Counted from the first letter of the stretch, positions 1-64,000 are shown. The stretch: DNA of 64,000 nucleotides from an uncultured virus (IMG/VR IMGVR_UViG_3300025782_000004) (IMGVR_UViG_3300025782_000004); one strand, 5' to 3'. Program-made: numbers and translations. The notes: a model not told the origin generated them from the sequence alone.

Positions 1-51
1 ACTTCTACATGATATTTCATAACAGTATAACAGGTATGACGCCGATCTAAT

Positions 52-822
52 TTAGTTACTTTCATGATTTTTTATCATTCCTCGATTAAACATTTCGGGT
101 AACAATATTTCATCTGTCCATTTTTCGCTACATGTTGGGCCTGGATGAAATAAATCATCGTGAAGCAAATTATTTTTAAATGCATATTCAAACATAAAAT
201 CCATGGGCCTGTTTGGTATCCAAGGAATAGCACGAAGTTGTGCCAGTGTATTCTTGTCTACATATCCTTCAAATTCGTGAGTAGTATCTCTCTTGGGAAT
301 ATATGGCGGAAACAGCAGATTGGAATAAAAAGAAAAAACATAAGGTATATTTTTATCTTCTAGATATTTTTTAACTTCAAAAATTTTATCTGCAGATTCT
401 TGCGCAACAATACTCTTATCAAATTTGGCAAATTTATTAACATTACTAATGCGTTGGTATTCAACTCCTCCGATCAATGGTTGTATATTGCTGTTAATTA
501 TTTTTTGTTCTTTTCGATCTATACCGCTCCACATTACAATAACTATGCATTTTTCACGTTCGGCATTGTTAAATGCATCAATTTGATACATAATGCTGTC
601 GCCAATGAATTCGTTGCCGGCACCTGGGTAACTCCAATCCACGCAGTATTCGAATCCACATCGATCCAACACAAATCCTGGCCAACTTGCACAAAAATCA
701 GTCTGTAAAGTGTTGGCAGTAAAACTGCATCCACTGGTCAATAGTATGCCACGATCCACTGAATAATGTTGGGGGATACTGGGTGTCCATTTTAGAATTT
801 TTGGTACCGGTAAAAACTTCAT
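52..822 (-). CDS. SGNH-hydrolase-like protein (paralog 1 of 4)
   Basis: LLTSGCSFT block, GAGN, VMWSGIDR and terminal DLFHP motif. Start taken at MKFLP, just after the stop of the upstream gene; start uncertain. Confidence 0.6.
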   Translation of the reverse strand: MKFLPVPKILKWTPSIPQHYSVDRGILLTSGCSFTANTLQTDFCASWPGFVLDRCGFEYCVDWSYPGAGNEFIGDSIMYQIDAFNNAEREKCIVIVMWSGIDRKEQKIINSNIQPLIGGVEYQRISNVNKFAKFDKSIVAQESADKIFEVKKYLEDKNIPYVFSFYSNLLFPPYIPKRDTTHEFEGYVDKNTLAQLRAIPWIPNRPMDFMFEYAFKNNLLHDDLFHPGPTCSEKWTDEILLPEMFNRGMIKNHESN

Positions 823-823
823 G

Positions 824-1093
824 TTATTTGTATTTTCCTTCAATGTCTGAAGTACTTGATGCTTTATATTTGGATTCGGTTACTACTATTTTTTGAGCTT
901 CGTCTTGGCACATGTCTTTACCATCTAACGAACGAGATATTTTGCAGTCCTTTCCGTTTATAGTACTTACAACATGATCAGACATAGTCTTGCCTGTTGA
1001 TTCGTTTACTCCTACACTAGCTACACCTGCTATAAACATAGGAACAGCACAACCTGGTAATAGCATTATAACAAGTATTAGTATGTATTTCAT
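824..1093 (-). CDS. Putative lipoprotein
   Basis: MKYILILVIMLLPGC signal peptide and lipobox; start moved to the ATG at 1093. Confidence 0.65.
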   Translation of the reverse strand: MKYILILVIMLLPGCAVPMFIAGVASVGVNESTGKTMSDHVVSTINGKDCKISRSLDGKDMCQDEAQKIVVTESKYKASSTSDIEGKYK

Positions 1094-1097
1094 GCTA

Positions 1098-1133
1098 TAA
1101 AAAGGAGGACTTACGGGAAAGGAACCTGCCTCC
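1098..1133 (-). terminator. Probable intrinsic terminator after the AAA ATPase gene
   Basis: GGAGG...CCTCC stem followed by TTTTT on the minus strand; loop is long. Confidence 0.45.
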
Positions 1134-1152
1134 ATGACGCTAGCGAAACTGT

Positions 1153-2253
1153 TTACTTACCACCAGCAGCAATAATATACTTGCCGTAACGCTTGTGGAA
1201 CTCATCAAAGTTCTTCAGCTTACCTGGTACCAAGGGTAAGTTATAAGTAGTCAATGCAACACGAGCACCCATAACAACCAACTCAGTGGTAAAATTATCC
1301 ATCATAAAGCGGAAGAAGTTATCTGCCATACCATGCCATTCACCAATCTTGTCTTTACCAAGTTTAGCGTATGCATCTTGTAATTCATAGCACATACTAA
1401 CAGTCAAAGAATACATAGCTGATACTTCTTTGATCTTGAGTTCTTTGACCTTACCAGCCAATACTTCTGATGGGTTAGGCATTTGTCCAGCTACCTTGCG
1501 GTGTGCCATAAACTTAATACCAAGACCATCACCAATAGTACCTGAGATCAAGTCTGCCAATTCTGCATCTGTAGCATCTTCGTCATACAAGAATTCTGAT
1601 ACAAATGACCAAGAGCGTGGAGTAGCAAAACTACGGCTAGAGCTCTTGGGATTAAAGTCCATCAAGTCATTCTTAGCAAAGCCAATATAACCTACCACGT
1701 CCTTGTGGATACGATGCTTAACAGCCCACTCGTTCCAAGAGTCATAGTCAGAACGTACTTCTAAGTGTACGAAACGATTTGCTAAGGGCATTGGCATACG
1801 GAAACTTACACCTTTGTCTGACTCACGGTTACCAGCCGCAACAATCACAACATTCTTTGGCAAGTGATATTTGCCTAGTCTGCGATTGAGAACCAACTGA
1901 TATGCAGCCGCTTGCACAGCAGGAGCTGCCACGTTCATTTCGTCTAAGAACAGGGTAATAACTGGGAATTCTTTAGCCATTTCTTCAGTTGGCAAATCCA
2001 CTGGTTCGGCCCAGTCCATCTTACCAATGTCTTTGTTATAAAATGGAATACCACGTAAGTCTGTCGGCTCCATTTGACCTAGACGTAAGTCAATCATAAG
2101 ACCACCAAGTTCTTGGGTCAAATCTGCAACCAACTCACTCTTACCAACACCTGGAGGACCCCAGAGGAATACAGGACGTTGAACTTTGAATGCACGTAGC
2201 AAACGACTACGAGCTTCTGATACTGTTACTGTACGATTTTCGCTAACTGCCAT
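1153..2253 (-). CDS. MoxR-like AAA+ ATPase
   Basis: Walker A GPPGVGKS, Walker B LFLDE, AAGN sensor, NRF arginine finger, TPRSW. Confidence 0.85.
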   Translation of the reverse strand: MAVSENRTVTVSEARSRLLRAFKVQRPVFLWGPPGVGKSELVADLTQELGGLMIDLRLGQMEPTDLRGIPFYNKDIGKMDWAEPVDLPTEEMAKEFPVITLFLDEMNVAAPAVQAAAYQLVLNRRLGKYHLPKNVVIVAAGNRESDKGVSFRMPMPLANRFVHLEVRSDYDSWNEWAVKHRIHKDVVGYIGFAKNDLMDFNPKSSSRSFATPRSWSFVSEFLYDEDATDAELADLISGTIGDGLGIKFMAHRKVAGQMPNPSEVLAGKVKELKIKEVSAMYSLTVSMCYELQDAYAKLGKDKIGEWHGMADNFFRFMMDNFTTELVVMGARVALTTYNLPLVPGKLKNFDEFHKRYGKYIIAAGGK

Positions 2254-2288
2254 TTTAGTTTCCTTTCAAAATTAACTACTAAAAATAT

Positions 2289-2317
2289 ATTATACAATAA
2301 TGACATTTATGTGTCTG
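2289..2317 (-). promoter_or_regulatory. sigma70-type promoter
   Basis: CAGACA-N17-TATAAT upstream of the AAA ATPase gene. Confidence 0.55.
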
Positions 2318-2333
2318 TTGTTTATCTGCAACA

Positions 2334-2669
2334 TCAGGTGATTTTAATGCTATTTTCTGCCATACGATCACTATAAATCTTACGACCACGTTCACGGATC
2401 AAGTCAGCCATGGCCTGAGGATTATGCTCAAACATCTCACATACATCTTCTTTGCTAATGCTAGATTCCATAGTTACAGTATAAACTTCATAATGACGCT
2501 GACCGTTTGCACGAGCTCGCATCATAACCGCATTAACAATGTGATTGAGTCTGGGGGTTTGCTGGTCCTGTAGTGTAGCCCAGGTTGCTTCTTTTTCAAG
2601 GTCGGTGACATTGATTATAGAATCTAATCCTAGCATATCCCAACTTAACAAGAAGACGTTGCCTTCCAT
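2334..2669 (-). CDS. Hypothetical phage protein
   Basis: 111-aa ORF translationally coupled to its neighbour. Confidence 0.7.
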   Translation of the reverse strand: MEGNVFLLSWDMLGLDSIINVTDLEKEATWATLQDQQTPRLNHIVNAVMMRARANGQRHYEVYTVTMESSISKEDVCEMFEHNPQAMADLIRERGRKIYSDRMAENSIKIT

Positions 2670-2866
2670 TATACTTCTGCGATTTCCCAGTTATTGATAC
2701 GACGCTCAACTTCTTCGTTGAGTACATCTTTAATAAGTGCTTCTGTGGTGTTGACAGAAGTACACTCATTGAATGTTTCGGCCAAACCCATCAACTCCTG
2801 AACGCCCATATTGCGAACAAGTTGTTGATACTGTTCTTTGGTTAAGGTTTTATTAAATGTTGACAT
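2669..2866 (-). CDS. Hypothetical protein
   Basis: AGGAG SD upstream; TAATG overlap with the next gene. Confidence 0.65.
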   Translation of the reverse strand: MSTFNKTLTKEQYQQLVRNMGVQELMGLAETFNECTSVNTTEALIKDVLNEEVERRINNWEIAEV

Positions 2867-2875
2867 ACCTACTCC

Positions 2876-3145
2876 TTATCTTGACAAGTTGATAATACGA
2901 CCTTGGTATTCCATAAAACTAACTTTCCAAGGAACAAAAACAATTTCACCAACACGGCAACCATTGCGACGCTCAGTAAACTCTTTACCATCAAACACAT
3001 CGCGAACTACACGAACCTTGTATGCTTGATAACCATTACTAGTATCACAACGATCTAGAACACGACCTTCAACAAAACAATCACTACGGCCGAACATTGG
3101 TTTGAAATCATATGCACGGATATAATCGTTTACTTGAACTTCCAT
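2876..3145 (-). CDS. Hypothetical early protein
   Basis: Start MEVQVNDY with AGGAG SD, downstream of a promoter. Confidence 0.65.
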   Translation of the reverse strand: MEVQVNDYIRAYDFKPMFGRSDCFVEGRVLDRCDTSNGYQAYKVRVVRDVFDGKEFTERRNGCRVGEIVFVPWKVSFMEYQGRIINLSR

Positions 3146-3175
3146 TGTCTGCTCCTTATTAATTACTATACCCAT

Positions 3176-3204
3176 AGTATAGCATTTCGGCAATTTGGCT
3201 ACAA
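3176..3204 (-). promoter_or_regulatory. sigma70-type promoter with extended -10
   Basis: TTGTAG-N17-TATACT; spacer nearly identical to the promoter at 60888-60916. Confidence 0.6.
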
Positions 3205-3220
3205 CCAAAATTTGAGCCGT

Positions 3221-3248
3221 AAAAAAACCCCAAAAAAATGGGGTTTTT
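3221..3248. terminator. Intrinsic terminator, possibly bidirectional
   Basis: A-tract, CCCCA/TGGGG stem, T-tract. Confidence 0.7.
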
Positions 3249-3271
3249 GACCGTTGTTTTTTCGCAACAGA

Positions 3272-4264
3272 TTAGATTTCAGCTAAATTTTCCCGGAATA
3301 TCCGCCAACATTCTTCCCAAGTCCAATGCTGGCTAGATAGTTTAACTTGTGCCCGATCTAGGGTTAAACATTCGCGTACAGCCTCTTCTAAATCCCAATC
3401 CATGTATCCGTTTACACTCTGTTCGATAATGTCTACGGGTCCTTGCACTGGGAAAGCCGCTACCGGAGTACCTTGTGCCATTGCTTCAATAATAACCAGG
3501 CCAAAAGTATCTGCTTGGCTAGGAAATACAAACACGTCTGCTTGATGATAGTAGTCTACTAATTCTTGCCCCGATTTATAACCAACAAATGTAGCCCACG
3601 GTAACAGTCGACGAGCTTCCTTCATATATGGACCATCACCTACTATAACTAACGTATATTCAGTTGGATCCAGTTCTGCCAAAATCGCCAGACCTTTTTC
3701 ACTGCTGACACGTCCTACATTGAGTAGTAATGGTTTCGTACGTTCACAACGTTCTTGGCTAGGTTCAAGGTTTCTGTTGACTCCGCGTGTCCAAACAACC
3801 ATGCGTTCAAAGCCATGTGACTCTAAATCCTTTTGTATAGTCTTTGTAGTAACTAGCACACGATGACTGTTCTTATGAAACCAACGTAGATACCAATAGG
3901 TCAGGCTCTTGGGTACCCGATACATTGTCTTTAAGAACTCGGGGAAATCAGTATGATAACTAGTATTATAAGGAATATGATTGCGCTCACACCACCACCT
4001 TGCAAATAGGCCTACAGGGCCTTCTGTAGCGATATGTATAAAATCCGGCTGTATCGCTTTAATTTTCTTACTGATACCTTGCGGCCAACAGAGACGAACT
4101 TCAGGATAGCCAGGGCAAGCAAAATTAGGGAACTGCCCGGGATCAAGATAAACAATGTTATACCCATCACTGCGAGCACAATCTTCCAAGTTTTTGAAAG
4201 TTGTGACCACGCCATTAACTTGATCACGTAAGTTATCCGTTATTACTAGTATTGTTTTTATCAC
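3272..4264 (-). CDS. GT4 glycosyltransferase (Agt-like glycolipid synthase)
   Basis: QVNGVVTT, HIATEGPVG, VGRVSSEKG and DTFGLVIIEAMAQGTPV motifs. Confidence 0.85.
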   Translation of the reverse strand: MIKTILVITDNLRDQVNGVVTTFKNLEDCARSDGYNIVYLDPGQFPNFACPGYPEVRLCWPQGISKKIKAIQPDFIHIATEGPVGLFARWWCERNHIPYNTSYHTDFPEFLKTMYRVPKSLTYWYLRWFHKNSHRVLVTTKTIQKDLESHGFERMVVWTRGVNRNLEPSQERCERTKPLLLNVGRVSSEKGLAILAELDPTEYTLVIVGDGPYMKEARRLLPWATFVGYKSGQELVDYYHQADVFVFPSQADTFGLVIIEAMAQGTPVAAFPVQGPVDIIEQSVNGYMDWDLEEAVRECLTLDRAQVKLSSQHWTWEECWRIFRENLAEI

Positions 4265-5012
4265 TAGATTGCGTCCATGTTACTATTTCCCAACGGCCGT
4301 CCCAATGCTCTACTAACGCTGTCATTGATTCTACCCAGTCGCCATCGTTCATATAAACAACACCATCTATTGTTTTTATTTCGGCGTGATGTATGTGACC
4401 ACAGATAACTCCATCAAAGCCACGCTTACGACAGTAACCAGCAAGATTAAGCTCAAACTGAAAAATGAAATCCACGGACGATTTAACTTTATGCTTAAGG
4501 TACTTAGATAGACTCCAATACCCAAAACCAAGACGGTGACGAATCCAATTAAAACGACTGTTAAGGCCAAGAATAAAATCATACAATTTATCCCCAAGGA
4601 AATTTAACCAAGGTGCTAGTTTACTTATACCATCAAACAGGTCACCGTGTGTAACCAAGTAACGTAGGCCATCTAGACCTACGTGCTCGCATTGATTTAC
4701 TATTTCAACTTGACCAAAGCCCATACCATATGGTATTAGTGGACGGAGAAATTCGTCGTGGTTGCCAGCTATATAAACTACTCGAGTTCCACGTTTAGCG
4801 TGACCTAGTATTCGTCTGATAGCATTGGTATGGCTTTGTTTCCATCGCCACTTGTTTTGTTGAATTTTCCAAGCGTCAATAATGTCGCCTACTAAGTAGA
4901 GGGTGTTGCAAGTGTTGTGTTTGAGAAAGTTGTTGAGTTCTTCGGCTTTACAATCGCGAGTGCCGAAGTGTATGTCTGAAATAAAAATTGAGCGATAAGT
5001 CTTGGCTTTCAT
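4233..5012 (-). CDS. Metallophosphoesterase, LpxH/PlcP (phospholipase C)-like
   Basis: SDIHFG, GDIID, GNHDE, THGD, GHIH and NDGDWVE motifs. Confidence 0.85.
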   Translation of the reverse strand: MKAKTYRSIFISDIHFGTRDCKAEELNNFLKHNTCNTLYLVGDIIDAWKIQQNKWRWKQSHTNAIRRILGHAKRGTRVVYIAGNHDEFLRPLIPYGMGFGQVEIVNQCEHVGLDGLRYLVTHGDLFDGISKLAPWLNFLGDKLYDFILGLNSRFNWIRHRLGFGYWSLSKYLKHKVKSSVDFIFQFELNLAGYCRKRGFDGVICGHIHHAEIKTIDGVVYMNDGDWVESMTALVEHWDGRWEIVTWTQSSDKNNTSNNG

Positions 5013-5057
5013 AACCATATTTATCGAAACACTCTATTGTATGATGTTACAGAATTA

Positions 5058-5711
5058 TTACTCAACAATACCTTTTTGATATTTTTGAATTCGCACTAGA
5101 TCCAGTGGTGGGTTACAGCTAGGTATACGTTGATATTTTTTATAGTATTCTAACAGTAGATCTAGTTCAGCAGTCTTACAATAACTAGGATGCATGGGCA
5201 AATATGCTTGATACACATGATCAATTTGATGCTTACCAAAGTTTTCTTTGAATGCTGTCCCACACCCATATGGACTCAATCGGGGATTTCTTACAGTACC
5301 TTTAAAGTCTGTACGACGACCCAACATACCATTGCGACTGGTAGCTCGAGATTGTCCTATATAAAACACTCCTTGGTCTAAAAAGTCAGCAGAGTCTGAT
5401 GGTGCACCATCTAAAAATAATCCATAGACATAACAACCGGGGTGTGCTTTATCAAATCCCCAAGACTTATCCCATTTCTCGTCAATTTGATGCCATTGAG
5501 TAAAGGATGTTAGTGCAGGTCGAGTAAGAGTCTGTGTTTGAGTGGTGAACGCTCCTTTACCGCTGATCTCGGAACACTTGTATAAACTATAGGCTAACTG
5601 ATCAACATTTGAACAATGTTTAAATACTTCGTAGAGTTGATCTTCAGTCAGCCCGTGATTACCAGATCCGGATCTAATATTTTGTGCTAGTGCTTTGGCT
5701 AAGTCGTTCAT
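5058..5711 (-). CDS. GIY-YIG-like nuclease domain protein
   Basis: GCYVY...FYIGQS...R...AELDLL...PSCN pattern in the C-terminal half. Confidence 0.5.
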   Translation of the reverse strand: MNDLAKALAQNIRSGSGNHGLTEDQLYEVFKHCSNVDQLAYSLYKCSEISGKGAFTTQTQTLTRPALTSFTQWHQIDEKWDKSWGFDKAHPGCYVYGLFLDGAPSDSADFLDQGVFYIGQSRATSRNGMLGRRTDFKGTVRNPRLSPYGCGTAFKENFGKHQIDHVYQAYLPMHPSYCKTAELDLLLEYYKKYQRIPSCNPPLDLVRIQKYQKGIVE

Positions 5712-6760
5712 TTTTTACCAATATACTCGTGGCTGTAGCAAACACGATACGCATCACGAACAGTAGTGGTGCCACCATAGCCTGCCATCTTACGTGCAGT
5801 ACCATCTTTGTTTAAGTAACTGCCTACTCTAGATTTCTTATTCATTGACGTAGGGCGCCATAACGGTGACTTTTCACGATGTTCACCAAATGATGGGTGT
5901 GCTGTTTTACTAAAGTAGCGTAGTCCGCGGCTTACATATATTTCAGCAATAGCATCACTAAATGCTGTGCCTATACCCATACCTTGGAACTCGGGTAGTA
6001 TTACTGTACGATGGCCACGCCAATAACTATGAATATCTCTATTAGTAGAATGTATGGCGGCATGGAAGCCGATAGGCTTGTCACCTAACAGTAAGACATA
6101 GTAGTGAGCACTTTTGCTAATTGCAGTATCTAGATAGTGATACTTACTGAAATATCTCCAATAGTCGACACTTGTGCTTTTGATGGTGAGTGTAAGTTCT
6201 GGTCTTGTCCCCAGTCGAAGAAGTGACCTCCGATTTTCTAAGACACAGAGATCCGTGTCATATACGTAGTCTGGATCTAACCATTCTACTATGTCCCTGT
6301 GGCAACTTGCAATGTATAGTGGATCTGTTGTGCCACGGCGATCATAAAACTTACGAATACTTAATGCAAGACTTTTAGCAGTATCTCGGTCAACAACCGA
6401 CGTAAACTCATCTACTGTGGTTAGCCCTTGATCTAAACTAATAGCCATTTCAAAGCGATGGTACTCGCCATTGCTTAATGTATTGGGTGATCGGAACCAA
6501 GTAGGAATACTACGAAGTCCGCAAGCAAGCAGCAATTCTTCTCCACGCTCTGCGGTAGTAAAGTTATCAATTGTTATACGAGTATTATCTACAGTTGGTT
6601 GACGAAGTTCACCTAGGCTACGCAAGATAGTACTCTTACCACTACCACTGGTACCTACTATAAGCACAATACCATCTGTGGGTAATTCGGGAATGGTAAC
6701 AGCAGGCTCTTTATAGTCTTTGATATCGTATTTCTTTTTGATTTCTTCTAAGTAGCTCAT
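5708..6760 (-). CDS. ABC-type ATPase fused to a GNAT acetyltransferase
   Basis: GTSGSGKS, LSNGE, VDEFTS and SCH (ABC); RTVILPEFQGMGIG (GNAT acetyl-CoA motif). Confidence 0.85.
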   Translation of the reverse strand: MSYLEEIKKKYDIKDYKEPAVTIPELPTDGIVLIVGTSGSGKSTILRSLGELRQPTVDNTRITIDNFTTAERGEELLLACGLRSIPTWFRSPNTLSNGEYHRFEMAISLDQGLTTVDEFTSVVDRDTAKSLALSIRKFYDRRGTTDPLYIASCHRDIVEWLDPDYVYDTDLCVLENRRSLLRLGTRPELTLTIKSTSVDYWRYFSKYHYLDTAISKSAHYYVLLLGDKPIGFHAAIHSTNRDIHSYWRGHRTVILPEFQGMGIGTAFSDAIAEIYVSRGLRYFSKTAHPSFGEHREKSPLWRPTSMNKKSRVGSYLNKDGTARKMAGYGGTTTVRDAYRVCYSHEYIGKK

Positions 6761-7230
6761 TTTGTAAATACTCCAGAAAACTGTTCCAGCAACAAGGGCA
6801 ATATCGCAGGAGCAGTATCATCAGTCAAATTACTCATCACACGATTTAAGATAGCAGGCAACACTTGAAAGTTACTGGGAACATCAGCGCCGCCCTTTGA
6901 TCTAGGAACAATATGATCTAGTTGTGGTTGATGCCATTCGTCATCTACATGCTCCAGGGGAATACGATTTTCACCCTTGCCCCAATCGTATAATCTATAC
7001 ACACCCTGACCATCAGTCCAACCATCGGGTGCTTTGGCATACATTTCTTCAGCTTCGGCATCAGTCCACCGATACTTGTTTTTATAGTAACCAAAAATAG
7101 CCACACGCTTTAGATCGCGAGTCTCGCAAAACTCTCTAAAGATATCCATGGTGTAGTATGTGTTATCTTCAAAGCTAGTGCAAGGCTCACGTTTGGCTAT
7201 GCTTTCGTTGATAGTTTGGTAGTTCTTCAT
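6757..7230 (-). CDS. HNH endonuclease domain protein
   Basis: LDHIVPRSKGG...SNFQVL...LN; start at MKNYQ right after the upstream stop. Confidence 0.75.
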   Translation of the reverse strand: MKNYQTINESIAKREPCTSFEDNTYYTMDIFREFCETRDLKRVAIFGYYKNKYRWTDAEAEEMYAKAPDGWTDGQGVYRLYDWGKGENRIPLEHVDDEWHQPQLDHIVPRSKGGADVPSNFQVLPAILNRVMSNLTDDTAPAILPLLLEQFSGVFTK

Positions 7231-7231
7231 A

Positions 7232-8431
7232 TTAGACCAAAGGCAATGTGAACTTGTTATTACCACTTGGCCATGCAGGTTCTGCCCATGCAATCTCTGG
7301 GGCATACTTCTTACATACTTGCCAAATACCATGAGCAATAATCATTTCCTCTGGAACACGACTGTTGCTGTAGCTAGCTGAAGTTTGATCTTTATACTCA
7401 TCCTTGATGTTTTTATGCAATTGACCACCTGTGTTGGCTTTAGTCCAACGCTTTTTAAGTGCGTTCATAATAGCAAAGTCCACGGTCATGTCATCTTCTT
7501 TGAGATTTTGATATTTGAGGAATTCCATCAATCCCCATGAATTTGCAGTATGGAATTTGCTAGTACCAAACAACTGTGCATTGATTGTGGTAGCACGAGT
7601 AAAGTAATCCTGGCCGTAGGTAATACGATACTTGATCATGTTACCAATACTAGTAAGTACTAGCGCACGACTACCATCATCGACTTTTTCGGCTACTGTA
7701 ATACCTAAATTGCCAAACAATTCGCTGAGTTCATAGCTGATTGCATCTTCTGGCTCACTAGGCATACCAGCATCACGTGCGGCCTGTTCACGTTGTACAC
7801 GAATGCGGTAACGGTCAAACTCACTGGCTACAAGGCTATGAATGTTCAGAGCCGCATACTGTGACACGTCCCAAAACTCATCGTCACTGGTAATGTAGTT
7901 GATAGGTACATCTTCAATGCCTAGAATGATACAGCCCAATGTTCGATGCTGTGCATCATTAACAAACAAGTAACCTTTTGAGTTCATACGACCCACACCA
8001 GGCAAGACTAAACCTGGATTAAAGCGGAAGATAATATCTTCAAAAATATGACGCAGGAATACGTCACGTTGTTTTTCGGCATTCTTAACTAACTTGTCTA
8101 GTGGTTGCAAGTTATCTGCTGTGTAGTTTAGTGCTTGAGTATTAAGTTTAGTAGCCGCATCGTTAAGGCTATCATACACTGGCAGGTCAATGCCTAGCAG
8201 TGGATTGTCTGTGCCCATTAGCACAATTTTATTTAAACAGTAGACAACAATGTCTACCAGTGTGGGCTGTTTGCCTAGTGAACGAGTATTAACATACTCT
8301 GGAATACGTTTGAGGCGGCTCTTTTGCTCGGCAAGTGAAAGGGAGTTCCAAGGTACTCGATTGGCCTTTGGGCCCAATACCTTGAATAAGTCAGCACCGA
8401 ATTGTGCTGTAATTTTTGGATGATATGACAT
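7232..8431 (-). CDS. DGQHR/ParB-Srx-like domain protein
   Basis: KQRD...FNP...VNDAQHRTL motif resembling DGQHR; AAGGA SD. Confidence 0.55.
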   Translation of the reverse strand: MSYHPKITAQFGADLFKVLGPKANRVPWNSLSLAEQKSRLKRIPEYVNTRSLGKQPTLVDIVVYCLNKIVLMGTDNPLLGIDLPVYDSLNDAATKLNTQALNYTADNLQPLDKLVKNAEKQRDVFLRHIFEDIIFRFNPGLVLPGVGRMNSKGYLFVNDAQHRTLGCIILGIEDVPINYITSDDEFWDVSQYAALNIHSLVASEFDRYRIRVQREQAARDAGMPSEPEDAISYELSELFGNLGITVAEKVDDGSRALVLTSIGNMIKYRITYGQDYFTRATTINAQLFGTSKFHTANSWGLMEFLKYQNLKEDDMTVDFAIMNALKKRWTKANTGGQLHKNIKDEYKDQTSASYSNSRVPEEMIIAHGIWQVCKKYAPEIAWAEPAWPSGNNKFTLPLV

Positions 8432-8454
8432 TACATTTCCTTTAAGTGTGTTTT

Positions 8455-8511
8455 ATAACAAAGTAAACGATAACACGTTTACCTAGTTGAATCTACTTGA
8501 TAACACAAGTA
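8455..8511 (-). promoter_or_regulatory. Two leader hairpins with identical UGUUAU loops
   Basis: Plus strand GTAAACG-ATAACA-CGTTTAC (8463-8482) and TACTTG-ATAACA-CAAGTA (8494-8511); third ATAACA at 8455-8460. Confidence 0.65.
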
Positions 8512-8519
8512 TTAAAGTA

Positions 8520-8548
8520 ATTATAGCGTCAAAGGATTATTGTGTCAA
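8520..8548 (-). promoter_or_regulatory. Consensus sigma70 promoter
   Basis: TTGACA-N17-TATAAT, perfect match. Confidence 0.85.
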
Positions 8549-8576
8549 CCAGGCCCTAAGTTAGTGCCCACTAACC

Positions 8577-8957
8577 CTACTGCGTTAGTTCTATTGAGTC
8601 TAAATAGGCCCGCAAGTTACCCGAATGTAGAGTAAGCATCATGGCTTCTTCCTCCTCAAAGACAATTATCTTTTGCCGTTTGAGTAGATAGTAGGGACCT
8701 TTGAGATAGCGTTCAAGTTGTAGTAGGCCATGGTTAGTTAGCTCTTCGGGTAATTGAAATTCATAACTCTGTAGCTTGAGAACGGCCTTGACCATTTGAA
8801 GGCCTGCAAGACTTAGTCTTAGACTGGTATCATCTGTAGGATTTTTGAACCAACGTTTTTGCATGTCGGTTGTTTGACCAACAGGAATATCAGCCTGCGT
8901 TACAAATATTTTTGTTAGCTGACGTTGGGTGTAACGCTTAGGGGAAGATTTGCTCAC
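8577..8957 (-). CDS. Hypothetical phage protein
   Basis: 126-aa ORF in an operon. Confidence 0.7.
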   Translation of the reverse strand: MSKSSPKRYTQRQLTKIFVTQADIPVGQTTDMQKRWFKNPTDDTSLRLSLAGLQMVKAVLKLQSYEFQLPEELTNHGLLQLERYLKGPYYLLKRQKIIVFEEEEAMMLTLHSGNLRAYLDSIELTQ

Positions 8958-9225
8958 CTTGCTTTAACAAGACCACTGAGAACTTGTCTGTCTTGTATAG
9001 TGTGTTTAATTTTTTGCAAAGGTTAATTGCATGTCCAGAATTACTAAAACTTATTTTAGAATATTTTGGGCCTGGATAGCTAGTGAGGATATTGAATGAC
9101 CTCATGTTGATAGGTTGGTTGTCATAAAAGACCGCCCAGATGCCTTCAGCAGCTAGGACCTGCTGACTTTTGTAAGTTGATTTATTAACGTGGTCTAATA
9201 AAACCGTTGGCTTTGGTCTTGACAT
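8938..9225 (-). CDS. Hypothetical phage protein
   Basis: 95-aa ORF; AAGGA SD and TAAATA upstream. Confidence 0.75.
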   Translation of the reverse strand: MSRPKPTVLLDHVNKSTYKSQQVLAAEGIWAVFYDNQPINMRSFNILTSYPGPKYSKISFSNSGHAINLCKKLNTLYKTDKFSVVLLKQGEQIFP

Positions 9226-9273
9226 TTCACTAATCCTTGATATACTGTTTATTTATCTCATAATATACGTATA

Positions 9274-9489
9274 TTATTTAAAACTGCCGCCATCCATGTT
9301 AATAACAACTACATCGTCTACAGTAGAATTTTTACTTAATTGGCTGATTGTGGCCATCAAATCGTAAATTTCGGCATGCAAACTGCGTGCTTCTTCAGCA
9401 TTTAAGGTCAATAATTTACCGTTGCTTTGATTCATTGCACGTACCTTACTGTTGAAATTTTTGATCTGTAAGGGCAAATTATTGTCCAT
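9274..9489 (-). CDS. Hypothetical protein
   Basis: Coupled ORF. Confidence 0.7.
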   Translation of the reverse strand: MDNNLPLQIKNFNSKVRAMNQSNGKLLTLNAEEARSLHAEIYDLMATISQLSKNSTVDDVVVINMDGGSFK

Positions 9490-9955
9490 TGGCTTCTTTC
9501 ATAGCTTCTATCATACGTTCTTGACTCTTGAACGGACCTTCATACTCATAACGATTCAGTGTAATAAGTTTTGGGCAATATGCACGAACCCAAGTTGAAC
9601 TGAATTTGATAATATAGTAGCCAGCACAGAAAAAACTCTTTGACTTAGCACCCTTGGTATAGATTGGCAAGTAGCGTTGAACGTCGAGGATTTCGTTGTG
9701 TGGTTGTGCGTTGGTCGGGAATCCATAGACATCATAAACATCTTGTTTGACCCGCTTTGGTCGTTCTGCTTTGACAAACTCAATATTATATTTCTTACTT
9801 AATAATTTAATTGATGCAAACTGTTCACGTTGATCATCATGTAAGTAAACTACACCACCTTCGTCGACCATCATGATGTTGCCAACCTTGGTACCTTCGG
9901 ATTCTACAATCCACATTTTATTTTTTACTACGGGTTTTGCAATTAGTTCGGTCAT
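9479..9955 (-). CDS. Hypothetical phage protein
   Basis: 158-aa ORF with ATGA overlap. Confidence 0.75.
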   Translation of the reverse strand: MTELIAKPVVKNKMWIVESEGTKVGNIMMVDEGGVVYLHDDQREQFASIKLLSKKYNIEFVKAERPKRVKQDVYDVYGFPTNAQPHNEILDVQRYLPIYTKGAKSKSFFCAGYYIIKFSSTWVRAYCPKLITLNRYEYEGPFKSQERMIEAMKEANGQ

Positions 9956-10155
9956 TGTGACTCCTTCAATTTTTTCCTACACTCTTCTTTCATAGCTGGA
10001 GTAAAGTCTGGACTTATCTCGGCTATACGACAATCATATCTTGGTGCCGCCTCTGGTAACATTGAGTTAATTCCATATAACAAAGCAAATAAGGAACCGC
10101 CCAGAAAGGCAAGTGCGGGCCACATCAATAGGTGTTCTTTTAATCTAGTAGCCAT
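9952..10155 (-). CDS. Small membrane protein
   Basis: One hydrophobic helix followed by CRIAEISPDF. Confidence 0.65.
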   Translation of the reverse strand: MATRLKEHLLMWPALAFLGGSLFALLYGINSMLPEAAPRYDCRIAEISPDFTPAMKEECRKKLKESQ

Positions 10156-10326
10156 TTAATTATTTTTATAGAAAATATAATTTAGCCATGCAAGGCCAAT
10201 GTCCCAGGCCATACCGGACCAGTTACCTCGACTAAAATCATCTAATGCACACATAGCTAACCAGCCAATCACAAACCAAGTGATTTGCGTATAGTTACTG
10301 CGATACCATCTAACAATACTATTCAT
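10156..10326 (-). CDS. Small membrane protein (not in ORF track)
   Basis: Manual translation MNSIVRWYRSNYTQITWFVIGWLAMCA...; AGGAG SD. Confidence 0.55.
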   Translation of the reverse strand: MNSIVRWYRSNYTQITWFVIGWLAMCALDDFSRGNWSGMAWDIGLAWLNYIFYKNN

Positions 10327-10335
10327 AACTTCTCC

Positions 10336-10518
10336 TTATTTTGCCGCAGGACGCCGGCGTTCATAGTCGGTGCGTTGTAGTTCTGTCCAGACACGATTCT
10401 TACGTTCATGATACAAATCTATAAGACCTGCTATGAACATAGTAATAAAAAATCCAAAAAATAACAACAATGCTAAAGCAAGTCCCGCAACTGGCACCCA
10501 AAAAACATCATTTATCAT
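10336..10518 (-). CDS. Small membrane protein
   Basis: Long hydrophobic segment. Confidence 0.55.
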   Translation of the reverse strand: MINDVFWVPVAGLALALLLFFGFFITMFIAGLIDLYHERKNRVWTELQRTDYERRRPAAK

Positions 10519-11503
10519 CAGGATAACTAGCTTCTAAAAATCTAACATAACTGTCGGACTGCTCCGACATCTTGATCAAATCGTACTTGCCACAGAACTT
10601 TAAGAACTGTGCGCCTACCATTGGGCGATTAAGCGGTACTGCACCCTCGGCAATAGTTTCTGCTATCTTAACTTTAATATCATCTGGTTGTGCAGTTAAA
10701 TCAACCAGTGTTACGTTGCGATTATAGTCATCTAAAACTCTGTGCTCATCTCCGTTATGATCGGTCCAGCGTTGTAGCATTAGGTTATTCCAAGCAAAGC
10801 CTTTCGCTGTTTTGTCGTTAAATGCCTCAAGGAGTCCCACTTTATTTTTACTTCCCACTTTACGCACCCCTGGGAATGCCGAGAAAACGTTATCTGTGGG
10901 GTCGCCCCGCATACATTTTTCGAAAAGAATCCACTTAGGATCCGGAATGACTTTTGGTTCCTTAGTCTTTTTATCGATGACTGCTTTACCTTTTTTGTCG
11001 AAAATACCTTGTATAGTATGGAGCTCATCTGAAATTCCGTTATATTGATTTACGTTTTCTGCCAGTAGTTGATAAAAGTCTGTATCGCTTGATACAATAG
11101 TATGATGATCTTGGGGATGGCTTTGAATCCAACCTGCGATTAGATCATCAGCTTCTAAGTTAGGATGTTGCAATACTGTACAGTTTGTTCGATTAGCAAG
11201 AAACTCTTTAAGATTATCAAAGGTTTCCCAAAACAGTCGATCTTCTTCAGCTTCTGCTTCGGTTAGAGCAGCACGGGCAACTGCACGATTCTTTTTATAG
11301 GGTTCGTAAAAGTCTTTGCGCCAGCTACGTCCTTCTAAACAGAAAATAACGTGATCAGCTTTTTGATCTCTAAAACTCTTACTAACACTATTTAGTGTCA
11401 CATGAATAGCAAATCCTAGCTTATCCCAGGTATCTGCCTGACGGTGGGCGGCGTGGCGAGCACGGAAGAATGTATTAGCGGTGTCAACAAGTAGATATCT
11501 CAT
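10508..11503 (-). CDS. rnh: 5'-3' exonuclease / T4-type RNase H
   Basis: LLVDTAN, YKKNR, EADD, SSDTDF and GDPTDN motifs; start MRYLLVD. Confidence 0.85.
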   Translation of the reverse strand: MRYLLVDTANTFFRARHAAHRQADTWDKLGFAIHVTLNSVSKSFRDQKADHVIFCLEGRSWRKDFYEPYKKNRAVARAALTEAEAEEDRLFWETFDNLKEFLANRTNCTVLQHPNLEADDLIAGWIQSHPQDHHTIVSSDTDFYQLLAENVNQYNGISDELHTIQGIFDKKGKAVIDKKTKEPKVIPDPKWILFEKCMRGDPTDNVFSAFPGVRKVGSKNKVGLLEAFNDKTAKGFAWNNLMLQRWTDHNGDEHRVLDDYNRNVTLVDLTAQPDDIKVKIAETIAEGAVPLNRPMVGAQFLKFCGKYDLIKMSEQSDSYVRFLEASYPDDK

Positions 11504-11509
11504 AACATT

Positions 11510-11538
11510 ATAGTAGCATATAATGATTATTGTGTCAA
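11510..11538 (-). promoter_or_regulatory. sigma70-type promoter, likely leaderless transcript
   Basis: TTGACA-N17-TACTAT, 6 nt before the ATG. Confidence 0.65.
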
Positions 11539-12273
11539 GTTCTTTTGTATAAGAGTTTGATAAAGGAATTCGGCCCAAGCACAATGGGCGTCTGCACCAA
11601 AATGATAGCTGTTTGGATTAACTGTTTTGAATCCTTTTGCTAGTAACCATTCATAGTAGGTGCCACTTCGATTGTAAGGATCGATATAACTGCCCTCCCA
11701 ATCGTACTCTTGTGCTCCTAGATAGCCTAAGTTTTTAATGTGACTAAAGTCGCGGTAGGTATTAAAGAATAGATGTGGTATTTTTCTACTGTTTAAATCT
11801 TCGTGTAGTTTCCAAATACGGTCGTGTACTTCAACTATCTTATTGTTTATTACTGAATGGTCACTTTGTTCAATAACCCATTTTTTATAACGTTCTTTGA
11901 GTGAATTGGGCACAGTATCAGTTCCACTGGCAGTAACTTGATAGTAAGTACCTTCATAGGACCATTCTTCTCTTTCCCAGGTTGACCAACCAATTACTAT
12001 ATAGTCGGGTCTGTTCACGGGCATATTCTGTACACCCTGCAGATGATTCCATGTGGTCCTAAAAATACGATCGTTACTAGCAGCCGACTCTGCGTCACAT
12101 TCTAAAATGGCACCCATAAGGTTAGCTAGTTCGCAACCGTAACTAGCACGTAGATTATCGGGGTGTGGTTGTCGTCCTAATGCCCAGTACAAGGGATCAT
12201 CTTGGGCAAATGCATATTTGTTGACTGCCTCTGCTCCGGCAGAATGGCTATCGCCGTTTACATATAAGATCAA
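11527..12273 (-). CDS. SGNH-hydrolase-like protein (paralog 2)
   Basis: LYVNGDSHS, SNDRI, IGWST and YHFGADAH motifs. Confidence 0.65.
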   Translation of the reverse strand: MILYVNGDSHSAGAEAVNKYAFAQDDPLYWALGRQPHPDNLRASYGCELANLMGAILECDAESAASNDRIFRTTWNHLQGVQNMPVNRPDYIVIGWSTWEREEWSYEGTYYQVTASGTDTVPNSLKERYKKWVIEQSDHSVINNKIVEVHDRIWKLHEDLNSRKIPHLFFNTYRDFSHIKNLGYLGAQEYDWEGSYIDPYNRSGTYYEWLLAKGFKTVNPNSYHFGADAHCAWAEFLYQTLIQKNLTQ

Positions 12274-12758
12274 GAAACTTCAGTCTTTCCGTTGCCTAGA
12301 TCTGTACGGTTGATAACTCTGGGACGTTCATTATAGGGCTGATTAGCTTCCCATTGCTCAAAGTTTTCTTGAGCAATATTTCGACAGATTTCTTGAAACC
12401 AACGATCGACAATATCGGAATCTGGTTCGTTGGGTTTGGTCTGATACCCGGCACGTACTAGATTAGCAACAAACTTGTCGTTCCAATCTAATTCAAATGC
12501 ACCATTGCCGATATTTTCTGGATCCAGTTCCACACTAAGAATAGCCACATAAGGCTCGCCCTTGGCAGTAGCAATGTCCTTAGGACTTTTACTACGAACT
12601 TTTAAAGTTTCTTTGGGCTTGGGTGCGGCCACGGTAGGTTTTGCTTTAGTTGACGTAACCTTTTTTGCAGGCGCTTTTTTTGCTGTGGTCGCAGAGCTTG
12701 CGGGGTTCTTTTTAGCAACCGTTTTCTTAGGTGTTGGGGTTTTCTTTTTTGTTGCCAT
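12270..12758 (-). CDS. Hypothetical phage protein with K/A/T-rich N-terminus
   Basis: Histone-H1-like basic low-complexity N-terminus and a globular C-terminus. Confidence 0.7.
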   Translation of the reverse strand: MATKKKTPTPKKTVAKKNPASSATTAKKAPAKKVTSTKAKPTVAAPKPKETLKVRSKSPKDIATAKGEPYVAILSVELDPENIGNGAFELDWNDKFVANLVRAGYQTKPNEPDSDIVDRWFQEICRNIAQENFEQWEANQPYNERPRVINRTDLGNGKTEVS

Positions 12759-12759
12759 A

Positions 12760-12999
12760 CTAATTTCCTTTTAATTTCCATATAATATGTTCTGTAGTTT
12801 CGTGATATCTGAACTCAACCACAGGTTCGCCTGGGCCTGTCCACATTGCTGTGCCTTCGTAGACAAACTGTAAAAATAACCAACGACCGGTTAAGGAACT
12901 ACGTTTTGGTAACCATAAAAACTTTAATCGCCAATGGGCACGATTATAGAAAGCATCGTAAGTTTCATCCATGCCTGTATATAAGCCTTGTGGAAACAT
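12760..12999 (-). CDS. Hypothetical protein
   Basis: ORF between queE and the 12758 gene; start uncertain. Confidence 0.55.
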   Translation of the reverse strand: MFPQGLYTGMDETYDAFYNRAHWRLKFLWLPKRSSLTGRWLFLQFVYEGTAMWTGPGEPVVEFRYHETTEHIIWKLKGN

Positions 13000-13859
13000 T
13001 ACTTGCCCCAGCCATTGCCCCATAGGTCCACATGCAATCTGGGACTATAATTAAATCCACGTTCGCAACAGATATTGGCAATGTTTAGTTTATTTGATTC
13101 GTATGGATCAACAACACCACCCTGCGGCATTAAGTATACGGTACCTTTAAATCCACCTGCACGGAAAGCATCCACAGCACGTGTAGCTTCATTAACATGA
13201 TCTTCAGTTTCAACAACAAACTTAAGATATACATGTCCATATGTTTGATAGATATTAACAATTAGTGGCTTAATAGCATCATCCCACGATTCGCCTGATG
13301 CTGATAGTTTAGCACTGACTGAGAATGTAACTTCACGACCTGAACCAGCATCGGCCCAGTCAATCAAGTAATCGCGGAAGTCTTCATGTAATTCTTGAGT
13401 ACCATTTGTTTCAAACGTAATGTTCTTTAAGTCTGCCATACGTGGATGACTTAACAAATCAGCATAAGCACGTTGCCAGCCTAAAAGTGGCTCACCGCCA
13501 GTAATAACTAAATGTACATCATTGCCATTGTTCTGTACCCAACTACCGTTGGGAGTTAGGGCTAACATCTTGTCTACAAGTTCATCTGTAGTGTATGTTG
13601 GAGACAAATGTTTGAACGCAGGATGCCATGACGCATATGAATCACAGCCTGTTTCTACTAAAGGAAGATCTAAAAAATCTTTATACAGTTCTACCTTTTT
13701 AGCAACTTCATCTGCACCTGTAGACTTTTCACCAGGCTTACACCCAAACCCTGAACAGGTAAAGTTACATCCATAAGTTCTTAAGAATACACTAGGTACT
13801 CCCACAAAGCGACCTTCGCCTTGTAGACTGTAAAATATTTCACTGACTTTAATCTTCAT
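12999..13859 (-). CDS. queE: 7-carboxy-7-deazaguanine synthase (radical SAM)
   Basis: EIFYSLQGEG, FLRTYGCNFTC...CDS, ITGGEPL, ETNGT and PRLHV motifs. Confidence 0.92.
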   Translation of the reverse strand: MKIKVSEIFYSLQGEGRFVGVPSVFLRTYGCNFTCSGFGCKPGEKSTGADEVAKKVELYKDFLDLPLVETGCDSYASWHPAFKHLSPTYTTDELVDKMLALTPNGSWVQNNGNDVHLVITGGEPLLGWQRAYADLLSHPRMADLKNITFETNGTQELHEDFRDYLIDWADAGSGREVTFSVSAKLSASGESWDDAIKPLIVNIYQTYGHVYLKFVVETEDHVNEATRAVDAFRAGGFKGTVYLMPQGGVVDPYESNKLNIANICCERGFNYSPRLHVDLWGNGWGK

Positions 13860-14127
13860 ATATTTTTGACCATTCAACTAATTTTTGACTCTTACGCAAC
13901 TGCGCCGCACGCAATTCTGCATCTGTATATACCTGATGTGCTTTGAGCAATTCTATTAATAGTGTAACATCTCCTAGCTCTTGAGTCAAGTGTTCTCTTT
14001 GGGTACCACCGTCTTTGTACCGATTTTCCATACCAAAGCGGCGGCATTTACTAATAGCCTGTATAACCTCAGCACACTCCTCTTGGAGTATGTCTAAGAT
14101 TTCATTAACCTTCGAAGAGGTCTTCAT
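13849..14127 (-). CDS. MazG-like nucleoside triphosphate pyrophosphohydrolase
   Basis: EECAEVIQAISK...ELGDV motif; start uncertain. Confidence 0.75.
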   Translation of the reverse strand: MKTSSKVNEILDILQEECAEVIQAISKCRRFGMENRYKDGGTQREHLTQELGDVTLLIELLKAHQVYTDAELRAAQLRKSQKLVEWSKIYED

Positions 14128-14611
14128 TCCACTCACGATGTCCTTCACGGAACGCCATATTGCTTTGTGTTTCACGTACTTCTACACGATAACACCAAAG
14201 TCGATCAGCTTCTGCTTGACCCCACATGTCGGGAATATAAACTCCGTTTACAAACTTGTATAGTTGATCGGCTAGACCTTCACAACCTAGTTTAGGTAGG
14301 ACGGTTAGTTTAGCTAGATTCTTTTCTTGCAATAATTTGTATGTTTCAAGCTCAGGATCATCCTCGGCTACTAATAATGTATGATCAAATTGACTTTCAA
14401 GAATGCCTTTGAGTTCTTTAAGACCGCCGTAGTCGGCAGCCCAATTACGCACATCTAGGTCATCTGTACCAAAGTAAAATTTCATACTAAACGAATAGCC
14501 GTGAATTAAGTTACAGTGACTATCAGCTCGCCATTGGCGATATGCACAGGGAAATGCATCGTGATACTCTTTAGTACTTGTGTACTTGTACTGCCTAGAT
14601 TGGTTTGCCAT
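14105..14611 (-). CDS. queD: 6-carboxytetrahydropterin synthase
   Basis: CNLIHGY, DYGGLK, FDHTLL and EVRET motifs. Confidence 0.88.
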   Translation of the reverse strand: MANQSRQYKYTSTKEYHDAFPCAYRQWRADSHCNLIHGYSFSMKFYFGTDDLDVRNWAADYGGLKELKGILESQFDHTLLVAEDDPELETYKLLQEKNLAKLTVLPKLGCEGLADQLYKFVNGVYIPDMWGQAEADRLWCYRVEVRETQSNMAFREGHREWNEDLFEG

Positions 14612-14685
14612 TATAAATCTCCTATGTTAATTATAGCATAGGCGGCAGAATTTGTAAAGCGGGATGACGCCGAAAGGCCGCTGAT
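14612..14685 (-). promoter_or_regulatory. Structured queD leader (candidate riboswitch)
   Basis: H-type pseudoknot AGCGG/CCGCU plus CGGCG/UGCCG, followed by a CCUAUG/CAUAGG hairpin covering the SD; TAAATA at 14700-14705. Confidence 0.55.
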
Positions 14686-14698
14686 TTTGGGAATATAA

Positions 14699-14878
14699 CT
14701 ATTTATCTTGCGCAACTGGTGGTGAAACATTTGTGTCCACTTTAGTTGTATCAATTCCCATCTTTTTAGATAAGTATGGATCGATGTAAGGTTTATTAAC
14801 AGTTTCATCTGCAACATTCCACCCCACGGCACTGACAAATCCTACTAATAACCAAGTTCCAATAAGTTCGAGTATCAA
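14699..14878 (-). CDS. Small membrane protein (not in ORF track)
   Basis: TTG start abutting the upstream stop; MILELIGTWLLVGFVSAVGWNVAD... Confidence 0.5.
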   Translation of the reverse strand: MILELIGTWLLVGFVSAVGWNVADETVNKPYIDPYLSKKMGIDTTKVDTNVSPPVAQDK

Positions 14879-15436
14879 TTAACGCCACCACTCTTCCCAG
14901 GGGAACACAGCCCACTGTGGTTCTTCATTTTTGTTAATACTTAGACCCATGTAATCCACATCTTTGAATTCACTAGCTTCATTATTGATTAGTACAGCAA
15001 AGCGTACATTATTACCAAATACATTTGCCCAACGTGAATTATCTGGCAGACAACTTGATTGCCAATCTTTTCGAATCCAGTTAAGGGTAGCACCCGTGTC
15101 GTTGATGTCATCTACTATGAGAATATTTTTAGCATGTAGGCTAAAATCAAACGCACCATCTCCGCCTAAGGCTTTATAACTTCCATCAATCCAGCCAAAT
15201 GCATCTTCGGCCATCCACAAGTTAGATTCTGGCCCAGCAAGGTCGTCGCGGAAACTTACTTTAAGTGTTTCCATTGGTACATCTAAGTATTGACTCAGCA
15301 TGTTAGCAGGAACTAGACCGCCACGTGTAAGACCTACAACGTAATCGGGCTTCCAACCATCGGCATTCATTGCACGAATAATTTCGTGTATCCAACCTTT
15401 AACAGTTGATTCTTTATAAAATACTTTTCTAGACAT
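14879..15436 (-). CDS. Type I phosphoribosyltransferase (Gpt/Hpt-like)
   Basis: VGLTRGGLVPA, ILIVDDINDTGAT and VFPWE motifs. Confidence 0.88.
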   Translation of the reverse strand: MSRKVFYKESTVKGWIHEIIRAMNADGWKPDYVVGLTRGGLVPANMLSQYLDVPMETLKVSFRDDLAGPESNLWMAEDAFGWIDGSYKALGGDGAFDFSLHAKNILIVDDINDTGATLNWIRKDWQSSCLPDNSRWANVFGNNVRFAVLINNEASEFKDVDYMGLSINKNEEPQWAVFPWEEWWR

Positions 15437-15752
15437 ATTGTTCTGCTTCTTTTAAATTATGTGATTGTACGTGATCTATAAACTTTAATAAAAACATGCT
15501 TGCTGTACTTGCATCGGCACCATCAAAACGGATTAGTGTTAGATTAGTCCCATCTTTAGTTACATAACTAGGCTTTGCTTTACCGTATTGTACTTGTTTT
15601 ATAGTATGTTCGCGACCTCGCCAGTCATATTCTTTAAGCATTGTGGCTTTTCCGCCAATCATGTTAAACCACTCGCCCATTTCATCGGAGAGTTCTTTTA
15701 CATAAAACCGAATTTCATAAGCTACCCGACATCCTGGTGGTAATTGAATCAT
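15429..15752 (-). CDS. Hypothetical phage protein
   Basis: Coupled ORF. Confidence 0.7.
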   Translation of the reverse strand: MIQLPPGCRVAYEIRFYVKELSDEMGEWFNMIGGKATMLKEYDWRGREHTIKQVQYGKAKPSYVTKDGTNLTLIRFDGADASTASMFLLKFIDHVQSHNLKEAEQYV

Positions 15753-16102
15753 TGTTCTTCTGTTAAAGTTAATACCATTTTAAGTTGTTCTTGTGCTAGT
15801 TCATACTTGGCCAGTGCATCTGCTACAGTAGCATTTTTAGCCGCAAGTTCTTTGATCTTTGATTCTTCAGACATTTTCTTTTGGCACCAATCTAGGGCAC
15901 TAATAGCTGCACCGCTTAGGCTAACTTCAGCACTGGTACCAAACTGAATCCAAGTGCTTCCATTAAACACTTCCATATTATTACCATTCATACGAATCAT
16001 GCCAGTGGCTGGATTATTATGGTCAGGGTAAATGTACGGACTGTTATTAAATCCTGAGACATTTAAATATCCTGAAGTATTGGAATAGATGCTGTTAATC
16101 AT
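15749..16102 (-). CDS. Hypothetical phage protein
   Basis: Coupled ORF with a C-terminal coiled coil. Confidence 0.7.
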   Translation of the reverse strand: MINSIYSNTSGYLNVSGFNNSPYIYPDHNNPATGMIRMNGNNMEVFNGSTWIQFGTSAEVSLSGAAISALDWCQKKMSEESKIKELAAKNATVADALAKYELAQEQLKMVLTLTEEQ

Positions 16103-16326
16103 TTTTCAATATCCCGCAAACGAATACTTAAATCGCGAACATCGGTAATAAGTTGATTTTCGATCTTACTTACAAGTTTTTTTAGTCGAGCGAGTCTGAC
16201 GTGAGCATACACGATCGCAACAACTACGGCAGTAAAGGTCAATCCCCACCCAGCAATAATACCAACAATCCAAGACCAAAGGCCATTTACTTCACCAACT
16301 AAAGTTTGTATAGTTTGTGCTATCAT
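16099..16326 (-). CDS. Small membrane protein
   Basis: Hydrophobic helix followed by a coiled coil. Confidence 0.6.
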   Translation of the reverse strand: MIAQTIQTLVGEVNGLWSWIVGIIAGWGLTFTAVVVAIVYAHVRLARLKKLVSKIENQLITDVRDLSIRLRDIEK

Positions 16327-16652
16327 GATCGTAATTTGCTCATAGTAATAATTTTGCCTAGTTCTCTATCAAAGTCGCTACCATCTGGGATAATGTATAA
16401 CTCGCCGTTGTTATAATCATTTGTTTGCATCTGTATAATAGTGCCACCATTGGCTGGGGTAATTTTAATAGTCATTGTTTGACTAGACTGCGGTGCTTGT
16501 GCAACCCCATATCCAGCTGGATTAATATTAATAGTTCCTGGTGTGCCACCTAAGGTGTATGACATTGGTTTTTTATCTTTCTCTATTATAATTCTACCTG
16601 CCGCTAACCAGTTTAGTATACTGATGCGGAAATTCTTGAACCATAGCGTCAT
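16323..16652 (-). CDS. Hypothetical protein, paralog of 16649-16921
   Basis: Shared PAxGGT..Q...IPDG.D....G.I..M..LRS. Confidence 0.7.
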   Translation of the reverse strand: MTLWFKNFRISILNWLAAGRIIIEKDKKPMSYTLGGTPGTININPAGYGVAQAPQSSQTMTIKITPANGGTIIQMQTNDYNNGELYIIPDGSDFDRELGKIITMSKLRS

Positions 16653-16921
16653 GAACGCAATAATTCCATGCTAACAATCTGACCAATACGTTCGCTAATA
16701 TCTTCGCCGTCGGGGATAACGTGTGTGATATGATTGTTGCGATCAGTCTTGCGATCGTAGCAACGAATCTGTACTACAGTTCCACCCTGTGCTGGCATAA
16801 CATTAAATGACAAGCCTTCTACATCAACAGATCTAGAACCTACTACTACATCTTGCACAGGTTGACAGCTATTCCAATCGTCACGAACCCATTTAACTAC
16901 AATTTTCTTTAGCCATTTCAT
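16649..16921 (-). CDS. Hypothetical protein, paralog of 16323-16652
   Basis: Same shared motif as its paralog. Confidence 0.7.
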   Translation of the reverse strand: MKWLKKIVVKWVRDDWNSCQPVQDVVVGSRSVDVEGLSFNVMPAQGGTVVQIRCYDRKTDRNNHITHVIPDGEDISERIGQIVSMELLRS

Positions 16922-17019
16922 CTTGGAGCAAAGTCCTGTTGTAATTTGATATTGTCCATAAACTCTTTTTTGGTTCCTGGATCTGTGTTGAATGCACCTT
17001 TTAATACTGTGGTTTTCAT
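16918..17019 (-). pseudogene. Displaced copy of the folE 3' end (33-aa mini-ORF)
   Basis: MKTTVLKGAFNTDPGTKKEFMDNIKLQQDFAPR; 19/25 aa identical to the FolE C-terminus. Confidence 0.8.
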
Positions 17020-17020
17020 A

Positions 17021-17143
17021 TCAACTCCCAAAAATGTATTTCACACAGGCCGCGATGATAGCAAATCTCATCAAGCCCAAAGTCCAGGTATTAGTCCAGA
17101 ACTTTACTCGTTCCGCAAATTCATACTGTTCAAGAATGTTCAT
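17021..17143 (-). CDS. Small hydrophobic protein, 40 aa (insertion cargo)
   Basis: Manual translation MNILEQYEFAERVKFWTNTWTLGLMRFAIIAACVKYIFGS; GAGG SD. Confidence 0.5.
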   Translation of the reverse strand: MNILEQYEFAERVKFWTNTWTLGLMRFAIIAACVKYIFGS

Positions 17144-17158
17144 TTTTCTTTGCCTCTC

Positions 17159-17338
17159 TTATTTAATATCCCAAATACCTTTTATGTGTTTAATAACTGT
17201 TTGACAGGATTTGACTAATTCTTTATTTGTTGGTGTGCATTGTTGTTCAAATTCAATAATGCCTTCCATTCGTTGAATAGCAAATTCATCCATAAAGTGT
17301 GTAAGGCTTGTATGTTTGTCGTAATGAATTGTTTTCAT
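17159..17338 (-). CDS. Small protein, 59 aa (insertion cargo)
   Basis: Manual translation MKTIHYDKHTSLTHFMDEFAIQRMEG...; ATGA overlap. Confidence 0.5.
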   Translation of the reverse strand: MKTIHYDKHTSLTHFMDEFAIQRMEGIIEFEQQCTPTNKELVKSCQTVIKHIKGIWDIK

Positions 17339-17433
17339 TTCTCTTGTGCCTTTCTTATAATTGGTCTAAGCATAAACACCCATACAGCGTGACTAACCCA
17401 CCCAACAATGATACCCCAAACGAATGCGTTCAT
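17335..17433 (-). CDS. Small membrane peptide, 32 aa (insertion cargo)
   Basis: MNAFVWGIIVGWVSHAVWVFMLRPIIRKAQEK; GGAG SD. Confidence 0.5.
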   Translation of the reverse strand: MNAFVWGIIVGWVSHAVWVFMLRPIIRKAQEK

Positions 17434-17529
17434 TCTTCAACTCCGAAATGTTTAATACCACTGTTTTTACAGCAACCAATTTTAACTTTAATCATAAATA
17501 AATTATACAGCAATCCTATAGGAAAGTCA

Positions 17530-18198
17530 ATGTTTTTAGATAACAAATATACTAAAGTTTATTACCAAATTATTAATCGAGCATTAACACGACCATACAA
17601 AAAAGTAAAGAATGATGGATATCAAAAACATCATATTGTTCCAAAATGTATTGGAGGCACTGATTCTACTGATAATCTTGTAATACTCAGTTATAAAGAA
17701 CATAGAGTATGCCATTGTTTACTGATCAAAATGCAACTTACAAAATCAGCAGAAATCAAAATGCGACACGCCTACGGATTTTTTAATAAGAGTAGCAGAT
17801 ATAATGGGCCACGATATAAACGAGGGAAAGACAATATATTTTCTACTAAGGAAATCGTCGATCAAGTTCGTAAGCGTATGAAAGAAAACAATCCAATGAA
17901 GGATCCACTCTCTCAACAAAAAAGAGTCGATACCTGGAGAGCAAATAGAGCCGCACGAGATTACATTCCGCCGCGAGTCCTTAAGGACAAATTCATTACG
18001 CCAAGCGGCATTTTCAAAACCAAAAAAGAAATACAAAAAGTTGTAGGTATTCCAGAATGGACACTAAACACTATCTACAACGATTTAGATGCTTACCCTG
18101 TTACAAACGGCAGGGCAAGCAAAAAAATCAATCACTTAAATATCGATCCAACAAAAACTTGGAGAGACAATGGGTTTGGATTACTTGCCGTTTCTTGA
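17530..18198 (+). CDS. HNH homing endonuclease
   Basis: HHIVPKCIGG..DNLV.L...EHRVCH; start MFLDNKY with AGGA SD and TAAATA upstream. Confidence 0.85.
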   Translation: MFLDNKYTKVYYQIINRALTRPYKKVKNDGYQKHHIVPKCIGGTDSTDNLVILSYKEHRVCHCLLIKMQLTKSAEIKMRHAYGFFNKSSRYNGPRYKRGKDNIFSTKEIVDQVRKRMKENNPMKDPLSQQKRVDTWRANRAARDYIPPRVLKDKFITPSGIFKTKKEIQKVVGIPEWTLNTIYNDLDAYPVTNGRASKKINHLNIDPTKTWRDNGFGLLAVS

Positions 18199-18984
18199 TT
18201 GTAACGCAATATTGTCAAAGAATTCTTTTTTGGTAGCAGGATCTTTAAGGAATGCTCCGCGAAGAACAGTAGTTTGAGTCAAAGAGCTGTGTGCCATTAT
18301 GCCCCTATTGGTGCAACAACCATGTTCACATTCTATATATACACCAATGTTATCGGAATCAGTGGCCTTGCTTATTTCACGTGCTATATCGTTACATAGC
18401 TCTTCTTGTAAAGTACCACGGCGAGCACACCATTGAGCAATGCGAGTATACTTGCTAAGACCAATAAGTTTGTTTGCGGCAATGATCCCAATATAAGCCA
18501 CTCCACTAACTGGCTGATGATGATGGCTACACATACTACGAAGTTCAGAGCGTACAACCAACATACCCTCGTATCTATCTTCACTGTCGTTTGGAAACGC
18601 TGTGGCGTCTGGTCTTGGTGCATATCTACCTTCCATAATTTCATTAAAATACATCTTGGCCAAGCGACGTGCTGTGCCTTGGCTATTTGGATCAGTTTCT
18701 CGATCGATTAATAGGGTATCTAGCACTTGCTCAAACGCTTCTGTAGCTTCATTAATAAGAATTTCTTTATCGCTTTCGCTTACATAATCACTGATATTGT
18801 CTCCAGCCCAGAAACGTTTCTTGTCACGCTTCATATTGAAACGGATAGCATCAGCAAGATTTGCTTCTTCATATCCTTTGTCGCTCATATTCATTGCGGC
18901 ATCTTCATATCCAGGATGATATGGTGCTTCTTGTACTAGTAAATCTGCTATTTTTTGTTCTTCTGGTGATGCGTAGTTAGGCAT
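18181..18984 (-). CDS. folE: GTP cyclohydrolase I
   Basis: SMCSHH, GLSKY.R, LQEEL and EHGCC..RG motifs; start MPNYAS with GGAG SD. Confidence 0.93.
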   Translation of the reverse strand: MPNYASPEEQKIADLLVQEAPYHPGYEDAAMNMSDKGYEEANLADAIRFNMKRDKKRFWAGDNISDYVSESDKEILINEATEAFEQVLDTLLIDRETDPNSQGTARRLAKMYFNEIMEGRYAPRPDATAFPNDSEDRYEGMLVVRSELRSMCSHHHQPVSGVAYIGIIAANKLIGLSKYTRIAQWCARRGTLQEELCNDIAREISKATDSDNIGVYIECEHGCCTNRGIMAHSSLTQTTVLRGAFLKDPATKKEFFDNIALQSRNGK

Positions 18985-19024
18985 TCGTTTCTCCGAGTTA
19001 GTGTCGTGGATGACTTTATTGTAT

Positions 19025-19053
19025 ATTATAAGGTATTTAGATCTGTGTGTCAA
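19025..19053 (-). promoter_or_regulatory. Consensus sigma70 promoter for folE, with a TAAATA late motif in the spacer
   Basis: TTGACA-N17-TATAAT. Confidence 0.8.
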
Positions 19054-19094
19054 ATATAATTAAATTTATTTGTCCATTAACGGTTAAATACAGA

Positions 19095-20174
19095 ATGAAA
19101 CGAGCTGTACTCTGCGTACCCAATCCACAAGACTATATTGATCAATGCAACAATTATAGCATCATGATCATTAATCCTCAAGCACCTGTTGCTCGAAATC
19201 AATACCTATTGGCCAAAAGCGACTACAGTCTATTGATCACAGAACATGGTGTGGAAGAACGTGACGGGCAAGACTACCCAAATGAACGTTTACTTTGGTA
19301 TACTAGCGGAACTACAGGTGACAGTAAATTTTGCAGTTTTAGTCAGGAACAATTAGACATACTGGCACGTAAAATCTGCAACACTTATCAAATTACAGCC
19401 AATGATCGATATGTGAGTATTATGAGTCTATGGCACGCACACGGACAGGGCTTTTACTGGGCTACCCGACTAGCTGGTTGTGAAACTCATTTTTTATCAG
19501 TTGCAAATATTCGGCACATGCCAGAATTTGATCCCACATTTGTTACTGCTATACCCGATGTACTAAAGACTATTGGACAGTTTGATTTTAAAAGCCTACG
19601 TTTCCTACGTGGTGCTAGTTCAGCTCTTCCTAATCAATTGTATCTTGATCTAAAACACAAATTTGGGGTTCCTGTAATAGAAGCATTTGGCATGACCGAA
19701 GCACTGAGTCACTGTTTTACTAACCCTTTAGATGGAGAACAGCGCATAGGTACTGTGGGACTACCAGATGGCATAGAAGCTGATATAGTCGAAGGACGTT
19801 TATATATTAGTGGCGCTACTGTTTTTACTGATGGTTGGTACGATACCGGAGATCTAGCTGATAGAGATGAACAAGGCTACTATCGTATACTAGGACGGCA
19901 TCGTGATCAAATCAATGTTCGCGGGATTAAAGTAAATCCTATTAGTATTGAAAATCAATTAGTACACTCAATTCCAACTATAGGTGACTGTGCAGTATTT
20001 GGCAGTGACAGTTTAAAGTGTATCTATACAGGAGATACTGATCCCGAGGTAGTTAGAAAATTTTTGATCAGTTTAGGACAACAATGCAAACCCATGCTAC
20101 TACAACACGTGGCTCAAATACCAGTTAGTCCTTCGGGGAAGATTTCAAGGACTTGGCTCAATGGCCAATATTAA
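19095..20174 (+). CDS. Adenylate-forming (acyl-CoA synthetase-like) enzyme
   Basis: YTSGTTGDSK, EAFGMTE, YDTGD, GR..D.I...G and SGKI motifs. Confidence 0.85.
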   Translation: MKRAVLCVPNPQDYIDQCNNYSIMIINPQAPVARNQYLLAKSDYSLLITEHGVEERDGQDYPNERLLWYTSGTTGDSKFCSFSQEQLDILARKICNTYQITANDRYVSIMSLWHAHGQGFYWATRLAGCETHFLSVANIRHMPEFDPTFVTAIPDVLKTIGQFDFKSLRFLRGASSALPNQLYLDLKHKFGVPVIEAFGMTEALSHCFTNPLDGEQRIGTVGLPDGIEADIVEGRLYISGATVFTDGWYDTGDLADRDEQGYYRILGRHRDQINVRGIKVNPISIENQLVHSIPTIGDCAVFGSDSLKCIYTGDTDPEVVRKFLISLGQQCKPMLLQHVAQIPVSPSGKISRTWLNGQY

Positions 20175-20739
20175 GTAGTCTTAGATCGGGATACGGGTAG
20201 GCTTTTGGCGATTCTGCTACCTGTGGTAGTCGTTCTAAACCTAGTTGACAAGTTTCTAAAGTAGGACAATAGTGGTAACCTTGACTGAATGTCTTTTGAT
20301 CTTGCCAAGGAGTGATACGTAAATCTCTACCATCACTACGCATACGACTCAATGCTTCATACGCAGTCGAATCATCTAATAGTATAGCACCAGCTTTGCC
20401 TAGCTCTAGAGGTTTACCGTGACCAAAGCTCAGACATTGCATAGCACCCGGCCGATACATACCACGTTCTAGTCTACGGGCACTATCCCAGATGTTGGTT
20501 TTATAAAATTCATATTCACCCGTCCATTCGTCATCTGTTAGGCGATAATGAATGTTTAATTGATTCAACAGTTGGGGAATACTAAGATATGTCTGTGCGG
20601 GGAATTGGCAGTATCTGACTCGACGGTATCTAAAACACAGTTCAAGAGCATGAGTGCAACCATCAGTTGCCACTGCATAGGGAGCACCGGTATATTCAGC
20701 TAGTGCAGATTCAAAGTCGAATAGTGTTTGGAAACTCAT
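20158..20739 (-). CDS. Short DegT/DnrJ-like PLP aminotransferase
   Basis: FE..LA.YTGAPYAVAT, DSA and SFGHGKPL..G..GAI motifs. Confidence 0.75.
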   Translation of the reverse strand: MSFQTLFDFESALAEYTGAPYAVATDGCTHALELCFRYRRVRYCQFPAQTYLSIPQLLNQLNIHYRLTDDEWTGEYEFYKTNIWDSARRLERGMYRPGAMQCLSFGHGKPLELGKAGAILLDDSTAYEALSRMRSDGRDLRITPWQDQKTFSQGYHYCPTLETCQLGLERLPQVAESPKAYPYPDLRLLNIGH

Positions 20740-21095
20740 TCTGATAGGTGATCTTTTTTGATTTCACGTACTGAGCACCCTAGTTTTTCTGCTATTAGAT
20801 TTTTAAGTGCCACACGACGATTATTATGATCACGGATACTAATAGCACGACGTCCAATTTCTTCTAGACTTAATTCAGCTTCTCGACCAGTTTTAAGTTC
20901 TGCTTCTAAATCCCAAATCTCATGGTGTATTTGTTTGAGTTGCTCGTATTCATCTACGATAAGACTAATGTCAATACGTAAGGCTTGATTCATGTACCAT
21001 AACAATTCTTCTTCATTGGCTTTAGTACGTTTAAATTTTACTTCTGCAATAGCTAGTCTATCAACTAGTTCGATAATAGGAAATACGGGGGTCAT
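20736..21095 (-). CDS. Hypothetical coiled-coil protein
   Basis: ELVDRLAI...IWDLE...N.RR..K pattern. Confidence 0.7.
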   Translation of the reverse strand: MTPVFPIIELVDRLAIAEVKFKRTKANEEELLWYMNQALRIDISLIVDEYEQLKQIHHEIWDLEAELKTGREAELSLEEIGRRAISIRDHNNRRVALKNLIAEKLGCSVREIKKDHLSE

Positions 21096-21098
21096 TGG

Positions 21099-21308
21099 TT
21101 ATTGATCGTTTTCTGGCTGTCCGCCTGTACAAGATCCGCCTTCAAACCAAAGCCCTTGGGCTTCTTTTTGATATTGTGCTAGATCATATTCGTCTTTTTT
21201 ACGCTTATACTCATCTTCAGTGAGAGCATGCCACCCACAGCACTTACCTATTGGGCTACGGCCGCAACCACAGCCACCAAAATTATCGTTACTTGTTCTT
21301 ACTTGCAT
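21099..21308 (-). CDS. CDGSH-type Fe-S/zinc-finger-like protein
   Basis: CGCGRS....CCGWH resembles the C-x-C-x2-S...CDGSH pattern. Confidence 0.55.
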   Translation of the reverse strand: MQVRTSNDNFGGCGCGRSPIGKCCGWHALTEDEYKRKKDEYDLAQYQKEAQGLWFEGGSCTGGQPENDQ

Positions 21309-21501
21309 TTTTTAATTTCCAAATGGTTTCTTTAGCTTCTTGCAAATCTGTAAAAAGACTATCGTTTAGATTTTTAGCAACAGCTAGTTCTTCTCGAAGT
21401 TTTTGTTCACTATCTGTAATTTTTGGAGTTTCATTTTTGTCACTAACTCTACCAGCAACAAACCCGCAAAAAAGTGCAACAACAAATAATAATACGCTCA
21501 T
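21289..21501 (-). CDS. Small membrane-anchored coiled-coil protein
   Basis: Hydrophobic N-terminus; ATGA overlap. Confidence 0.55.
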   Translation of the reverse strand: MSVLLFVVALFCGFVAGRVSDKNETPKITDSEQKLREELAVAKNLNDSLFTDLQEAKETIWKLKNASKNK

Positions 21502-21701
21502 TGAGGTTTCTCCTTTAATCCTCGCCATTTTTCAATTTTTATTACTGTTTCCCAGCCCTTTTTCTTGGACCAAGTTTCTCTGTGCGGCCAAGGCCAATGT
21601 GCAGTCATTACATCATACTCGCCTTCGTTGACTGGATCGACGTCGCCAGGAAACCAATCGGTTAATAAGGATTCAAGATCTTCGGTGGTAAAGGTTGTCA
21701 C
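21498..21701 (-). CDS. Hypothetical protein
   Basis: Trp-rich small ORF; GAGG SD. Confidence 0.55.
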   Translation of the reverse strand: MTTFTTEDLESLLTDWFPGDVDPVNEGEYDVMTAHWPWPHRETWSKKKGWETVIKIEKWRGLKEKPQ

Positions 21702-21702
21702 A

Positions 21703-22908
21703 TTAATCCTCTAACTGAATAAATTCTTGTCTAAGTTCTTCCAGTGCGGCATTCATACCAGCAATAAACTCTTGTTTTTCGGTCTGGGTAATACAATATT
21801 TCTCACGATTGGCCTGACCTTCTTTGGTGTCTGGATCGTAATCAATAAATGAGAACTCGGTGCCATCACAATCAGGGCAATGATCGTTATAATCGTCATC
21901 GGTCCTGCGTTCCTCACTCATACCTGTCCACCCACACTTTTTGTTGTCGCAGATGAGATCTGGCGGCTCAGGTGGTTGGTTGGCCCAGTTGCTAGTGTCC
22001 CAGTTGTATCCAGACCAGCGATCCACACTGGTGATAGGGTTGAACTTGCCAAATTCCCATTCACCAAAGTTGTTGCCATCCCAGTATAGGCTACCATGGG
22101 TAGTACCAAAATGACTCCATACAGCATTGTAATATCCTGGATATACCGGCTTGTGTTTGGCAAACTTAAAGGTGACAGACCTTTCCCAACTGGCCGGACT
22201 GGTGCCGTATTCTGGATGTCCCCAATCCTTCTCTCCGGGTTCATAGCGTTCAAAGTTGCCTTCGTCGTCAATCATCCGTACCATATTAAACTCACTGCTC
22301 TTGCCGTCGGTTGAGCCGCCCCAATTGTCGATGTCTTCGCCATCATAGCTGATACCATGTACAATCTCTTCGTCGTCAAAGTCGGAAATATGTAAGGTTA
22401 ATTTTTCAATATCAAATGGTGCTGTAAGTTCTAGTTCAGCTTCAAAGAATGTACCTTTTTCGTTTGAACTTCCTACAAACACAACTTCGCCTTTTTTGCG
22501 ACTTCCAATCCAAACTTCATCATCGGTGTCGAGCTGTGCGCTATCATCACAGCCATCAAACTCTTCCAGACTTTTCTCAAGTACTGTATCACCGTTCTCA
22601 TCTTCAATCTGTAAGGTGCCAGCATCACGACTAACACCGTGAACATGACCCATGCTGTCGCATTCGTACCACGATCCTGGGTAGAACGGCAACTGGTCAG
22701 GATCAAGACCCATGTTTTCAGCGGCATCACTATCCCAAGCCAAATCGCTGAGATCTACTTGATGTTCCATGCAGTAATCCCATACCTTGGGATCCACTGT
22801 GCCCATGACCTTTTCGCCACCGTAGCCCCACATAGAGATTTTATAAGTACGTGGTGTAAATTTAAGAACTTCAATTAGTTGTTCTGCTGTGATATCTTTA
22901 GTTGCCAT
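21703..22908 (-). CDS. Acidic hypothetical protein with C-terminal zinc ribbon
   Basis: CDNKKC...CPDC near the C-terminus. Confidence 0.7.
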   Translation of the reverse strand: MATKDITAEQLIEVLKFTPRTYKISMWGYGGEKVMGTVDPKVWDYCMEHQVDLSDLAWDSDAAENMGLDPDQLPFYPGSWYECDSMGHVHGVSRDAGTLQIEDENGDTVLEKSLEEFDGCDDSAQLDTDDEVWIGSRKKGEVVFVGSSNEKGTFFEAELELTAPFDIEKLTLHISDFDDEEIVHGISYDGEDIDNWGGSTDGKSSEFNMVRMIDDEGNFERYEPGEKDWGHPEYGTSPASWERSVTFKFAKHKPVYPGYYNAVWSHFGTTHGSLYWDGNNFGEWEFGKFNPITSVDRWSGYNWDTSNWANQPPEPPDLICDNKKCGWTGMSEERRTDDDYNDHCPDCDGTEFSFIDYDPDTKEGQANREKYCITQTEKQEFIAGMNAALEELRQEFIQLED

Positions 22909-22913
22909 TTTTT

Positions 22914-23162
22914 TTACCTATTTAGAGTTGACCAAGTGAGCCATTCCTTAAAAGCATTATACACTTCTTTGACTTCTTTGTCATCCTGTTCGAGTTTCAC
23001 GCCACGTACATAAAAGCCATCTTCGGCTACACGTAGCATTTCGGTTTCTCCTGAACATAGAGTAATATCGTTTTTTGGAGAAGTGAATACAACAGGCTTG
23101 GTATTAACGGCATTAGCCTTAACCATATTTTGATACCAAACCGGGTCAGTATTTACGCTCAT
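22914..23162 (-). CDS. Hypothetical protein
   Basis: ORF in an operon. Confidence 0.6.
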   Translation of the reverse strand: MSVNTDPVWYQNMVKANAVNTKPVVFTSPKNDITLCSGETEMLRVAEDGFYVRGVKLEQDDKEVKEVYNAFKEWLTWSTLNR

Positions 23163-23165
23163 ATG

Positions 23166-24263
23166 TTATTTTCCGAGATTAATTAATAACTTGTCGGCAC
23201 TAAAGAACTCTTGAGTCAACATGTCTGTTTGTTTTTGTAAAATTGGTAGTAGCACATCGTATTCTTCCATATACTGTTTAATTTTATTGCAAAGGAAGGG
23301 TTTGTACACTTCATAAGAACTATAGCTGTCAGTCCATTCTGAAGGATATTTAAATGCATCAAGAGCCATTTCTTGATAGCTCAAACGATCAGGAACCAAT
23401 GGAATAGCATCGACTAAACAGCCTTCATACCAACTAATACCTAGGGTTTCTTGAAGATTAGCTGAAAATACTATTTTTGCTTGACCCAATAAGGTATGAT
23501 ATTGATCTTTGGTTAGCGTTTGGTCTTGACAAACAACAAATTCATATTGCGGTAAGTCACGTGCTAGGTCTCTAAAAATTTCTACTTGTTTTTCTGGAGC
23601 AATACGGTGTGGGAAAAGGATGAGATCTCGTTTGGCAATTCCCTTGTATGGAGCAAGCGTGTCCTGCATATACTCCATAGGCCAGCCTGAACGCACAATC
23701 TTTTTGTTCATGAATAGTGATGCTTTATCTTCACTAGCCCAAGGATTTTCGCTTTTAACCCCATTCTCTAACAGGTTATCAACAAACATATTGATGTGAA
23801 AGTCAGTAGCAAAATAGTTGTGATCAAACGAGTGAAAGAAACTCTTTTCAGCATGTCTAACCCAAGGTGCATCGCCAATCAATCTACCTAAGAAATCTTG
23901 AGGATCATATGAGCCAGCATGCCATAGTCCGTGTGTAGTCACTAGAATGTTCAGCAACTCACTCATGTATTTTAAGTTGATGATACCAGGATGCCAAGCA
24001 TCAGTAAAGATAAAATGATCGCCAGACTGAACTGCTCCGGCACAAAATAGACGACCCAACTGTTCCACTTGGTTAGCTTTGTATATATTAGTACCACCAA
24101 AGTTAAGGAAAGCACCAGGGGTAGTGGCACTGGGAATGTCTGTAGGTCCTGCAATAACTTGAACATCATGTCCTGCCTTTCGTAGAAGATCGGGTACATG
24201 GCTCTTCCACTGGCCAGTGTACCTAGTTTCAACACTTTCTAAATCAATTAAAAATACTGTCAT
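23166..24263 (-). CDS. GT-B glycosyltransferase near the deazaguanine genes
   Basis: HRIAPEKQ and ETLGISWYEG...P GT4-like signature. Confidence 0.8.
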   Translation of the reverse strand: MTVFLIDLESVETRYTGQWKSHVPDLLRKAGHDVQVIAGPTDIPSATTPGAFLNFGGTNIYKANQVEQLGRLFCAGAVQSGDHFIFTDAWHPGIINLKYMSELLNILVTTHGLWHAGSYDPQDFLGRLIGDAPWVRHAEKSFFHSFDHNYFATDFHINMFVDNLLENGVKSENPWASEDKASLFMNKKIVRSGWPMEYMQDTLAPYKGIAKRDLILFPHRIAPEKQVEIFRDLARDLPQYEFVVCQDQTLTKDQYHTLLGQAKIVFSANLQETLGISWYEGCLVDAIPLVPDRLSYQEMALDAFKYPSEWTDSYSSYEVYKPFLCNKIKQYMEEYDVLLPILQKQTDMLTQEFFSADKLLINLGK

Positions 24264-24712
24264 TTTCCAATAGTAATAGTTGCTGGATTTAGTGTACTAT
24301 CGTTTTCAACATCTGTCAAATTAAATGTAGTACTAGAGCTAGTGTATGGTCCAGATGGGATAGTGCCCCACGGACTACCTGGATTAGCATATGGGCTATA
24401 GGGACTGCCCGGACCTGGCATGTATGGATTTACTGTGGGAGGTATGTAAGAATTTCTCTGTCTAACTTCATTCTCCACATTTGCCAGTCTGGAACGAATG
24501 CTCTTTAAATCTTCCTGCATTTGACGTAGTGGACCGTGACTGGTTTCTACTGCCATACGTCCATCGTCTTGTGGGCGTGTTAGCTCAATAATAGTTAGCA
24601 ATCCACGTAAGGCACTTTGTACACGTTCGTCCTTGCTGGTCATTGCTTCATCTAAATACGCAAACATGCGTTCTATTTCATAATCTGCTTGGGTTTTCTC
24701 TCGCATACTCAT
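24260..24712 (-). CDS. Hypothetical protein
   Basis: Coiled coil and Pro-rich tail. Confidence 0.65.
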   Translation of the reverse strand: MSMREKTQADYEIERMFAYLDEAMTSKDERVQSALRGLLTIIELTRPQDDGRMAVETSHGPLRQMQEDLKSIRSRLANVENEVRQRNSYIPPTVNPYMPGPGSPYSPYANPGSPWGTIPSGPYTSSSTTFNLTDVENDSTLNPATITIGK

Positions 24713-24845
24713 GTGTTACTCTTTGTAAATTTGGAATAAACTTTGAAATGGAATACTGTAAACAGAAAATCTAATAGCACTGGTTAGTGTGCTAAAAGAT
24801 TTTCTAATTTTGCGACCACTTGAAATGTAGTAGCTGACTGTATAA

Positions 24846-25109
24846 TTAGTCACGTGGTTTCCAACTAGTATCGCGAGGTTTAAAATCCTTGCGATCACGT
24901 TTAGGAGTACGCCATTGATCCCAAGGTTCACGACCACGAACCATTTTCATGTATTCGCTATAAGGGCCACGATCCTTATAAAGATCACGTTCGTCATATG
25001 AATAACCATAATCTCGACAGAATTGATGATATACTTCTAAATCATCAAAGATCTGCTTGACTTCGGGTTTCATACGAAGATACTTGGTGAGCCATTCTGG
25101 TTTGGCCAT
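24846..25109 (-). CDS. Hypothetical phage protein
   Basis: AGGAG SD. Confidence 0.7.
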   Translation of the reverse strand: MAKPEWLTKYLRMKPEVKQIFDDLEVYHQFCRDYGYSYDERDLYKDRGPYSEYMKMVRGREPWDQWRTPKRDRKDFKPRDTSWKPRD

Positions 25110-25121
25110 TTTACTACTCCT

Positions 25122-25565
25122 TTAAATTACGATTGATTGAGCAGGACGGGTGAGGTTATAATCAATTGAGCATCCGTTTTCACCGTCCTCGGATACTTCA
25201 ATTGTTACAGCACGATCAGGATAACGTGCAGCAATTTGTACATACAAGTCATCTGCCATCATCTCGCAGGATTTCCAGTCGAGCGCCAGCACACCGTCTT
25301 GATACAGATTAACGAGCCAGCGTTTGAACTGGATGAATTCAATATCTCGGTCGTTGTGGAACACATCGATAGAAACACGGAAATGAAACATATGACGATG
25401 AGGGCTAGCCAAAAACGATACATCATATTCTCCTGCGGTATTCAAGTTGGGGTCTGTGGCTGCCGCTGGATAGCAGTGGATGCCTTCTTTTTCAAACGTG
25501 ACCCAAATCTGTCGTTGGGCCGCGGCCATTATTCTATCTACTACTGCACGTTGTTCTTGATTCAT
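25122..25565 (-). CDS. QueD-like T-fold protein (DpdL-like, candidate CDG decarboxylase)
   Basis: LASPHRHMF, DRDIEF, SCEMMA and VSEDGENG; HRH replaces the QueD CxxxHGH motif. Confidence 0.65.
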   Translation of the reverse strand: MNQEQRAVVDRIMAAAQRQIWVTFEKEGIHCYPAAATDPNLNTAGEYDVSFLASPHRHMFHFRVSIDVFHNDRDIEFIQFKRWLVNLYQDGVLALDWKSCEMMADDLYVQIAARYPDRAVTIEVSEDGENGCSIDYNLTRPAQSIVI

Positions 25566-25566
25566 G

Positions 25567-26145
25567 TTATTCAAAGTCAAAGAGTTTAAGAGAATCTCTC
25601 ATAGAAGAGATGATGAGTATTTGCTTCATTGCTGTATTAGTGATACGATATCTGTAGGAGTTAGGATGATTAAACCCATCAAATACCGCCCACCTGTTAC
25701 TACTAGTAATAGTTTTTGTACGCACACCTGCAACAAGTTGCCGGCGTAAATCTTCATAAGCATCTTTTAGTTTGCTTTGAATTTCTGGTAAGGCCATATC
25801 TACAATTTTTACATCGGCAACTTCTCTAAATACCGGATCCCATGTTACTTGATTTTGATTTTGTACCTTAGGATAAAAACCGGTTTCTTCCCAAACAGGG
25901 GTAGCAATAATATCGGAAATGGTCATCGACCCAACGGTATGATTGGCATTACTGCCTTTCTTACGAGTCTTGTTATCAATGTTATATTCGGGCATGTCGA
26001 CACGACCTTTGGAATCGATTGTGTGACCCTTACGCATCATTTCTGCGTCTACCCATTGTCCTACATCACAGTCATTACGTACTTCCGGTAATGGTGCAAG
26101 TTTTTCAATGTTATCTTTAATAACACTTACTCGGGCTTGTTTCAT
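25567..26145 (-). CDS. Possible PD-(D/E)xK restriction-like nuclease
   Basis: G..VD....D.K.R pattern (VDMPEYNIDNKTRK). Confidence 0.35.
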   Translation of the reverse strand: MKQARVSVIKDNIEKLAPLPEVRNDCDVGQWVDAEMMRKGHTIDSKGRVDMPEYNIDNKTRKKGSNANHTVGSMTISDIIATPVWEETGFYPKVQNQNQVTWDPVFREVADVKIVDMALPEIQSKLKDAYEDLRRQLVAGVRTKTITSSNRWAVFDGFNHPNSYRYRITNTAMKQILIISSMRDSLKLFDFE

Positions 26146-26654
26146 TTGATTACTTCGTCTTTAGTGTACTTCGACCAATCCGTAAATACCTTACGGTCCC
26201 TTAATTCATGTAAACTGTGACACCAAATACCTGGGTTAGTAGCCGCATAGTCTTTGTCATCGAGCTTAATTGTAGCATTATATCCCAGCAGTTGTATATA
26301 GGGCAATTTCACCGAAATCATTGGGATAAAGTTATTGAATTCTGTCAATCGACCACTGGTTATCTGTTCTACGTTAGCAACATCAAAGTCTAAGGTACAT
26401 AACCAACCTGCTTCTAAGCAGTCAGTGATCATCATTTCCCAATCCTGCATTTCATCTGAGTCCATATCCGACTGAGGAAAACTTTGATTAGCACCAAAAT
26501 AAATGTGTGTGCAATTATTGTTTTTAGCTTCTTGCTGAATAATTTGACTGTCTTGAATACCAACCACAAACAGAGTTTGATGCCCAAATGCTGGTGAGTG
26601 TTCAACTTCTGTGCCAGTAAAAAATTCTATTTCATCGTGCCCAGGTCTATCCAT
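26142..26654 (-). CDS. Hypothetical protein in the DpdA operon
   Basis: G.EVEH...TLFVVG...HIYFGANQSF; coupled to its neighbours. Confidence 0.7.
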   Translation of the reverse strand: MDRPGHDEIEFFTGTEVEHSPAFGHQTLFVVGIQDSQIIQQEAKNNNCTHIYFGANQSFPQSDMDSDEMQDWEMMITDCLEAGWLCTLDFDVANVEQITSGRLTEFNNFIPMISVKLPYIQLLGYNATIKLDDKDYAATNPGIWCHSLHELRDRKVFTDWSKYTKDEVIK

Positions 26655-26844
26655 TTGCTTTTTGCTCTCTAAATTCTAATTCAGATTTAAGTTTAACAAT
26701 ATTATCTTTAATATGCAACCTTTGTTGTTTCAATTTATGTAGATGCTCGTCATTAAATTTGCCTGTAGATTCCATGCCATCAATCTTTTTATCGATCTCT
26801 GCGTGTTCTTTTTCTAAATGTGCAATACGTCCTAAGAGTGTCAT
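26647..26844 (-). CDS. YdcH/DUF465-like coiled-coil protein
   Basis: L..EH..ID.KI...LK..RL.IKD pattern. Confidence 0.7.
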   Translation of the reverse strand: MTLLGRIAHLEKEHAEIDKKIDGMESTGKFNDEHLHKLKQQRLHIKDNIVKLKSELEFREQKANG

Positions 26845-28472
26845 TCTTCCCCCAAATGATCAAGTTTAGTTTCATCAAATCCAGAATCATCAATATGATG
26901 TTCTTCTTCCTCGTCTACTTCGCCTTCTACTACAAATAACTGGTCAAACATAGCGGAACCATTAATGGCTTTTGTACCTTTATTTCCACGGGTACCAATG
27001 ATTTCAGTCCAGTACTTACTGTAGCCATCAACAATCTCCATACTTTTTTCTTTAGTGGGTGCTGCAAAGATACTTTCTACAATATCTTCAAAGTATTCGC
27101 CACCGGGACCTGAGCTACGCATCATAGCAGGATGTTCCCCAAGATCAAATCTACGATTAGCTTCTTGTACTGCGGTTAAGTGTTGATAAACATTATGTCC
27201 CATCAATAGTGCATAACTGAAACTATCCCAACTGGTCTTACCCCATTTGCCATTCTTATTCATGTCAGGCAGTACATCATACATGTCAGGGTCTTTAAAG
27301 TTTTCTTCGGTGAGTGTAACACCTGCTTTAGGAACACCTGGTTTATAGATACAGATGTCTTTCATAGTTAATAAATCACTAACAGGTGATTCTTGCCAAA
27401 CATCATAGATTTTGTCTTGTATTACCCCATCTGACCATTTACGTGTGTCTGTAGCATACTTTTTATCATCTGCTGATGGTGCCATGCGATACGACCATTT
27501 GCCGTTGTTAGGGAATGTATTTTCGTGATAAACCTGTCCGTTAGCAGTTGCTAAGAAAGGACTAGCACAGTCAAAACTAATTGTAAAATTAGGATTGACA
27601 TGACGGCGCACAGCACGTTGAATAACAGTAAGTAGTACTGCCCACTCTAATTTACTTGTACCTAGGAAGTGCATCCAATCGTGAACGCCTTCTTGTAGTA
27701 AGTTATCATAACGTAGGGACACTAAACGACGCAGGACCAAGTGTACATCACACATGTTCTGACCACCCATGGCCCAACCATCAAAGTGCGTATCTGGATA
27801 TTTCACAGGATCGCAGTAGTCCTTCATAATGTCATACCAGCGATCAGCGTCGGGATGATTACTGCCCTGTAGAACATTTAAGAATCTTGTACCGCCATTC
27901 TTAACACCCTTACGATGTTTCATAAAGTATTCGTTATTGTATTTGGTAGCTTCAACTGCTTGCGTTAGTGTGCGAATACCACACTTAGCACTGGCTTCTT
28001 TATCGTGGATTACCCAACTTGGGATATCCAAAATCATTCCATAGTCAGCAACACCATCTAACCATTTGAGTACAGCATCGCGCTTGGCCTGTGCTTTGGG
28101 ACAACCTGAGTTGGCTTTCCAATCACCTTCCCATAGGCCTTTACCAATTTGGAACCCACCAGAGTCACCTAAGATCAGTGTGTTAGGATCTCGATTACGA
28201 ACCATGTCTTCGCACCAATCTTGTTTATTCAGGTCGAGGTTTGCGTGGCCACCGGAGTAAAGCGACCACTTATAAGGAAACAAACCTTTATTAGCATCAA
28301 GCCAATTAAGTTGTTCCATATCTGTTAAGCCCTGCGGGAAACGTGCAGGATCTACATAAGGACCATTTATAGGGTCACGTTGCTTACCTATAAATGTAGC
28401 ATAGAAACCACTAATAGCCGGAAGAAACACAGCATAGTCGTTTTGTTTAGCGGTTAAGTTGTCTTGCGTCAT
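26841..28472 (-). CDS. TGT-fold transglycosylase (DpdA-like deazapurine DNA insertion enzyme)
   Basis: GDSGGFQ, MILDIP, NVLQG, GWAMGG, HFLG and SFDCAS motifs; folE/queD/queE context. Confidence 0.8.
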   Translation of the reverse strand: MTQDNLTAKQNDYAVFLPAISGFYATFIGKQRDPINGPYVDPARFPQGLTDMEQLNWLDANKGLFPYKWSLYSGGHANLDLNKQDWCEDMVRNRDPNTLILGDSGGFQIGKGLWEGDWKANSGCPKAQAKRDAVLKWLDGVADYGMILDIPSWVIHDKEASAKCGIRTLTQAVEATKYNNEYFMKHRKGVKNGGTRFLNVLQGSNHPDADRWYDIMKDYCDPVKYPDTHFDGWAMGGQNMCDVHLVLRRLVSLRYDNLLQEGVHDWMHFLGTSKLEWAVLLTVIQRAVRRHVNPNFTISFDCASPFLATANGQVYHENTFPNNGKWSYRMAPSADDKKYATDTRKWSDGVIQDKIYDVWQESPVSDLLTMKDICIYKPGVPKAGVTLTEENFKDPDMYDVLPDMNKNGKWGKTSWDSFSYALLMGHNVYQHLTAVQEANRRFDLGEHPAMMRSSGPGGEYFEDIVESIFAAPTKEKSMEIVDGYSKYWTEIIGTRGNKGTKAINGSAMFDQLFVVEGEVDEEEEHHIDDSGFDETKLDHLGEE

Positions 28473-28482
28473 ATTAATAATG

Positions 28483-29115
28483 TTATCCAGCAAAGAAGTT
28501 TACTGACTCAATAAGATCATAATCTTTAGTGTAATGCTGTTTGATCTTATTGAGGTATTTAGGGTTGTCTAATAATGTAGAAAATATTTTTTTAAATGTT
28601 GCACGTCGGGTATCGCCATCTTCTCGATTTTCTGTAGTGTGCTGGTAATTATAACTGGCATATTTGTTTGGTATTCCTTGATTTCTAAGGAACTGTTGAA
28701 AATATAATCTATAATCCAAATTACAGTAGAAAAAAGTTGTGCGAGTTGGATCAAGTCCTTCTATAAAATATATCTGTTTTTCTGTATGGTCATCGAATGT
28801 CACTTGATCCATTATTAAATCAAAAAATGCTTGATTAAATTGCGTTGTGTCGATATCTCTATGATACAATGTAAAATATTCACATACGCCACTTAACCAA
28901 CGTTCCACGGGATCTCGTAGCACCACCATGGCATGTTTATGATATAAATGATCCCAGTGGTAGTTGTAAAACTCCCAGCCGAGATCTTTTAAGTTGGGCT
29001 TAGTCCATGAGCTAGCGCATTTGGGAATGTTAACATACATAAGGTCACTATCTGGCTTGCTCATGCAAGTACCAAACGTATGACCTTTAGGTTCCCAATG
29101 TTGATGAAATAGCAT
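28483..29115 (-). CDS. Sulfotransferase family protein
   Basis: NIPKCASS (5'-PSB) and LRDPVERWLS (3'-PB). Confidence 0.75.
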   Translation of the reverse strand: MLFHQHWEPKGHTFGTCMSKPDSDLMYVNIPKCASSWTKPNLKDLGWEFYNYHWDHLYHKHAMVVLRDPVERWLSGVCEYFTLYHRDIDTTQFNQAFFDLIMDQVTFDDHTEKQIYFIEGLDPTRTTFFYCNLDYRLYFQQFLRNQGIPNKYASYNYQHTTENREDGDTRRATFKKIFSTLLDNPKYLNKIKQHYTKDYDLIESVNFFAG

Positions 29116-29849
29116 TACTTAGTTTGTGCTGGTAACATATAGTGATATACAGCTAGACCAGAGTCTACAGTAATACAAGCAACACCTTCATCACTGATCT
29201 TAAATGTTTTATCTCCAGGTAAACTCAAAATGCTGTTAACAACTGACACAGGCCAATTTAACTGTTTAGTCAGTGTACCTGAAGTTGTGGCAAATGTAAA
29301 TGATCCTGCATGTGACGAATGATCACCAAAGAAAAACTTTAGTTCGCCGTTTTCTGTGCGGCTAGAAAATACAGTAGCATCTGAGTGTGCTTGGCTTTGG
29401 AATTTAAGTTTTTGAATACTTAGTGCAGTTGGCACTACTTCAACAGCCCACTTAACCTGTTTCATTTTAACATTCTTAAGTTGGTCATTGATAACAGCAG
29501 TACTCATAAAACGATAATCGTTTTTAAAGTCACCAGATTCGTTTACAAAACTAATACCACTTGGCACATCTGTACCATCGCTGTCTTTTTGTGTGCTAAC
29601 AGTAATTTTAGCATTATCCTTATACACTGGCAAGTTAAGAATTGTATTCAAACGATCTAAATTTGGCATACCAAATACACCGACAAATTCAGCAACAGGT
29701 GCTTTAAAGTCAGCATTTAGTACTACGGTTTTAGTAGCTTGGTCAAAGGCATTGATCGAAGTACTGGTTTTATCGCCAGTGATCTTGATCATATTAATAA
29801 CACCCAAGCCATAGGTGTGTTGTACAATATCTTTTAAATAGTCAATCAT
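29115..29849 (-). CDS. DNA polymerase sliding clamp (gp45-like)
   Basis: About 240 aa beside the polymerase; FGMPNL..L, YRF and Y.Y.LPA clamp-like pattern. Confidence 0.65.
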   Translation of the reverse strand: MIDYLKDIVQHTYGLGVINMIKITGDKTSTSINAFDQATKTVVLNADFKAPVAEFVGVFGMPNLDRLNTILNLPVYKDNAKITVSTQKDSDGTDVPSGISFVNESGDFKNDYRFMSTAVINDQLKNVKMKQVKWAVEVVPTALSIQKLKFQSQAHSDATVFSSRTENGELKFFFGDHSSHAGSFTFATTSGTLTKQLNWPVSVVNSILSLPGDKTFKISDEGVACITVDSGLAVYHYMLPAQTK

Positions 29850-29897
29850 TTATATTCTCCATAAGTGTAGTAAGTTTAAAGTAATATTTAGAAAAAG

Positions 29898-30833
29898 TCA
29901 AACGGTAATTCTTTTTATTTCGCCCAATACCTGATGGGCTTTAACTGTTTCAAGTGTGCCGGGTTTGGCAATCTCAATCCAGGTAATAGTTTCAAAATCA
30001 AATTCTTTAGTGATATTGTAGCCCAGACTTTCGCACAGGGGAATCAATAAAGATTTTGGCATATAGCTTTGAGCAAAGTTTTCGGCCATACCTGCACCAA
30101 CGGGCGTATCACCATCATTATAGCTGAACATAAATGTACCACCCGGTCTCAATAGATCAAATACTTGACGCAGATACAATTTCATAGTATCAAGACTTAC
30201 ATAGTTAAAATAACCCCAACTAAAAATAAAAGCCATTTGACCCTGGGGAAGTGCTGATAGAATATGATTATTCAGGGGATACTTGCGTAAACGATTTTGA
30301 TAAGATTCAGGAAATCTATTATTGGTACTGTCTAAAAACTCTGCGTGACGATCTACAATATATAGTGGATCAGCAGCAACCATGTGTTGTGTCCATTCAC
30401 CGTCACGGCATCCGATTTCTAATGCAGGATATTTCCAATTGCTGTATAAAAGAATACGTTGCTTGACAATTTCTTCTACATCGGAACGCACAAAAATTCT
30501 GCGACTATTTCTCACATAATCAACAGTACCATAGCGTTCTTCTAGTTCGTAATTGTTAGCAAAAAGAGTGCGTGTTATACTAGTGATCTCTTGATCGATA
30601 TCAGCTAGTCGAGCTGTTGCATCATCCACTGGTGCATTGACTTGATCAATTAACTGATCATAAGTGTCTACTAAACTATCAATATAGTTACTATATTCTT
30701 CGCTTAGGACAGGAACCTGAAGTTTGATGTTAGATAGTCGAGATCTTAGGCTAAACAGTTCGTTGACAACTGAATCTGTTGTTAGATTCTGTTTTAGTGC
30801 TTTTCGAAGTAGTACAAGATCGTGTAGATGCAT
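29898..30833 (-). CDS. Class I SAM-dependent methyltransferase with N-terminal coiled coil
   Basis: LEIGCRDG and LRPGGTFMF motifs. Confidence 0.8.
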   Translation of the reverse strand: MHLHDLVLLRKALKQNLTTDSVVNELFSLRSRLSNIKLQVPVLSEEYSNYIDSLVDTYDQLIDQVNAPVDDATARLADIDQEITSITRTLFANNYELEERYGTVDYVRNSRRIFVRSDVEEIVKQRILLYSNWKYPALEIGCRDGEWTQHMVAADPLYIVDRHAEFLDSTNNRFPESYQNRLRKYPLNNHILSALPQGQMAFIFSWGYFNYVSLDTMKLYLRQVFDLLRPGGTFMFSYNDGDTPVGAGMAENFAQSYMPKSLLIPLCESLGYNITKEFDFETITWIEIAKPGTLETVKAHQVLGEIKRITV

Positions 30834-30834
30834 T

Positions 30835-33495
30835 TTATTCGAACGTAAACAAATCGTCAAAGGTTGTTTTAATATCTGTACTTTCAGCAATACGCCACTC
30901 TAGTACACCCAACAAGTTTTCTACCTTTTGATCTACAATAGTTGATTCCATAGTTGAATCATCAAATGGTAACTCTTTAAACCACGCAGGAATATGTGTT
31001 TCATCTGTGGGATAGCCTACACTAGTAAGTCCCAGTGGATTATCCTTTAGCTTACATACAATAGTTTTCATACCATCAACAATGGCAGTACTATAGTTGT
31101 CGCCATGCATCTTTTTAAGACGATTCCAGTTCATTGCAGCACGAACGTGTCCTGGCATGTTAGCTTTGCCTAGACGTTCTTCTTCTGCCGTATATTTTGT
31201 TAAGTTATTAACACGTTTAGGTGTGCCTTTTTCCCAAGCTGGTCGATCAGCAAATTTAAGTTTAAACTCGCGAACCTTTTCAATAACACTTTCCTGCGTT
31301 GCGCCGGTTAATACGTCCATTAACAAATCACTTAAGAAGTCCTGCACTACCTTAGGAGTATCTGAACGCTTAAGGTCTAAGCCCATGGCCTTCATCTTAC
31401 CTGGCTTGCCGTGTGTGTCTAAGCGCACACCTTCCATGTCGTAGATTAGTACACCATAGCGTTTCTTCTTGATGAATAGTCCCTTTGATGCAACCATTTC
31501 ACGACCGCCTTTGATGATTGAACCCATCTCTCTAGGGCAATGGCAAGCACGTTCCATAAACCCTGGGAAGCTATCATTTACTGAATCGGCAATGGTATCA
31601 TATAACTGTACACAGATTTCTCTGTTCCACTCCATGCGTCCTGATTCTACTTCCTCTTTGATTTGCGGCCAGGCTGAGAAATAGACCGAGTCCGTGTCTC
31701 CGTATATGACCGCTTTACCCACGTGGTCGTACTCACCGGTGATAGCTTCGTTGACATGCGAGTCCATGTGTTTGGCAATGATACGACCCGTAAGTGTCGT
31801 ACTTTGGCCAATGCGCTGGTCAAAGAAGCGACAGCCCGGATTGAGGATCGCCCCGTAAAGCGAGTTGAGGTTAATTTTTTTGACAAGTTGCCTTTTGTCC
31901 CAGAACGCTGTGTCTTCCGGAGTTTCTGCGGCTTTCTTTTTAGCTTGCATTTCTTTTCGTTCAGCATACCATCTCTCCAATAATCCAGGAATAATACCTT
32001 TCATATCATATTTAAATATTGTTCCGTTAGCACTGAATGTCCAAGGTTGATTACTATCAAATACCAATCGCCACACATCTGCGGCTGACATTACATCACT
32101 GGAACCATCTTCCCAGTCTATGGTAATCTCTGTGCCTTGGTCCATGTTCATCACTGCTTGATACTCTAAGCTACCAAACATGTTTTCCCAAGCATCAGCA
32201 AAACTACTACCACTGGCCATCTTTTCCTTGATGTAGTGATCAGTCATTACCGGACGTAACTGTCCTACGATTGTTTCTGGACCCATGTTAAGAGCACGGA
32301 TCGCTGATGGGTAGAGCGAGTTGATGTCAATGGCGCCGATGTATTCGTGCATACCTTTTTTGGGATAAGCAACATAGGCACCTGCGGCTTGCGTGTTTCC
32401 TTGGTCATCTCTAGATCTCCTGTTAGGCACAACCATGTTACGGCTGTGTGCTTCATTAATAATAGCTTGTTCGGTTACGGCTACAGCACCCATAGTTGTT
32501 TGTAGCAATACTGTATTATCATGTGCAAGTTCATTGGCCAAGTCTAAGAAACGTAATTTCTTATCTAGTTTGGCCAACAACATAGTATCTTGACGATTAT
32601 AGTCAATGAACTTAGGAAAATCTCGATTGTATAGTTGATCTAGGGTACCATCGTATGCAACCTTAGATCCAACTTCTTCATATTCGCCAATAGCGTCTAA
32701 TGAATAGCTATGGCGTTCTTCATAGGTATACTTACGATACAGTTGCATGTAATCTAAGTGTACCCGACCCAACAAATCAAATGTTAAGTTTTCTGCTCCA
32801 AAACGTTCGAATGTACGTTGCTTGGGCATCTGTCCCCATAGGCATAGTCTACGTGTGTCATCTTTTGATAGCACACGAGTAATACGCATAACGGTATATG
32901 GGATATCAAAACCTTCACTATTCCAACCTGACAAAATATCTGCGTCTTGGATTAAGTCTAGGAACGTGTTGAGCATGTCTTCTTCACGTTCAAACAAGTA
33001 ACAGTCTGTGAACTGATTGCAAATTTCTTGTGCGGTTTCCCATGAATAGCTCTTAGGCGGAACTACTAAGGTAACTAACTTATCCATCCAGTCTAGATAA
33101 ACTGATATGCTAGTAATAGGATTAAATGGATCTTCAGGTTTAGAGTAGCCACGTACTGGATCAAAGTCGACCTCAATGTCGAAAAAGGCTGTTTGTAGTT
33201 TGGGGGAATCTACACCTAAGTAATTTTCTTCTAGACAACGGAAAATGGGATTAATATCTGATTCCCAAAGGCCTTTACCAGAATTAATACGTAGTTCTTT
33301 GTGGAATTCTTTTGAGTTGCGTGTAGCAAAACGTGTTACAGGCGTGTCAAAAATAGTGCGGAACTTACCGCGAGGGTCATCGTAATAGAATACATAGTTA
33401 GCTGGATATTCGCGATATACACGTTCTCCATTTACACGTTCTACTACATGAATGCGATCTTTGTCGCGATCAAATAATGCGTCAATATAACTCAT
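30835..33495 (-). CDS. Family B DNA polymerase
   Basis: Exonuclease DIE and GWN..FD; polymerase DINSLYPS, KINLNSLYG, YGDTDS and KKRY. Confidence 0.96.
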   Translation of the reverse strand: MSYIDALFDRDKDRIHVVERVNGERVYREYPANYVFYYDDPRGKFRTIFDTPVTRFATRNSKEFHKELRINSGKGLWESDINPIFRCLEENYLGVDSPKLQTAFFDIEVDFDPVRGYSKPEDPFNPITSISVYLDWMDKLVTLVVPPKSYSWETAQEICNQFTDCYLFEREEDMLNTFLDLIQDADILSGWNSEGFDIPYTVMRITRVLSKDDTRRLCLWGQMPKQRTFERFGAENLTFDLLGRVHLDYMQLYRKYTYEERHSYSLDAIGEYEEVGSKVAYDGTLDQLYNRDFPKFIDYNRQDTMLLAKLDKKLRFLDLANELAHDNTVLLQTTMGAVAVTEQAIINEAHSRNMVVPNRRSRDDQGNTQAAGAYVAYPKKGMHEYIGAIDINSLYPSAIRALNMGPETIVGQLRPVMTDHYIKEKMASGSSFADAWENMFGSLEYQAVMNMDQGTEITIDWEDGSSDVMSAADVWRLVFDSNQPWTFSANGTIFKYDMKGIIPGLLERWYAERKEMQAKKKAAETPEDTAFWDKRQLVKKINLNSLYGAILNPGCRFFDQRIGQSTTLTGRIIAKHMDSHVNEAITGEYDHVGKAVIYGDTDSVYFSAWPQIKEEVESGRMEWNREICVQLYDTIADSVNDSFPGFMERACHCPREMGSIIKGGREMVASKGLFIKKKRYGVLIYDMEGVRLDTHGKPGKMKAMGLDLKRSDTPKVVQDFLSDLLMDVLTGATQESVIEKVREFKLKFADRPAWEKGTPKRVNNLTKYTAEEERLGKANMPGHVRAAMNWNRLKKMHGDNYSTAIVDGMKTIVCKLKDNPLGLTSVGYPTDETHIPAWFKELPFDDSTMESTIVDQKVENLLGVLEWRIAESTDIKTTFDDLFTFE

Positions 33496-33504
33496 AAATC
33501 TCCA

Positions 33505-33556
33505 ATGTGTAATTTCGAGCTTACACTCACTCTACATGCTGATTAAGTCAGCGACT
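33505..33556 (-). promoter_or_regulatory. Structured polymerase leader (two hairpins before the SD)
   Basis: GCUGA/UCAGC and GUGUAA/UUACAC stems directly 5' of the GGAG SD; TAAATA upstream. Confidence 0.55.
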
Positions 33557-33599
33557 CTATTAATATTTACTCCTAACAGTATAGCAGTTAAATATTAGT

Positions 33600-34256
33600 A
33601 TGTCAAACATTTCACGACTCATTTCTTTTGGTTCTAGTCCTATAGCTGGCTTTGATCTTCCTGTGGCAAATTCATCATTTGCAAATATTATAGCACAACG
33701 ATTGGGTTTAAGCTACCTTTGTCTTGCTAAAGCAATAGCATCAAATACCAAAATTGTTCGCAAGATTGTAACCTATGATGGCTATGCCAACGATGCTGTA
33801 ATAGTCATGTGGACCAGCGTAAATCGATATGAGTTTAAAACCATGCAAGGCTGGCGCAACTATGCACAAATGGACGCTGACAAGTCTGGGTCAAATTTTA
33901 TAAAAGAATGGTTTGCGGGACCAGCTAGTTTAGAATACACAGAACTGTTTACTAGTCTTAAAGAGATTCTGTTGGCACAACAATTTTTAGAATCTCGATC
34001 GATACCTTATGTATTTTTAATTGACAATGATCAAATACCTGCGAGTCGTACTTTTAATTCCGATGATTTGTACATCAATAATTTAAAAGGTATGATTAAC
34101 TGGGATAAGTTTTTGACCTTCGACAATCAAGGATTCATGCCCTGGGCGAGATCTAAAGGATTTGAATTTACATCAACCTCAAGTCCCCACCCAAGCACAG
34201 ATGCACATCAGGCCGCGGCTGAATATGTTCTTGCTAGTGGGAAAGTAACATTCTAG
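33600..34256 (+). CDS. SGNH-hydrolase-like protein (paralog 3)
   Basis: LISFGSS, ASN..I.R, VMWT and HPSTDAH motifs. Confidence 0.65.
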   Translation: MSNISRLISFGSSPIAGFDLPVANSSFANIIAQRLGLSYLCLAKAIASNTKIVRKIVTYDGYANDAVIVMWTSVNRYEFKTMQGWRNYAQMDADKSGSNFIKEWFAGPASLEYTELFTSLKEILLAQQFLESRSIPYVFLIDNDQIPASRTFNSDDLYINNLKGMINWDKFLTFDNQGFMPWARSKGFEFTSTSSPHPSTDAHQAAAEYVLASGKVTF

Positions 34257-34527
34257 CTAGGCCCACGCTGTCTATAGTTACTAAGAAAGCATAGTTAGCC
34301 AGTAGGCCAAAGCTACCGCGTGTATAACAGGTCCAGGCCGCGGCACAACACCCACTGATAAAAATTGAGTATAACGGAATAACTGGAACTGTGGGAACAG
34401 TAGCAGCAAAAATAATAGCACTGATAACGCTACAGGCCCAGCTGAATAACTCAGCGCAGAAACGCAGGGGATATTCCCGAAAGTCTCTGCGTATATATTC
34501 AATAGTTCCGTTAAAGATTTCTATCAA
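34234..34527 (-). CDS. Small multi-pass membrane protein
   Basis: Three hydrophobic segments. Confidence 0.65.
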   Translation of the reverse strand: MIEIFNGTIEYIRRDFREYPLRFCAELFSWACSVISAIIFAATVPTVPVIPLYSIFISGCCAAAWTCYTRGSFGLLANYAFLVTIDSVGLARMLLSH

Positions 34528-34784
34528 AGTGTTTTACCTACTGTTTCGAGAATTGTATTCAATTCATCGTGGTCTTGATTAGTTTCACCTAGCTTAGATT
34601 TTTGTGCAATCTTAATAGCTTTTTTAAGAATAGCTGGTTTGATTTCCATTTCTTCAGCAATGGCTTTTACTGTATCGTTAAGTCCTGCATTAAGGTCTTC
34701 AATTTCTTGAAGTACTGCCATACCTTCGTTGATAATTTGAGTTAGTTTTAGTTTTTGCTCATTGCTAAACATACGTGCTGACAT
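34524..34784 (-). CDS. Small helical protein, possibly DNA-binding (DsbA/GapR-like)
   Basis: Helical pattern EIEDL...DTVKAIAEE.EIKPAILKKAI. Confidence 0.6.
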   Translation of the reverse strand: MSARMFSNEQKLKLTQIINEGMAVLQEIEDLNAGLNDTVKAIAEEMEIKPAILKKAIKIAQKSKLGETNQDHDELNTILETVGKTL

Positions 34785-34808
34785 TGGAATCTCCTTGTTA
34801 ATTGAATT

Positions 34809-34837
34809 ATTATACAGTATTTAATTGTGTAGAGCAA
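34809..34837 (-). promoter_or_regulatory. sigma70-type promoter with internal TAAATA
   Basis: TTGCTC-N17-TATAAT. Confidence 0.6.
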
Positions 34838-34855
34838 GAGACTTTTAGAAAAATT

Positions 34856-34950
34856 GCTCACTTTAGAAAGTTTCGGGCACGACTCCGAAATGGTTCCAGG
34901 CCAGCAGCCGGCCACACCGCCGTTACAAGTAACGGGTCCTAAGGGTGTTT
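34856..34950. ncRNA. Candidate structured RNA (multi-stem); strand unresolved
   Basis: GC-rich intergenic island with four stems: ACACC/GGUGU, CCGUUA-CUUG-UAACGG, GGCCGG/CUGGCC and UUUCGG/CCGAAA. Confidence 0.55.
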
Positions 34951-34954
34951 GGTT

Positions 34955-35917
34955 TTATTTTGGTCTTCTTTGTGTGTAGTCATCCAATGACGAATAAAAT
35001 TGTGGATCTTTTGCTGTTTGCGGCCAGGTGTTGGTTTTTTGTAAATTACGGTGAGCTGCGTATGAATAAACATCCTTTGCAATATTGACATACTGTTGTA
35101 AAGTTAAATTGCTTTTTCCTTTGTTAATAATCCAAAGAACCCAAACAACATTTCCTGGTTTATATCCGCCGCCTGGGTTGATTTGATCAGGACTAGGGCT
35201 AGTCCACTCGCCGGCAGCTTTCAAAAACCCTTTTCCTATACTGGCACCAAACGGCAAACCACTGTAAGCACAACGTTCCTGCTGTAAGTCGTGAAAAATA
35301 TACCAGGCTTGCTCGATATCAAATTCTATTCCAGCTTTTTGACGTCCTAACATTCCTTGAATACTTTGTGCCCAATACTGATGCACGGTACTGTTTGGGT
35401 TAAACCCTTTACTTACAATTGATGTAATTTGCTGGTCCCATACCTGTGATGTTGGAATCCTAACAGGTTCCGTTGCTCCAGGTAACAAACTAGCTACATT
35501 TGAAGGGGGCACTTTAGTTGACGCCAACAAAACTTTTTTTAATGTTGAAATATTTCCTAAGACATGTTCGCAAAGACTTATAAAACTTGCCTGCGGCATA
35601 TTCATTTTTACTGAATTTACACACCAACGAACAAACTGCACATTGTTGGCGGTATATCCAGCTGCAGGATTGATTTGATCGGCACTGATCATGTCCCAGT
35701 TGCCGGCTCTCTCAAAACTAAATGGTTTACCTGTTAGAGCACACACTTGGCCTTGTCTTTGGAATATTGCCCAGGCTTCTTCTAACGACATTTGTGCTTT
35801 TTTGCGAAGGGTTGATCGCCAGAAATTTACAAACTGCACGTGTATAGGGTTGTTTGCATCGTACCCAGCAGTTCTGGCGGTATATGGATTGGCTTCGACA
35901 ATTTCAAACGTTTTCAT
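34955..35917 (-). CDS. Protein with two tandem HNH-like domains and a capsid-targeting-like N-terminus
   Basis: Repeated CA.(T/S)G.PF...S.DQINP..GY...NV..V.W..N..K; N-terminus MKTFEIVEA. Confidence 0.65.
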   Translation of the reverse strand: MKTFEIVEANPYTARTAGYDANNPIHVQFVNFWRSTLRKKAQMSLEEAWAIFQRQGQVCALTGKPFSFERAGNWDMISADQINPAAGYTANNVQFVRWCVNSVKMNMPQASFISLCEHVLGNISTLKKVLLASTKVPPSNVASLLPGATEPVRIPTSQVWDQQITSIVSKGFNPNSTVHQYWAQSIQGMLGRQKAGIEFDIEQAWYIFHDLQQERCAYSGLPFGASIGKGFLKAAGEWTSPSPDQINPGGGYKPGNVVWVLWIINKGKSNLTLQQYVNIAKDVYSYAAHRNLQKTNTWPQTAKDPQFYSSLDDYTQRRPK

Positions 35918-35927
35918 ACTGGTTTCT

Positions 35928-35935
35928 TATAAATA
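35928..35935 (+). promoter_or_regulatory. T4-type late promoter
   Basis: Exact TATAAATA immediately upstream of a structured RNA. Confidence 0.65.
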
Positions 35936-35939
35936 CCTA

Positions 35940-36046
35940 GTGCGGTAACAGTACAGCGTGATGCATCAAAGAACCCGAGGATTTCCTGTACTTCCCCTCT
36001 GGGCAACAACGAATTGGCAGACGAGCTTTGTAGTGCATCGCCGCAC
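35940..36046 (+). ncRNA. Candidate pseudoknotted small RNA, about 107 nt
   Basis: Closing stem GUGCGGU/GCCGCAC, then GAUGCAU/GUGCAUC, CAAAG/CUUUG and CCCGAGG/CCUCUGGG; pseudoknot GUACAG/CUGUAC; G-U pairs favour the + strand; U-tract follows. Confidence 0.65.
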
Positions 36047-36048
36047 AC

Positions 36049-36792
36049 TTATTTTTTTTTACGCCCTTGGCAATGGGCACGTTGACTAAATCCTTTTGGG
36101 TGTGAACAATCAATACTGCGTTTGTATTTTTTAGACCATTTTTCATCTAAGACTGATTCATTTTTAGAACGACCAGATTTCATATTAGCACACCAATGAT
36201 ACATCTTGGCACGTTCGCCTGAGGCACGTTTGGCTTTGGCACGTAGACTGGTCACACTACCTTTACAGCTGGCGCCTGCACGTTTGACACGCCCTGGACG
36301 ACTTTTGCCTTTGACCTTGCCGTCGTGAAAGTTTTCTTTTAAGAATGTATCAGCTAGTCGTTTGCACAATTCTCGTAGTTTTGCGTTGTCTGTTTCTATG
36401 CTATCGTCGTGATCTTGTGTAGGATCTTTATATCCGCAATAGACGTGCTCTATGCCTGCATCAGCAATTATATCTTCACAACTTTCGCCAGACCGGTCAT
36501 TCATTGGACGATTACAAGGACTTAAGGTAGTAACAATTATACATTCTGGAGTAATATCACCGTAAGCATCAATGGCTGCACGTTCAGCATGTACATATTT
36601 GTCATCAATTTTATAACTAGTACGGCAAACTTTTTGACCTTCGGGACCTAATACACAAGCACCAACCATGCCATAATGGTCATTGTCTTTTTCTTGATTG
36701 TCAAGAACTAACTCGCATAATTCAGCAAGTATAGCATCTAATTCTTCTCGGGGATCACTAGACGGGGCTGTAAGGATTTCTTGGATAATCAC
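36049..36792 (-). CDS. Zn-dependent deaminase (RibD/CDA-like) with basic C-terminal modules
   Basis: VGAC, HAE and TLSPC...SC motifs. Confidence 0.7.
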   Translation of the reverse strand: MIIQEILTAPSSDPREELDAILAELCELVLDNQEKDNDHYGMVGACVLGPEGQKVCRTSYKIDDKYVHAERAAIDAYGDITPECIIVTTLSPCNRPMNDRSGESCEDIIADAGIEHVYCGYKDPTQDHDDSIETDNAKLRELCKRLADTFLKENFHDGKVKGKSRPGRVKRAGASCKGSVTSLRAKAKRASGERAKMYHWCANMKSGRSKNESVLDEKWSKKYKRSIDCSHPKGFSQRAHCQGRKKK

Positions 36793-36834
36793 TATTGTCG
36801 CCCTCGGCTTGTTCGGGATAAACTGGATATTCGT

Positions 36835-37197
36835 TCATTCTGGATTTTCTTCGCTGTAGTTACGCATGATAACACCAGCAGTAGCATTAGCATCATTTTC
36901 TTCGTCACTGCCAGTGACTCCAGAATCTGGACCTAATTTGTTTTCTTGATCTTGTTTATAGTGTACTAGTTCGTGTGCTAGTGTACGGAATACATCTTTT
37001 GGGTGACGACCTTTTGACACTAGATAAATTGTTTTTTCTTCTGGTTTGTAAGCACCAAATGTTAGGCCTTCTGCATCAGGAACCTTAGTAACTACATCAA
37101 TACGTGGGTGCTCGTCAATACCCAAATGGTCACAGGCAAACTTAACAAAGTTTGGCAATTGACTGTGTATTGGATCAACTACTTCGAAGATTTTCAT
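36835..37197 (-). CDS. HExxH zinc metallopeptidase-like protein
   Basis: RTLAHELVH...E..AN..AG. Confidence 0.7.
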   Translation of the reverse strand: MKIFEVVDPIHSQLPNFVKFACDHLGIDEHPRIDVVTKVPDAEGLTFGAYKPEEKTIYLVSKGRHPKDVFRTLAHELVHYKQDQENKLGPDSGVTGSDEENDANATAGVIMRNYSEENPE

Positions 37198-37598
37198 TTT
37201 TTCGTTTTAAGTTGTATAGCACCAACTCGACGTGTTGGACTTGTTTTGTTTACTGTGTCTACTTCATCTGAGCCGTCTGGTGTAAGTTGTGTGTGATTAG
37301 CTTCCCAACCAAATGCTTTAGCAGCTTGATCTAAAATCTTACGCTCGCCTTCACTGTAGGCCACAGCAACAAGACTTTGTCCATTTGGACCATCTTTTTT
37401 TGGCTCGTGTTCATATTTGCCATCTGGTGCACCAGCACCACCTAAGAAGTAAGCAGCAAAACGCCAGGGGTGATATGGACTAGAGTTATCTAGCTTATGG
37501 TGACTACGCATACCCGGTGTAGCACTTTGATGGCTATCTGGAATACCGTCGTTGTCCTGATCCTTTATATCTTCGGTGATAATTTCGTTTATTTTCAT
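37194..37598 (-). CDS. Hypothetical virion-associated protein
   Basis: Start MKINEIITED. Confidence 0.65.
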   Translation of the reverse strand: MKINEIITEDIKDQDNDGIPDSHQSATPGMRSHHKLDNSSPYHPWRFAAYFLGGAGAPDGKYEHEPKKDGPNGQSLVAVAYSEGERKILDQAAKAFGWEANHTQLTPDGSDEVDTVNKTSPTRRVGAIQLKTKK

Positions 37599-38029
37599 TT
37601 TGTAGTAGCCCTTAACATCCATGCATGTTTTTGGAACGCATCCATACGTTCTGCTAGGAAGTTTGAGAAGCCATGCTGTCCTTCTGCTTCAGCTAGATCA
37701 TAAACACGTTTAAGAATTTTAACCATGTTTTCTGCATCTGCTAGCAATTCATCAACCATTGCTATGCCAGGCATAACTTCAGTTTCATCTTCAATACGTG
37801 TTAGTACACTAAAGCGACTATTGCTACCGGGAGCATAACCGCCTAAGCTACGAATCTTTTCTGCAAATTCATCTACTGTACCGTAAACTTCTGAATAGAT
37901 AGTTTCAAATAGACTATGTAGTTCTTGGAAGTTGATGCCTTCTACGTTCCAATGAAAGAAATGTGCTTTCAAATAGAAAGTATATTGACTAGCAAATCCA
38001 ATCTTAGCGGCTTTGATTAACTGTTCCAT
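37595..38029 (-). CDS. dps: Dps/ferritin-like protein
   Basis: HFFHWNVEG..F..LH..FE..Y, D..AE and K..WML motifs. Confidence 0.9.
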   Translation of the reverse strand: MEQLIKAAKIGFASQYTFYLKAHFFHWNVEGINFQELHSLFETIYSEVYGTVDEFAEKIRSLGGYAPGSNSRFSVLTRIEDETEVMPGIAMVDELLADAENMVKILKRVYDLAEAEGQHGFSNFLAERMDAFQKHAWMLRATTK

Positions 38030-38030
38030 G

Positions 38031-38516
38031 TTATTCCTTGTTTGGTACGCAGTTATTTACACGCACTCCACCTTTGACTTTGGTCTTAGGTGTGCCAATG
38101 TGTTTGCCTGACCAGCACTTAGGATCTAATCGTGTTTTAGTTGCTTTCGCTTCAGTTAATACTTGATTGTACCATGTCATGGCATTTTCTAACATAACCA
38201 TTAGATCCTGCACCGATTCGCAATGCCACTTGCGTAGAGCTTTGTTGATACGGCTGTTTGGATCACGTTTAGTTTTTGCACCAGCACGATGTTTCTTCAT
38301 GCCCTTCATTCGAGCACAAAAACTCTTACGACGCTTAGAGGCTTTTGACCCCTTCTTTAACTTGCTAGGTTTTGTAGTAACGGCAGTCTGTAGTTTAGAG
38401 CCAGGATGACTACGGCGATAAGACGCAACACCCTTTTTATTTAGGCCGCCATTTTTGTTTTTGCCTTTACTGGTTTGCCAGGCTTCAGCTTCTACAACAA
38501 AATCTGAACTTTTCAT
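38031..38516 (-). CDS. Basic hypothetical virion protein
   Basis: GGLNKKG...RRKSFCARM..M...SRINKALRKW.C and CW.G...V.NCVP modules. Confidence 0.7.
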   Translation of the reverse strand: MKSSDFVVEAEAWQTSKGKNKNGGLNKKGVASYRRSHPGSKLQTAVTTKPSKLKKGSKASKRRKSFCARMKGMKKHRAGAKTKRDPNSRINKALRKWHCESVQDLMVMLENAMTWYNQVLTEAKATKTRLDPKCWSGKHIGTPKTKVKGGVRVNNCVPNKE

Positions 38517-38517
38517 A

Positions 38518-40572
38518 TTACTTGATGCTTTCTTTTAATTCGTCAACTAAACTATTTAGTTTTTTGCTTTTTTCGTTCTGTAGCTTAGTCCAGTAGTCGG
38601 TGGATTCATCTACATGTTTAGGTTTCTTATGTGCCTTCTTCATAGCAATAGCAATAGCGGCCTGCTGTGCTGGGCTACCAGCTTCTTTCATAATAGGCAT
38701 AAGTGTAATTTTATCCGCTTTGGTTTTGTCGCCCTGATTATATAACTTCTTCTTCCAGTTATCGTGGAATTGACGAGCTTGTTCATAGTAGTCAAATTGT
38801 TTAACAGGTTTACCAGCTAGACAAACAGCATATGGTTCTACTTTTTTAAAGTCTTGATATCCCTCTGCTACACCCTGTTTTAATTTGCGTTCATAATCAG
38901 CTATAATCTCATTGCGATATTGTGGACTTTGTGCAATAGCACGATTGATATGATCAGGATATACAGGAGTCTTGGCTTGTCGGTTTACTACTGCATGGTG
39001 ACGTGGATCTGGATCATCTTCCCATTCGCCATCATCAAAATCATTTTCAAATTTCATATTACCACCAATTGGACTTGCGCTATCGTTAGCCATAAAGTCA
39101 TTACTGTCTTCATCAACACCTGTTAATGCTATCACAGGATCTGCACTTTCTTTAGCCCATTGATCGTGCTCGCTTGACCAGTCGTTTGTACCATCATACC
39201 AACTGTCTTCTTCAAGTCCAACCATTGTATACTTGTTAGCAGGATCTCTAACACCAATCTGCATGCCAGGATATTTGTTTTTGATAGCCTGTGCGTGACG
39301 CTGTGCCAACTCTTGTGACTCATGCGACTTAATAGGTACCCAATCTGCTCCTACACGTTTGCATACAGTATGATACCCTGCCGCATTAGGTACTGTAAGT
39401 CCTCGAATAGCTAGGTCTTTCATGCCGCCTTCTTCTAATTCACCTTGATTGGGATCGGATACAGGTTTAACATAAGCGCCTTTGTTGGTAAGATATTCGT
39501 GAATAAACTGTAACAAATAACTAGGATTACCAAATAGATTTAACACTAGAGTCTTTTTAGTTTCTGAATCAGGCATTGCAGATAGGATGTCCATGACACC
39601 TTTAATCTGTTTGCGTTTGATTTTGATTGGAATCAAACTGCCCGGAGCTTCAATATCTACTGTATCGTGATTCGCTACATACGCATTGACAAATTTTTGT
39701 AAATTATCATCTGCTACTTGTTTAACAAAAGGAGTTGGGTTAACAGCTTCTGCTACCTTTTGTCCACCCACTAGACTTAATAAACTAGCCGCTTTTTGTT
39801 GTCTTGCTGTACCTAGGTCTTTTACTTTACCTGCACCAGTAGTGGGCTTTGGTTGAACAGTGGGTTGATTAGCAGCCCAATTAGTAGCTGGTTGTGTTTG
39901 ATACTGAGCCAATTGTTGTTTTGGACTTACTACTCGTCCTGGTGTTTGTGTCAATTGACTAGCCATCTGACCTAGTGCAGGACTTGCAGTAGGTTCTTGA
40001 GTTGTTTGAGCAGTAGGCTCTTGTGCCGTTTGTTGAGTCTGTTGAGGCTCGGCGGCAGTTGATGATGTTCTTGGAACAATAAATGTAGGAGCTGTTCTTG
40101 TTTGTGCAGGCTTAGTTGAAGCCTTAGGAGTTCCAGTAACTGGATTAAATAAGTCTTTGGGTTTTTGTGTTACCTTAGGTTCTTCTCCACGCTCAATATC
40201 CTGTGCAGCACGTGCTTGCTCGGGCGGTGTAAGATCCATACCGGCAACTTTTTGTGTAAAGTCTTGGAAACGACGTTCTTTGTCTTGTACAAACTTGTTA
40301 GTAGAATCGATCTGTTTATATAAATCTTTTTCTTGTTTTTGCAGTTGATCAATTTGTTGTTGCTGTTGTTGATTTAACTGATCAGTTTTCCAACTGTGCG
40401 CCGCCAGGGCTTCTACATCATTAGCACCGGGATATTCTTTACGTGCAGCATCAATGGCCTTGCGAGTATCTGCATACTTAGTAGTTTTATAAAGATCTTT
40501 ATCCTGAGATTTCTTTGCGCTAGCTTTTGCTTCTGCAAAGGTCAATGGATTAACTAAGTCGTACAAATTCAT
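38518..40572 (-). CDS. Large modular protein, probable internal head protein
   Basis: Low-complexity segments punctuated by VAEA, LEEG, VAEG and KEA sites. Confidence 0.6.
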   Translation of the reverse strand: MNLYDLVNPLTFAEAKASAKKSQDKDLYKTTKYADTRKAIDAARKEYPGANDVEALAAHSWKTDQLNQQQQQQIDQLQKQEKDLYKQIDSTNKFVQDKERRFQDFTQKVAGMDLTPPEQARAAQDIERGEEPKVTQKPKDLFNPVTGTPKASTKPAQTRTAPTFIVPRTSSTAAEPQQTQQTAQEPTAQTTQEPTASPALGQMASQLTQTPGRVVSPKQQLAQYQTQPATNWAANQPTVQPKPTTGAGKVKDLGTARQQKAASLLSLVGGQKVAEAVNPTPFVKQVADDNLQKFVNAYVANHDTVDIEAPGSLIPIKIKRKQIKGVMDILSAMPDSETKKTLVLNLFGNPSYLLQFIHEYLTNKGAYVKPVSDPNQGELEEGGMKDLAIRGLTVPNAAGYHTVCKRVGADWVPIKSHESQELAQRHAQAIKNKYPGMQIGVRDPANKYTMVGLEEDSWYDGTNDWSSEHDQWAKESADPVIALTGVDEDSNDFMANDSASPIGGNMKFENDFDDGEWEDDPDPRHHAVVNRQAKTPVYPDHINRAIAQSPQYRNEIIADYERKLKQGVAEGYQDFKKVEPYAVCLAGKPVKQFDYYEQARQFHDNWKKKLYNQGDKTKADKITLMPIMKEAGSPAQQAAIAIAMKKAHKKPKHVDESTDYWTKLQNEKSKKLNSLVDELKESIK

Positions 40573-41330
40573 TATAGTGTTCCTGCTGATTTCTGTTTAA
40601 TTTGTTGTAGGTTTTGAATTAACTTGTTAGCATCGGCTGGATTGGCATTTACTAGAGCATCTTCAACACCCTTGCCAAGAGCACCAACAATCTTCTTACC
40701 AGTCTGATCCATACCAGCTCCAGTAGTTGGGTTGACATTAGGATTCTGTGCGTTAGCTACAGCAGTCTTGGCAGCTTGACTTGCACCAACTCCAGTTTTA
40801 ATTCCAACTAAATTTTGTAACTTTTGGAATGCTTGACCAGTCTGTGCTGTTTGCTGAGCCAGTTGTCTTTGTTTAATAGGGTCTTGACCCTGAGGAGGAT
40901 TATTTGCACCAGCTTCTTTTACTGTTTCTTGTTCTTTTACAAATTGTTCCCATGCGGCCATTAGTTCTTCTTCTAAGTCACCGTTTATTGGACTGCGACT
41001 ATCATCAGGACCTGCACCCTGTACATAGTTCATCTCTAGGCCACTTTCTTCCATACCGCCTACACCCATACCTGGCTTAGGTGGGTTAGGATCAGTACCT
41101 TTCCAATAGCCACCAAACTTTGCACCCGATGGATGCTTTTCAGCATCAGCCATAGAACCTTCATCCATGTCGCCCATGATGTTGTCCCAAAATTCTGCGT
41201 GCTCATGTCCCCATTTTTCACAGAACTGATCACGTGTCATGCGCTCGGCATCACGCCACATGGCTTCTTTGGTCATGCCTTCATCTAAGCGTTTGAATGT
41301 CTGCAGAATGTTGTAAAAATTATTATCCAT
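40572..41330 (-). CDS. Hypothetical probable internal head protein
   Basis: LDEG, MDEG and KEA motifs. Confidence 0.6.
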   Translation of the reverse strand: MDNNFYNILQTFKRLDEGMTKEAMWRDAERMTRDQFCEKWGHEHAEFWDNIMGDMDEGSMADAEKHPSGAKFGGYWKGTDPNPPKPGMGVGGMEESGLEMNYVQGAGPDDSRSPINGDLEEELMAAWEQFVKEQETVKEAGANNPPQGQDPIKQRQLAQQTAQTGQAFQKLQNLVGIKTGVGASQAAKTAVANAQNPNVNPTTGAGMDQTGKKIVGALGKGVEDALVNANPADANKLIQNLQQIKQKSAGTL

Positions 41331-41785
41331 TACTTAGGAGCCTTAATTTTAACAGGACCGCCTTTGGTCATTTGATTAGTATAGGTCTTTTGACGCTTGA
41401 TCATTTCGGTAGGCATATTACCCTGCTGAGAAAAACTTACGGCAACACTAGGGCTACCAGTAGCACCAGCAGTGGCATTTTCATTCAGACTTTCAGTGAA
41501 CATACGTTCTGCATCTCTAGCATCAAATCCTGGAACTTCTGGTTGATGTCCCATTTCGTGCTGACTTTTTAAATAATCAGTAACAGCATCAATCATACCT
41601 TTGGCAACAGCAATTTTTTCCTGGCACCATTCTGGGATATCTTCGTTATTTTTTAAACTTTTGGCTAGTTCAACTGCATCGCGAACCATAGTATGTAGGT
41701 TATTTTTGACCATACCCACTTCGTCACTATACTCGTACTTTTCTGCTGATTCTGCGTATTTGTTAATAAAGTCTGTAGTTTTCAT
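41330..41785 (-). CDS. Hypothetical probable internal head protein
   Basis: MKTTDFI N-terminus; PEWCQEKI; ENATAGAT. Confidence 0.65.
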   Translation of the reverse strand: MKTTDFINKYAESAEKYEYSDEVGMVKNNLHTMVRDAVELAKSLKNNEDIPEWCQEKIAVAKGMIDAVTDYLKSQHEMGHQPEVPGFDARDAERMFTESLNENATAGATGSPSVAVSFSQQGNMPTEMIKRQKTYTNQMTKGGPVKIKAPK

Positions 41786-41809
41786 AATATAATTCCGTTG
41801 TTAGTGTAT

Positions 41810-42082
41810 TTATTCTGTTGTTGTAAACTCGTTTGCGGAAACAACATCATCTACTGTTATGTTCTTAGTCTGTATGCTTCCGCTTGAATTTATCTGCTCT
41901 ACTCGTAACACATGTGATCCGGGCAGTAAATTTACTATAATATTTTCACGCACAAATACTTCGTGAGCTGACCAAATAAAATCTCGTTCAGTTAATAAAT
42001 CACGGTCTACATATATGCGATATGTGGGATTAGATTCTCCTCGACGTGCATATACATCTACGGTGATTTTATGTTCGGTCAT
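41810..42082 (-). CDS. Hypothetical beta-rich protein
   Basis: ORF with ATGA coupling. Confidence 0.65.
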   Translation of the reverse strand: MTEHKITVDVYARRGESNPTYRIYVDRDLLTERDFIWSAHEVFVRENIIVNLLPGSHVLRVEQINSSGSIQTKNITVDDVVSANEFTTTE

Positions 42083-43086
42083 GGGTTAAATGCTAACTTA
42101 GCACGTTCTGCTTTAAGTTGCTCAATTCGTTGTTTGAGCTTTTCTTTATATTCTGCAGGTAATTGTTCTGTAGTAATACGTTGTTTAATTTCGTCAATTA
42201 AATTTCCTAAATGCTCGATCTCTCGCATAGTTAAACGATCAACAGCACTGGGCTCTGTTTCTGCTAAATCAAATGCTTTAAGGCTTTTTTTAATCTGTCC
42301 GGGACGCACATCTTTAGTCAAACTCATTGAATAGCGTGGATCATTGGCCTGTGCTTTACTAGCAACAACACCTACACCCGCGGCTTCACCAACTGGTTCG
42401 GGTTTTCCTACCTTTTGTAGCTGGGCTTTATTTTTTAACTGTGGTGGTTCTACAGATTTTGCTGGCAACAGTTTATTATCCATAATCTGTTGAGCTTCGT
42501 GAGTATAACGTCCGTACAAATCTTTGATTATTTGTTGACGTTGAGCATTATCGGCTTTTGCGTATAAATTTCTAATGCTAGTAGCACCAGTAATTTTTTG
42601 TCCTAGTATTTCAAATTCTTGTACTTTGACAGTTTGAACGTATGCGTGTTTATCTGCACTTTCAACTGAGGTTTGATCATTGGGTAAGGGTTGTAATTTT
42701 TTTGGAGTACCGTCTGATTTTGTTCCGCCATTGAATAAGCCTGGTTTTTCATCTACGTCTTTTTGGCTTACAGGGAAGATCATAACAGTATGGCTAAGAT
42801 CATTGATTCCCAGTGCTTTGGCAGCAACATCGGGGTTATAGTTGTTTGATAACTGTAGTATGCGATCAGATGGAATTCCCAACAAGTTCATGAAATAAAC
42901 TCGTTCGGAAAGTGTAAAAGGACTGTCTGGGAGTTCTACTTTACCGCTGGTGCCAATATAGACATTTTCACGTCCGTATGTACCAACTAGGTTGTTGTAG
43001 ACTGCAGCATGTCCGCGATGGAAGGGCTGGAATCTACCACAAAAAATAACAACAACACGCCGTTCGGCTAATTCATTAATAAACAT
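42079..43086 (-). CDS. HIGH-motif nucleotidyltransferase (cytidylyltransferase-like)
   Basis: GRFQPFHRGH, SPF...ER and GATSIR motifs. Confidence 0.75.
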   Translation of the reverse strand: MFINELAERRVVVIFCGRFQPFHRGHAAVYNNLVGTYGRENVYIGTSGKVELPDSPFTLSERVYFMNLLGIPSDRILQLSNNYNPDVAAKALGINDLSHTVMIFPVSQKDVDEKPGLFNGGTKSDGTPKKLQPLPNDQTSVESADKHAYVQTVKVQEFEILGQKITGATSIRNLYAKADNAQRQQIIKDLYGRYTHEAQQIMDNKLLPAKSVEPPQLKNKAQLQKVGKPEPVGEAAGVGVVASKAQANDPRYSMSLTKDVRPGQIKKSLKAFDLAETEPSAVDRLTMREIEHLGNLIDEIKQRITTEQLPAEYKEKLKQRIEQLKAERAKLAFNP

Positions 43087-43116
43087 AGTAACAGTTCTCT
43101 ATTACTATATTTATCT

Positions 43117-43572
43117 TTAAATGTTTTCAAGCAACCATATGTAAAAGGGTGATTCGACCGGTAAGGTCCACGAGCCGTTCCATCCTAGATCTACACAGTT
43201 ATCAAGCACAGGCCTGGAGGGATCGTCCCCAACAAATGTGCTTTTTCTCCACGTTAATTCACCTATATCAATATCGTCAATCTCAACGCTATCAATATGT
43301 AATAACATGTCTTTGACAATCACAAAATCTTCTTTGGTTTCGTCATCTTTGACCACTTGATCATTGGTTTTATTTTCAAATCGAATCGTAAGTTTACAGG
43401 GACCTTCATCAACTGAAACATCAAATTCAACAAATTCAACTATGCCCGACTCTTGGGAGATAATACCTTCGGAGTATTTTGTGTCATTTACTAAGACAGT
43501 ATACTGGGGTTTTTTATCCCAGTATACGCCCGAAAGACCAATTTTAAAATGAAGATTTTCTGTACTAGACAT
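43117..43572 (-). CDS. Hypothetical phage protein
   Basis: C-terminal GWNG.W......PFYIWLLE. Confidence 0.7.
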   Translation of the reverse strand: MSSTENLHFKIGLSGVYWDKKPQYTVLVNDTKYSEGIISQESGIVEFVEFDVSVDEGPCKLTIRFENKTNDQVVKDDETKEDFVIVKDMLLHIDSVEIDDIDIGELTWRKSTFVGDDPSRPVLDNCVDLGWNGSWTLPVESPFYIWLLENI

Positions 43573-43574
43573 TG

Positions 43575-44459
43575 TTATGGTGTTGGTGTTGCTTGTAGTG
43601 CTTTTTCCATTTGAGCACCCTGTGCTTTTAGTGTATCTTCAATGATACCCATGCTACCACGCTGACCGATAGCAATCTTATCTAAGTCACCAGCATATTC
43701 GTAATGTCCAACGTGGTTCAACAATACTTTACTGTGTGCCCAAATTTCGCCACCTAGTTCTTGCCAACGACGGCAGAATAGCCAATCTTCTGACAAATAG
43801 TGACCACGTTCGTCGATCTTGCAATCGAAGATTGAGTACATCATTGGCTCGTACTGCTTACCTAGACCTACATCGTCTACATATTTGCACTCTGGATGTG
43901 CAGCAATTAACTTTTCATATACTGAACGTTTGAATAGTAAGAAGCCTGTGCCCATTGTATCTACTGTAAAGATATCGCCTTGAATCTTAGTCTGTGGCAT
44001 CAAGTTAATAACATAACTTACAGGTAGGGCCTTCTTAGGATACAAGCCACCGATGACTTCTTTATCGTAAGCCAACATACTTAGAATTGATTCTGGTTGG
44101 AAACGAATATCAGCATCAATAAACATGAAGTGAGTGGCCTGTGTGTTAGTCATCATCTTAGCCATTAAATTGTTACGAGCACGTGTTACTAATGATTCGT
44201 TAACCATTGTGTCTAATGACCAATTTAGACCAGCTTGTGCGGCTAGTAATGTAAACCGTAGGAAGCTGGTCATTGTTGGTTCTGAAACCATACCACCATA
44301 GCATGGGATACCAATGTGCAAGTGAATTTTGCTAAAGTCAAACGGTTGACCTTGACCTTGTGGTTGTGCCACTGGAGCAGCGGCTGCTTGTTTTTGTTTT
44401 GCGGCTGCTGCTTTGATTAAATTCACAGCATCGGCTTGACTGATTTTCTTATCGCTCAT
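43575..44459 (-). CDS. GT-A fold glycosyltransferase-like protein
   Basis: IPCYGG, RARN, FIDAD, GTGF and SED..FC motifs. Confidence 0.75.
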   Translation of the reverse strand: MSDKKISQADAVNLIKAAAAKQKQAAAAPVAQPQGQGQPFDFSKIHLHIGIPCYGGMVSEPTMTSFLRFTLLAAQAGLNWSLDTMVNESLVTRARNNLMAKMMTNTQATHFMFIDADIRFQPESILSMLAYDKEVIGGLYPKKALPVSYVINLMPQTKIQGDIFTVDTMGTGFLLFKRSVYEKLIAAHPECKYVDDVGLGKQYEPMMYSIFDCKIDERGHYLSEDWLFCRRWQELGGEIWAHSKVLLNHVGHYEYAGDLDKIAIGQRGSMGIIEDTLKAQGAQMEKALQATPTP

Positions 44460-44483
44460 TGATATCTCTCTTTAGTTAATTGA

Positions 44484-44648
44484 TTAGGCTGATGTTACTT
44501 CAACAAGTGTGCCTGCACCTGCTAATTCTTGTACTACTGCTTCTAAACTAGTAATTAGGTCTTCATTTACGGCTGTACCAGCGGTGTCTGAATCTTTAAT
44601 TAATTTACTGATTTTAATAACCAGCACATCTTCTTGTAATTTTGCCAT
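44484..44648 (-). CDS. Small hypothetical protein (not in ORF track)
   Basis: MAKLQEDVLVIKISKLIKD...; AGGAG SD. Confidence 0.6.
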   Translation of the reverse strand: MAKLQEDVLVIKISKLIKDSDTAGTAVNEDLITSLEAVVQELAGAGTLVEVTSA

Positions 44649-44673
44649 CACAGGCTCCTTGAATAATATGCTA

Positions 44674-45399
44674 TTATTTATCGGCCACTACAACCAGCTC
44701 GTGAATATTTGAAACCAAACCTGGAGAAATTAATGCAATAAAAGTAGTGACACTAGGATCATTTGTGTAAAAATATCCATTCCACATGTAGCTACTAGAT
44801 TTGGTTAGCATGGTCAAAAATCCATTGGGTATTTTAACCATTTCTGGCCCAAGAGAATTAAGATAGTTTAGTATGCTGTCCTTAACGTCTTTCGAATACT
44901 TACCATCACGGAGCACAACTTTATGGCTATAGCCAAGATTCTTTTTGCGTATAATAGCACCAGAATCTAATAAATTCTTTGAAGTATCATCTTCTGGGCC
45001 AGTGATATTTTCAATATAGACGTGGTCTTTGGGACTAAAATATGTATCAATTATAGTTGTTAATTCTTCTTCGGAATTAGCGTATAGTTGTAGTCGAGGC
45101 TCTTCAATTCGCATTTTAATATTAGGTAATCGCTGATGCCTTAAGGCTTTCATACGCTCAAGGAATTCAGGATCAGCCTTGTCTATATTTTTTGCTAGTC
45201 TTTCTCCCCACCATCCTTTGATATTTACGGATAAGACTCTGCGATGTTCTAATTCATCAACCACTGACCTTTTACTGTCTACAGCACGACCAGCTGGACA
45301 AAATACGATTAATCTATATAGATACCGCCCATAAAACTTTTTAGAAGTATGATCCCGTACAATCTTAGGATTGTACAGAATCCATTTTGATATATCCAT
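44674..45399 (-). CDS. Hypothetical phage protein
   Basis: About 240-aa ORF; start uncertain. Confidence 0.65.
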   Translation of the reverse strand: MDISKWILYNPKIVRDHTSKKFYGRYLYRLIVFCPAGRAVDSKRSVVDELEHRRVLSVNIKGWWGERLAKNIDKADPEFLERMKALRHQRLPNIKMRIEEPRLQLYANSEEELTTIIDTYFSPKDHVYIENITGPEDDTSKNLLDSGAIIRKKNLGYSHKVVLRDGKYSKDVKDSILNYLNSLGPEMVKIPNGFLTMLTKSSSYMWNGYFYTNDPSVTTFIALISPGLVSNIHELVVVADK

Positions 45400-47653
45400 T
45401 AGCATCAATCATAGGAGTTGCTGGGATAAATTGACCCAGAGCAGTAAATTCAAAAGCATCATCCCGCCAATCGACTTCAATTACGGTGTGTGCAGGAATA
45501 GTGTCGAACAAAATCTTTTTACTTAGTGGTACTTTAATCAAATCGTTAATCTTACGACCTAAAGGACGAGCACCCATTTTACTATCGTAGCCAACTTCAG
45601 CTAAATGATCTGTTGCTGCTTCAGTTAACCGAATCTTCAGTGATTTTTCACTTAGTAGATCATTCATTTCGTTAATAAACTTAGCAACAATCTTCTTAAT
45701 ACTGATAGTATCTAACTTATTAAACTTACAAACACCATCTAAACGATTGCGGAACTCTGGTTTAAAGAAGTCTTTAACTGCTTTGTCATCTTCACCAGAC
45801 TTTTGTAATTCACGACCAAAGCCAATGTTATTACGTTCGTTATCTGCAGCACCAAGGTTACTGGTAAGAATAATAATGGCGTTACGTGCATCTGCTTTTT
45901 TACCGTTACTACTTGTAATAGTACCTTCGTCCATTAACTGTAGTAAGATATTCATTACATCCGGGTGTGCTTTTTCGACTTCGTCAAATAGAACAACACA
46001 GTTAGGATTCTTTTCAATGTCGCTGATTAATAATCCGCCACCAAGATTTGAGTCATCATATCCAACATAACCTGGAGGAGCACCAATTAATTTAGCGGCT
46101 GCATGCTTTTCTTGATATTCACTCATATCGTAACGTAGCATCTTCATGCCCATACCTTCGGCCAACAATTTAGCAAGTTCTGTTTTACCAGTACCAGTTG
46201 GTCCCAGGAATAAGAAATTACCAATTGGTTTGTTCATTGATTTTAGTCCAGCACGTGCTACATAAATTTTATCCAGGACTGTATCTACTACAGAATCTTG
46301 TCCGTATAGTTTAGTTTTGATTGTTTCTTCCAGCCCCACAAGACTTTTAGTTGATTCAGATCCAATTTGTTCTGCGGGAATCTTAGTAAACTTACTGATA
46401 ATGTCAACGATATGACTCTTACGCACAGTCCATGCTATGGCATTAATTTTTAATTTAGCTGCGGCTGTGTCAATTAAGTCAATGGCTTTGTCTGGTAACT
46501 TCTTGTCTGGTTGATAACGAACACTCAAATCAACAGCGGCATCAATAGCTTCATCACTGATTGACCCTTCGTGGAATGCTTCAAAATATTCTTTAAGGCC
46601 ATGTAAGATTTCTTTAGCTACTGCGGGAGTTGGTTCCTCGATGGTCATACGTACAAAGCGACGCATAAGGGCACGATCTTTTTCAAATGATTGTGTGTAT
46701 TCTTCCCAAGTGGTTGATGCAATAACTTTAATTTGTCCTTTGGCCAGTGCAGGTTTAATCATATTAGCAAAGTCTACTGAACTGTTACTAGCTGAACCAG
46801 CTCCACGCATTTGATGTGCTTCATCAATAAACAAGATGCACTTGCCTTTGGCCTGTAGTGCACCAATGACATCTTTAAACTTTTCTTCAAACTCACCACG
46901 ATATTTAGATCCAGCAAGCAATGACCCAATATCTAAATTCCATACTGTGTAGTCGCGTAAGTATTCGGGAACACTACCCTCAACAATATTGCGGGCAAGT
47001 CCTTCGGCAATAGCTGTTTTACCCACACCGGCATCACCAACCATTAAGATATTACACTTGTTACGTTTGGCCAAGACCTGTGCTATTTCATCTAGTTCAA
47101 ATTCACGTCCGACTACTGGATCAATTTTACCGTCTTTGGCCTGCACATTTAAATTTTCACAGTATTCACGTAGAATATCATCGGCACGTGCATTGGCCGG
47201 CAAACGTTTGGCTTTACTTTCTACATAATTTTGATTATAGAATTCAACCAATTGACTGCGTTCTAATCCATATTTGATAAAGAAATAACTTGCGTGGCTA
47301 TTTGCTTCGCTGGCTATACTTAAAAAGATATCAATGACTTGTACATGATTACGTCCACTAAACAGGACCTGTGTAAATGCACGATTAAAAATTCTTTCAA
47401 GACTGTGAGTTTTCTTTGGAATATGATCTGCGTCAGGGGAAACTAGATATGTTTGTTTATTTAAATAATCCTCGAGGTCTTTAACTAGAGCATCAGCATC
47501 TATACCATAGGCCACAAGTAAATCATTAAATGGTTTAAATGTTACAAGTCCGTGTGTTAAGTGTTCTATGGTAACATATTCGTGGTTATAATTTTTTGCT
47601 AGATCAGTTGCACTAGCAATAATAACTTCAATTTCTGGATTGTGTTGGATCAT
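45365..47653 (-). CDS. clpA: ATP-dependent Clp protease ATP-binding subunit
   Basis: N-domain, two AAA modules (GDAGVGKT, GPTGTGKT), LIGAPPGYVG and the IGF ClpP-docking loop. Confidence 0.92.
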   Translation of the reverse strand: MIQHNPEIEVIIASATDLAKNYNHEYVTIEHLTHGLVTFKPFNDLLVAYGIDADALVKDLEDYLNKQTYLVSPDADHIPKKTHSLERIFNRAFTQVLFSGRNHVQVIDIFLSIASEANSHASYFFIKYGLERSQLVEFYNQNYVESKAKRLPANARADDILREYCENLNVQAKDGKIDPVVGREFELDEIAQVLAKRNKCNILMVGDAGVGKTAIAEGLARNIVEGSVPEYLRDYTVWNLDIGSLLAGSKYRGEFEEKFKDVIGALQAKGKCILFIDEAHQMRGAGSASNSSVDFANMIKPALAKGQIKVIASTTWEEYTQSFEKDRALMRRFVRMTIEEPTPAVAKEILHGLKEYFEAFHEGSISDEAIDAAVDLSVRYQPDKKLPDKAIDLIDTAAAKLKINAIAWTVRKSHIVDIISKFTKIPAEQIGSESTKSLVGLEETIKTKLYGQDSVVDTVLDKIYVARAGLKSMNKPIGNFLFLGPTGTGKTELAKLLAEGMGMKMLRYDMSEYQEKHAAAKLIGAPPGYVGYDDSNLGGGLLISDIEKNPNCVVLFDEVEKAHPDVMNILLQLMDEGTITSSNGKKADARNAIIILTSNLGAADNERNNIGFGRELQKSGEDDKAVKDFFKPEFRNRLDGVCKFNKLDTISIKKIVAKFINEMNDLLSEKSLKIRLTEAATDHLAEVGYDSKMGARPLGRKINDLIKVPLSKKILFDTIPAHTVIEVDWRDDAFEFTALGQFIPATPMIDANGYIKMDSVQS

Positions 47654-47661
47654 AAAAATAT

Positions 47662-48522
47662 TTATTGTGGATTAGTTAATGAACGAACTATTTCTAATTG
47701 TTCTGTAGTAAGGTTTTGTGGTACAGTCAATGCTACTTCAACGTATAAATCTCCTCGACGATCTGAATTTAATTCGTATAAACCTTGTTCTGGTAATCTA
47801 AATTTTATACCAGGTTGAGTTCCGGCAGGTAAAGTTAATATAAATGTTTTGCTATCTAATCCCACTATGGTAATATCACCACCTGCTGTTGCTAGTAAAC
47901 AGTTTACACTAGCTCGGTGGTATAAGTCAATGCCATTGGTAATAAATCCGTCGGCATTATGTACTTTAAAATGAACATAAAGGTCACCTCGAGGTAAAGT
48001 ATTGAATAAATTATCTCCAAGTCCGGAATATTTAATTTGTGTACCATTGGTCACACCCCTTGGTATTTTAACTTCTACTGTTTCACGATGACCGTTAGTA
48101 GTCTGTACACTGATAGTTTTTGATTGTTCTTCTAAGGTTGTAACTAGGGGTAATGCAATTTCAATACGCAGGTCTTTGTTGCGTCTTTGTTGTTGTCTAG
48201 CTTGTGCAAAAGGATCTCCGCCAAACCCAAAACCAAAATTTCTAAATATTTCGTCAATGTTGGGATGATTCACGCCACCACTGTGCCAACGGAATATCAC
48301 ATTCTCATCACCGACACCACCACCAAAGCCATTACGTTGCATGTCATAGTGTTGACGTTTATTTGGGTCACTGAGTGTGTCGTATGCTTGTTGTATTTCT
48401 TGAAACTTGGCCTTGTCTCCACCCTTGTCAGGATGATGCTGACTAGCTAGTTTTCGATAAGCTCGTTTGATTTCGTCGGGAGAAGATTTGTCCCCAACCC
48501 CTAAAATTTCGTAATAATTCAT
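47662..48522 (-). CDS. DnaJ/CbpA-type co-chaperone (no zinc finger)
   Basis: J-domain HPD, G/F region and C-terminal GDLY repeats. Confidence 0.9.
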   Translation of the reverse strand: MNYYEILGVGDKSSPDEIKRAYRKLASQHHPDKGGDKAKFQEIQQAYDTLSDPNKRQHYDMQRNGFGGGVGDENVIFRWHSGGVNHPNIDEIFRNFGFGFGGDPFAQARQQQRRNKDLRIEIALPLVTTLEEQSKTISVQTTNGHRETVEVKIPRGVTNGTQIKYSGLGDNLFNTLPRGDLYVHFKVHNADGFITNGIDLYHRASVNCLLATAGGDITIVGLDSKTFILTLPAGTQPGIKFRLPEQGLYELNSDRRGDLYVEVALTVPQNLTTEQLEIVRSLTNPQ

Positions 48523-48528
48523 AGTGCT

Positions 48529-48567
48529 ATTATAAATGAAAAAGCCGGCAGAGTCAACTTACCGGCT
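48529..48567 (-). terminator. Terminator hairpin overlapping the sigma70 promoter of the DnaJ gene
   Basis: AGCCGG/CCGGCU stem plus U-run; TTGACT-N17-TATAAT with the -35 in the loop. Confidence 0.7.
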
Positions 48568-48754
48568 ATCAAATTGTAGAAAATGGATTATTTCTTTTTC
48601 TTGGCAGGTGCAGTTGGTTTATCGTCTGCAACCTTGATTGATGCTTCTGCTTTTTTATGCTTTTTAATTTCTTTTTTTGGAGTAGCGGCAACTGCTGTAG
48701 TAGCGATCATCGCCATGATTAAGATTGATAATAGTTTTTTCATTTTTAAATTCC

Positions 48755-49429
48755 TTACATTAAAGGTTGTGTTGTTTGAGGTACAACTTTTTGTCCGCTT
48801 GCGTTTAAAGTTGGGGTTGTTGGTGTGGTTGAACCGAAGCCACCTGTAGTCGGTGTAGTTGCGGTACTACCAAATCCACCTGCACTAGCGCCGCCAAATG
48901 AACCTGTGGCTGGTGTTGAACCAAAACCACCTGCGGATGCGCCACCAAAACCACCACTGCTTGCTCCGCCAAAGCTACCTGAGCTTGCGCCGCCGAAGCC
49001 CCCGGTTGATTGGCCGCCAAATCCACCACCCATACCTGAGTTCATACCTCCGCCAAATCCACCACCCATACCGCCACCCATACCACCACCCATACCACCG
49101 GCCATGCCAGCTGGTACACCACTCATGTTAGTAGTGTTAACAGAAATTTGTTCTGTAGCTGTTGGATTAGCTGCTGTGCCTGCTAGTTTTTCTTGTGTTC
49201 GACCAAATGCTGAAATACCTAATACAGCACCCATAGCAATGTGAAATAAGCCAGCACCTTGAAGTGTTAACGGGTTCCACTGTGTAATAGGTACATGGTT
49301 CATACCTTGCCATAAGGCCCATAGTACTGGAAACACCATCATGTCTGCGACGCATATTAACATATACATCCAGCCCATCATTGGACGCCATAGAGTCTGC
49401 ATCCAATCTTCTCTTTTATTCTTTGACAT
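48755..49429 (-). CDS. Holin-like membrane protein with Gly-rich tail
   Basis: WRPMMGWMY...F...MGAVLG..AFGRTQEK; GGFGG repeats. Confidence 0.65.
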   Translation of the reverse strand: MSKNKREDWMQTLWRPMMGWMYMLICVADMMVFPVLWALWQGMNHVPITQWNPLTLQGAGLFHIAMGAVLGISAFGRTQEKLAGTAANPTATEQISVNTTNMSGVPAGMAGGMGGGMGGGMGGGFGGGMNSGMGGGFGGQSTGGFGGASSGSFGGASSGGFGGASAGGFGSTPATGSFGGASAGGFGSTATTPTTGGFGSTTPTTPTLNASGQKVVPQTTQPLM

Positions 49430-49463
49430 ACCTAGCTCCTTATAATTGATTTTATAAGTGTAT

Positions 49464-49661
49464 TTATGCGTAAGTGTTAGTATTTTGTGGGGTTAGCTCG
49501 TGTGTTACTTGATCTTGGGCATTGTATACTTTAACAGAATGTGCATCAGTTTGATCTTTAGCAAATCCTAATGCTTCTTCAAGTTCCTCAAATAAATGAT
49601 CTGTAAAATGTAGGATGCCATTGATCCAACTGTGTTTTCTTACTTTGTGTGACATACTCAA
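49464..49661 (-). CDS. Small hypothetical protein (tandem paralog)
   Basis: H.VR.H.W.NG.L...F...EAL.FA...S.KV...TH.L...TYA. Confidence 0.7.
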   Translation of the reverse strand: MSMSHKVRKHSWINGILHFTDHLFEELEEALGFAKDQTDAHSVKVYNAQDQVTHELTPQNTNTYA

Positions 49662-49664
49662 TCC

Positions 49665-49862
49665 TTAAGCGTATGTGTCAGGCGTTTGTCCTGATAAATT
49701 GTGTGTAATATTATGTTCGTGATCAAAAACTTTAATACTATCTGCCATTTCGACGCTGTTGGCAAATGTCAGTGCTTCGGCTTCTGAACCAAAAAATGCA
49801 TCTTTGACTTCTAAACGACCATTGCGCCAGTGATGTGTTCTCACTCTGTGTACTCGGCTCAT
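49665..49862 (-). CDS. Small hypothetical protein (tandem paralog)
   Basis: Same shared motif as its paralog. Confidence 0.7.
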   Translation of the reverse strand: MSRVHRVRTHHWRNGRLEVKDAFFGSEAEALTFANSVEMADSIKVFDHEHNITHNLSGQTPDTYA

Positions 49863-49863
49863 A

Positions 49864-50922
49864 TTATTTTTCCTTAAATTGCGTAGTCCATATACGCTTT
49901 GTTTTATCTGTGTATTTAGTTAAATTACGCTGATTAAACCATACGTTAGTTTGTGGACGTCGATAAGTTCTTAGTAGGACGTTGGCTATTTGACTGCTTT
50001 CTGTGGGGTCGGCCCAACAAAAACGTGTTGCCCAAGGAATTTCATTGCAACCTACAATAGGTACACCTTGACTAATCAAATCTGCTGACACAATGTTAAA
50101 CGTTTCTGAAAAATTACATTGCATACCGATATCCATACTAGCACAGGTTTTTAAGAATTCTTCACGTGGAGCCCATTCGTGCCCAATTAGCTGATGTCCA
50201 GTGTCGGCCAATTGCTGGAAAAATCCACGTAGATTATGTAGCACAGGACTGCCCTGCATTTCAACACGGCCCGCATTGATATGAAAACGCAACTGTTTAC
50301 CAATTTTGTTAGCAAACTTTAGTGCCGCTACTGCTTGCACCATATGATTTTTTAAGGGACGTACTGCACCAAAGCACGCAATGTCTACCCAATACTTGTT
50401 GCGATCAAATTCTTTAGTTACATAGTCTTGTGGATAGTAATTTGGAAGATAGAAAATACGACTATCGGTTTCTGTTTGACCCCATCCTTTTTTAGTACTC
50501 AGGTATGTTCTAACTTCGTCAAGCATACGTGGAGCATTTACACCAATATCAATCTGTGGGAAATTGATATAATCCCCTAACCAGTCCATGGCCATACCTT
50601 CACCAGCCATAAAGGGCATTTCTGAATGCAGTCGAATGATCCATCGAACACCAGGATGTAGTTTGGTTAAGACACTAAACTTACTAGGAACTACCCATAG
50701 TGCTTCAACAATAACATGTGTTGGTTGATGCTTGGTTACTAGCCTATCAATACAGTTATTATCAATAGCAACTTCAATAGTAGTGTCAATACCTAGGTCA
50801 TTCAACATTTCAACCATAAAGTTGGCAGAATTAAATAGGCCAGTTGACAGGCCTAGGGGAGAATGTTTGACAGGATTGAAGTCTTCTCGTCTCTTGAGAA
50901 TAAACAGTATTTTTGTTTTCAT
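49864..50922 (-). CDS. GT-B glycosyltransferase
   Basis: FGAVRPLKN and SETFNIV..D....GVPIV motifs. Confidence 0.75.
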   Translation of the reverse strand: MKTKILFILKRREDFNPVKHSPLGLSTGLFNSANFMVEMLNDLGIDTTIEVAIDNNCIDRLVTKHQPTHVIVEALWVVPSKFSVLTKLHPGVRWIIRLHSEMPFMAGEGMAMDWLGDYINFPQIDIGVNAPRMLDEVRTYLSTKKGWGQTETDSRIFYLPNYYPQDYVTKEFDRNKYWVDIACFGAVRPLKNHMVQAVAALKFANKIGKQLRFHINAGRVEMQGSPVLHNLRGFFQQLADTGHQLIGHEWAPREEFLKTCASMDIGMQCNFSETFNIVSADLISQGVPIVGCNEIPWATRFCWADPTESSQIANVLLRTYRRPQTNVWFNQRNLTKYTDKTKRIWTTQFKEK

Positions 50923-50986
50923 TGAAAATCCACAGTATAACACTATTTATGTTTTACTGTGGATTTAAATGTTACAGATTGATTTA

Positions 50987-51376
50987 TTATTGTGCTGGAG
51001 CGTCAACTACTGGAGCTGGTGCTGGAGAAACAATTTGACTCTGTTGTGTAGCTAAGTCAGCGGCATGAGCAGCAGCTAATGTCTTATATTTCTCAACGTC
51101 AGCTTCGGCAGCGGCACGTGCGGCATTGGCGGCATCAACTGCCGTTTGATGCAGTTCAGCGGCCTTGGTCAATGCGTCTTGCAAATCTGCTTTTAGTTTG
51201 TTGACTAAATCGTTTGCGGCTAGCGCATCTTCGCGAGCTTGATCAAAAACTGTTTTGACTTCACCCAAAATTGCGTGTTCGATTTTTTGTACTTCGTTGA
51301 TAACTGCCGTCTCAACAGTCTTGGCTTTGCTAAATGCTCCTAATAGTGCATCTGCAATTTTCTTTTCAATACTCAT
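50987..51376 (-). CDS. Ala-rich coiled-coil protein
   Basis: AGGAG SD. Confidence 0.65.
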   Translation of the reverse strand: MSIEKKIADALLGAFSKAKTVETAVINEVQKIEHAILGEVKTVFDQAREDALAANDLVNKLKADLQDALTKAAELHQTAVDAANAARAAAEADVEKYKTLAAAHAADLATQQSQIVSPAPAPVVDAPAQ

Positions 51377-51386
51377 TTGATTCTCC

Positions 51387-51644
51387 TTAGATTGCTCCAG
51401 CGATCAGTAACAGACCGTTGATGCAAGTATTTAATGTTTCTTTAAACTGCAACTGGCTCATATCCTGGATAATTTCCAATTGTCGTTGCACGTCTTTTAG
51501 CGTTTCCGCTAGCTCTTGTGGACTTAACTGTCCAGATTGTGCTGCTTGTGTTGCTTGTGCTACATAATTTGCGGCATTGGCAAAGGTAGGATCACCTGAG
51601 TTTACCAGTGCTGCTAATTGGTTGTTGATATCATCTAATGTCAT
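51387..51644 (-). CDS. Hypothetical protein
   Basis: Coupled ORF. Confidence 0.65.
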   Translation of the reverse strand: MTLDDINNQLAALVNSGDPTFANAANYVAQATQAAQSGQLSPQELAETLKDVQRQLEIIQDMSQLQFKETLNTCINGLLLIAGAI

Positions 51645-52045
51645 CTTGGTCTATTCCCTAGAACGTGTTGTATTGTATCGGCACTATGCTCGATTCCTTC
51701 AAACTTCAATTTGCAAAAAAATGGGCTGACTGGCGTACCTGTGTTGTATTGTGTAACTAACCCCTGAGCTATTTCGTTTAAGGCTTTAGCAGCTTTAGTA
51801 CCATCGCCGTTACTAGGTAAGTTTTCACTGTAGGCTTCGAATAACTCAGTCTTTTGTGCCATAGCTACAGCATTAGGTTGGCTCATAACAGGATTACCGC
51901 ATGCTTGAGCATAGTGTCGAGCATCAACACGTATTTCAGATATTAGCAGATATTCGTTAGGATCATACTTGGTCATAGTCACTGCATCATATACAGCACA
52001 ACCAGATAAATTCAATACAAATAGGGCTAATATGAGTCTGCGCAT
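51641..52045 (-). CDS. Putative lipoprotein
   Basis: MRRLILALFVLNLSGC lipobox. Confidence 0.7.
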   Translation of the reverse strand: MRRLILALFVLNLSGCAVYDAVTMTKYDPNEYLLISEIRVDARHYAQACGNPVMSQPNAVAMAQKTELFEAYSENLPSNGDGTKAAKALNEIAQGLVTQYNTGTPVSPFFCKLKFEGIEHSADTIQHVLGNRPR

Positions 52046-52046
52046 A

Positions 52047-52604
52047 TCAAAACCAAAGCCAGAGGCCTTGACTCATTAATAGTAGGCCTGTGCCGGCAAC
52101 TAAGAAGCTGGCCCAGAACAGTTCCATACGTACTGCCAAGATACTGGCAGATAGTAGCACGATTGCTAACTGATATGCAGTTGACGCATAGCCAATCCAG
52201 GGTGATTTCTTTTTAGCTAGGTCGCGTTCTGCTTCTAGTCGTTTAGCGTGTGCATACAAGGCCTTCTTGCCTTCTTCACCTTCTTCGTAGCTAGCGGCTT
52301 TGTCACTAAACTTTTTAGCCAACACAGGATCTTTAACTGTTAATGCAGTTAGTTCATATTGTGTTTGCTTGATCGATTTAGCTTGATAAAAGTTCCAAAG
52401 ATCGTTTGCTTTAATAGTGTTGTTCATTACTGTTGAACTAAGACCGCCACCGATAACTGTGTTGAATGCCAACAATGCGGCAAACACGTTGATGACCATA
52501 CCTGCTTTGTCTTTGATCTTTGCTTCACGTTCTGAACGTGAGCCTGTTAAAGGTTCTTTGCGACCTTTACTAATCATGTTTAATACTGAATCAATTAATG
52601 CCAT
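52047..52604 (-). CDS. DUF4337-like membrane protein
   Basis: W.FYQAKSIK and QLAIVL.SASIL motifs. Confidence 0.7.
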   Translation of the reverse strand: MALIDSVLNMISKGRKEPLTGSRSEREAKIKDKAGMVINVFAALLAFNTVIGGGLSSTVMNNTIKANDLWNFYQAKSIKQTQYELTALTVKDPVLAKKFSDKAASYEEGEEGKKALYAHAKRLEAERDLAKKKSPWIGYASTAYQLAIVLLSASILAVRMELFWASFLVAGTGLLLMSQGLWLWF

Positions 52605-52618
52605 CTTCCGCTCCTTTA

Positions 52619-52891
52619 TTATTGTAGGCCTTGCCAAATTTTTTGTTGGGTATTATACCAGTTTTGCCAACCTTCATACTTTTCTTTGAGTATGTAGTAT
52701 TGTGTATAGTTTTCGTTTGAATTTTCAATCAAATCGCTTAGGTTTCTCTGCTCAGGCGCTAAGGGAGTTAGCTCCGGTGCTGGTTGTTGTAAATCTGTAG
52801 GTGCTGTAGGCCACTTTGGAATAATCTGTGCTTGATTACTAGCACAGGCCGTGAGTGCAAACATTATACATACCAAAATTAATCTTTTCAT
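52619..52891 (-). CDS. o-spanin (Rz1-like lipoprotein)
   Basis: LTAC lipobox, Pro-rich, follows the i-spanin and endolysin. Confidence 0.7.
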   Translation of the reverse strand: MKRLILVCIMFALTACASNQAQIIPKWPTAPTDLQQPAPELTPLAPEQRNLSDLIENSNENYTQYYILKEKYEGWQNWYNTQQKIWQGLQ

Positions 52892-53361
52892 TTCTTAGTA
52901 TCCAATATTTTGCTGCCCGAATTTTTTACAGCACGGTTATAATCTTCCCATGCATCGTCGTTAAGTTTTGCACAGTCACGATCAATCTTAGCCTTATCTT
53001 TTGTGATAATCTGCTTAACACCATATGCTCGTCCGTTCACCAGATGTTCATTTGCAGCTAATGCATCTGCTAGTTGTTTGCTAGCATCTGCACTTGCTTG
53101 TTCGGCTAGCTGAGTTTTCTGTTGAGCTTCTTGCAGGGCCTGCTGTTGAACAGCAATTACTCCAGCACCGCCATAAAAGAACACACCCAGAACAAATACT
53201 ATAAAAGCAACGGGACGTGCTATTAAGGCATACAGTCTAACAGGTGGAATATGGCTAGCAATACCAGCAATGATGTAGGTAGCTACACCACCACCGGCCA
53301 TAACGGGAAATACCCAGGTGGGTATGTTACCTAAGAAGTGATTGACTATTAGTTCAAACAT
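52888..53361 (-). CDS. i-spanin (Rz-like)
   Basis: Transmembrane helices followed by a coiled coil; position after the endolysin. Confidence 0.6.
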   Translation of the reverse strand: MFELIVNHFLGNIPTWVFPVMAGGGVATYIIAGIASHIPPVRLYALIARPVAFIVFVLGVFFYGGAGVIAVQQQALQEAQQKTQLAEQASADASKQLADALAANEHLVNGRAYGVKQIITKDKAKIDRDCAKLNDDAWEDYNRAVKNSGSKILDTKK

Positions 53362-53996
53362 TATGATTGTAGTATCTGTAGGGCTCGTTGGTAGTGAGCA
53401 ATACGCTCATCTAATCCAAGGAATCCACCGTTAATTTTGTGTGTCATGGTTTTCATGTCACCGGCATCAGCAACATCATTTAAACTGTTTGCTTCCCAGA
53501 ACCAACAAGCTGACTGTACACAACCTTCAAAGGTCAACAAAAACTCGCTGACCTGTTCTGGTGTACTATCGATACTTTGTCCAAATGCTGTATAGTTGGC
53601 ACGACCAGTGAGCTGAATCAAGCCACGACCACAAAAGCGCCATCCGTCTCCACTAGCTTCGTCACCGTTACCCATGCGATTAGCGTAGATGCGATTAGCA
53701 ATAGCTTCTTGTTTGTTAGGTTGCGAACAGTATTGTTGAATTTCATCCATACCGCTAAAATGATGACCAAATAACTTCATTAGAGTCTCTGGACGATAGT
53801 TTAGATTTTCTTGGATTGCTGTATAGCCAGCAGATTCTACTGCTGTCTGACCTAAAAAGGCCGCAACACGTGCTACAGTACTGATGTCATAGTCAGGTAA
53901 TACTTTGCATAATGCCTCGTACCAATGAGGTACGTGCTGATTTTGTGGCAAAAATTGCTGTAACTGGTCCTGAGTAAAATTGAATTGAAACGCCAT
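53361..53996 (-). CDS. GH19 family endolysin
   Basis: FLGQ..VES, ENLNY, GRGLIQLTG..NY and INGG..G..ER motifs. Confidence 0.9.
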   Translation of the reverse strand: MAFQFNFTQDQLQQFLPQNQHVPHWYEALCKVLPDYDISTVARVAAFLGQTAVESAGYTAIQENLNYRPETLMKLFGHHFSGMDEIQQYCSQPNKQEAIANRIYANRMGNGDEASGDGWRFCGRGLIQLTGRANYTAFGQSIDSTPEQVSEFLLTFEGCVQSACWFWEANSLNDVADAGDMKTMTHKINGGFLGLDERIAHYQRALQILQS

Positions 53997-54059
53997 AGCT
54001 AACTCCTTACTTGATGTAAGTATTTAGCAATTTATACTATTTGAGATATTACAACTGTG

Positions 54060-54608
54060 TTAGCGTATGATTCCAGCCAGATTTCTTAGAGATTCTGTGT
54101 AATCATTTTTGGGTGCTTTGGTAGTAACTTCTACACCTGCTACAGCTTTTAGTTTGTCAATGGCTTCTTGACCGTATTCTCTCTCGTAGGCTTCTGGAGT
54201 TAGGGGAATTAAGTCTTGTAGGGATTCTAGGCTTAAAGCAGTTTCTTTGTGAGCTTTATAGTAACGTACACGCCAATCTTCAATTTGTTGATCAGTTACA
54301 TTCATTAGGTCATTCATCAAGCTCATGATATTTTCGGGAGCAGATTTGTCACGATCAAGTTCAACAAACACGATATAACTACCGTCTTCCATTTCACCTG
54401 AACTGAGGTCGGCATCTAAAACCCAGTCGTAGCCTTTTTCAACAAAACTAACCAGATCAGCAGCTGATTCTTTGGCACTGAGTTTAAAACTTAGTACAAT
54501 AACGTCTGAGTCGTCGCCCAGTTTGCTTTTAAATTCATCAACGTGTAATTCAGGGTGAACCAAACGCTTTAGATCGCCTAGTTCTAGGCCTTCAAATAAC
54601 TTATGCAT
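54060..54608 (-). CDS. Hypothetical phage protein
   Basis: DEFKSKLG.D...VFVE; start uncertain. Confidence 0.7.
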   Translation of the reverse strand: MHKLFEGLELGDLKRLVHPELHVDEFKSKLGDDSDVIVLSFKLSAKESAADLVSFVEKGYDWVLDADLSSGEMEDGSYIVFVELDRDKSAPENIMSLMNDLMNVTDQQIEDWRVRYYKAHKETALSLESLQDLIPLTPEAYEREYGQEAIDKLKAVAGVEVTTKAPKNDYTESLRNLAGIIR

Positions 54609-55128
54609 TTTGAACATTTTCCTCAGGACCTGACACGTTAGAATTTTCATCTTCACCAGTTTCATATGCTTGGTCAATATCTTCTAGGTCAACTGTACCA
54701 CTAGCTAATTCTAAAGCACCCTGCTCAATGTCTTTCATCAGCTTTTTAGGCATAACAATAGTAACTAACCAAACTGGTGTTTGAACCATTTTAGGTACTT
54801 TAGTTCCTGGTTTAAAATCCTTGGGATCTTTTACTTTTTTTGTGTGCTCAAAAAAGTCTTGTTTGTACTCAACATTACAGTCGTATTCGGCTAATCGTGC
54901 TGCACCCTTGGGGTTTGGCATTTTTTTGTAGGGCCACATAAATGTGCAGGTCACAAAGTATTTTTCGTAGATAGGACCCTCTACAAGTTCACCTTGCTTC
55001 CAATGTTCAAAAGCATAAAGATCGAGTTCATCTAAGACACGTTCAAAATCCAGCAGGGTTGAGACTGCTGAATCCGTCATGAATATTTCTTTTGTATTGT
55101 TTAGTAGGTCTCTAATATTAGCCGGCAT
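54601..55128 (-). CDS. Hypothetical phage protein
   Basis: DFERVLDELDLY....W..GEL.EGP; TAAATA upstream. Confidence 0.75.
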   Translation of the reverse strand: MPANIRDLLNNTKEIFMTDSAVSTLLDFERVLDELDLYAFEHWKQGELVEGPIYEKYFVTCTFMWPYKKMPNPKGAARLAEYDCNVEYKQDFFEHTKKVKDPKDFKPGTKVPKMVQTPVWLVTIVMPKKLMKDIEQGALELASGTVDLEDIDQAYETGEDENSNVSGPEENVQNA

Positions 55129-55149
55129 AGTACAGTTATTTATCTGATA

Positions 55150-56334
55150 TTAGAACTTATAGAATTCGTTAGCACCGGTACTTTGGTAATTTGCTGTGCC
55201 AATTTTATAAAATGGACTTAAAAACCCTACAAATCCCACAGGTTTTCCTAATTCCTTGTTGAAATATTTAAGGTCTATGTTATCAACTAAGAACGCAAGT
55301 CCTGCCTTCCATACATTGTATGCATGGGTATCTTGAAAGTTTGTATAGAACCAGTAGTCCATTTCGTTGTAAAAACTATTGGTAGGTTTGCTAGTCTGAA
55401 ATGTAGTATGATCGTAGTCAGGGTATATCAAGGGTTTAATAATTTGTTCAAATGTAGTGCGCTGACTAAAACTGTAATTTGGCCAACGTACTAGATGTTG
55501 AAGATATTGATTAGACTGTAAATTAAACCAATTTTTAATTAAATGTGCTTGTTTAGCCAGTAGCTCGGGCAGATCTGGACTCCAATAAAAATATTCATTG
55601 GTAACATTGGTATAATCTCCTACATTGGGATTGGCACTATTGGCCTGTATATCCATGAAATACAAATACCAATGGCCATCCTTGATACATATCTTGGGTT
55701 TATCAATGCCCCATAATAGACAAATACTTTTGCCTTGATTTAATGTTTCTTTGTGATCGTCTACAGCATCAACTGTAAATTTAAAAGGATGTCCGGGCTG
55801 GAAATAATCTCTAGTATCATACACCCAACTTTCATCGTGTTTACTATTGAGCATGTCAATGCTGTAATCATGTACTGTTATTTTTGTACTTGGACTGTGT
55901 ACAGCAATCCAGTCTAACAAGGGTTTGGCAGCATAGCGCCATTCGCTTAGTGTATTTTCGGGTTTGGTATTAAAGGGATCATCAGTGACATTCTTTTCAC
56001 CAGCCTTGGGATAACGAAATACAACTTCATCGAGATGTATGTTGTTCTTGATAAAACTATAAACTACAGTACTGCTATCACCACCGCCACTGACCTCGAG
56101 ACGGATATAATCGTAACGTTCTCTAATCTGTTGAGCACGTATTCGATATAATTCTTGTAGCGGGGTAGACGGTTCAACAAGCCAGTCGACCTGATCAAAC
56201 TCTTCTTTATTATAATTCCACTCAGGGAAGATATTTTGTTTAGTAGCTTCAATAAGTGCATCTACTTTATTAAAATATCTCTGTTCCCCTACTTGATAAA
56301 AACCTAACCTGGGATTTTGTTCACGTATAGCCAT
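55150..56334 (-). CDS. PP-loop (adenine nucleotide alpha hydrolase-like) protein
   Basis: SGGGDS PP-loop motif. Confidence 0.6.
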   Translation of the reverse strand: MAIREQNPRLGFYQVGEQRYFNKVDALIEATKQNIFPEWNYNKEEFDQVDWLVEPSTPLQELYRIRAQQIRERYDYIRLEVSGGGDSSTVVYSFIKNNIHLDEVVFRYPKAGEKNVTDDPFNTKPENTLSEWRYAAKPLLDWIAVHSPSTKITVHDYSIDMLNSKHDESWVYDTRDYFQPGHPFKFTVDAVDDHKETLNQGKSICLLWGIDKPKICIKDGHWYLYFMDIQANSANPNVGDYTNVTNEYFYWSPDLPELLAKQAHLIKNWFNLQSNQYLQHLVRWPNYSFSQRTTFEQIIKPLIYPDYDHTTFQTSKPTNSFYNEMDYWFYTNFQDTHAYNVWKAGLAFLVDNIDLKYFNKELGKPVGFVGFLSPFYKIGTANYQSTGANEFYKF

Positions 56335-57245
56335 TACTTGACTGATATCCCGTCGGTCATCTTTTTCCAGAAATACTTTGATTCGTTGTAGTATGCAACT
56401 GGATTTTCATTTAGCATTTCTCTTGTAGGACTACAAAAATCATCTGCTATAGCTTTTTTAACTAAAGGAGTTTTTGCGGCTTCCACTAATACTTTGCGCC
56501 AGGCTGAATATTTTTCTTCTGATACATTGGTAGGGACAATTAACTGTGCTGGACTTCCCATACGGGCCATAGCCGGCCCAAACCCTTGATCAAGCAGTAG
56601 TGGTTTGTTGTTGATAGAAACAGAACCACCTATGCCTAACACATACATGCGTGACTTGGTACTATTTTCTTTTTCGTACTGTGTGGTATCGCCAAGAAGG
56701 TTAACTGCAAAATCAGTTTGCCCACTCAGTGCAGACATAACTGCTTCACTGGTACTCTTAAATGCAAGAATATCTAAATTGGGATATCGTTTGGCAATTT
56801 GAATAGCAGTCAAGTGTGTAGTTGTGCCCATACCACTCATACCAATGGTCAATCTTTTGTCGGTGGGTACTTCTTTCCAGGACTTGTATTTGGATGAACT
56901 AATACCGAATGGTCCAAAACACACAGGCATAAGTTCTTGGAAGTTGTCTTGATTGTAACCTGACTCTGGATACAAGTTAGAACGAATAAAGAAAGCCGAA
57001 CTGGTTGCTAAAATAGTATTAGGGGTTTTTGCCACATGAGCTGCTGCAATAGCACCTCCAGCCCCAGGCTTGTAATCAACAATAAAGTTGTATTTTGACT
57101 GTAGCTTGTTAGCCGATTCGGCCAAAGCACGATAGTAGTTAGCGGCAGTATCGCCTGCGGTCCAAGAATAAATGATTGTTACGTTTTCAGCCGATGCCGC
57201 AGTCAGTGCAAAGGTAGATAGCAAAATTGCTATAATTTTTTTCAT
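56334..57245 (-). CDS. TctC/Bug-like periplasmic solute-binding protein
   Basis: Signal peptide; KPGAGGAIA, G.G...HL and G..D motifs. Confidence 0.8.
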   Translation of the reverse strand: MKKIIAILLSTFALTAASAENVTIIYSWTAGDTAANYYRALAESANKLQSKYNFIVDYKPGAGGAIAAAHVAKTPNTILATSSAFFIRSNLYPESGYNQDNFQELMPVCFGPFGISSSKYKSWKEVPTDKRLTIGMSGMGTTTHLTAIQIAKRYPNLDILAFKSTSEAVMSALSGQTDFAVNLLGDTTQYEKENSTKSRMYVLGIGGSVSINNKPLLLDQGFGPAMARMGSPAQLIVPTNVSEEKYSAWRKVLVEAAKTPLVKKAIADDFCSPTREMLNENPVAYYNESKYFWKKMTDGISVK

Positions 57246-57270
57246 AAAGATTCCTAATTTAGATTATGTA

Positions 57271-57313
57271 ATTGTATAAGAAATGTAAGTGTATGTCAAC
57301 CACACACTTACAT
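57271..57313 (-). terminator. Terminator hairpin overlapping a sigma70 promoter
   Basis: ATGTAAGTGT/ACACTTACAT 10-bp stem; TTGACA in the loop, N17, TACAAT. Confidence 0.65.
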
Positions 57314-57317
57314 CAAT

Positions 57318-57806
57318 TTAACTACGTTTGATTTGGTCAATCAAGCCTGGGGTAAAAGTCGGCTCAAACTTTTCATACACTGACTGGGTTTTGGCTTTCC
57401 AATCTGCTCGTTCTTCGGGGGTTAGGTCATGGATATTAACGCCCTCGGCTAATAAACGTTCGCGAGCTTCTTCACCATCGGCAATAGTTGCTTCGCGTTC
57501 TTTACGTCCGGCTTTGATAGCAGCATCTTTGATTACAGCACGTACTTCTGGGCTTAACTGTTGCCAAAAGTCATTACGCATAATCATAGTGGTTAAGAAT
57601 AAACTATGCTTGCTATCAATTACACTTTTAGTAACTTCGTTTTGTCCCAACGGGTAAACACGGCTGTATACACCTTCGCCTGCATCACAATCACCTGCTT
57701 TGATATGTTCAGCTAGGTCTTCGATTTCACAAACATAAGGTTCATCAACACCCAATGCTTTAAATGTTTCTTGTGCTACAGGATTACGGTTAGTTCTGAT
57801 CTTCAT
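57318..57806 (-). CDS. TRAP DctP-like binding protein, C-terminal half
   Basis: KIR......F.ALG, G..DA.E and W..LS......I..AA motifs. Confidence 0.75.
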   Translation of the reverse strand: MKIRTNRNPVAQETFKALGVDEPYVCEIEDLAEHIKAGDCDAGEGVYSRVYPLGQNEVTKSVIDSKHSLFLTTMIMRNDFWQQLSPEVRAVIKDAAIKAGRKEREATIADGEEARERLLAEGVNIHDLTPEERADWKAKTQSVYEKFEPTFTPGLIDQIKRS

Positions 57807-58269
57807 CAGTTAACCCTTTTAGTGTACTTACTTGTTTGTTGCTCAACACATTGCGGAAACCGCCCGAGTATGTAAATGCCATGCCACGTACATTTGATTT
57901 TTCTGTAATCTTGTCTAACAAGAATTCGCCAACTTCGCCTTCTAACACACGAGTAGCGTGATCATGATCTTCAAAAATAAATGGCATTTCTAATGCCAAC
58001 ATATCTTGTTCATACTTTTCAGCTAACCAAGTTGTGTACATTTGGCTCATTTCAATCTTACCTTGTTCCATTAGGTCAAGTAAGTCATGTTTAGTAACTA
58101 CAACACCATCATTATACTTTTGTGAATACTCAGCCAATGTCATAACTTCTACTTCAATCTTTTCAGCTGTTTGAGCGGCATTAACAAAGTCTTGGAAATC
58201 TTTGGCAGCACGCACAAATAGACTCAATGGTTCGTGAGCAATAACCCAACGAATTTTAGTTGTTTTCAT
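57790..58269 (-). CDS. TRAP DctP-like binding protein, N-terminal half
   Basis: G.IEM, LEMPFIFED.DHA.RVL.G.VG and GGFR motifs; start MKTTK with AAGGA SD; no signal peptide evident. Confidence 0.75.
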   Translation of the reverse strand: MKTTKIRWVIAHEPLSLFVRAAKDFQDFVNAAQTAEKIEVEVMTLAEYSQKYNDGVVVTKHDLLDLMEQGKIEMSQMYTTWLAEKYEQDMLALEMPFIFEDHDHATRVLEGEVGEFLLDKITEKSNVRGMAFTYSGGFRNVLSNKQVSTLKGLTDEDQN

Positions 58270-58279
58270 TTTTAATTCC

Positions 58280-58380
58280 TTTATGTATATGTATTTTGGC
58301 TGGCGTTCTACGTGTATCACAGTAGTAAAAGGGTACTTACCCCAGGCGTCTGACGTCAACAAGAGTGTCGGCGTTGCTAC
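58280..58380 (-). promoter_or_regulatory. Structured leader of the DctP genes
   Basis: Three hairpins and three ACGCC repeats downstream of TAAATA (58384-58389). Confidence 0.45.
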
Positions 58381-58398
58381 TATTATTTATCCGTGATT

Positions 58399-58758
58399 AA
58401 AATCTATTGTGGATATTGATCCGACTTGCAGTTAAGTCTCGAAGACTATGCCAAACAAAACAATGTCATTAGATTCGATGCGGCCTTTTGTCTAGGATCA
58501 ATCAACTTTGGATCTGTAGAAGATATCGAACATCAAATTGGTCTAGTGGTGCAATTACTAAAAACAAAAAATTCGAGAATTTATTGGCGTTGTAATCCCG
58601 GCCGTAAAGATCATAAAAATCCAGACTGTGAATCAATTGACTTTTATCCGTGGTCGTTTGACGATCACCATAGGCTCGCTGAAAAATTTGGTTTTACTGT
58701 TAATGAACTTGATTGGGACTCTAATAATAGGATTTATGCAGAATGGGTAAAGAAATAA
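58399..58758 (+). pseudogene. C-terminal fragment of a methyltransferase-like gene
   Basis: FDAAFCLGSINFG resembles a post-motif-II MTase segment; the IDP motif lies upstream in another frame; no SAM-binding motif I. Confidence 0.4.
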
Positions 58759-58877
58759 CAACTCAGCATAATATTTAATCCAAATGAGTTGTATATAAAC
58801 ACGCTGTTTATCATCAGGAAACCAGAGCCTAAATACTTGTGTAGGTAGCACGACACTACTACTTCAAGGAGACAAGA

Positions 58878-59645
58878 TTGTCTAGACGTCAAAAGAGAGC
58901 TTCCGCTCTATTAGTAAACGATAGCAGTATCAGCAGTTTCAGCAGTAACAATACAGTAAGAATGGACTTGTATCAAAAAAATTCAAAACCTCAACAACGT
59001 CCAATAACACTTCTACCAAAAAGCCTAACACAAGAAACATATATTGATCTATTAACTGATCCTAGCCGCCTGATAGTTTTTGCAACAGGTCCAGCAGGTA
59101 CCGGTAAAACTATGTTGGCCGTACTAGCAGCACTCAAGGCCTTTAGATCGGGTGCATGTGATCGCATTGTGGTTACCAGACCAGCGGTAGGTGTTGATGA
59201 CGAAGAGCATGGATTCTTACCTGGTGATTTGAATGAAAAGATGGCTCCGTGGACCCGTCCTATATTTGACATCATTGGAGAATACTATCGCCAAAGCGAA
59301 ATTGTACGTATGCTAGATGAACAACAGATTGAGATATCTCCCCTGGCATATATGAGAGGAAGAACATTTAAAAACTCGTGGATTATTGCAGACGAAATGC
59401 AAAACGCGACACCAAGTCAGATGAAAATGTTACTCACACGATTAGGCGAAGGCTCAAAGATGATTGTTACTGGCGATACACGTCAGGCAGATCGTAGCGA
59501 AGGCGAAAACGGATTATTGGATTTCCAAAATCTAGTAGAAAGCTATAAAAAGTGTAACTACGTTAGTGGTGTAGAATTTGAACACCGAGACATTCAACGC
59601 CATCCTGCGGTACTTGAAATACTTAAGATTTACGGGGAGGTTTGA
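58878..59645 (+). CDS. phoH: PhoH-family ATPase
   Basis: GPAGTGKT, GFLPG, YMRGRT, DEMQN, LTRLG, GD..Q.D and RH motifs. Confidence 0.93.
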   Translation: MSRRQKRASALLVNDSSISSFSSNNTVRMDLYQKNSKPQQRPITLLPKSLTQETYIDLLTDPSRLIVFATGPAGTGKTMLAVLAALKAFRSGACDRIVVTRPAVGVDDEEHGFLPGDLNEKMAPWTRPIFDIIGEYYRQSEIVRMLDEQQIEISPLAYMRGRTFKNSWIIADEMQNATPSQMKMLLTRLGEGSKMIVTGDTRQADRSEGENGLLDFQNLVESYKKCNYVSGVEFEHRDIQRHPAVLEILKIYGEV

Positions 59646-60226
59646 CCTACGATTATTTCGTAAACTTCCCGCCAGTTTTTAACTGTACGTACATGGTCAT
59701 GATAGTGATTCATATTATGACCATGTTCCATGAGTAAGCTATTAAGACCTAGGTCAGCACCTAGTTCAGCATTTTCAACTTTATCTTCAATCCACCAACA
59801 GCCTGTGTCCCTGTACTGGTATAGTGCAGAGTCTTTTGGTGCACCGGTATCTAAACAAATAATTTTTTGAAATACCGTCTTTCCAAACAACTTGCGTAGA
59901 TTCATTTCACGCAGTTTGACAGCATTAGGTTCTACGCTTACTGATGTGATACAATGGAATACATATCCATGCTCTTTGTGTAGTTTTTCAACATAGTGCA
60001 TACTATCACGCAGAGGCGGTAGGAATCCAATGGCAGCACTTTCATTAAACATTTTGATTAACTTAACAATCTGCGGTCTTGATATACCGTAACGCACACT
60101 CATGTCGTAGTTTAGTTCTCCACCTGGAATCAATTCAAAGCCGTGTTGCTCCATCCAAATTTCAAACGCATATTCCCAATTAAGCAGGACGCCGTCGGCA
60201 TCTACTAGTATAACTGATTCTTTCAT
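59630..60226 (-). CDS. HAD-superfamily phosphatase (nucleotidase-like)
   Basis: DADGVL, ITS, K and IED motifs. Confidence 0.8.
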   Translation of the reverse strand: MKESVILVDADGVLLNWEYAFEIWMEQHGFELIPGGELNYDMSVRYGISRPQIVKLIKMFNESAAIGFLPPLRDSMHYVEKLHKEHGYVFHCITSVSVEPNAVKLREMNLRKLFGKTVFQKIICLDTGAPKDSALYQYRDTGCWWIEDKVENAELGADLGLNSLLMEHGHNMNHYHDHVRTVKNWREVYEIIVGQTSP

Positions 60227-60882
60227 AGGACCTTTACATAGTTAAGCACAGTAACACGAGCATTATTTTTATACTCGTCCTCACGGTGATCTTTAATACG
60301 AGCTGATATCTTACCTACCTCACAGATCTTGTCTAAGCTACGAGCCCAGTAAAACAACAAATTACCTGCACCGTCATAGCCATATACTGCCCAGCAATCT
60401 AAACTTTTAATATAACGCTTTTCAAGCAAGGTAAAGTCAGTGGTGATTCGATCTCGAGTGTGGCCAACATAGCGACTGTGGTGTTCATAGCGAGCACTGA
60501 TTTCTCTGACATGATCTTTGCGTTGATAGTCGTCAGCTAATTTTGGTACCCAAGCAACAATACCAAAATCTCGTGTTGCAATAGTTTGATTAGAGATTAG
60601 ATCAACTGCTTGTCCTAAAAAACGATCTGGTGTGCCTTTGAGGCTTTGCATGATTACCGTTTGTTGCAGATATTGAACGATGCCTTCGGCTTCTTTGCGA
60701 TGAAAATCATTTACCACAAACGGAGCTCCGTTACCTTCCAAATAGTTGGTGATCAGCTGACGATTTGGATCCTGAACCAAATCTCCTCTAACGGGATTAC
60801 GCAGTATATTGCGACCATTTGACTCATAGGCTGCTATAGAAGCAGACAGTACGTCTAAGGTTGGGTAAGATTTTGTTTTCAT
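60223..60882 (-). CDS. Hypothetical early protein
   Basis: Directly after a sigma70 promoter; C-terminus may be OB-fold-like. Confidence 0.65.
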   Translation of the reverse strand: MKTKSYPTLDVLSASIAAYESNGRNILRNPVRGDLVQDPNRQLITNYLEGNGAPFVVNDFHRKEAEGIVQYLQQTVIMQSLKGTPDRFLGQAVDLISNQTIATRDFGIVAWVPKLADDYQRKDHVREISARYEHHSRYVGHTRDRITTDFTLLEKRYIKSLDCWAVYGYDGAGNLLFYWARSLDKICEVGKISARIKDHREDEYKNNARVTVLNYVKVL

Positions 60883-60887
60883 AATAC

Positions 60888-60916
60888 ATTATAGCATTTT
60901 GGCAATTTGGGGTCAA
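60888..60916 (-). promoter_or_regulatory. sigma70 promoter with extended -10
   Basis: TTGACC-N17-TATAAT with TGn. Confidence 0.8.
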
Positions 60917-60934
60917 CCACCCCATAAATACTAG

Positions 60935-61828
60935 ATGATTAATGTATATCAACGTGGTGGGCATACTATGGGAGATACCCTTATAGCTATGAGCCTTTTC
61001 AACAGTTTAAACCAACCAGTAAATTTAACCACTTCACCAGAATCCCTATACAATCGGTGGAAAGATATACTTAACATCAACGAACAAATTACAATAACTA
61101 TTGACAACTACTGCCCATTATATCAAAATCCACCTCACCCAAGATTTTTAGAAAGTTTTAAAGTCTTTAATCAATATATAAAGCCTGATTCGGTTCAGCT
61201 ATTTGGACAACAGTTTACTACAGGACGTCGTGGCAAACGTGGTGTTGCTGTGCTAATCAACAATGGTGACCAAATAAAAAATAGTGACTATTTTGAACTA
61301 GTAACTACTACTAGAGAATATCCTTATATTAAATTTCATCCTTGGGAATTATACGAAAAAATTTTATTATTAGTTCAAGCCGCAGGATACGATCCTTACA
61401 TCATCGACAATAAAAATACATCTGTTGAAAATAAAATTTTTATCCTTAACGAACTTTGCGATTTTGTAATTGGTTATGAGGGTGGCTTGTGTCACTTAGC
61501 ACATACTCTACGATTGCCGACTATAATATTGCCTTGGCGTACACGTTTGGATGAAATTAATGTTACAGATTTTTTGCATCTCGATAAACAAACATATTTT
61601 GTTCGAGACACTAGTGAAATTTTTGGATGGTCCCCCGAATACCTAACAAATTTAGTTGACGGGTTATACCATGAAGAGGGTTTTAATAATCAATGGATGA
61701 CGGTTGATTCATTTCCAGATTCTGGACCATTTATTGACTATTATTATACCGGGTCAAGCGACCAATTCAGACAACAGTATGAGTGGGTTATACAATACAT
61801 GGATAAAAAAACACTAGGCGGTTATTAG
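60935..61828 (+). CDS. GT9 (heptosyltransferase)-like protein
   Basis: MGD.L at the N-terminus; CDFVIGYEGG.CHLA..L..P motif. Confidence 0.6.
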   Translation: MINVYQRGGHTMGDTLIAMSLFNSLNQPVNLTTSPESLYNRWKDILNINEQITITIDNYCPLYQNPPHPRFLESFKVFNQYIKPDSVQLFGQQFTTGRRGKRGVAVLINNGDQIKNSDYFELVTTTREYPYIKFHPWELYEKILLLVQAAGYDPYIIDNKNTSVENKIFILNELCDFVIGYEGGLCHLAHTLRLPTIILPWRTRLDEINVTDFLHLDKQTYFVRDTSEIFGWSPEYLTNLVDGLYHEEGFNNQWMTVDSFPDSGPFIDYYYTGSSDQFRQQYEWVIQYMDKKTLGGY

Positions 61829-62067
61829 CCTTTGAGTTTGGTGTGTACGTATTGATGTAGGGTGTTTAAATAGGAGGTTTGATTGGCCAATTTAGACTCT
61901 ACGGCTTCTAAACGGCTACGCAACTGTTGATTTTCTGTTTGAAGTTGCTCTAGTGTTACTTTAGTGTCTTTAAGAACTTTTTCGTGACTCAAGAGATTGG
62001 GACGTGGCGGAGCATTGGGATCCACAGCCCTTTTCTTTTTAGTGCGATACATGTCAAACATACTCAT
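61825..62067 (-). CDS. Small coiled-coil protein
   Basis: Coupled ORF. Confidence 0.6.
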   Translation of the reverse strand: MSMFDMYRTKKKRAVDPNAPPRPNLLSHEKVLKDTKVTLEQLQTENQQLRSRLEAVESKLANQTSYLNTLHQYVHTKLKG

Positions 62068-62387
62068 ACGTAATATTTATCCTGCGGTAAACTAGGCCAT
62101 TTAACACATACTGTATCGGTGTCTTCAGTATAGTAACCTTCAGCCCAATCGCCAGGTTCTACTACGCAAACATCTCCTGTGCGATATTCTTCACCATTTA
62201 AGATCATGCACCCACGAGTGATCAACTGCATTTCAGTGACTATCTTGTGATAGTGTCGAGGATAGATTGTGCCTGCGGGGTTGGTTTGAAAACACACTTC
62301 ATAGTCCGGGGTGCGATGTAGAGCTTCGGGAAAGTCGCCTACAAACCAACCGCGAGCACCACTATCACTCAGCCGGTGTCGCTTCAA
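62064..62387 (-). CDS. Cupin-fold protein
   Basis: HYHK..TE...I..G motif; GWFVGDF. Confidence 0.7.
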   Translation of the reverse strand: MKRHRLSDSGARGWFVGDFPEALHRTPDYEVCFQTNPAGTIYPRHYHKIVTEMQLITRGCMILNGEEYRTGDVCVVEPGDWAEGYYTEDTDTVCVKWPSLPQDKYYV

Positions 62388-62739
62388 CTTTAACTTCCTC
62401 TGTGGCTTCTTCTTGGGGAATAAACTGCTCTAAGTACGCCATATCCAACTGCGCCATTGTTTGAATAACATACTGTGGATAACCTTCTAAGAAATACTTA
62501 AACAAGTCATCAAATGTTTTTTCTGTACCGAACTTGTTGTAAACAACTTTCTTTTCGTTGAGGTTTAGAATAACACCAGCGTATTGGCGGTCCTTGCTAC
62601 TCAAACCTTTGGTAAATTCGATACGTTCGTCGTACTGATAGTTATCAGGATTCTTGTTCCATCCTGCTACTTGTGTTTGTACTCCAGCACGTGGCTTTTG
62701 TACATAAAATGCGATAAGATGTATGTCTTTAATTTTCAT
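62365..62739 (-). CDS. Hypothetical phage protein
   Basis: AAGGA SD; coupled ORF. Confidence 0.7.
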   Translation of the reverse strand: MKIKDIHLIAFYVQKPRAGVQTQVAGWNKNPDNYQYDERIEFTKGLSSKDRQYAGVILNLNEKKVVYNKFGTEKTFDDLFKYFLEGYPQYVIQTMAQLDMAYLEQFIPQEEATEEVKVEATPAE

Positions 62740-63421
62740 AAATTTCCTTATATTTTTTAATTAAAAATTCTGAGTATGCTTTATTTCCTTCCGGACCGTG
62801 ATGCCCGTCCCATCCATATTGACTATAATCTGCTGGCCTGATGTTCAATTTTTGATTGTATGTACCGTAGGTATTGTCAAACAAATTGACGATTTCTTTG
62901 TGATTGCTAACTTCTAAATAAAAATCATTTACTAAAGGAAGTGGATTATGTTCTAATGGTTTAGAGCAAAAGTGAAACATAAATTTGCAGTTTGCATATT
63001 TAAAAAATCCATACAGGTTTAAAAGGTTAGAAAGAAATTGCGTTTCTTCAAATTCTCTACTGTAGGTTATGATGTTTTCTTTAGGTGAATCAATTCCAGA
63101 GTGTTTTTTACTTCTCACCCCACGTTCTTTTGGATTGGGATTTTTTTTGTCAGGTGCATTACCTGTTCTAAACTCCGAAGCAAAGAAATCACGGCGTTCA
63201 AGATGTGTAAATCCCAGCAGGAAAAAAACTTCTGTATTTTTATTTTCAATAGCAAATCGTGTGGCATTACGCATAATACCTTCGTTTGATTTTCCAATGT
63301 ATGCATAATTAACAACAGATGATGCATTTACATGGTCACCGAATAGAGACCAGTAACTGTCTTGAGCTTCTACATAATACCAAGGAGTAGTGTAACTGTC
63401 CCCGTCAACATACAGAATCAT
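62729..63421 (-). CDS. SGNH-hydrolase-like protein (paralog 4)
   Basis: LYVDGDSYT, G.SN..I.R and GHHGPEG motifs. Confidence 0.65.
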   Translation of the reverse strand: MILYVDGDSYTTPWYYVEAQDSYWSLFGDHVNASSVVNYAYIGKSNEGIMRNATRFAIENKNTEVFFLLGFTHLERRDFFASEFRTGNAPDKKNPNPKERGVRSKKHSGIDSPKENIITYSREFEETQFLSNLLNLYGFFKYANCKFMFHFCSKPLEHNPLPLVNDFYLEVSNHKEIVNLFDNTYGTYNQKLNIRPADYSQYGWDGHHGPEGNKAYSEFLIKKYKEIYEN

Positions 63422-64000
63422 TATTGTTCAATCTGTGTTAGTTCTACTAGTGTTGCTGAAAGATTAATTTCTTGATCTGCTACTAAGGGAATGTTCACAA
63501 GGCCCTTGCGTATGGCTAGAATTGCGGCGTCTTGACCTTCTTGTGTTTTTGACCATAGCTCTAAGTTATCATACATCCAGCGGAATACATCATCTGTGGC
63601 ATCTGTATTTGATTGAGCACAAATTACCTTGCGTGCTTCAACAATCTTACCTGCTTTAAACAAAGCTACAGCATCAAGTTTCCAATCCTTGACACCGCGA
63701 TCATTTTCTCCAGGTTGACTTAACGTTCCTGTGGTTGAGTTTGCTTGTAGCAAGTTCAAACATTTGCGTAGATCTGGATATGTTGCTTTGACATACGAGT
63801 CTAAAGTATCGAGATCAAACTCTACTGTTTCGGTCACTAAGATAGTTGCTGCACGTGCAGTAAACTCTGTTACGTCACTTTTATCAATGTGGAAACCTTG
63901 ACAACGACTGTGTAGTGCATCCATGATCTTGTGTGGCAGATTACAGGTCAGGATAAAACGTGCAGACTCTTGATATGTTTCCATTAGGCCACGCATGATA
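63421..64000 (-). CDS. Clamp loader (RFC/gp44-like) subunit, truncated by the window edge
   Basis: RGLME....RFILTCN...I..AL.SRC and PDLRK..N.LQ motifs. Confidence 0.88.
   Translation of the reverse strand, partial: IMRGLMETYQESARFILTCNLPHKIMDALHSRCQGFHIDKSDVTEFTARAATILVTETVEFDLDTLDSYVKATYPDLRKCLNLLQANSTTGTLSQPGENDRGVKDWKLDAVALFKAGKIVEARKVICAQSNTDATDDVFRWMYDNLELWSKTQEGQDAAILAIRKGLVNIPLVADQEINLSATLVELTQIEQ

Follow-up and report, generated by a model that had tools for sequence, protein, structure and literature searches.

What occupies a short gap between two genes that are both read from the opposite strand? Here we analyse a stretch of 64,000 nucleotides from an uncultured virus (IMG/VR IMGVR_UViG_3300025782_000004), referred to below as the window, in which two minus-strand open reading frames leave positions 35918-36048 free. 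An earlier note on this DNA, made from the sequence alone, had proposed that the gap hides a self-contained RNA gene on the plus strand with a promoter box just upstream. An RNA gene does sit inside the gap on the plus strand, as judged by the covariation of its helices and by its being the sole match in the window, on either strand, to R1, a covariance model of related phage sequences. The elements of the locus and the neighbouring genes that bear on its interpretation are the following.

34955-35917, minus strand: HNH / endonuclease VII-like gene, 320 aa (PHROG 3322/1035/3118), with its start codon 10 nt from the promoter box
35928-35935, plus strand: promoter box TATAAATA, an exact match, 4 nt ahead of the first paired base
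35940-36046, plus strand: RNA core of the At1/Ti2 family, 107 nt, the sole R1 match in the window
35940-35946, plus strand: 5' strand of helix P1, GUGCGGU, pairing with 36040-36046 (7 bp, one G.U)
35950-35956, plus strand: 5' strand of the pseudoknot, AGUACAG, pairing with 35986-35992 within the P3 loop
35960-35966, plus strand: 5' strand of helix P2a, pairing with 36033-36039
35967-35971, plus strand: 5' strand of helix P2b, pairing with 36026-36030
35974-35980 with 35996-36002, plus strand: P3 hairpin, whose 15-nt loop bears the 3' strand of the pseudoknot (35986-35992)
36003-36018, plus strand: P4 mini-hairpin (G36003-C36018, C36004-G36017, C36007-G36016) with loop AACGAAUU
36007-36026, plus strand: near-invariant core CAACGAAUUGGCAGACGAGC, consisting of the P4 loop and the junction strand returning to P2b
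36026-36030, 36033-36039 and 36040-36046, plus strand: 3' strands of P2b, P2a and P1, partners of the 5' strands above
36051-36059, plus strand: run of nine T, a possible terminator tail, starting 4 nt past P1
36049-36792, minus strand: dCMP/cytidine-deaminase-like gene, 247 aa (Pfam PF00383, E 3e-8), converging on the 3' end of the RNA
37595-38029, minus strand: Dps-like mini-ferritin gene (Pfam Ferritin PF00210, E 1.5e-23; PHROG 3636), 1.5 kb away

Is this a structured RNA, or a stretch of DNA that merely happens to fold? Minimum-free-energy folding compared with shuffled sequences revealed no excess stability on either strand (z of -0.73 on the plus strand and -0.62 on the minus strand). 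The structure is more than chance because comparative data, rather than folding energy, show conserved pairing. A core pattern of 17 letters, CAACGAANNGGCAGNCGAGC, returned 81 loci from a collection of viral contigs; 70 were judged homologous by eye and gave 49 distinct sequences, and 11 that showed no flanking likeness were dropped (L016, L018, L019, L026, L035, L039, L043, L054, L057, L059 and L072). Aligned with MAFFT, the 49 phage sequences support a five-helix structure with a pseudoknot in which 86.7% of cells are paired, against 35-55% in slid controls, and in which 27 of 30 pairs have changed on both sides, the kind of compensatory change in homologues that the earlier note had named as a check. 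The covariation score of these sequences is 0.574, with controls reaching at most 0.18 and none of 500 shuffles scoring as high.

Individual helices were followed both in the phage set and in 80 bacterial copies of the RNA, described further below, which were aligned by fitting them to R1 and in which the nested helices are paired in 94.7% of cells. P1 carries compensatory changes at all 7 pairs in phage and bacterial copies alike, and all 7 pairs of P3 covary in both sets; in the window copy, P3 has a single C.U mismatch or a bulged U at 36000. P2b is paired in 98% of cells among the phage copies, in variants as different as GAAG/CUUC, CCUG/CGGG, AGUG/CACU and GGCG/CGCU. The pseudoknot is formed in the window by GTACAG at 35951-35956 and CTGTAC at 35986-35991, which gives 6 bp, or 7 bp if A35950-U35992 is included. 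In the phage copies it is paired in 90% of cells with 5 of 6 pairs covarying, and in the bacterial copies it is paired in 97.8% with compensatory changes again at 5 of 6 pairs. R1 was built from the 49 phage sequences without the pseudoknot, so the support that the bacterial copies lend to it is independent. The nested stems and 6-bp pseudoknot first read from this one sequence thus covary in 49 phage and 80 bacterial sequences, and the paired ends GUGCGGU and GCCGCAC were found where they had been described, at 35940-35946 and 36040-36046, as a helix of 7 bp.

P4 and the core call for separate treatment. P4 is present in the Rfam consensus structure, and its covariation is untestable on the pattern-selected sets because its pairs are invariant there; a compensatory case, GGG..GCC, occurs in L297, a copy recovered without the pattern. 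Invariance of the core CAACGAAUUGGCAGACGAGC in the pattern-selected sets is likewise by construction, but the core is almost letter-for-letter unchanged in 11 copies recovered by the model alone; it is degenerate in Ti2. Overall, the unpaired core is nearly invariant across hosts of 40-70% G+C, whereas all helices drift. The alignments show a fold that consists of a closing helix P1, a second helix P2a/P2b, a three-way junction with P3 and P4, and a pseudoknot of 6-7 bp between the P3 loop and the linker from P1 to P2. A chance palindrome, a minus-strand terminator or a DNA site tied to the HNH endonuclease would be in keeping with the unremarkable free-energy z on both strands and with the adjacent HNH gene. 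Yet five helices carry compensatory changes in two independent sets, relatives exist that have no HNH gene, and two members of the family, At1 and Ti2, have been detected by Northern blot (PMC3384568), so that an explanation other than an RNA gene is scarcely credible.

From which strand, and under what control, is the RNA made? The pairs U35946.G36040 and U35966.G36033 are G.U pairs that become A.C on the opposite strand, as had been argued in favour of the plus orientation, and G.U pairs are frequent in the phage copies (for example in 17 of 49 at one P2b pair). Together with promoter boxes on this side, a model match on the plus strand only and the mapped strand of At1, these pairs assign the RNA to the plus strand. 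The exact box TATAAATA can indeed be read at 35928-35935; it is the only exact copy in the 64-kb window, where 6 would be expected, and one copy is also present in the nearest record (G001), whose RNA is 100% identical. The looser form NATAAATA occurs 15 times in the window against 23 expected, 12 times on the gene-bearing minus strand, and 13 of the 15 sites, correctly oriented, precede a start codon or the RNA by no more than 45 nt, for example ahead of a virion structural protein gene (54601-55128) and of a Lon-like protease gene. This placement upstream of starts marks the box as a recurrent promoter-type element, of which the RNA has the best copy, and a comparable box stands 4-7 nt before P1 in relatives. 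Boxes of this type are late promoters in T4-like phages, and TATAAATA/NATAAATA is a putative T4-type late promoter; we infer from the type of box, from the analogy with T4 and from the one virion gene that shares it that the window RNA would be expressed late.

At the other end, the long T-run that had been reported is there as nine T at 36051-36059, but as a terminator it holds up poorly: the same letters are the K-K-K-stop codons of the minus-strand open reading frame 36049-36792, the run is not kept in most relatives (among the relatives listed, it is common only to L067), and a simple terminator scan does not call it. At1 and Ti2 have no T-run directly after the RNA, and a hairpin followed by a T-run lies within 110 nt after the RNA in 21 of the 80 bacterial copies.

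To which class of RNA does it belong? ARAGORN finds no tRNA or tmRNA genes in the window, in agreement with the earlier view that the RNA is neither. With gathering cut-offs the whole window yields no Rfam match, but in E-value mode RF02496 (Atu_At1) matches plus-strand positions 35936-36046 over model positions 1-108 with 37.0 bits (E 2e-4, calculated from a search of 601 nt), so that the comparison with Rfam, which had also been suggested as a check, was empty in the one mode and positive in the other. The score of 37 bits falls short of the gathering cut-off of 60 bits, which is an operational limit and not a biological one; the match is full-length, with P1, P2 and P3 as well as the core CAACGAA..GGCAG.CGAGC included. 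The model R1, which derives from phage copies alone, gives the window RNA 75.5 bits (E 9e-22, full length, plus strand, in one place only), At1 94.7 bits and Ti2 54.1 bits, and it matches all 80 bacterial loci over the full length with 57-106 bits. The Rfam model itself gives At1 115.3 bits and Ti2 80.5 bits, and by Rfam's own cut-off Ti2 belongs to the At1 family. Ten of 19 other phage copies pass the RF02496 cut-off (60.7-98.4 bits) and nine lie below it (43-56.2 bits), with the T4-like class lowest among them at 43-48 bits. Since the phage copies spread from 43 to 98.4 bits, the window copy stands at the far end of a continuous series, and by its score it is the most divergent RF02496 member met in this analysis.

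The window RNA is thus almost certainly a real member of the At1/Ti2 family. The earlier proposal of a novel class has to be given up, since the full RF02496 model matches and R1 recovers At1 along with every one of the 80 bacterial loci. The family itself was already known, At1 and Ti2 having stood in the catalogue since 2012. As far as our searches show, the following is new: the pseudoknot backed by covariation and missing from the consensus structure printed by Rfam; the placing of Ti2 in the family; the division of the copies into leader-type and stand-alone ones; the four settings in phages, with promoters of their own; and the recurring Dps-like neighbour.

The two named members supply the published biology. 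According to Wilms et al. 2012 (PMC3384568), At1 is an RNA on the At plasmid of A. fabrum C58, 113 nt long by sequencing and 115 nt by Northern blot, with its strongest signal at high cell density; the published ends (55274-55161) extend beyond the R1 match by 5 nt on the 5' side and by 3 nt on the 3' side. Ti2, at 113 nt, is reported as the most abundant Ti-plasmid transcript, it is induced by acetosyringone via VirA/VirG, and its published start is exactly the start of the Rfam model (PMC3384568). The 5' ends of both RNAs are transcription starts by differential RNA-seq, and as their mapped ends lie at P1 and their sizes are a discrete 113-115 nt or so, a discrete stable RNA is supported (PMC3384568). 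Ti2 and the atu6155-virK operon downstream of it use one promoter, with the short RNA in great excess over the mRNA, and either premature termination or processing is raised by the authors as the origin of Ti2; deletion of Ti2 left tumour formation unchanged, the data not being shown there (Wilms et al. 2012, PMC3384568). The passages of that paper drawn on here contain no statement that At1 and Ti2 are related, and literature searches on At1, RF02496 and stress sRNAs returned no paper assigning the family a function. For S. meliloti, a list of RpoE2-dependent sRNAs is given by Schlüter et al. 2013 (PMC3616915), and from the text of that paper none could be mapped to the At1 family.

How widely is the RNA carried by bacteria, and in what surroundings? 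A longer pattern matched at least 120 places in species-representative genomes, and 80 loci were fetched for analysis. Almost all of the matches listed belong to Rhizobium, Agrobacterium, Mesorhizobium, Ensifer, Shinella, Devosia and Phyllobacterium; among them are also a few Sphingomonas or Sphingopyxis and one Rhodobacteraceae MAG, and two are labelled as lying outside the class, an Arenimonas MAG and a "Mycobacterium sp." assembly (labels as given). The class-level sample has the RNA in at least 1 of 151 genomes, the starting genome, a figure that is not read as absence elsewhere because only 25 of about 1000 first-look candidates were scored per genome; the family-level sample has it in at least 12 of 41 genomes, again a lower bound. 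A strict GGAAC-N15-18-[CG]GTT motif, which is presumably a general-stress (EcfG) promoter, stands upstream in 36 of the 80 bacterial copies, and near-matches are found at many more. Around the copies lie varied genes of ordinary chromosomal or plasmid kind rather than prophages. Some copies of the family fold stand alone, others form a 5' leader and others again a 3' trailer. Across the 80 loci, 26 same-strand open reading frames of at least 60 aa begin within 70 nt past the RNA, and 15 of these 26 have Pfam domains typical of stress regulons (the downstream domains being DUF2934, SDR, GFA, ExoIII-like, alpha/beta-hydrolase, DUF427, PNPOx-like, ParD-like and DUF2171). In 56 of the 80 copies, P1 is extended by at least 4 pairs (P0), compared with a mean of 18 and a maximum of 29 for shuffled partners; in some leaders, though not consistently, the 3' strand of P0 could instead pair with the downstream ribosome-binding site.

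A leader of this kind could be a sensor. The main rival to the binding-surface reading developed below, and in our judgement an unlikely one, is that the RNA is a ligand-sensing aptamer, in effect an orphan riboswitch, which in bacteria would control whether the stress or virulence genes that follow are read through or translated. By the same unlikely reading, a phage copy would terminate transcription conditionally or would sequester the ligand as a free aptamer. An invariant junction with covarying helices and a pseudoknot has the usual look of an aptamer, in at least 15 of the 80 bacterial copies a same-strand gene with Pfam domains begins 17-68 nt past the RNA, and the largest phage class has the RNA on the same strand just upstream of terminase and portal genes. 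Ti2 can be cited in the same sense, with its promoter shared with atu6155-virK, its excess of short RNA over mRNA and the suggestion of premature termination (PMC3384568), and so can the extension of P1 by at least 4 pairs in 56 of 80 copies, whose CU-rich 3' strand can pair with the ribosome-binding site (L093, L103). However, the genes downstream (SDR, GFA, hydrolase, exonuclease, DUFs) share no common pathway, the putative alternative pairings are heterogeneous, and no ligand is suggested by any of the data. A 5' leader position is taken up by at least 15 of 80 bacterial copies and by Ti2, but many copies lack any same-strand gene downstream. The window copy is one of these: only the antisense of a minus-strand gene follows it, and with nothing lying behind it the riboswitch reading is weakened for that copy. 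The leader-type bacterial copies fit a cis-acting sensor as well as a trans-acting RNA.

Could the RNA instead be a ribozyme, self-cleaving or otherwise, as the earlier note had suggested? It has a compact pseudoknotted fold with an invariant core, it can occur many times per genome (one Agrobacterium genome has 3 copies and another genome has 4), in varied gene contexts and in phages, and the 3' ends of At1 and Ti2 lie at the foot of P1 without a terminator. Against this, no Rfam 15 ribozyme family matches the window at gathering level or positions 35700-36300 at E <=10, hammerhead, twister, twister-sister, pistol, hatchet and HDV-like ribozymes being covered in both; the 5' ends of At1 and Ti2 are transcription starts by differential RNA-seq (PMC3384568), and exonuclease trimming is a simpler account of 3' ends at a stable helix. 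Catalysis of this kind is exceedingly unlikely.

We return to the phage and to its relatives. The window belongs to a large T4-like phage, whose DNA polymerase is nearest, among cultured phages, to those of Sinorhizobium phage Phosso (52%) and Agrobacterium phage Atu_ph07 (48%). The RNA is absent from both Phosso and Atu_ph07, and so it is not essential to the lineage. Searches of cultured phage genomes by blastn with 2.1 kb of the locus, with the window RNA and with a class A copy gave nothing, and every phage copy found comes from uncultured viral contigs. Where the earlier note had placed the RNA among minus-strand late genes, its neighbours turn out to encode DNA polymerase, an HNH endonuclease, a dCMP-deaminase-like protein and a Dps-like ferritin, none of them recognisable as a late gene. 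Genes of replication and of nucleotide metabolism adjoin the RNA. The HNH gene is an extra insertion found only in contigs identical to the window (L265/L277); in L211, L266 and L284 the RNA directly adjoins an 86-aa gene and the HNH gene is missing. Gene maps of 69 viral loci resolve at least four settings, as follows.

Class A, 24 loci: RNA co-directional with, and shortly ahead of, a 163-aa gene and the genes for large terminase and portal
T4-like class, 16 loci: order DNA polymerase, c6, c5, RNA (on the opposite strand), c3
Class C, 8 loci: Dps-like ferritin gene immediately upstream on the same strand
Class D: RNA after an endolysin gene and converging on ribonucleotide reductase; some of the loci show a clear terminator

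Class A copies have a -10-like box (TATACT or TACAAT) ahead of the RNA and a further promoter-like motif after it, and in class C the conserved GUUAAG linker provides, with its UAA, the end of the ferritin reading frame. Phage-type promoters accompany the RNA in four or more lineages of phages. Two contigs have it inside a tRNA cluster. A Dps-like gene is found within 3.5 kb of the RNA at 13 of 80 viral loci, in two phage lineages, and at none of 80 bacterial loci, and is possibly linked to the RNA.

The opposed orientation in the T4-like class raises one further possibility, in which a late plus-strand transcript, crossing the intergenic region of a minus-strand replication operon, would disturb, or mark for cleavage, the read-through mRNA that starts in the deaminase-like gene and continues through the genes for HNH endonuclease, the 86-aa protein and DNA polymerase. 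The RNA is opposite to its neighbours at the same place in all 16 T4-like loci, and the start of the HNH gene is 10 nt from the box, but antisense action cannot explain the conserved fold or the co-directional copies in other phage classes and in bacteria. It is most unlikely as an account of this lineage, and could at most be an added effect.

What, then, does the RNA do? The locus is probably a transcription unit for a stable, structured plus-strand RNA of about 107-110 nt, a divergent phage homologue of At1 and Ti2. The phage would transcribe it, probably late, from a start at about 35940-35942 to an end at or just after P1, and the RNA would then act in trans as an autonomous folded particle. 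Its junction and loop (CAACGAA-NN-GGCAG-N-CGAG) would form a putative binding surface or pocket for a conserved cellular partner, whether a protein or a small ligand, with no long antisense pairing involved. By this means the phage may supply an RNA that the host normally makes under general stress, or may titrate the partner of such an RNA. Action in trans through a conserved partner is in our estimate plausible without being probable. That the module is autonomous is suggested by finding the same fold behind stress promoters, a vir box and phage boxes, and in varied positions; that it offers a binding surface fits better than a pairing seed, given helices that drift and a junction and loop that stay nearly fixed across base compositions.

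The pairing seed is the essence of a classical small RNA, in which the P4 loop AACGAAUU or the junction strand AGRCGAG would pair with host or phage mRNAs and alter their translation or decay. Alphaproteobacterial stress sRNAs commonly work so, GsrN of Caulobacter for instance pairing with the katG leader (PMC5869019). The RNA has its own promoter and a discrete size, by the At1 and Ti2 data (PMC3384568), and the Dps-like gene that travels with it in two phage lineages is an oxidative-stress gene. But a seed that is letter-perfect across base compositions needs an equally invariant target, of which none is known, and the conserved stretch lies inside a probably structured junction, so we give base pairing little credence.

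Whichever partner is involved, the care with which hosts and viruses alike preserve this RNA makes it likely that it bears on a central process of the stressed cell. Among the virulence-induced transcripts of the Ti plasmid the strongest is Ti2, which is now placed in the At1 family, and several unrelated groups of uncultured phages carry the fold under phage promoters, which gives a second, independent handle on the target of the family. More speculatively, and as a tentative possibility only, the fold may represent a functional class of RNA that has so far gone unrecognised, a portable module for ligand sensing or for catalysis. Alphaproteobacteria would place it under stress and virulence promoters, and at least four phage lineages would have taken it over, in some cases along with a Dps-like ferritin, so as to sense the stressed state of the infected cell or to manipulate it. 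If it is merely a host regulatory RNA borrowed by phages, it is a clean example of the capture of a stress-regulon RNA.

It remains to set the RNA beside known systems. GsrN (Tien et al. 2018, PMC5869019) has a C-rich 5' loop and is usually found beside the ecfG-nepR-phyR locus, whereas the At1-family fold has no C-rich exposed loop and an ECF sigma gene lies within 3 kb at only 1 of 80 bacterial loci; from the published description of GsrN, a link between it and the At1 family could not be made. Trans-acting sRNAs derived from riboswitches or leaders, a possibility named by Wilms et al. (PMC3384568), resemble the family in their short abundant 5' species, in their conserved fold and in occurring both as leader and alone; they differ in that the window copy has no gene behind it and the At1 family no defined ligand or regulon. 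Ti2 is an abundant discrete RNA that has its ends at P1 and keeps P1, the pseudoknot, P2a and P3; its junction core is degenerate, P2b is lost, its promoter has a vir box and it is the leader of atu6155-virK. With At1, the window RNA shares its length class, helices P1-P4, the junction sequence and a promoter of its own directly ahead of P1. Apart from the score below the cut-off, the differences are these: the window linker before the pseudoknot is AAC where the At1 family has UGUCAA, P4 carries a 2-nt bulge, the P0 extension is missing from the window copy, and a phage NATAAATA box takes the place of the GGAAC..CGTT-type promoter of At1 relatives. Where the printed Rfam consensus of this family draws a small hairpin, covariation supports the pseudoknot.

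Near the RNA, the 107-nt pseudoknotted gene of the At1/Ti2 family (Rfam RF02496), a gene for a Dps-like mini-ferritin is found in two phage lineages, represented by the window and by the viral-contig loci L208, L217, L238, L246, L270, L278, L280 and L285. The mini-ferritins of the two lineages share about 30% protein identity, and in one lineage the gene lies immediately upstream of the RNA, with its stop codon within the conserved linker of the RNA itself. None of the 80 bacterial RNA copies has such a gene beside it.

Features of the window
37595-38029, minus strand: Dps-like mini-ferritin gene, accompanying the RNA
34955-35917, minus strand: free-standing HNH / endonuclease VII-like gene, flanked by the RNA and the 86-aa gene
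17308-18198, plus strand: second homing-endonuclease-like ORF
12999-14611 and 18181-19053, minus strand: QueE-like, QueD-like and GTP-cyclohydrolase genes
45365-47653: Lon-like protease
58878-59645: PhoH
55137-55143, 47659-47665, 43108-43114 and 60924-60930, among 15 sites: NATAAATA boxes

Only the window and contigs identical to it have the HNH / endonuclease VII-like gene separating the RNA from the 86-aa gene, which in relatives lies directly next to the RNA. Given its absence from relatives, the HNH gene is apparently a recent insertion of a homing endonuclease. Elsewhere in the window, the QueE-like, QueD-like and GTP-cyclohydrolase genes point to production of a 7-deazaguanine DNA modification by the phage.

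Many window genes are closely preceded, in their own orientation, by a NATAAATA box, most commonly in the form GATAAATA or CATAAATA, and because the motif is overall rarer in the window than expected by chance, the boxes suggest a class of promoters whose sequence is avoided at other positions. At the class A loci (L207-L257), where the RNA lies on the same strand as, and just upstream of, the genes for a 163-aa protein, large terminase and portal, a motif resembling ACATACACACGT recurs on either side of the RNA gene, some 45 nt ahead of it and 25-40 nt beyond it, and again in front of the downstream genes. This motif is possibly a promoter specific to the phage.

Other viral settings were observed. 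In two contigs the RNA gene sits inside a tRNA-gene cluster (L269, six tRNA genes, whose orientation it shares; L218, eight). In some relatives, such as L236 (5044-8544), a 1166-aa fusion gene joining GNAT acetyltransferase and HAD/polynucleotide-kinase-like parts converges on the RNA, whereas in the window its counterpart is divided among several smaller ORFs.

Most bacterial copies (L083-L162) have flanks that lengthen the closing helix, the added 5′ strand being GAGG-like and the added 3′ strand CCUC-like; among leader-type copies, some might instead use the CU-rich strand to mask the downstream ribosome-binding site. The virulence-induced Ti2 RNA of the Ti plasmid (L301 1071-1180, equivalent to pTiC58 173670-173779) is, by Rfam's own cut-off, a paralogue of the At-plasmid RNA At1; however, Ti2 has lost both the invariant junction sequence and the inner helix P2b.
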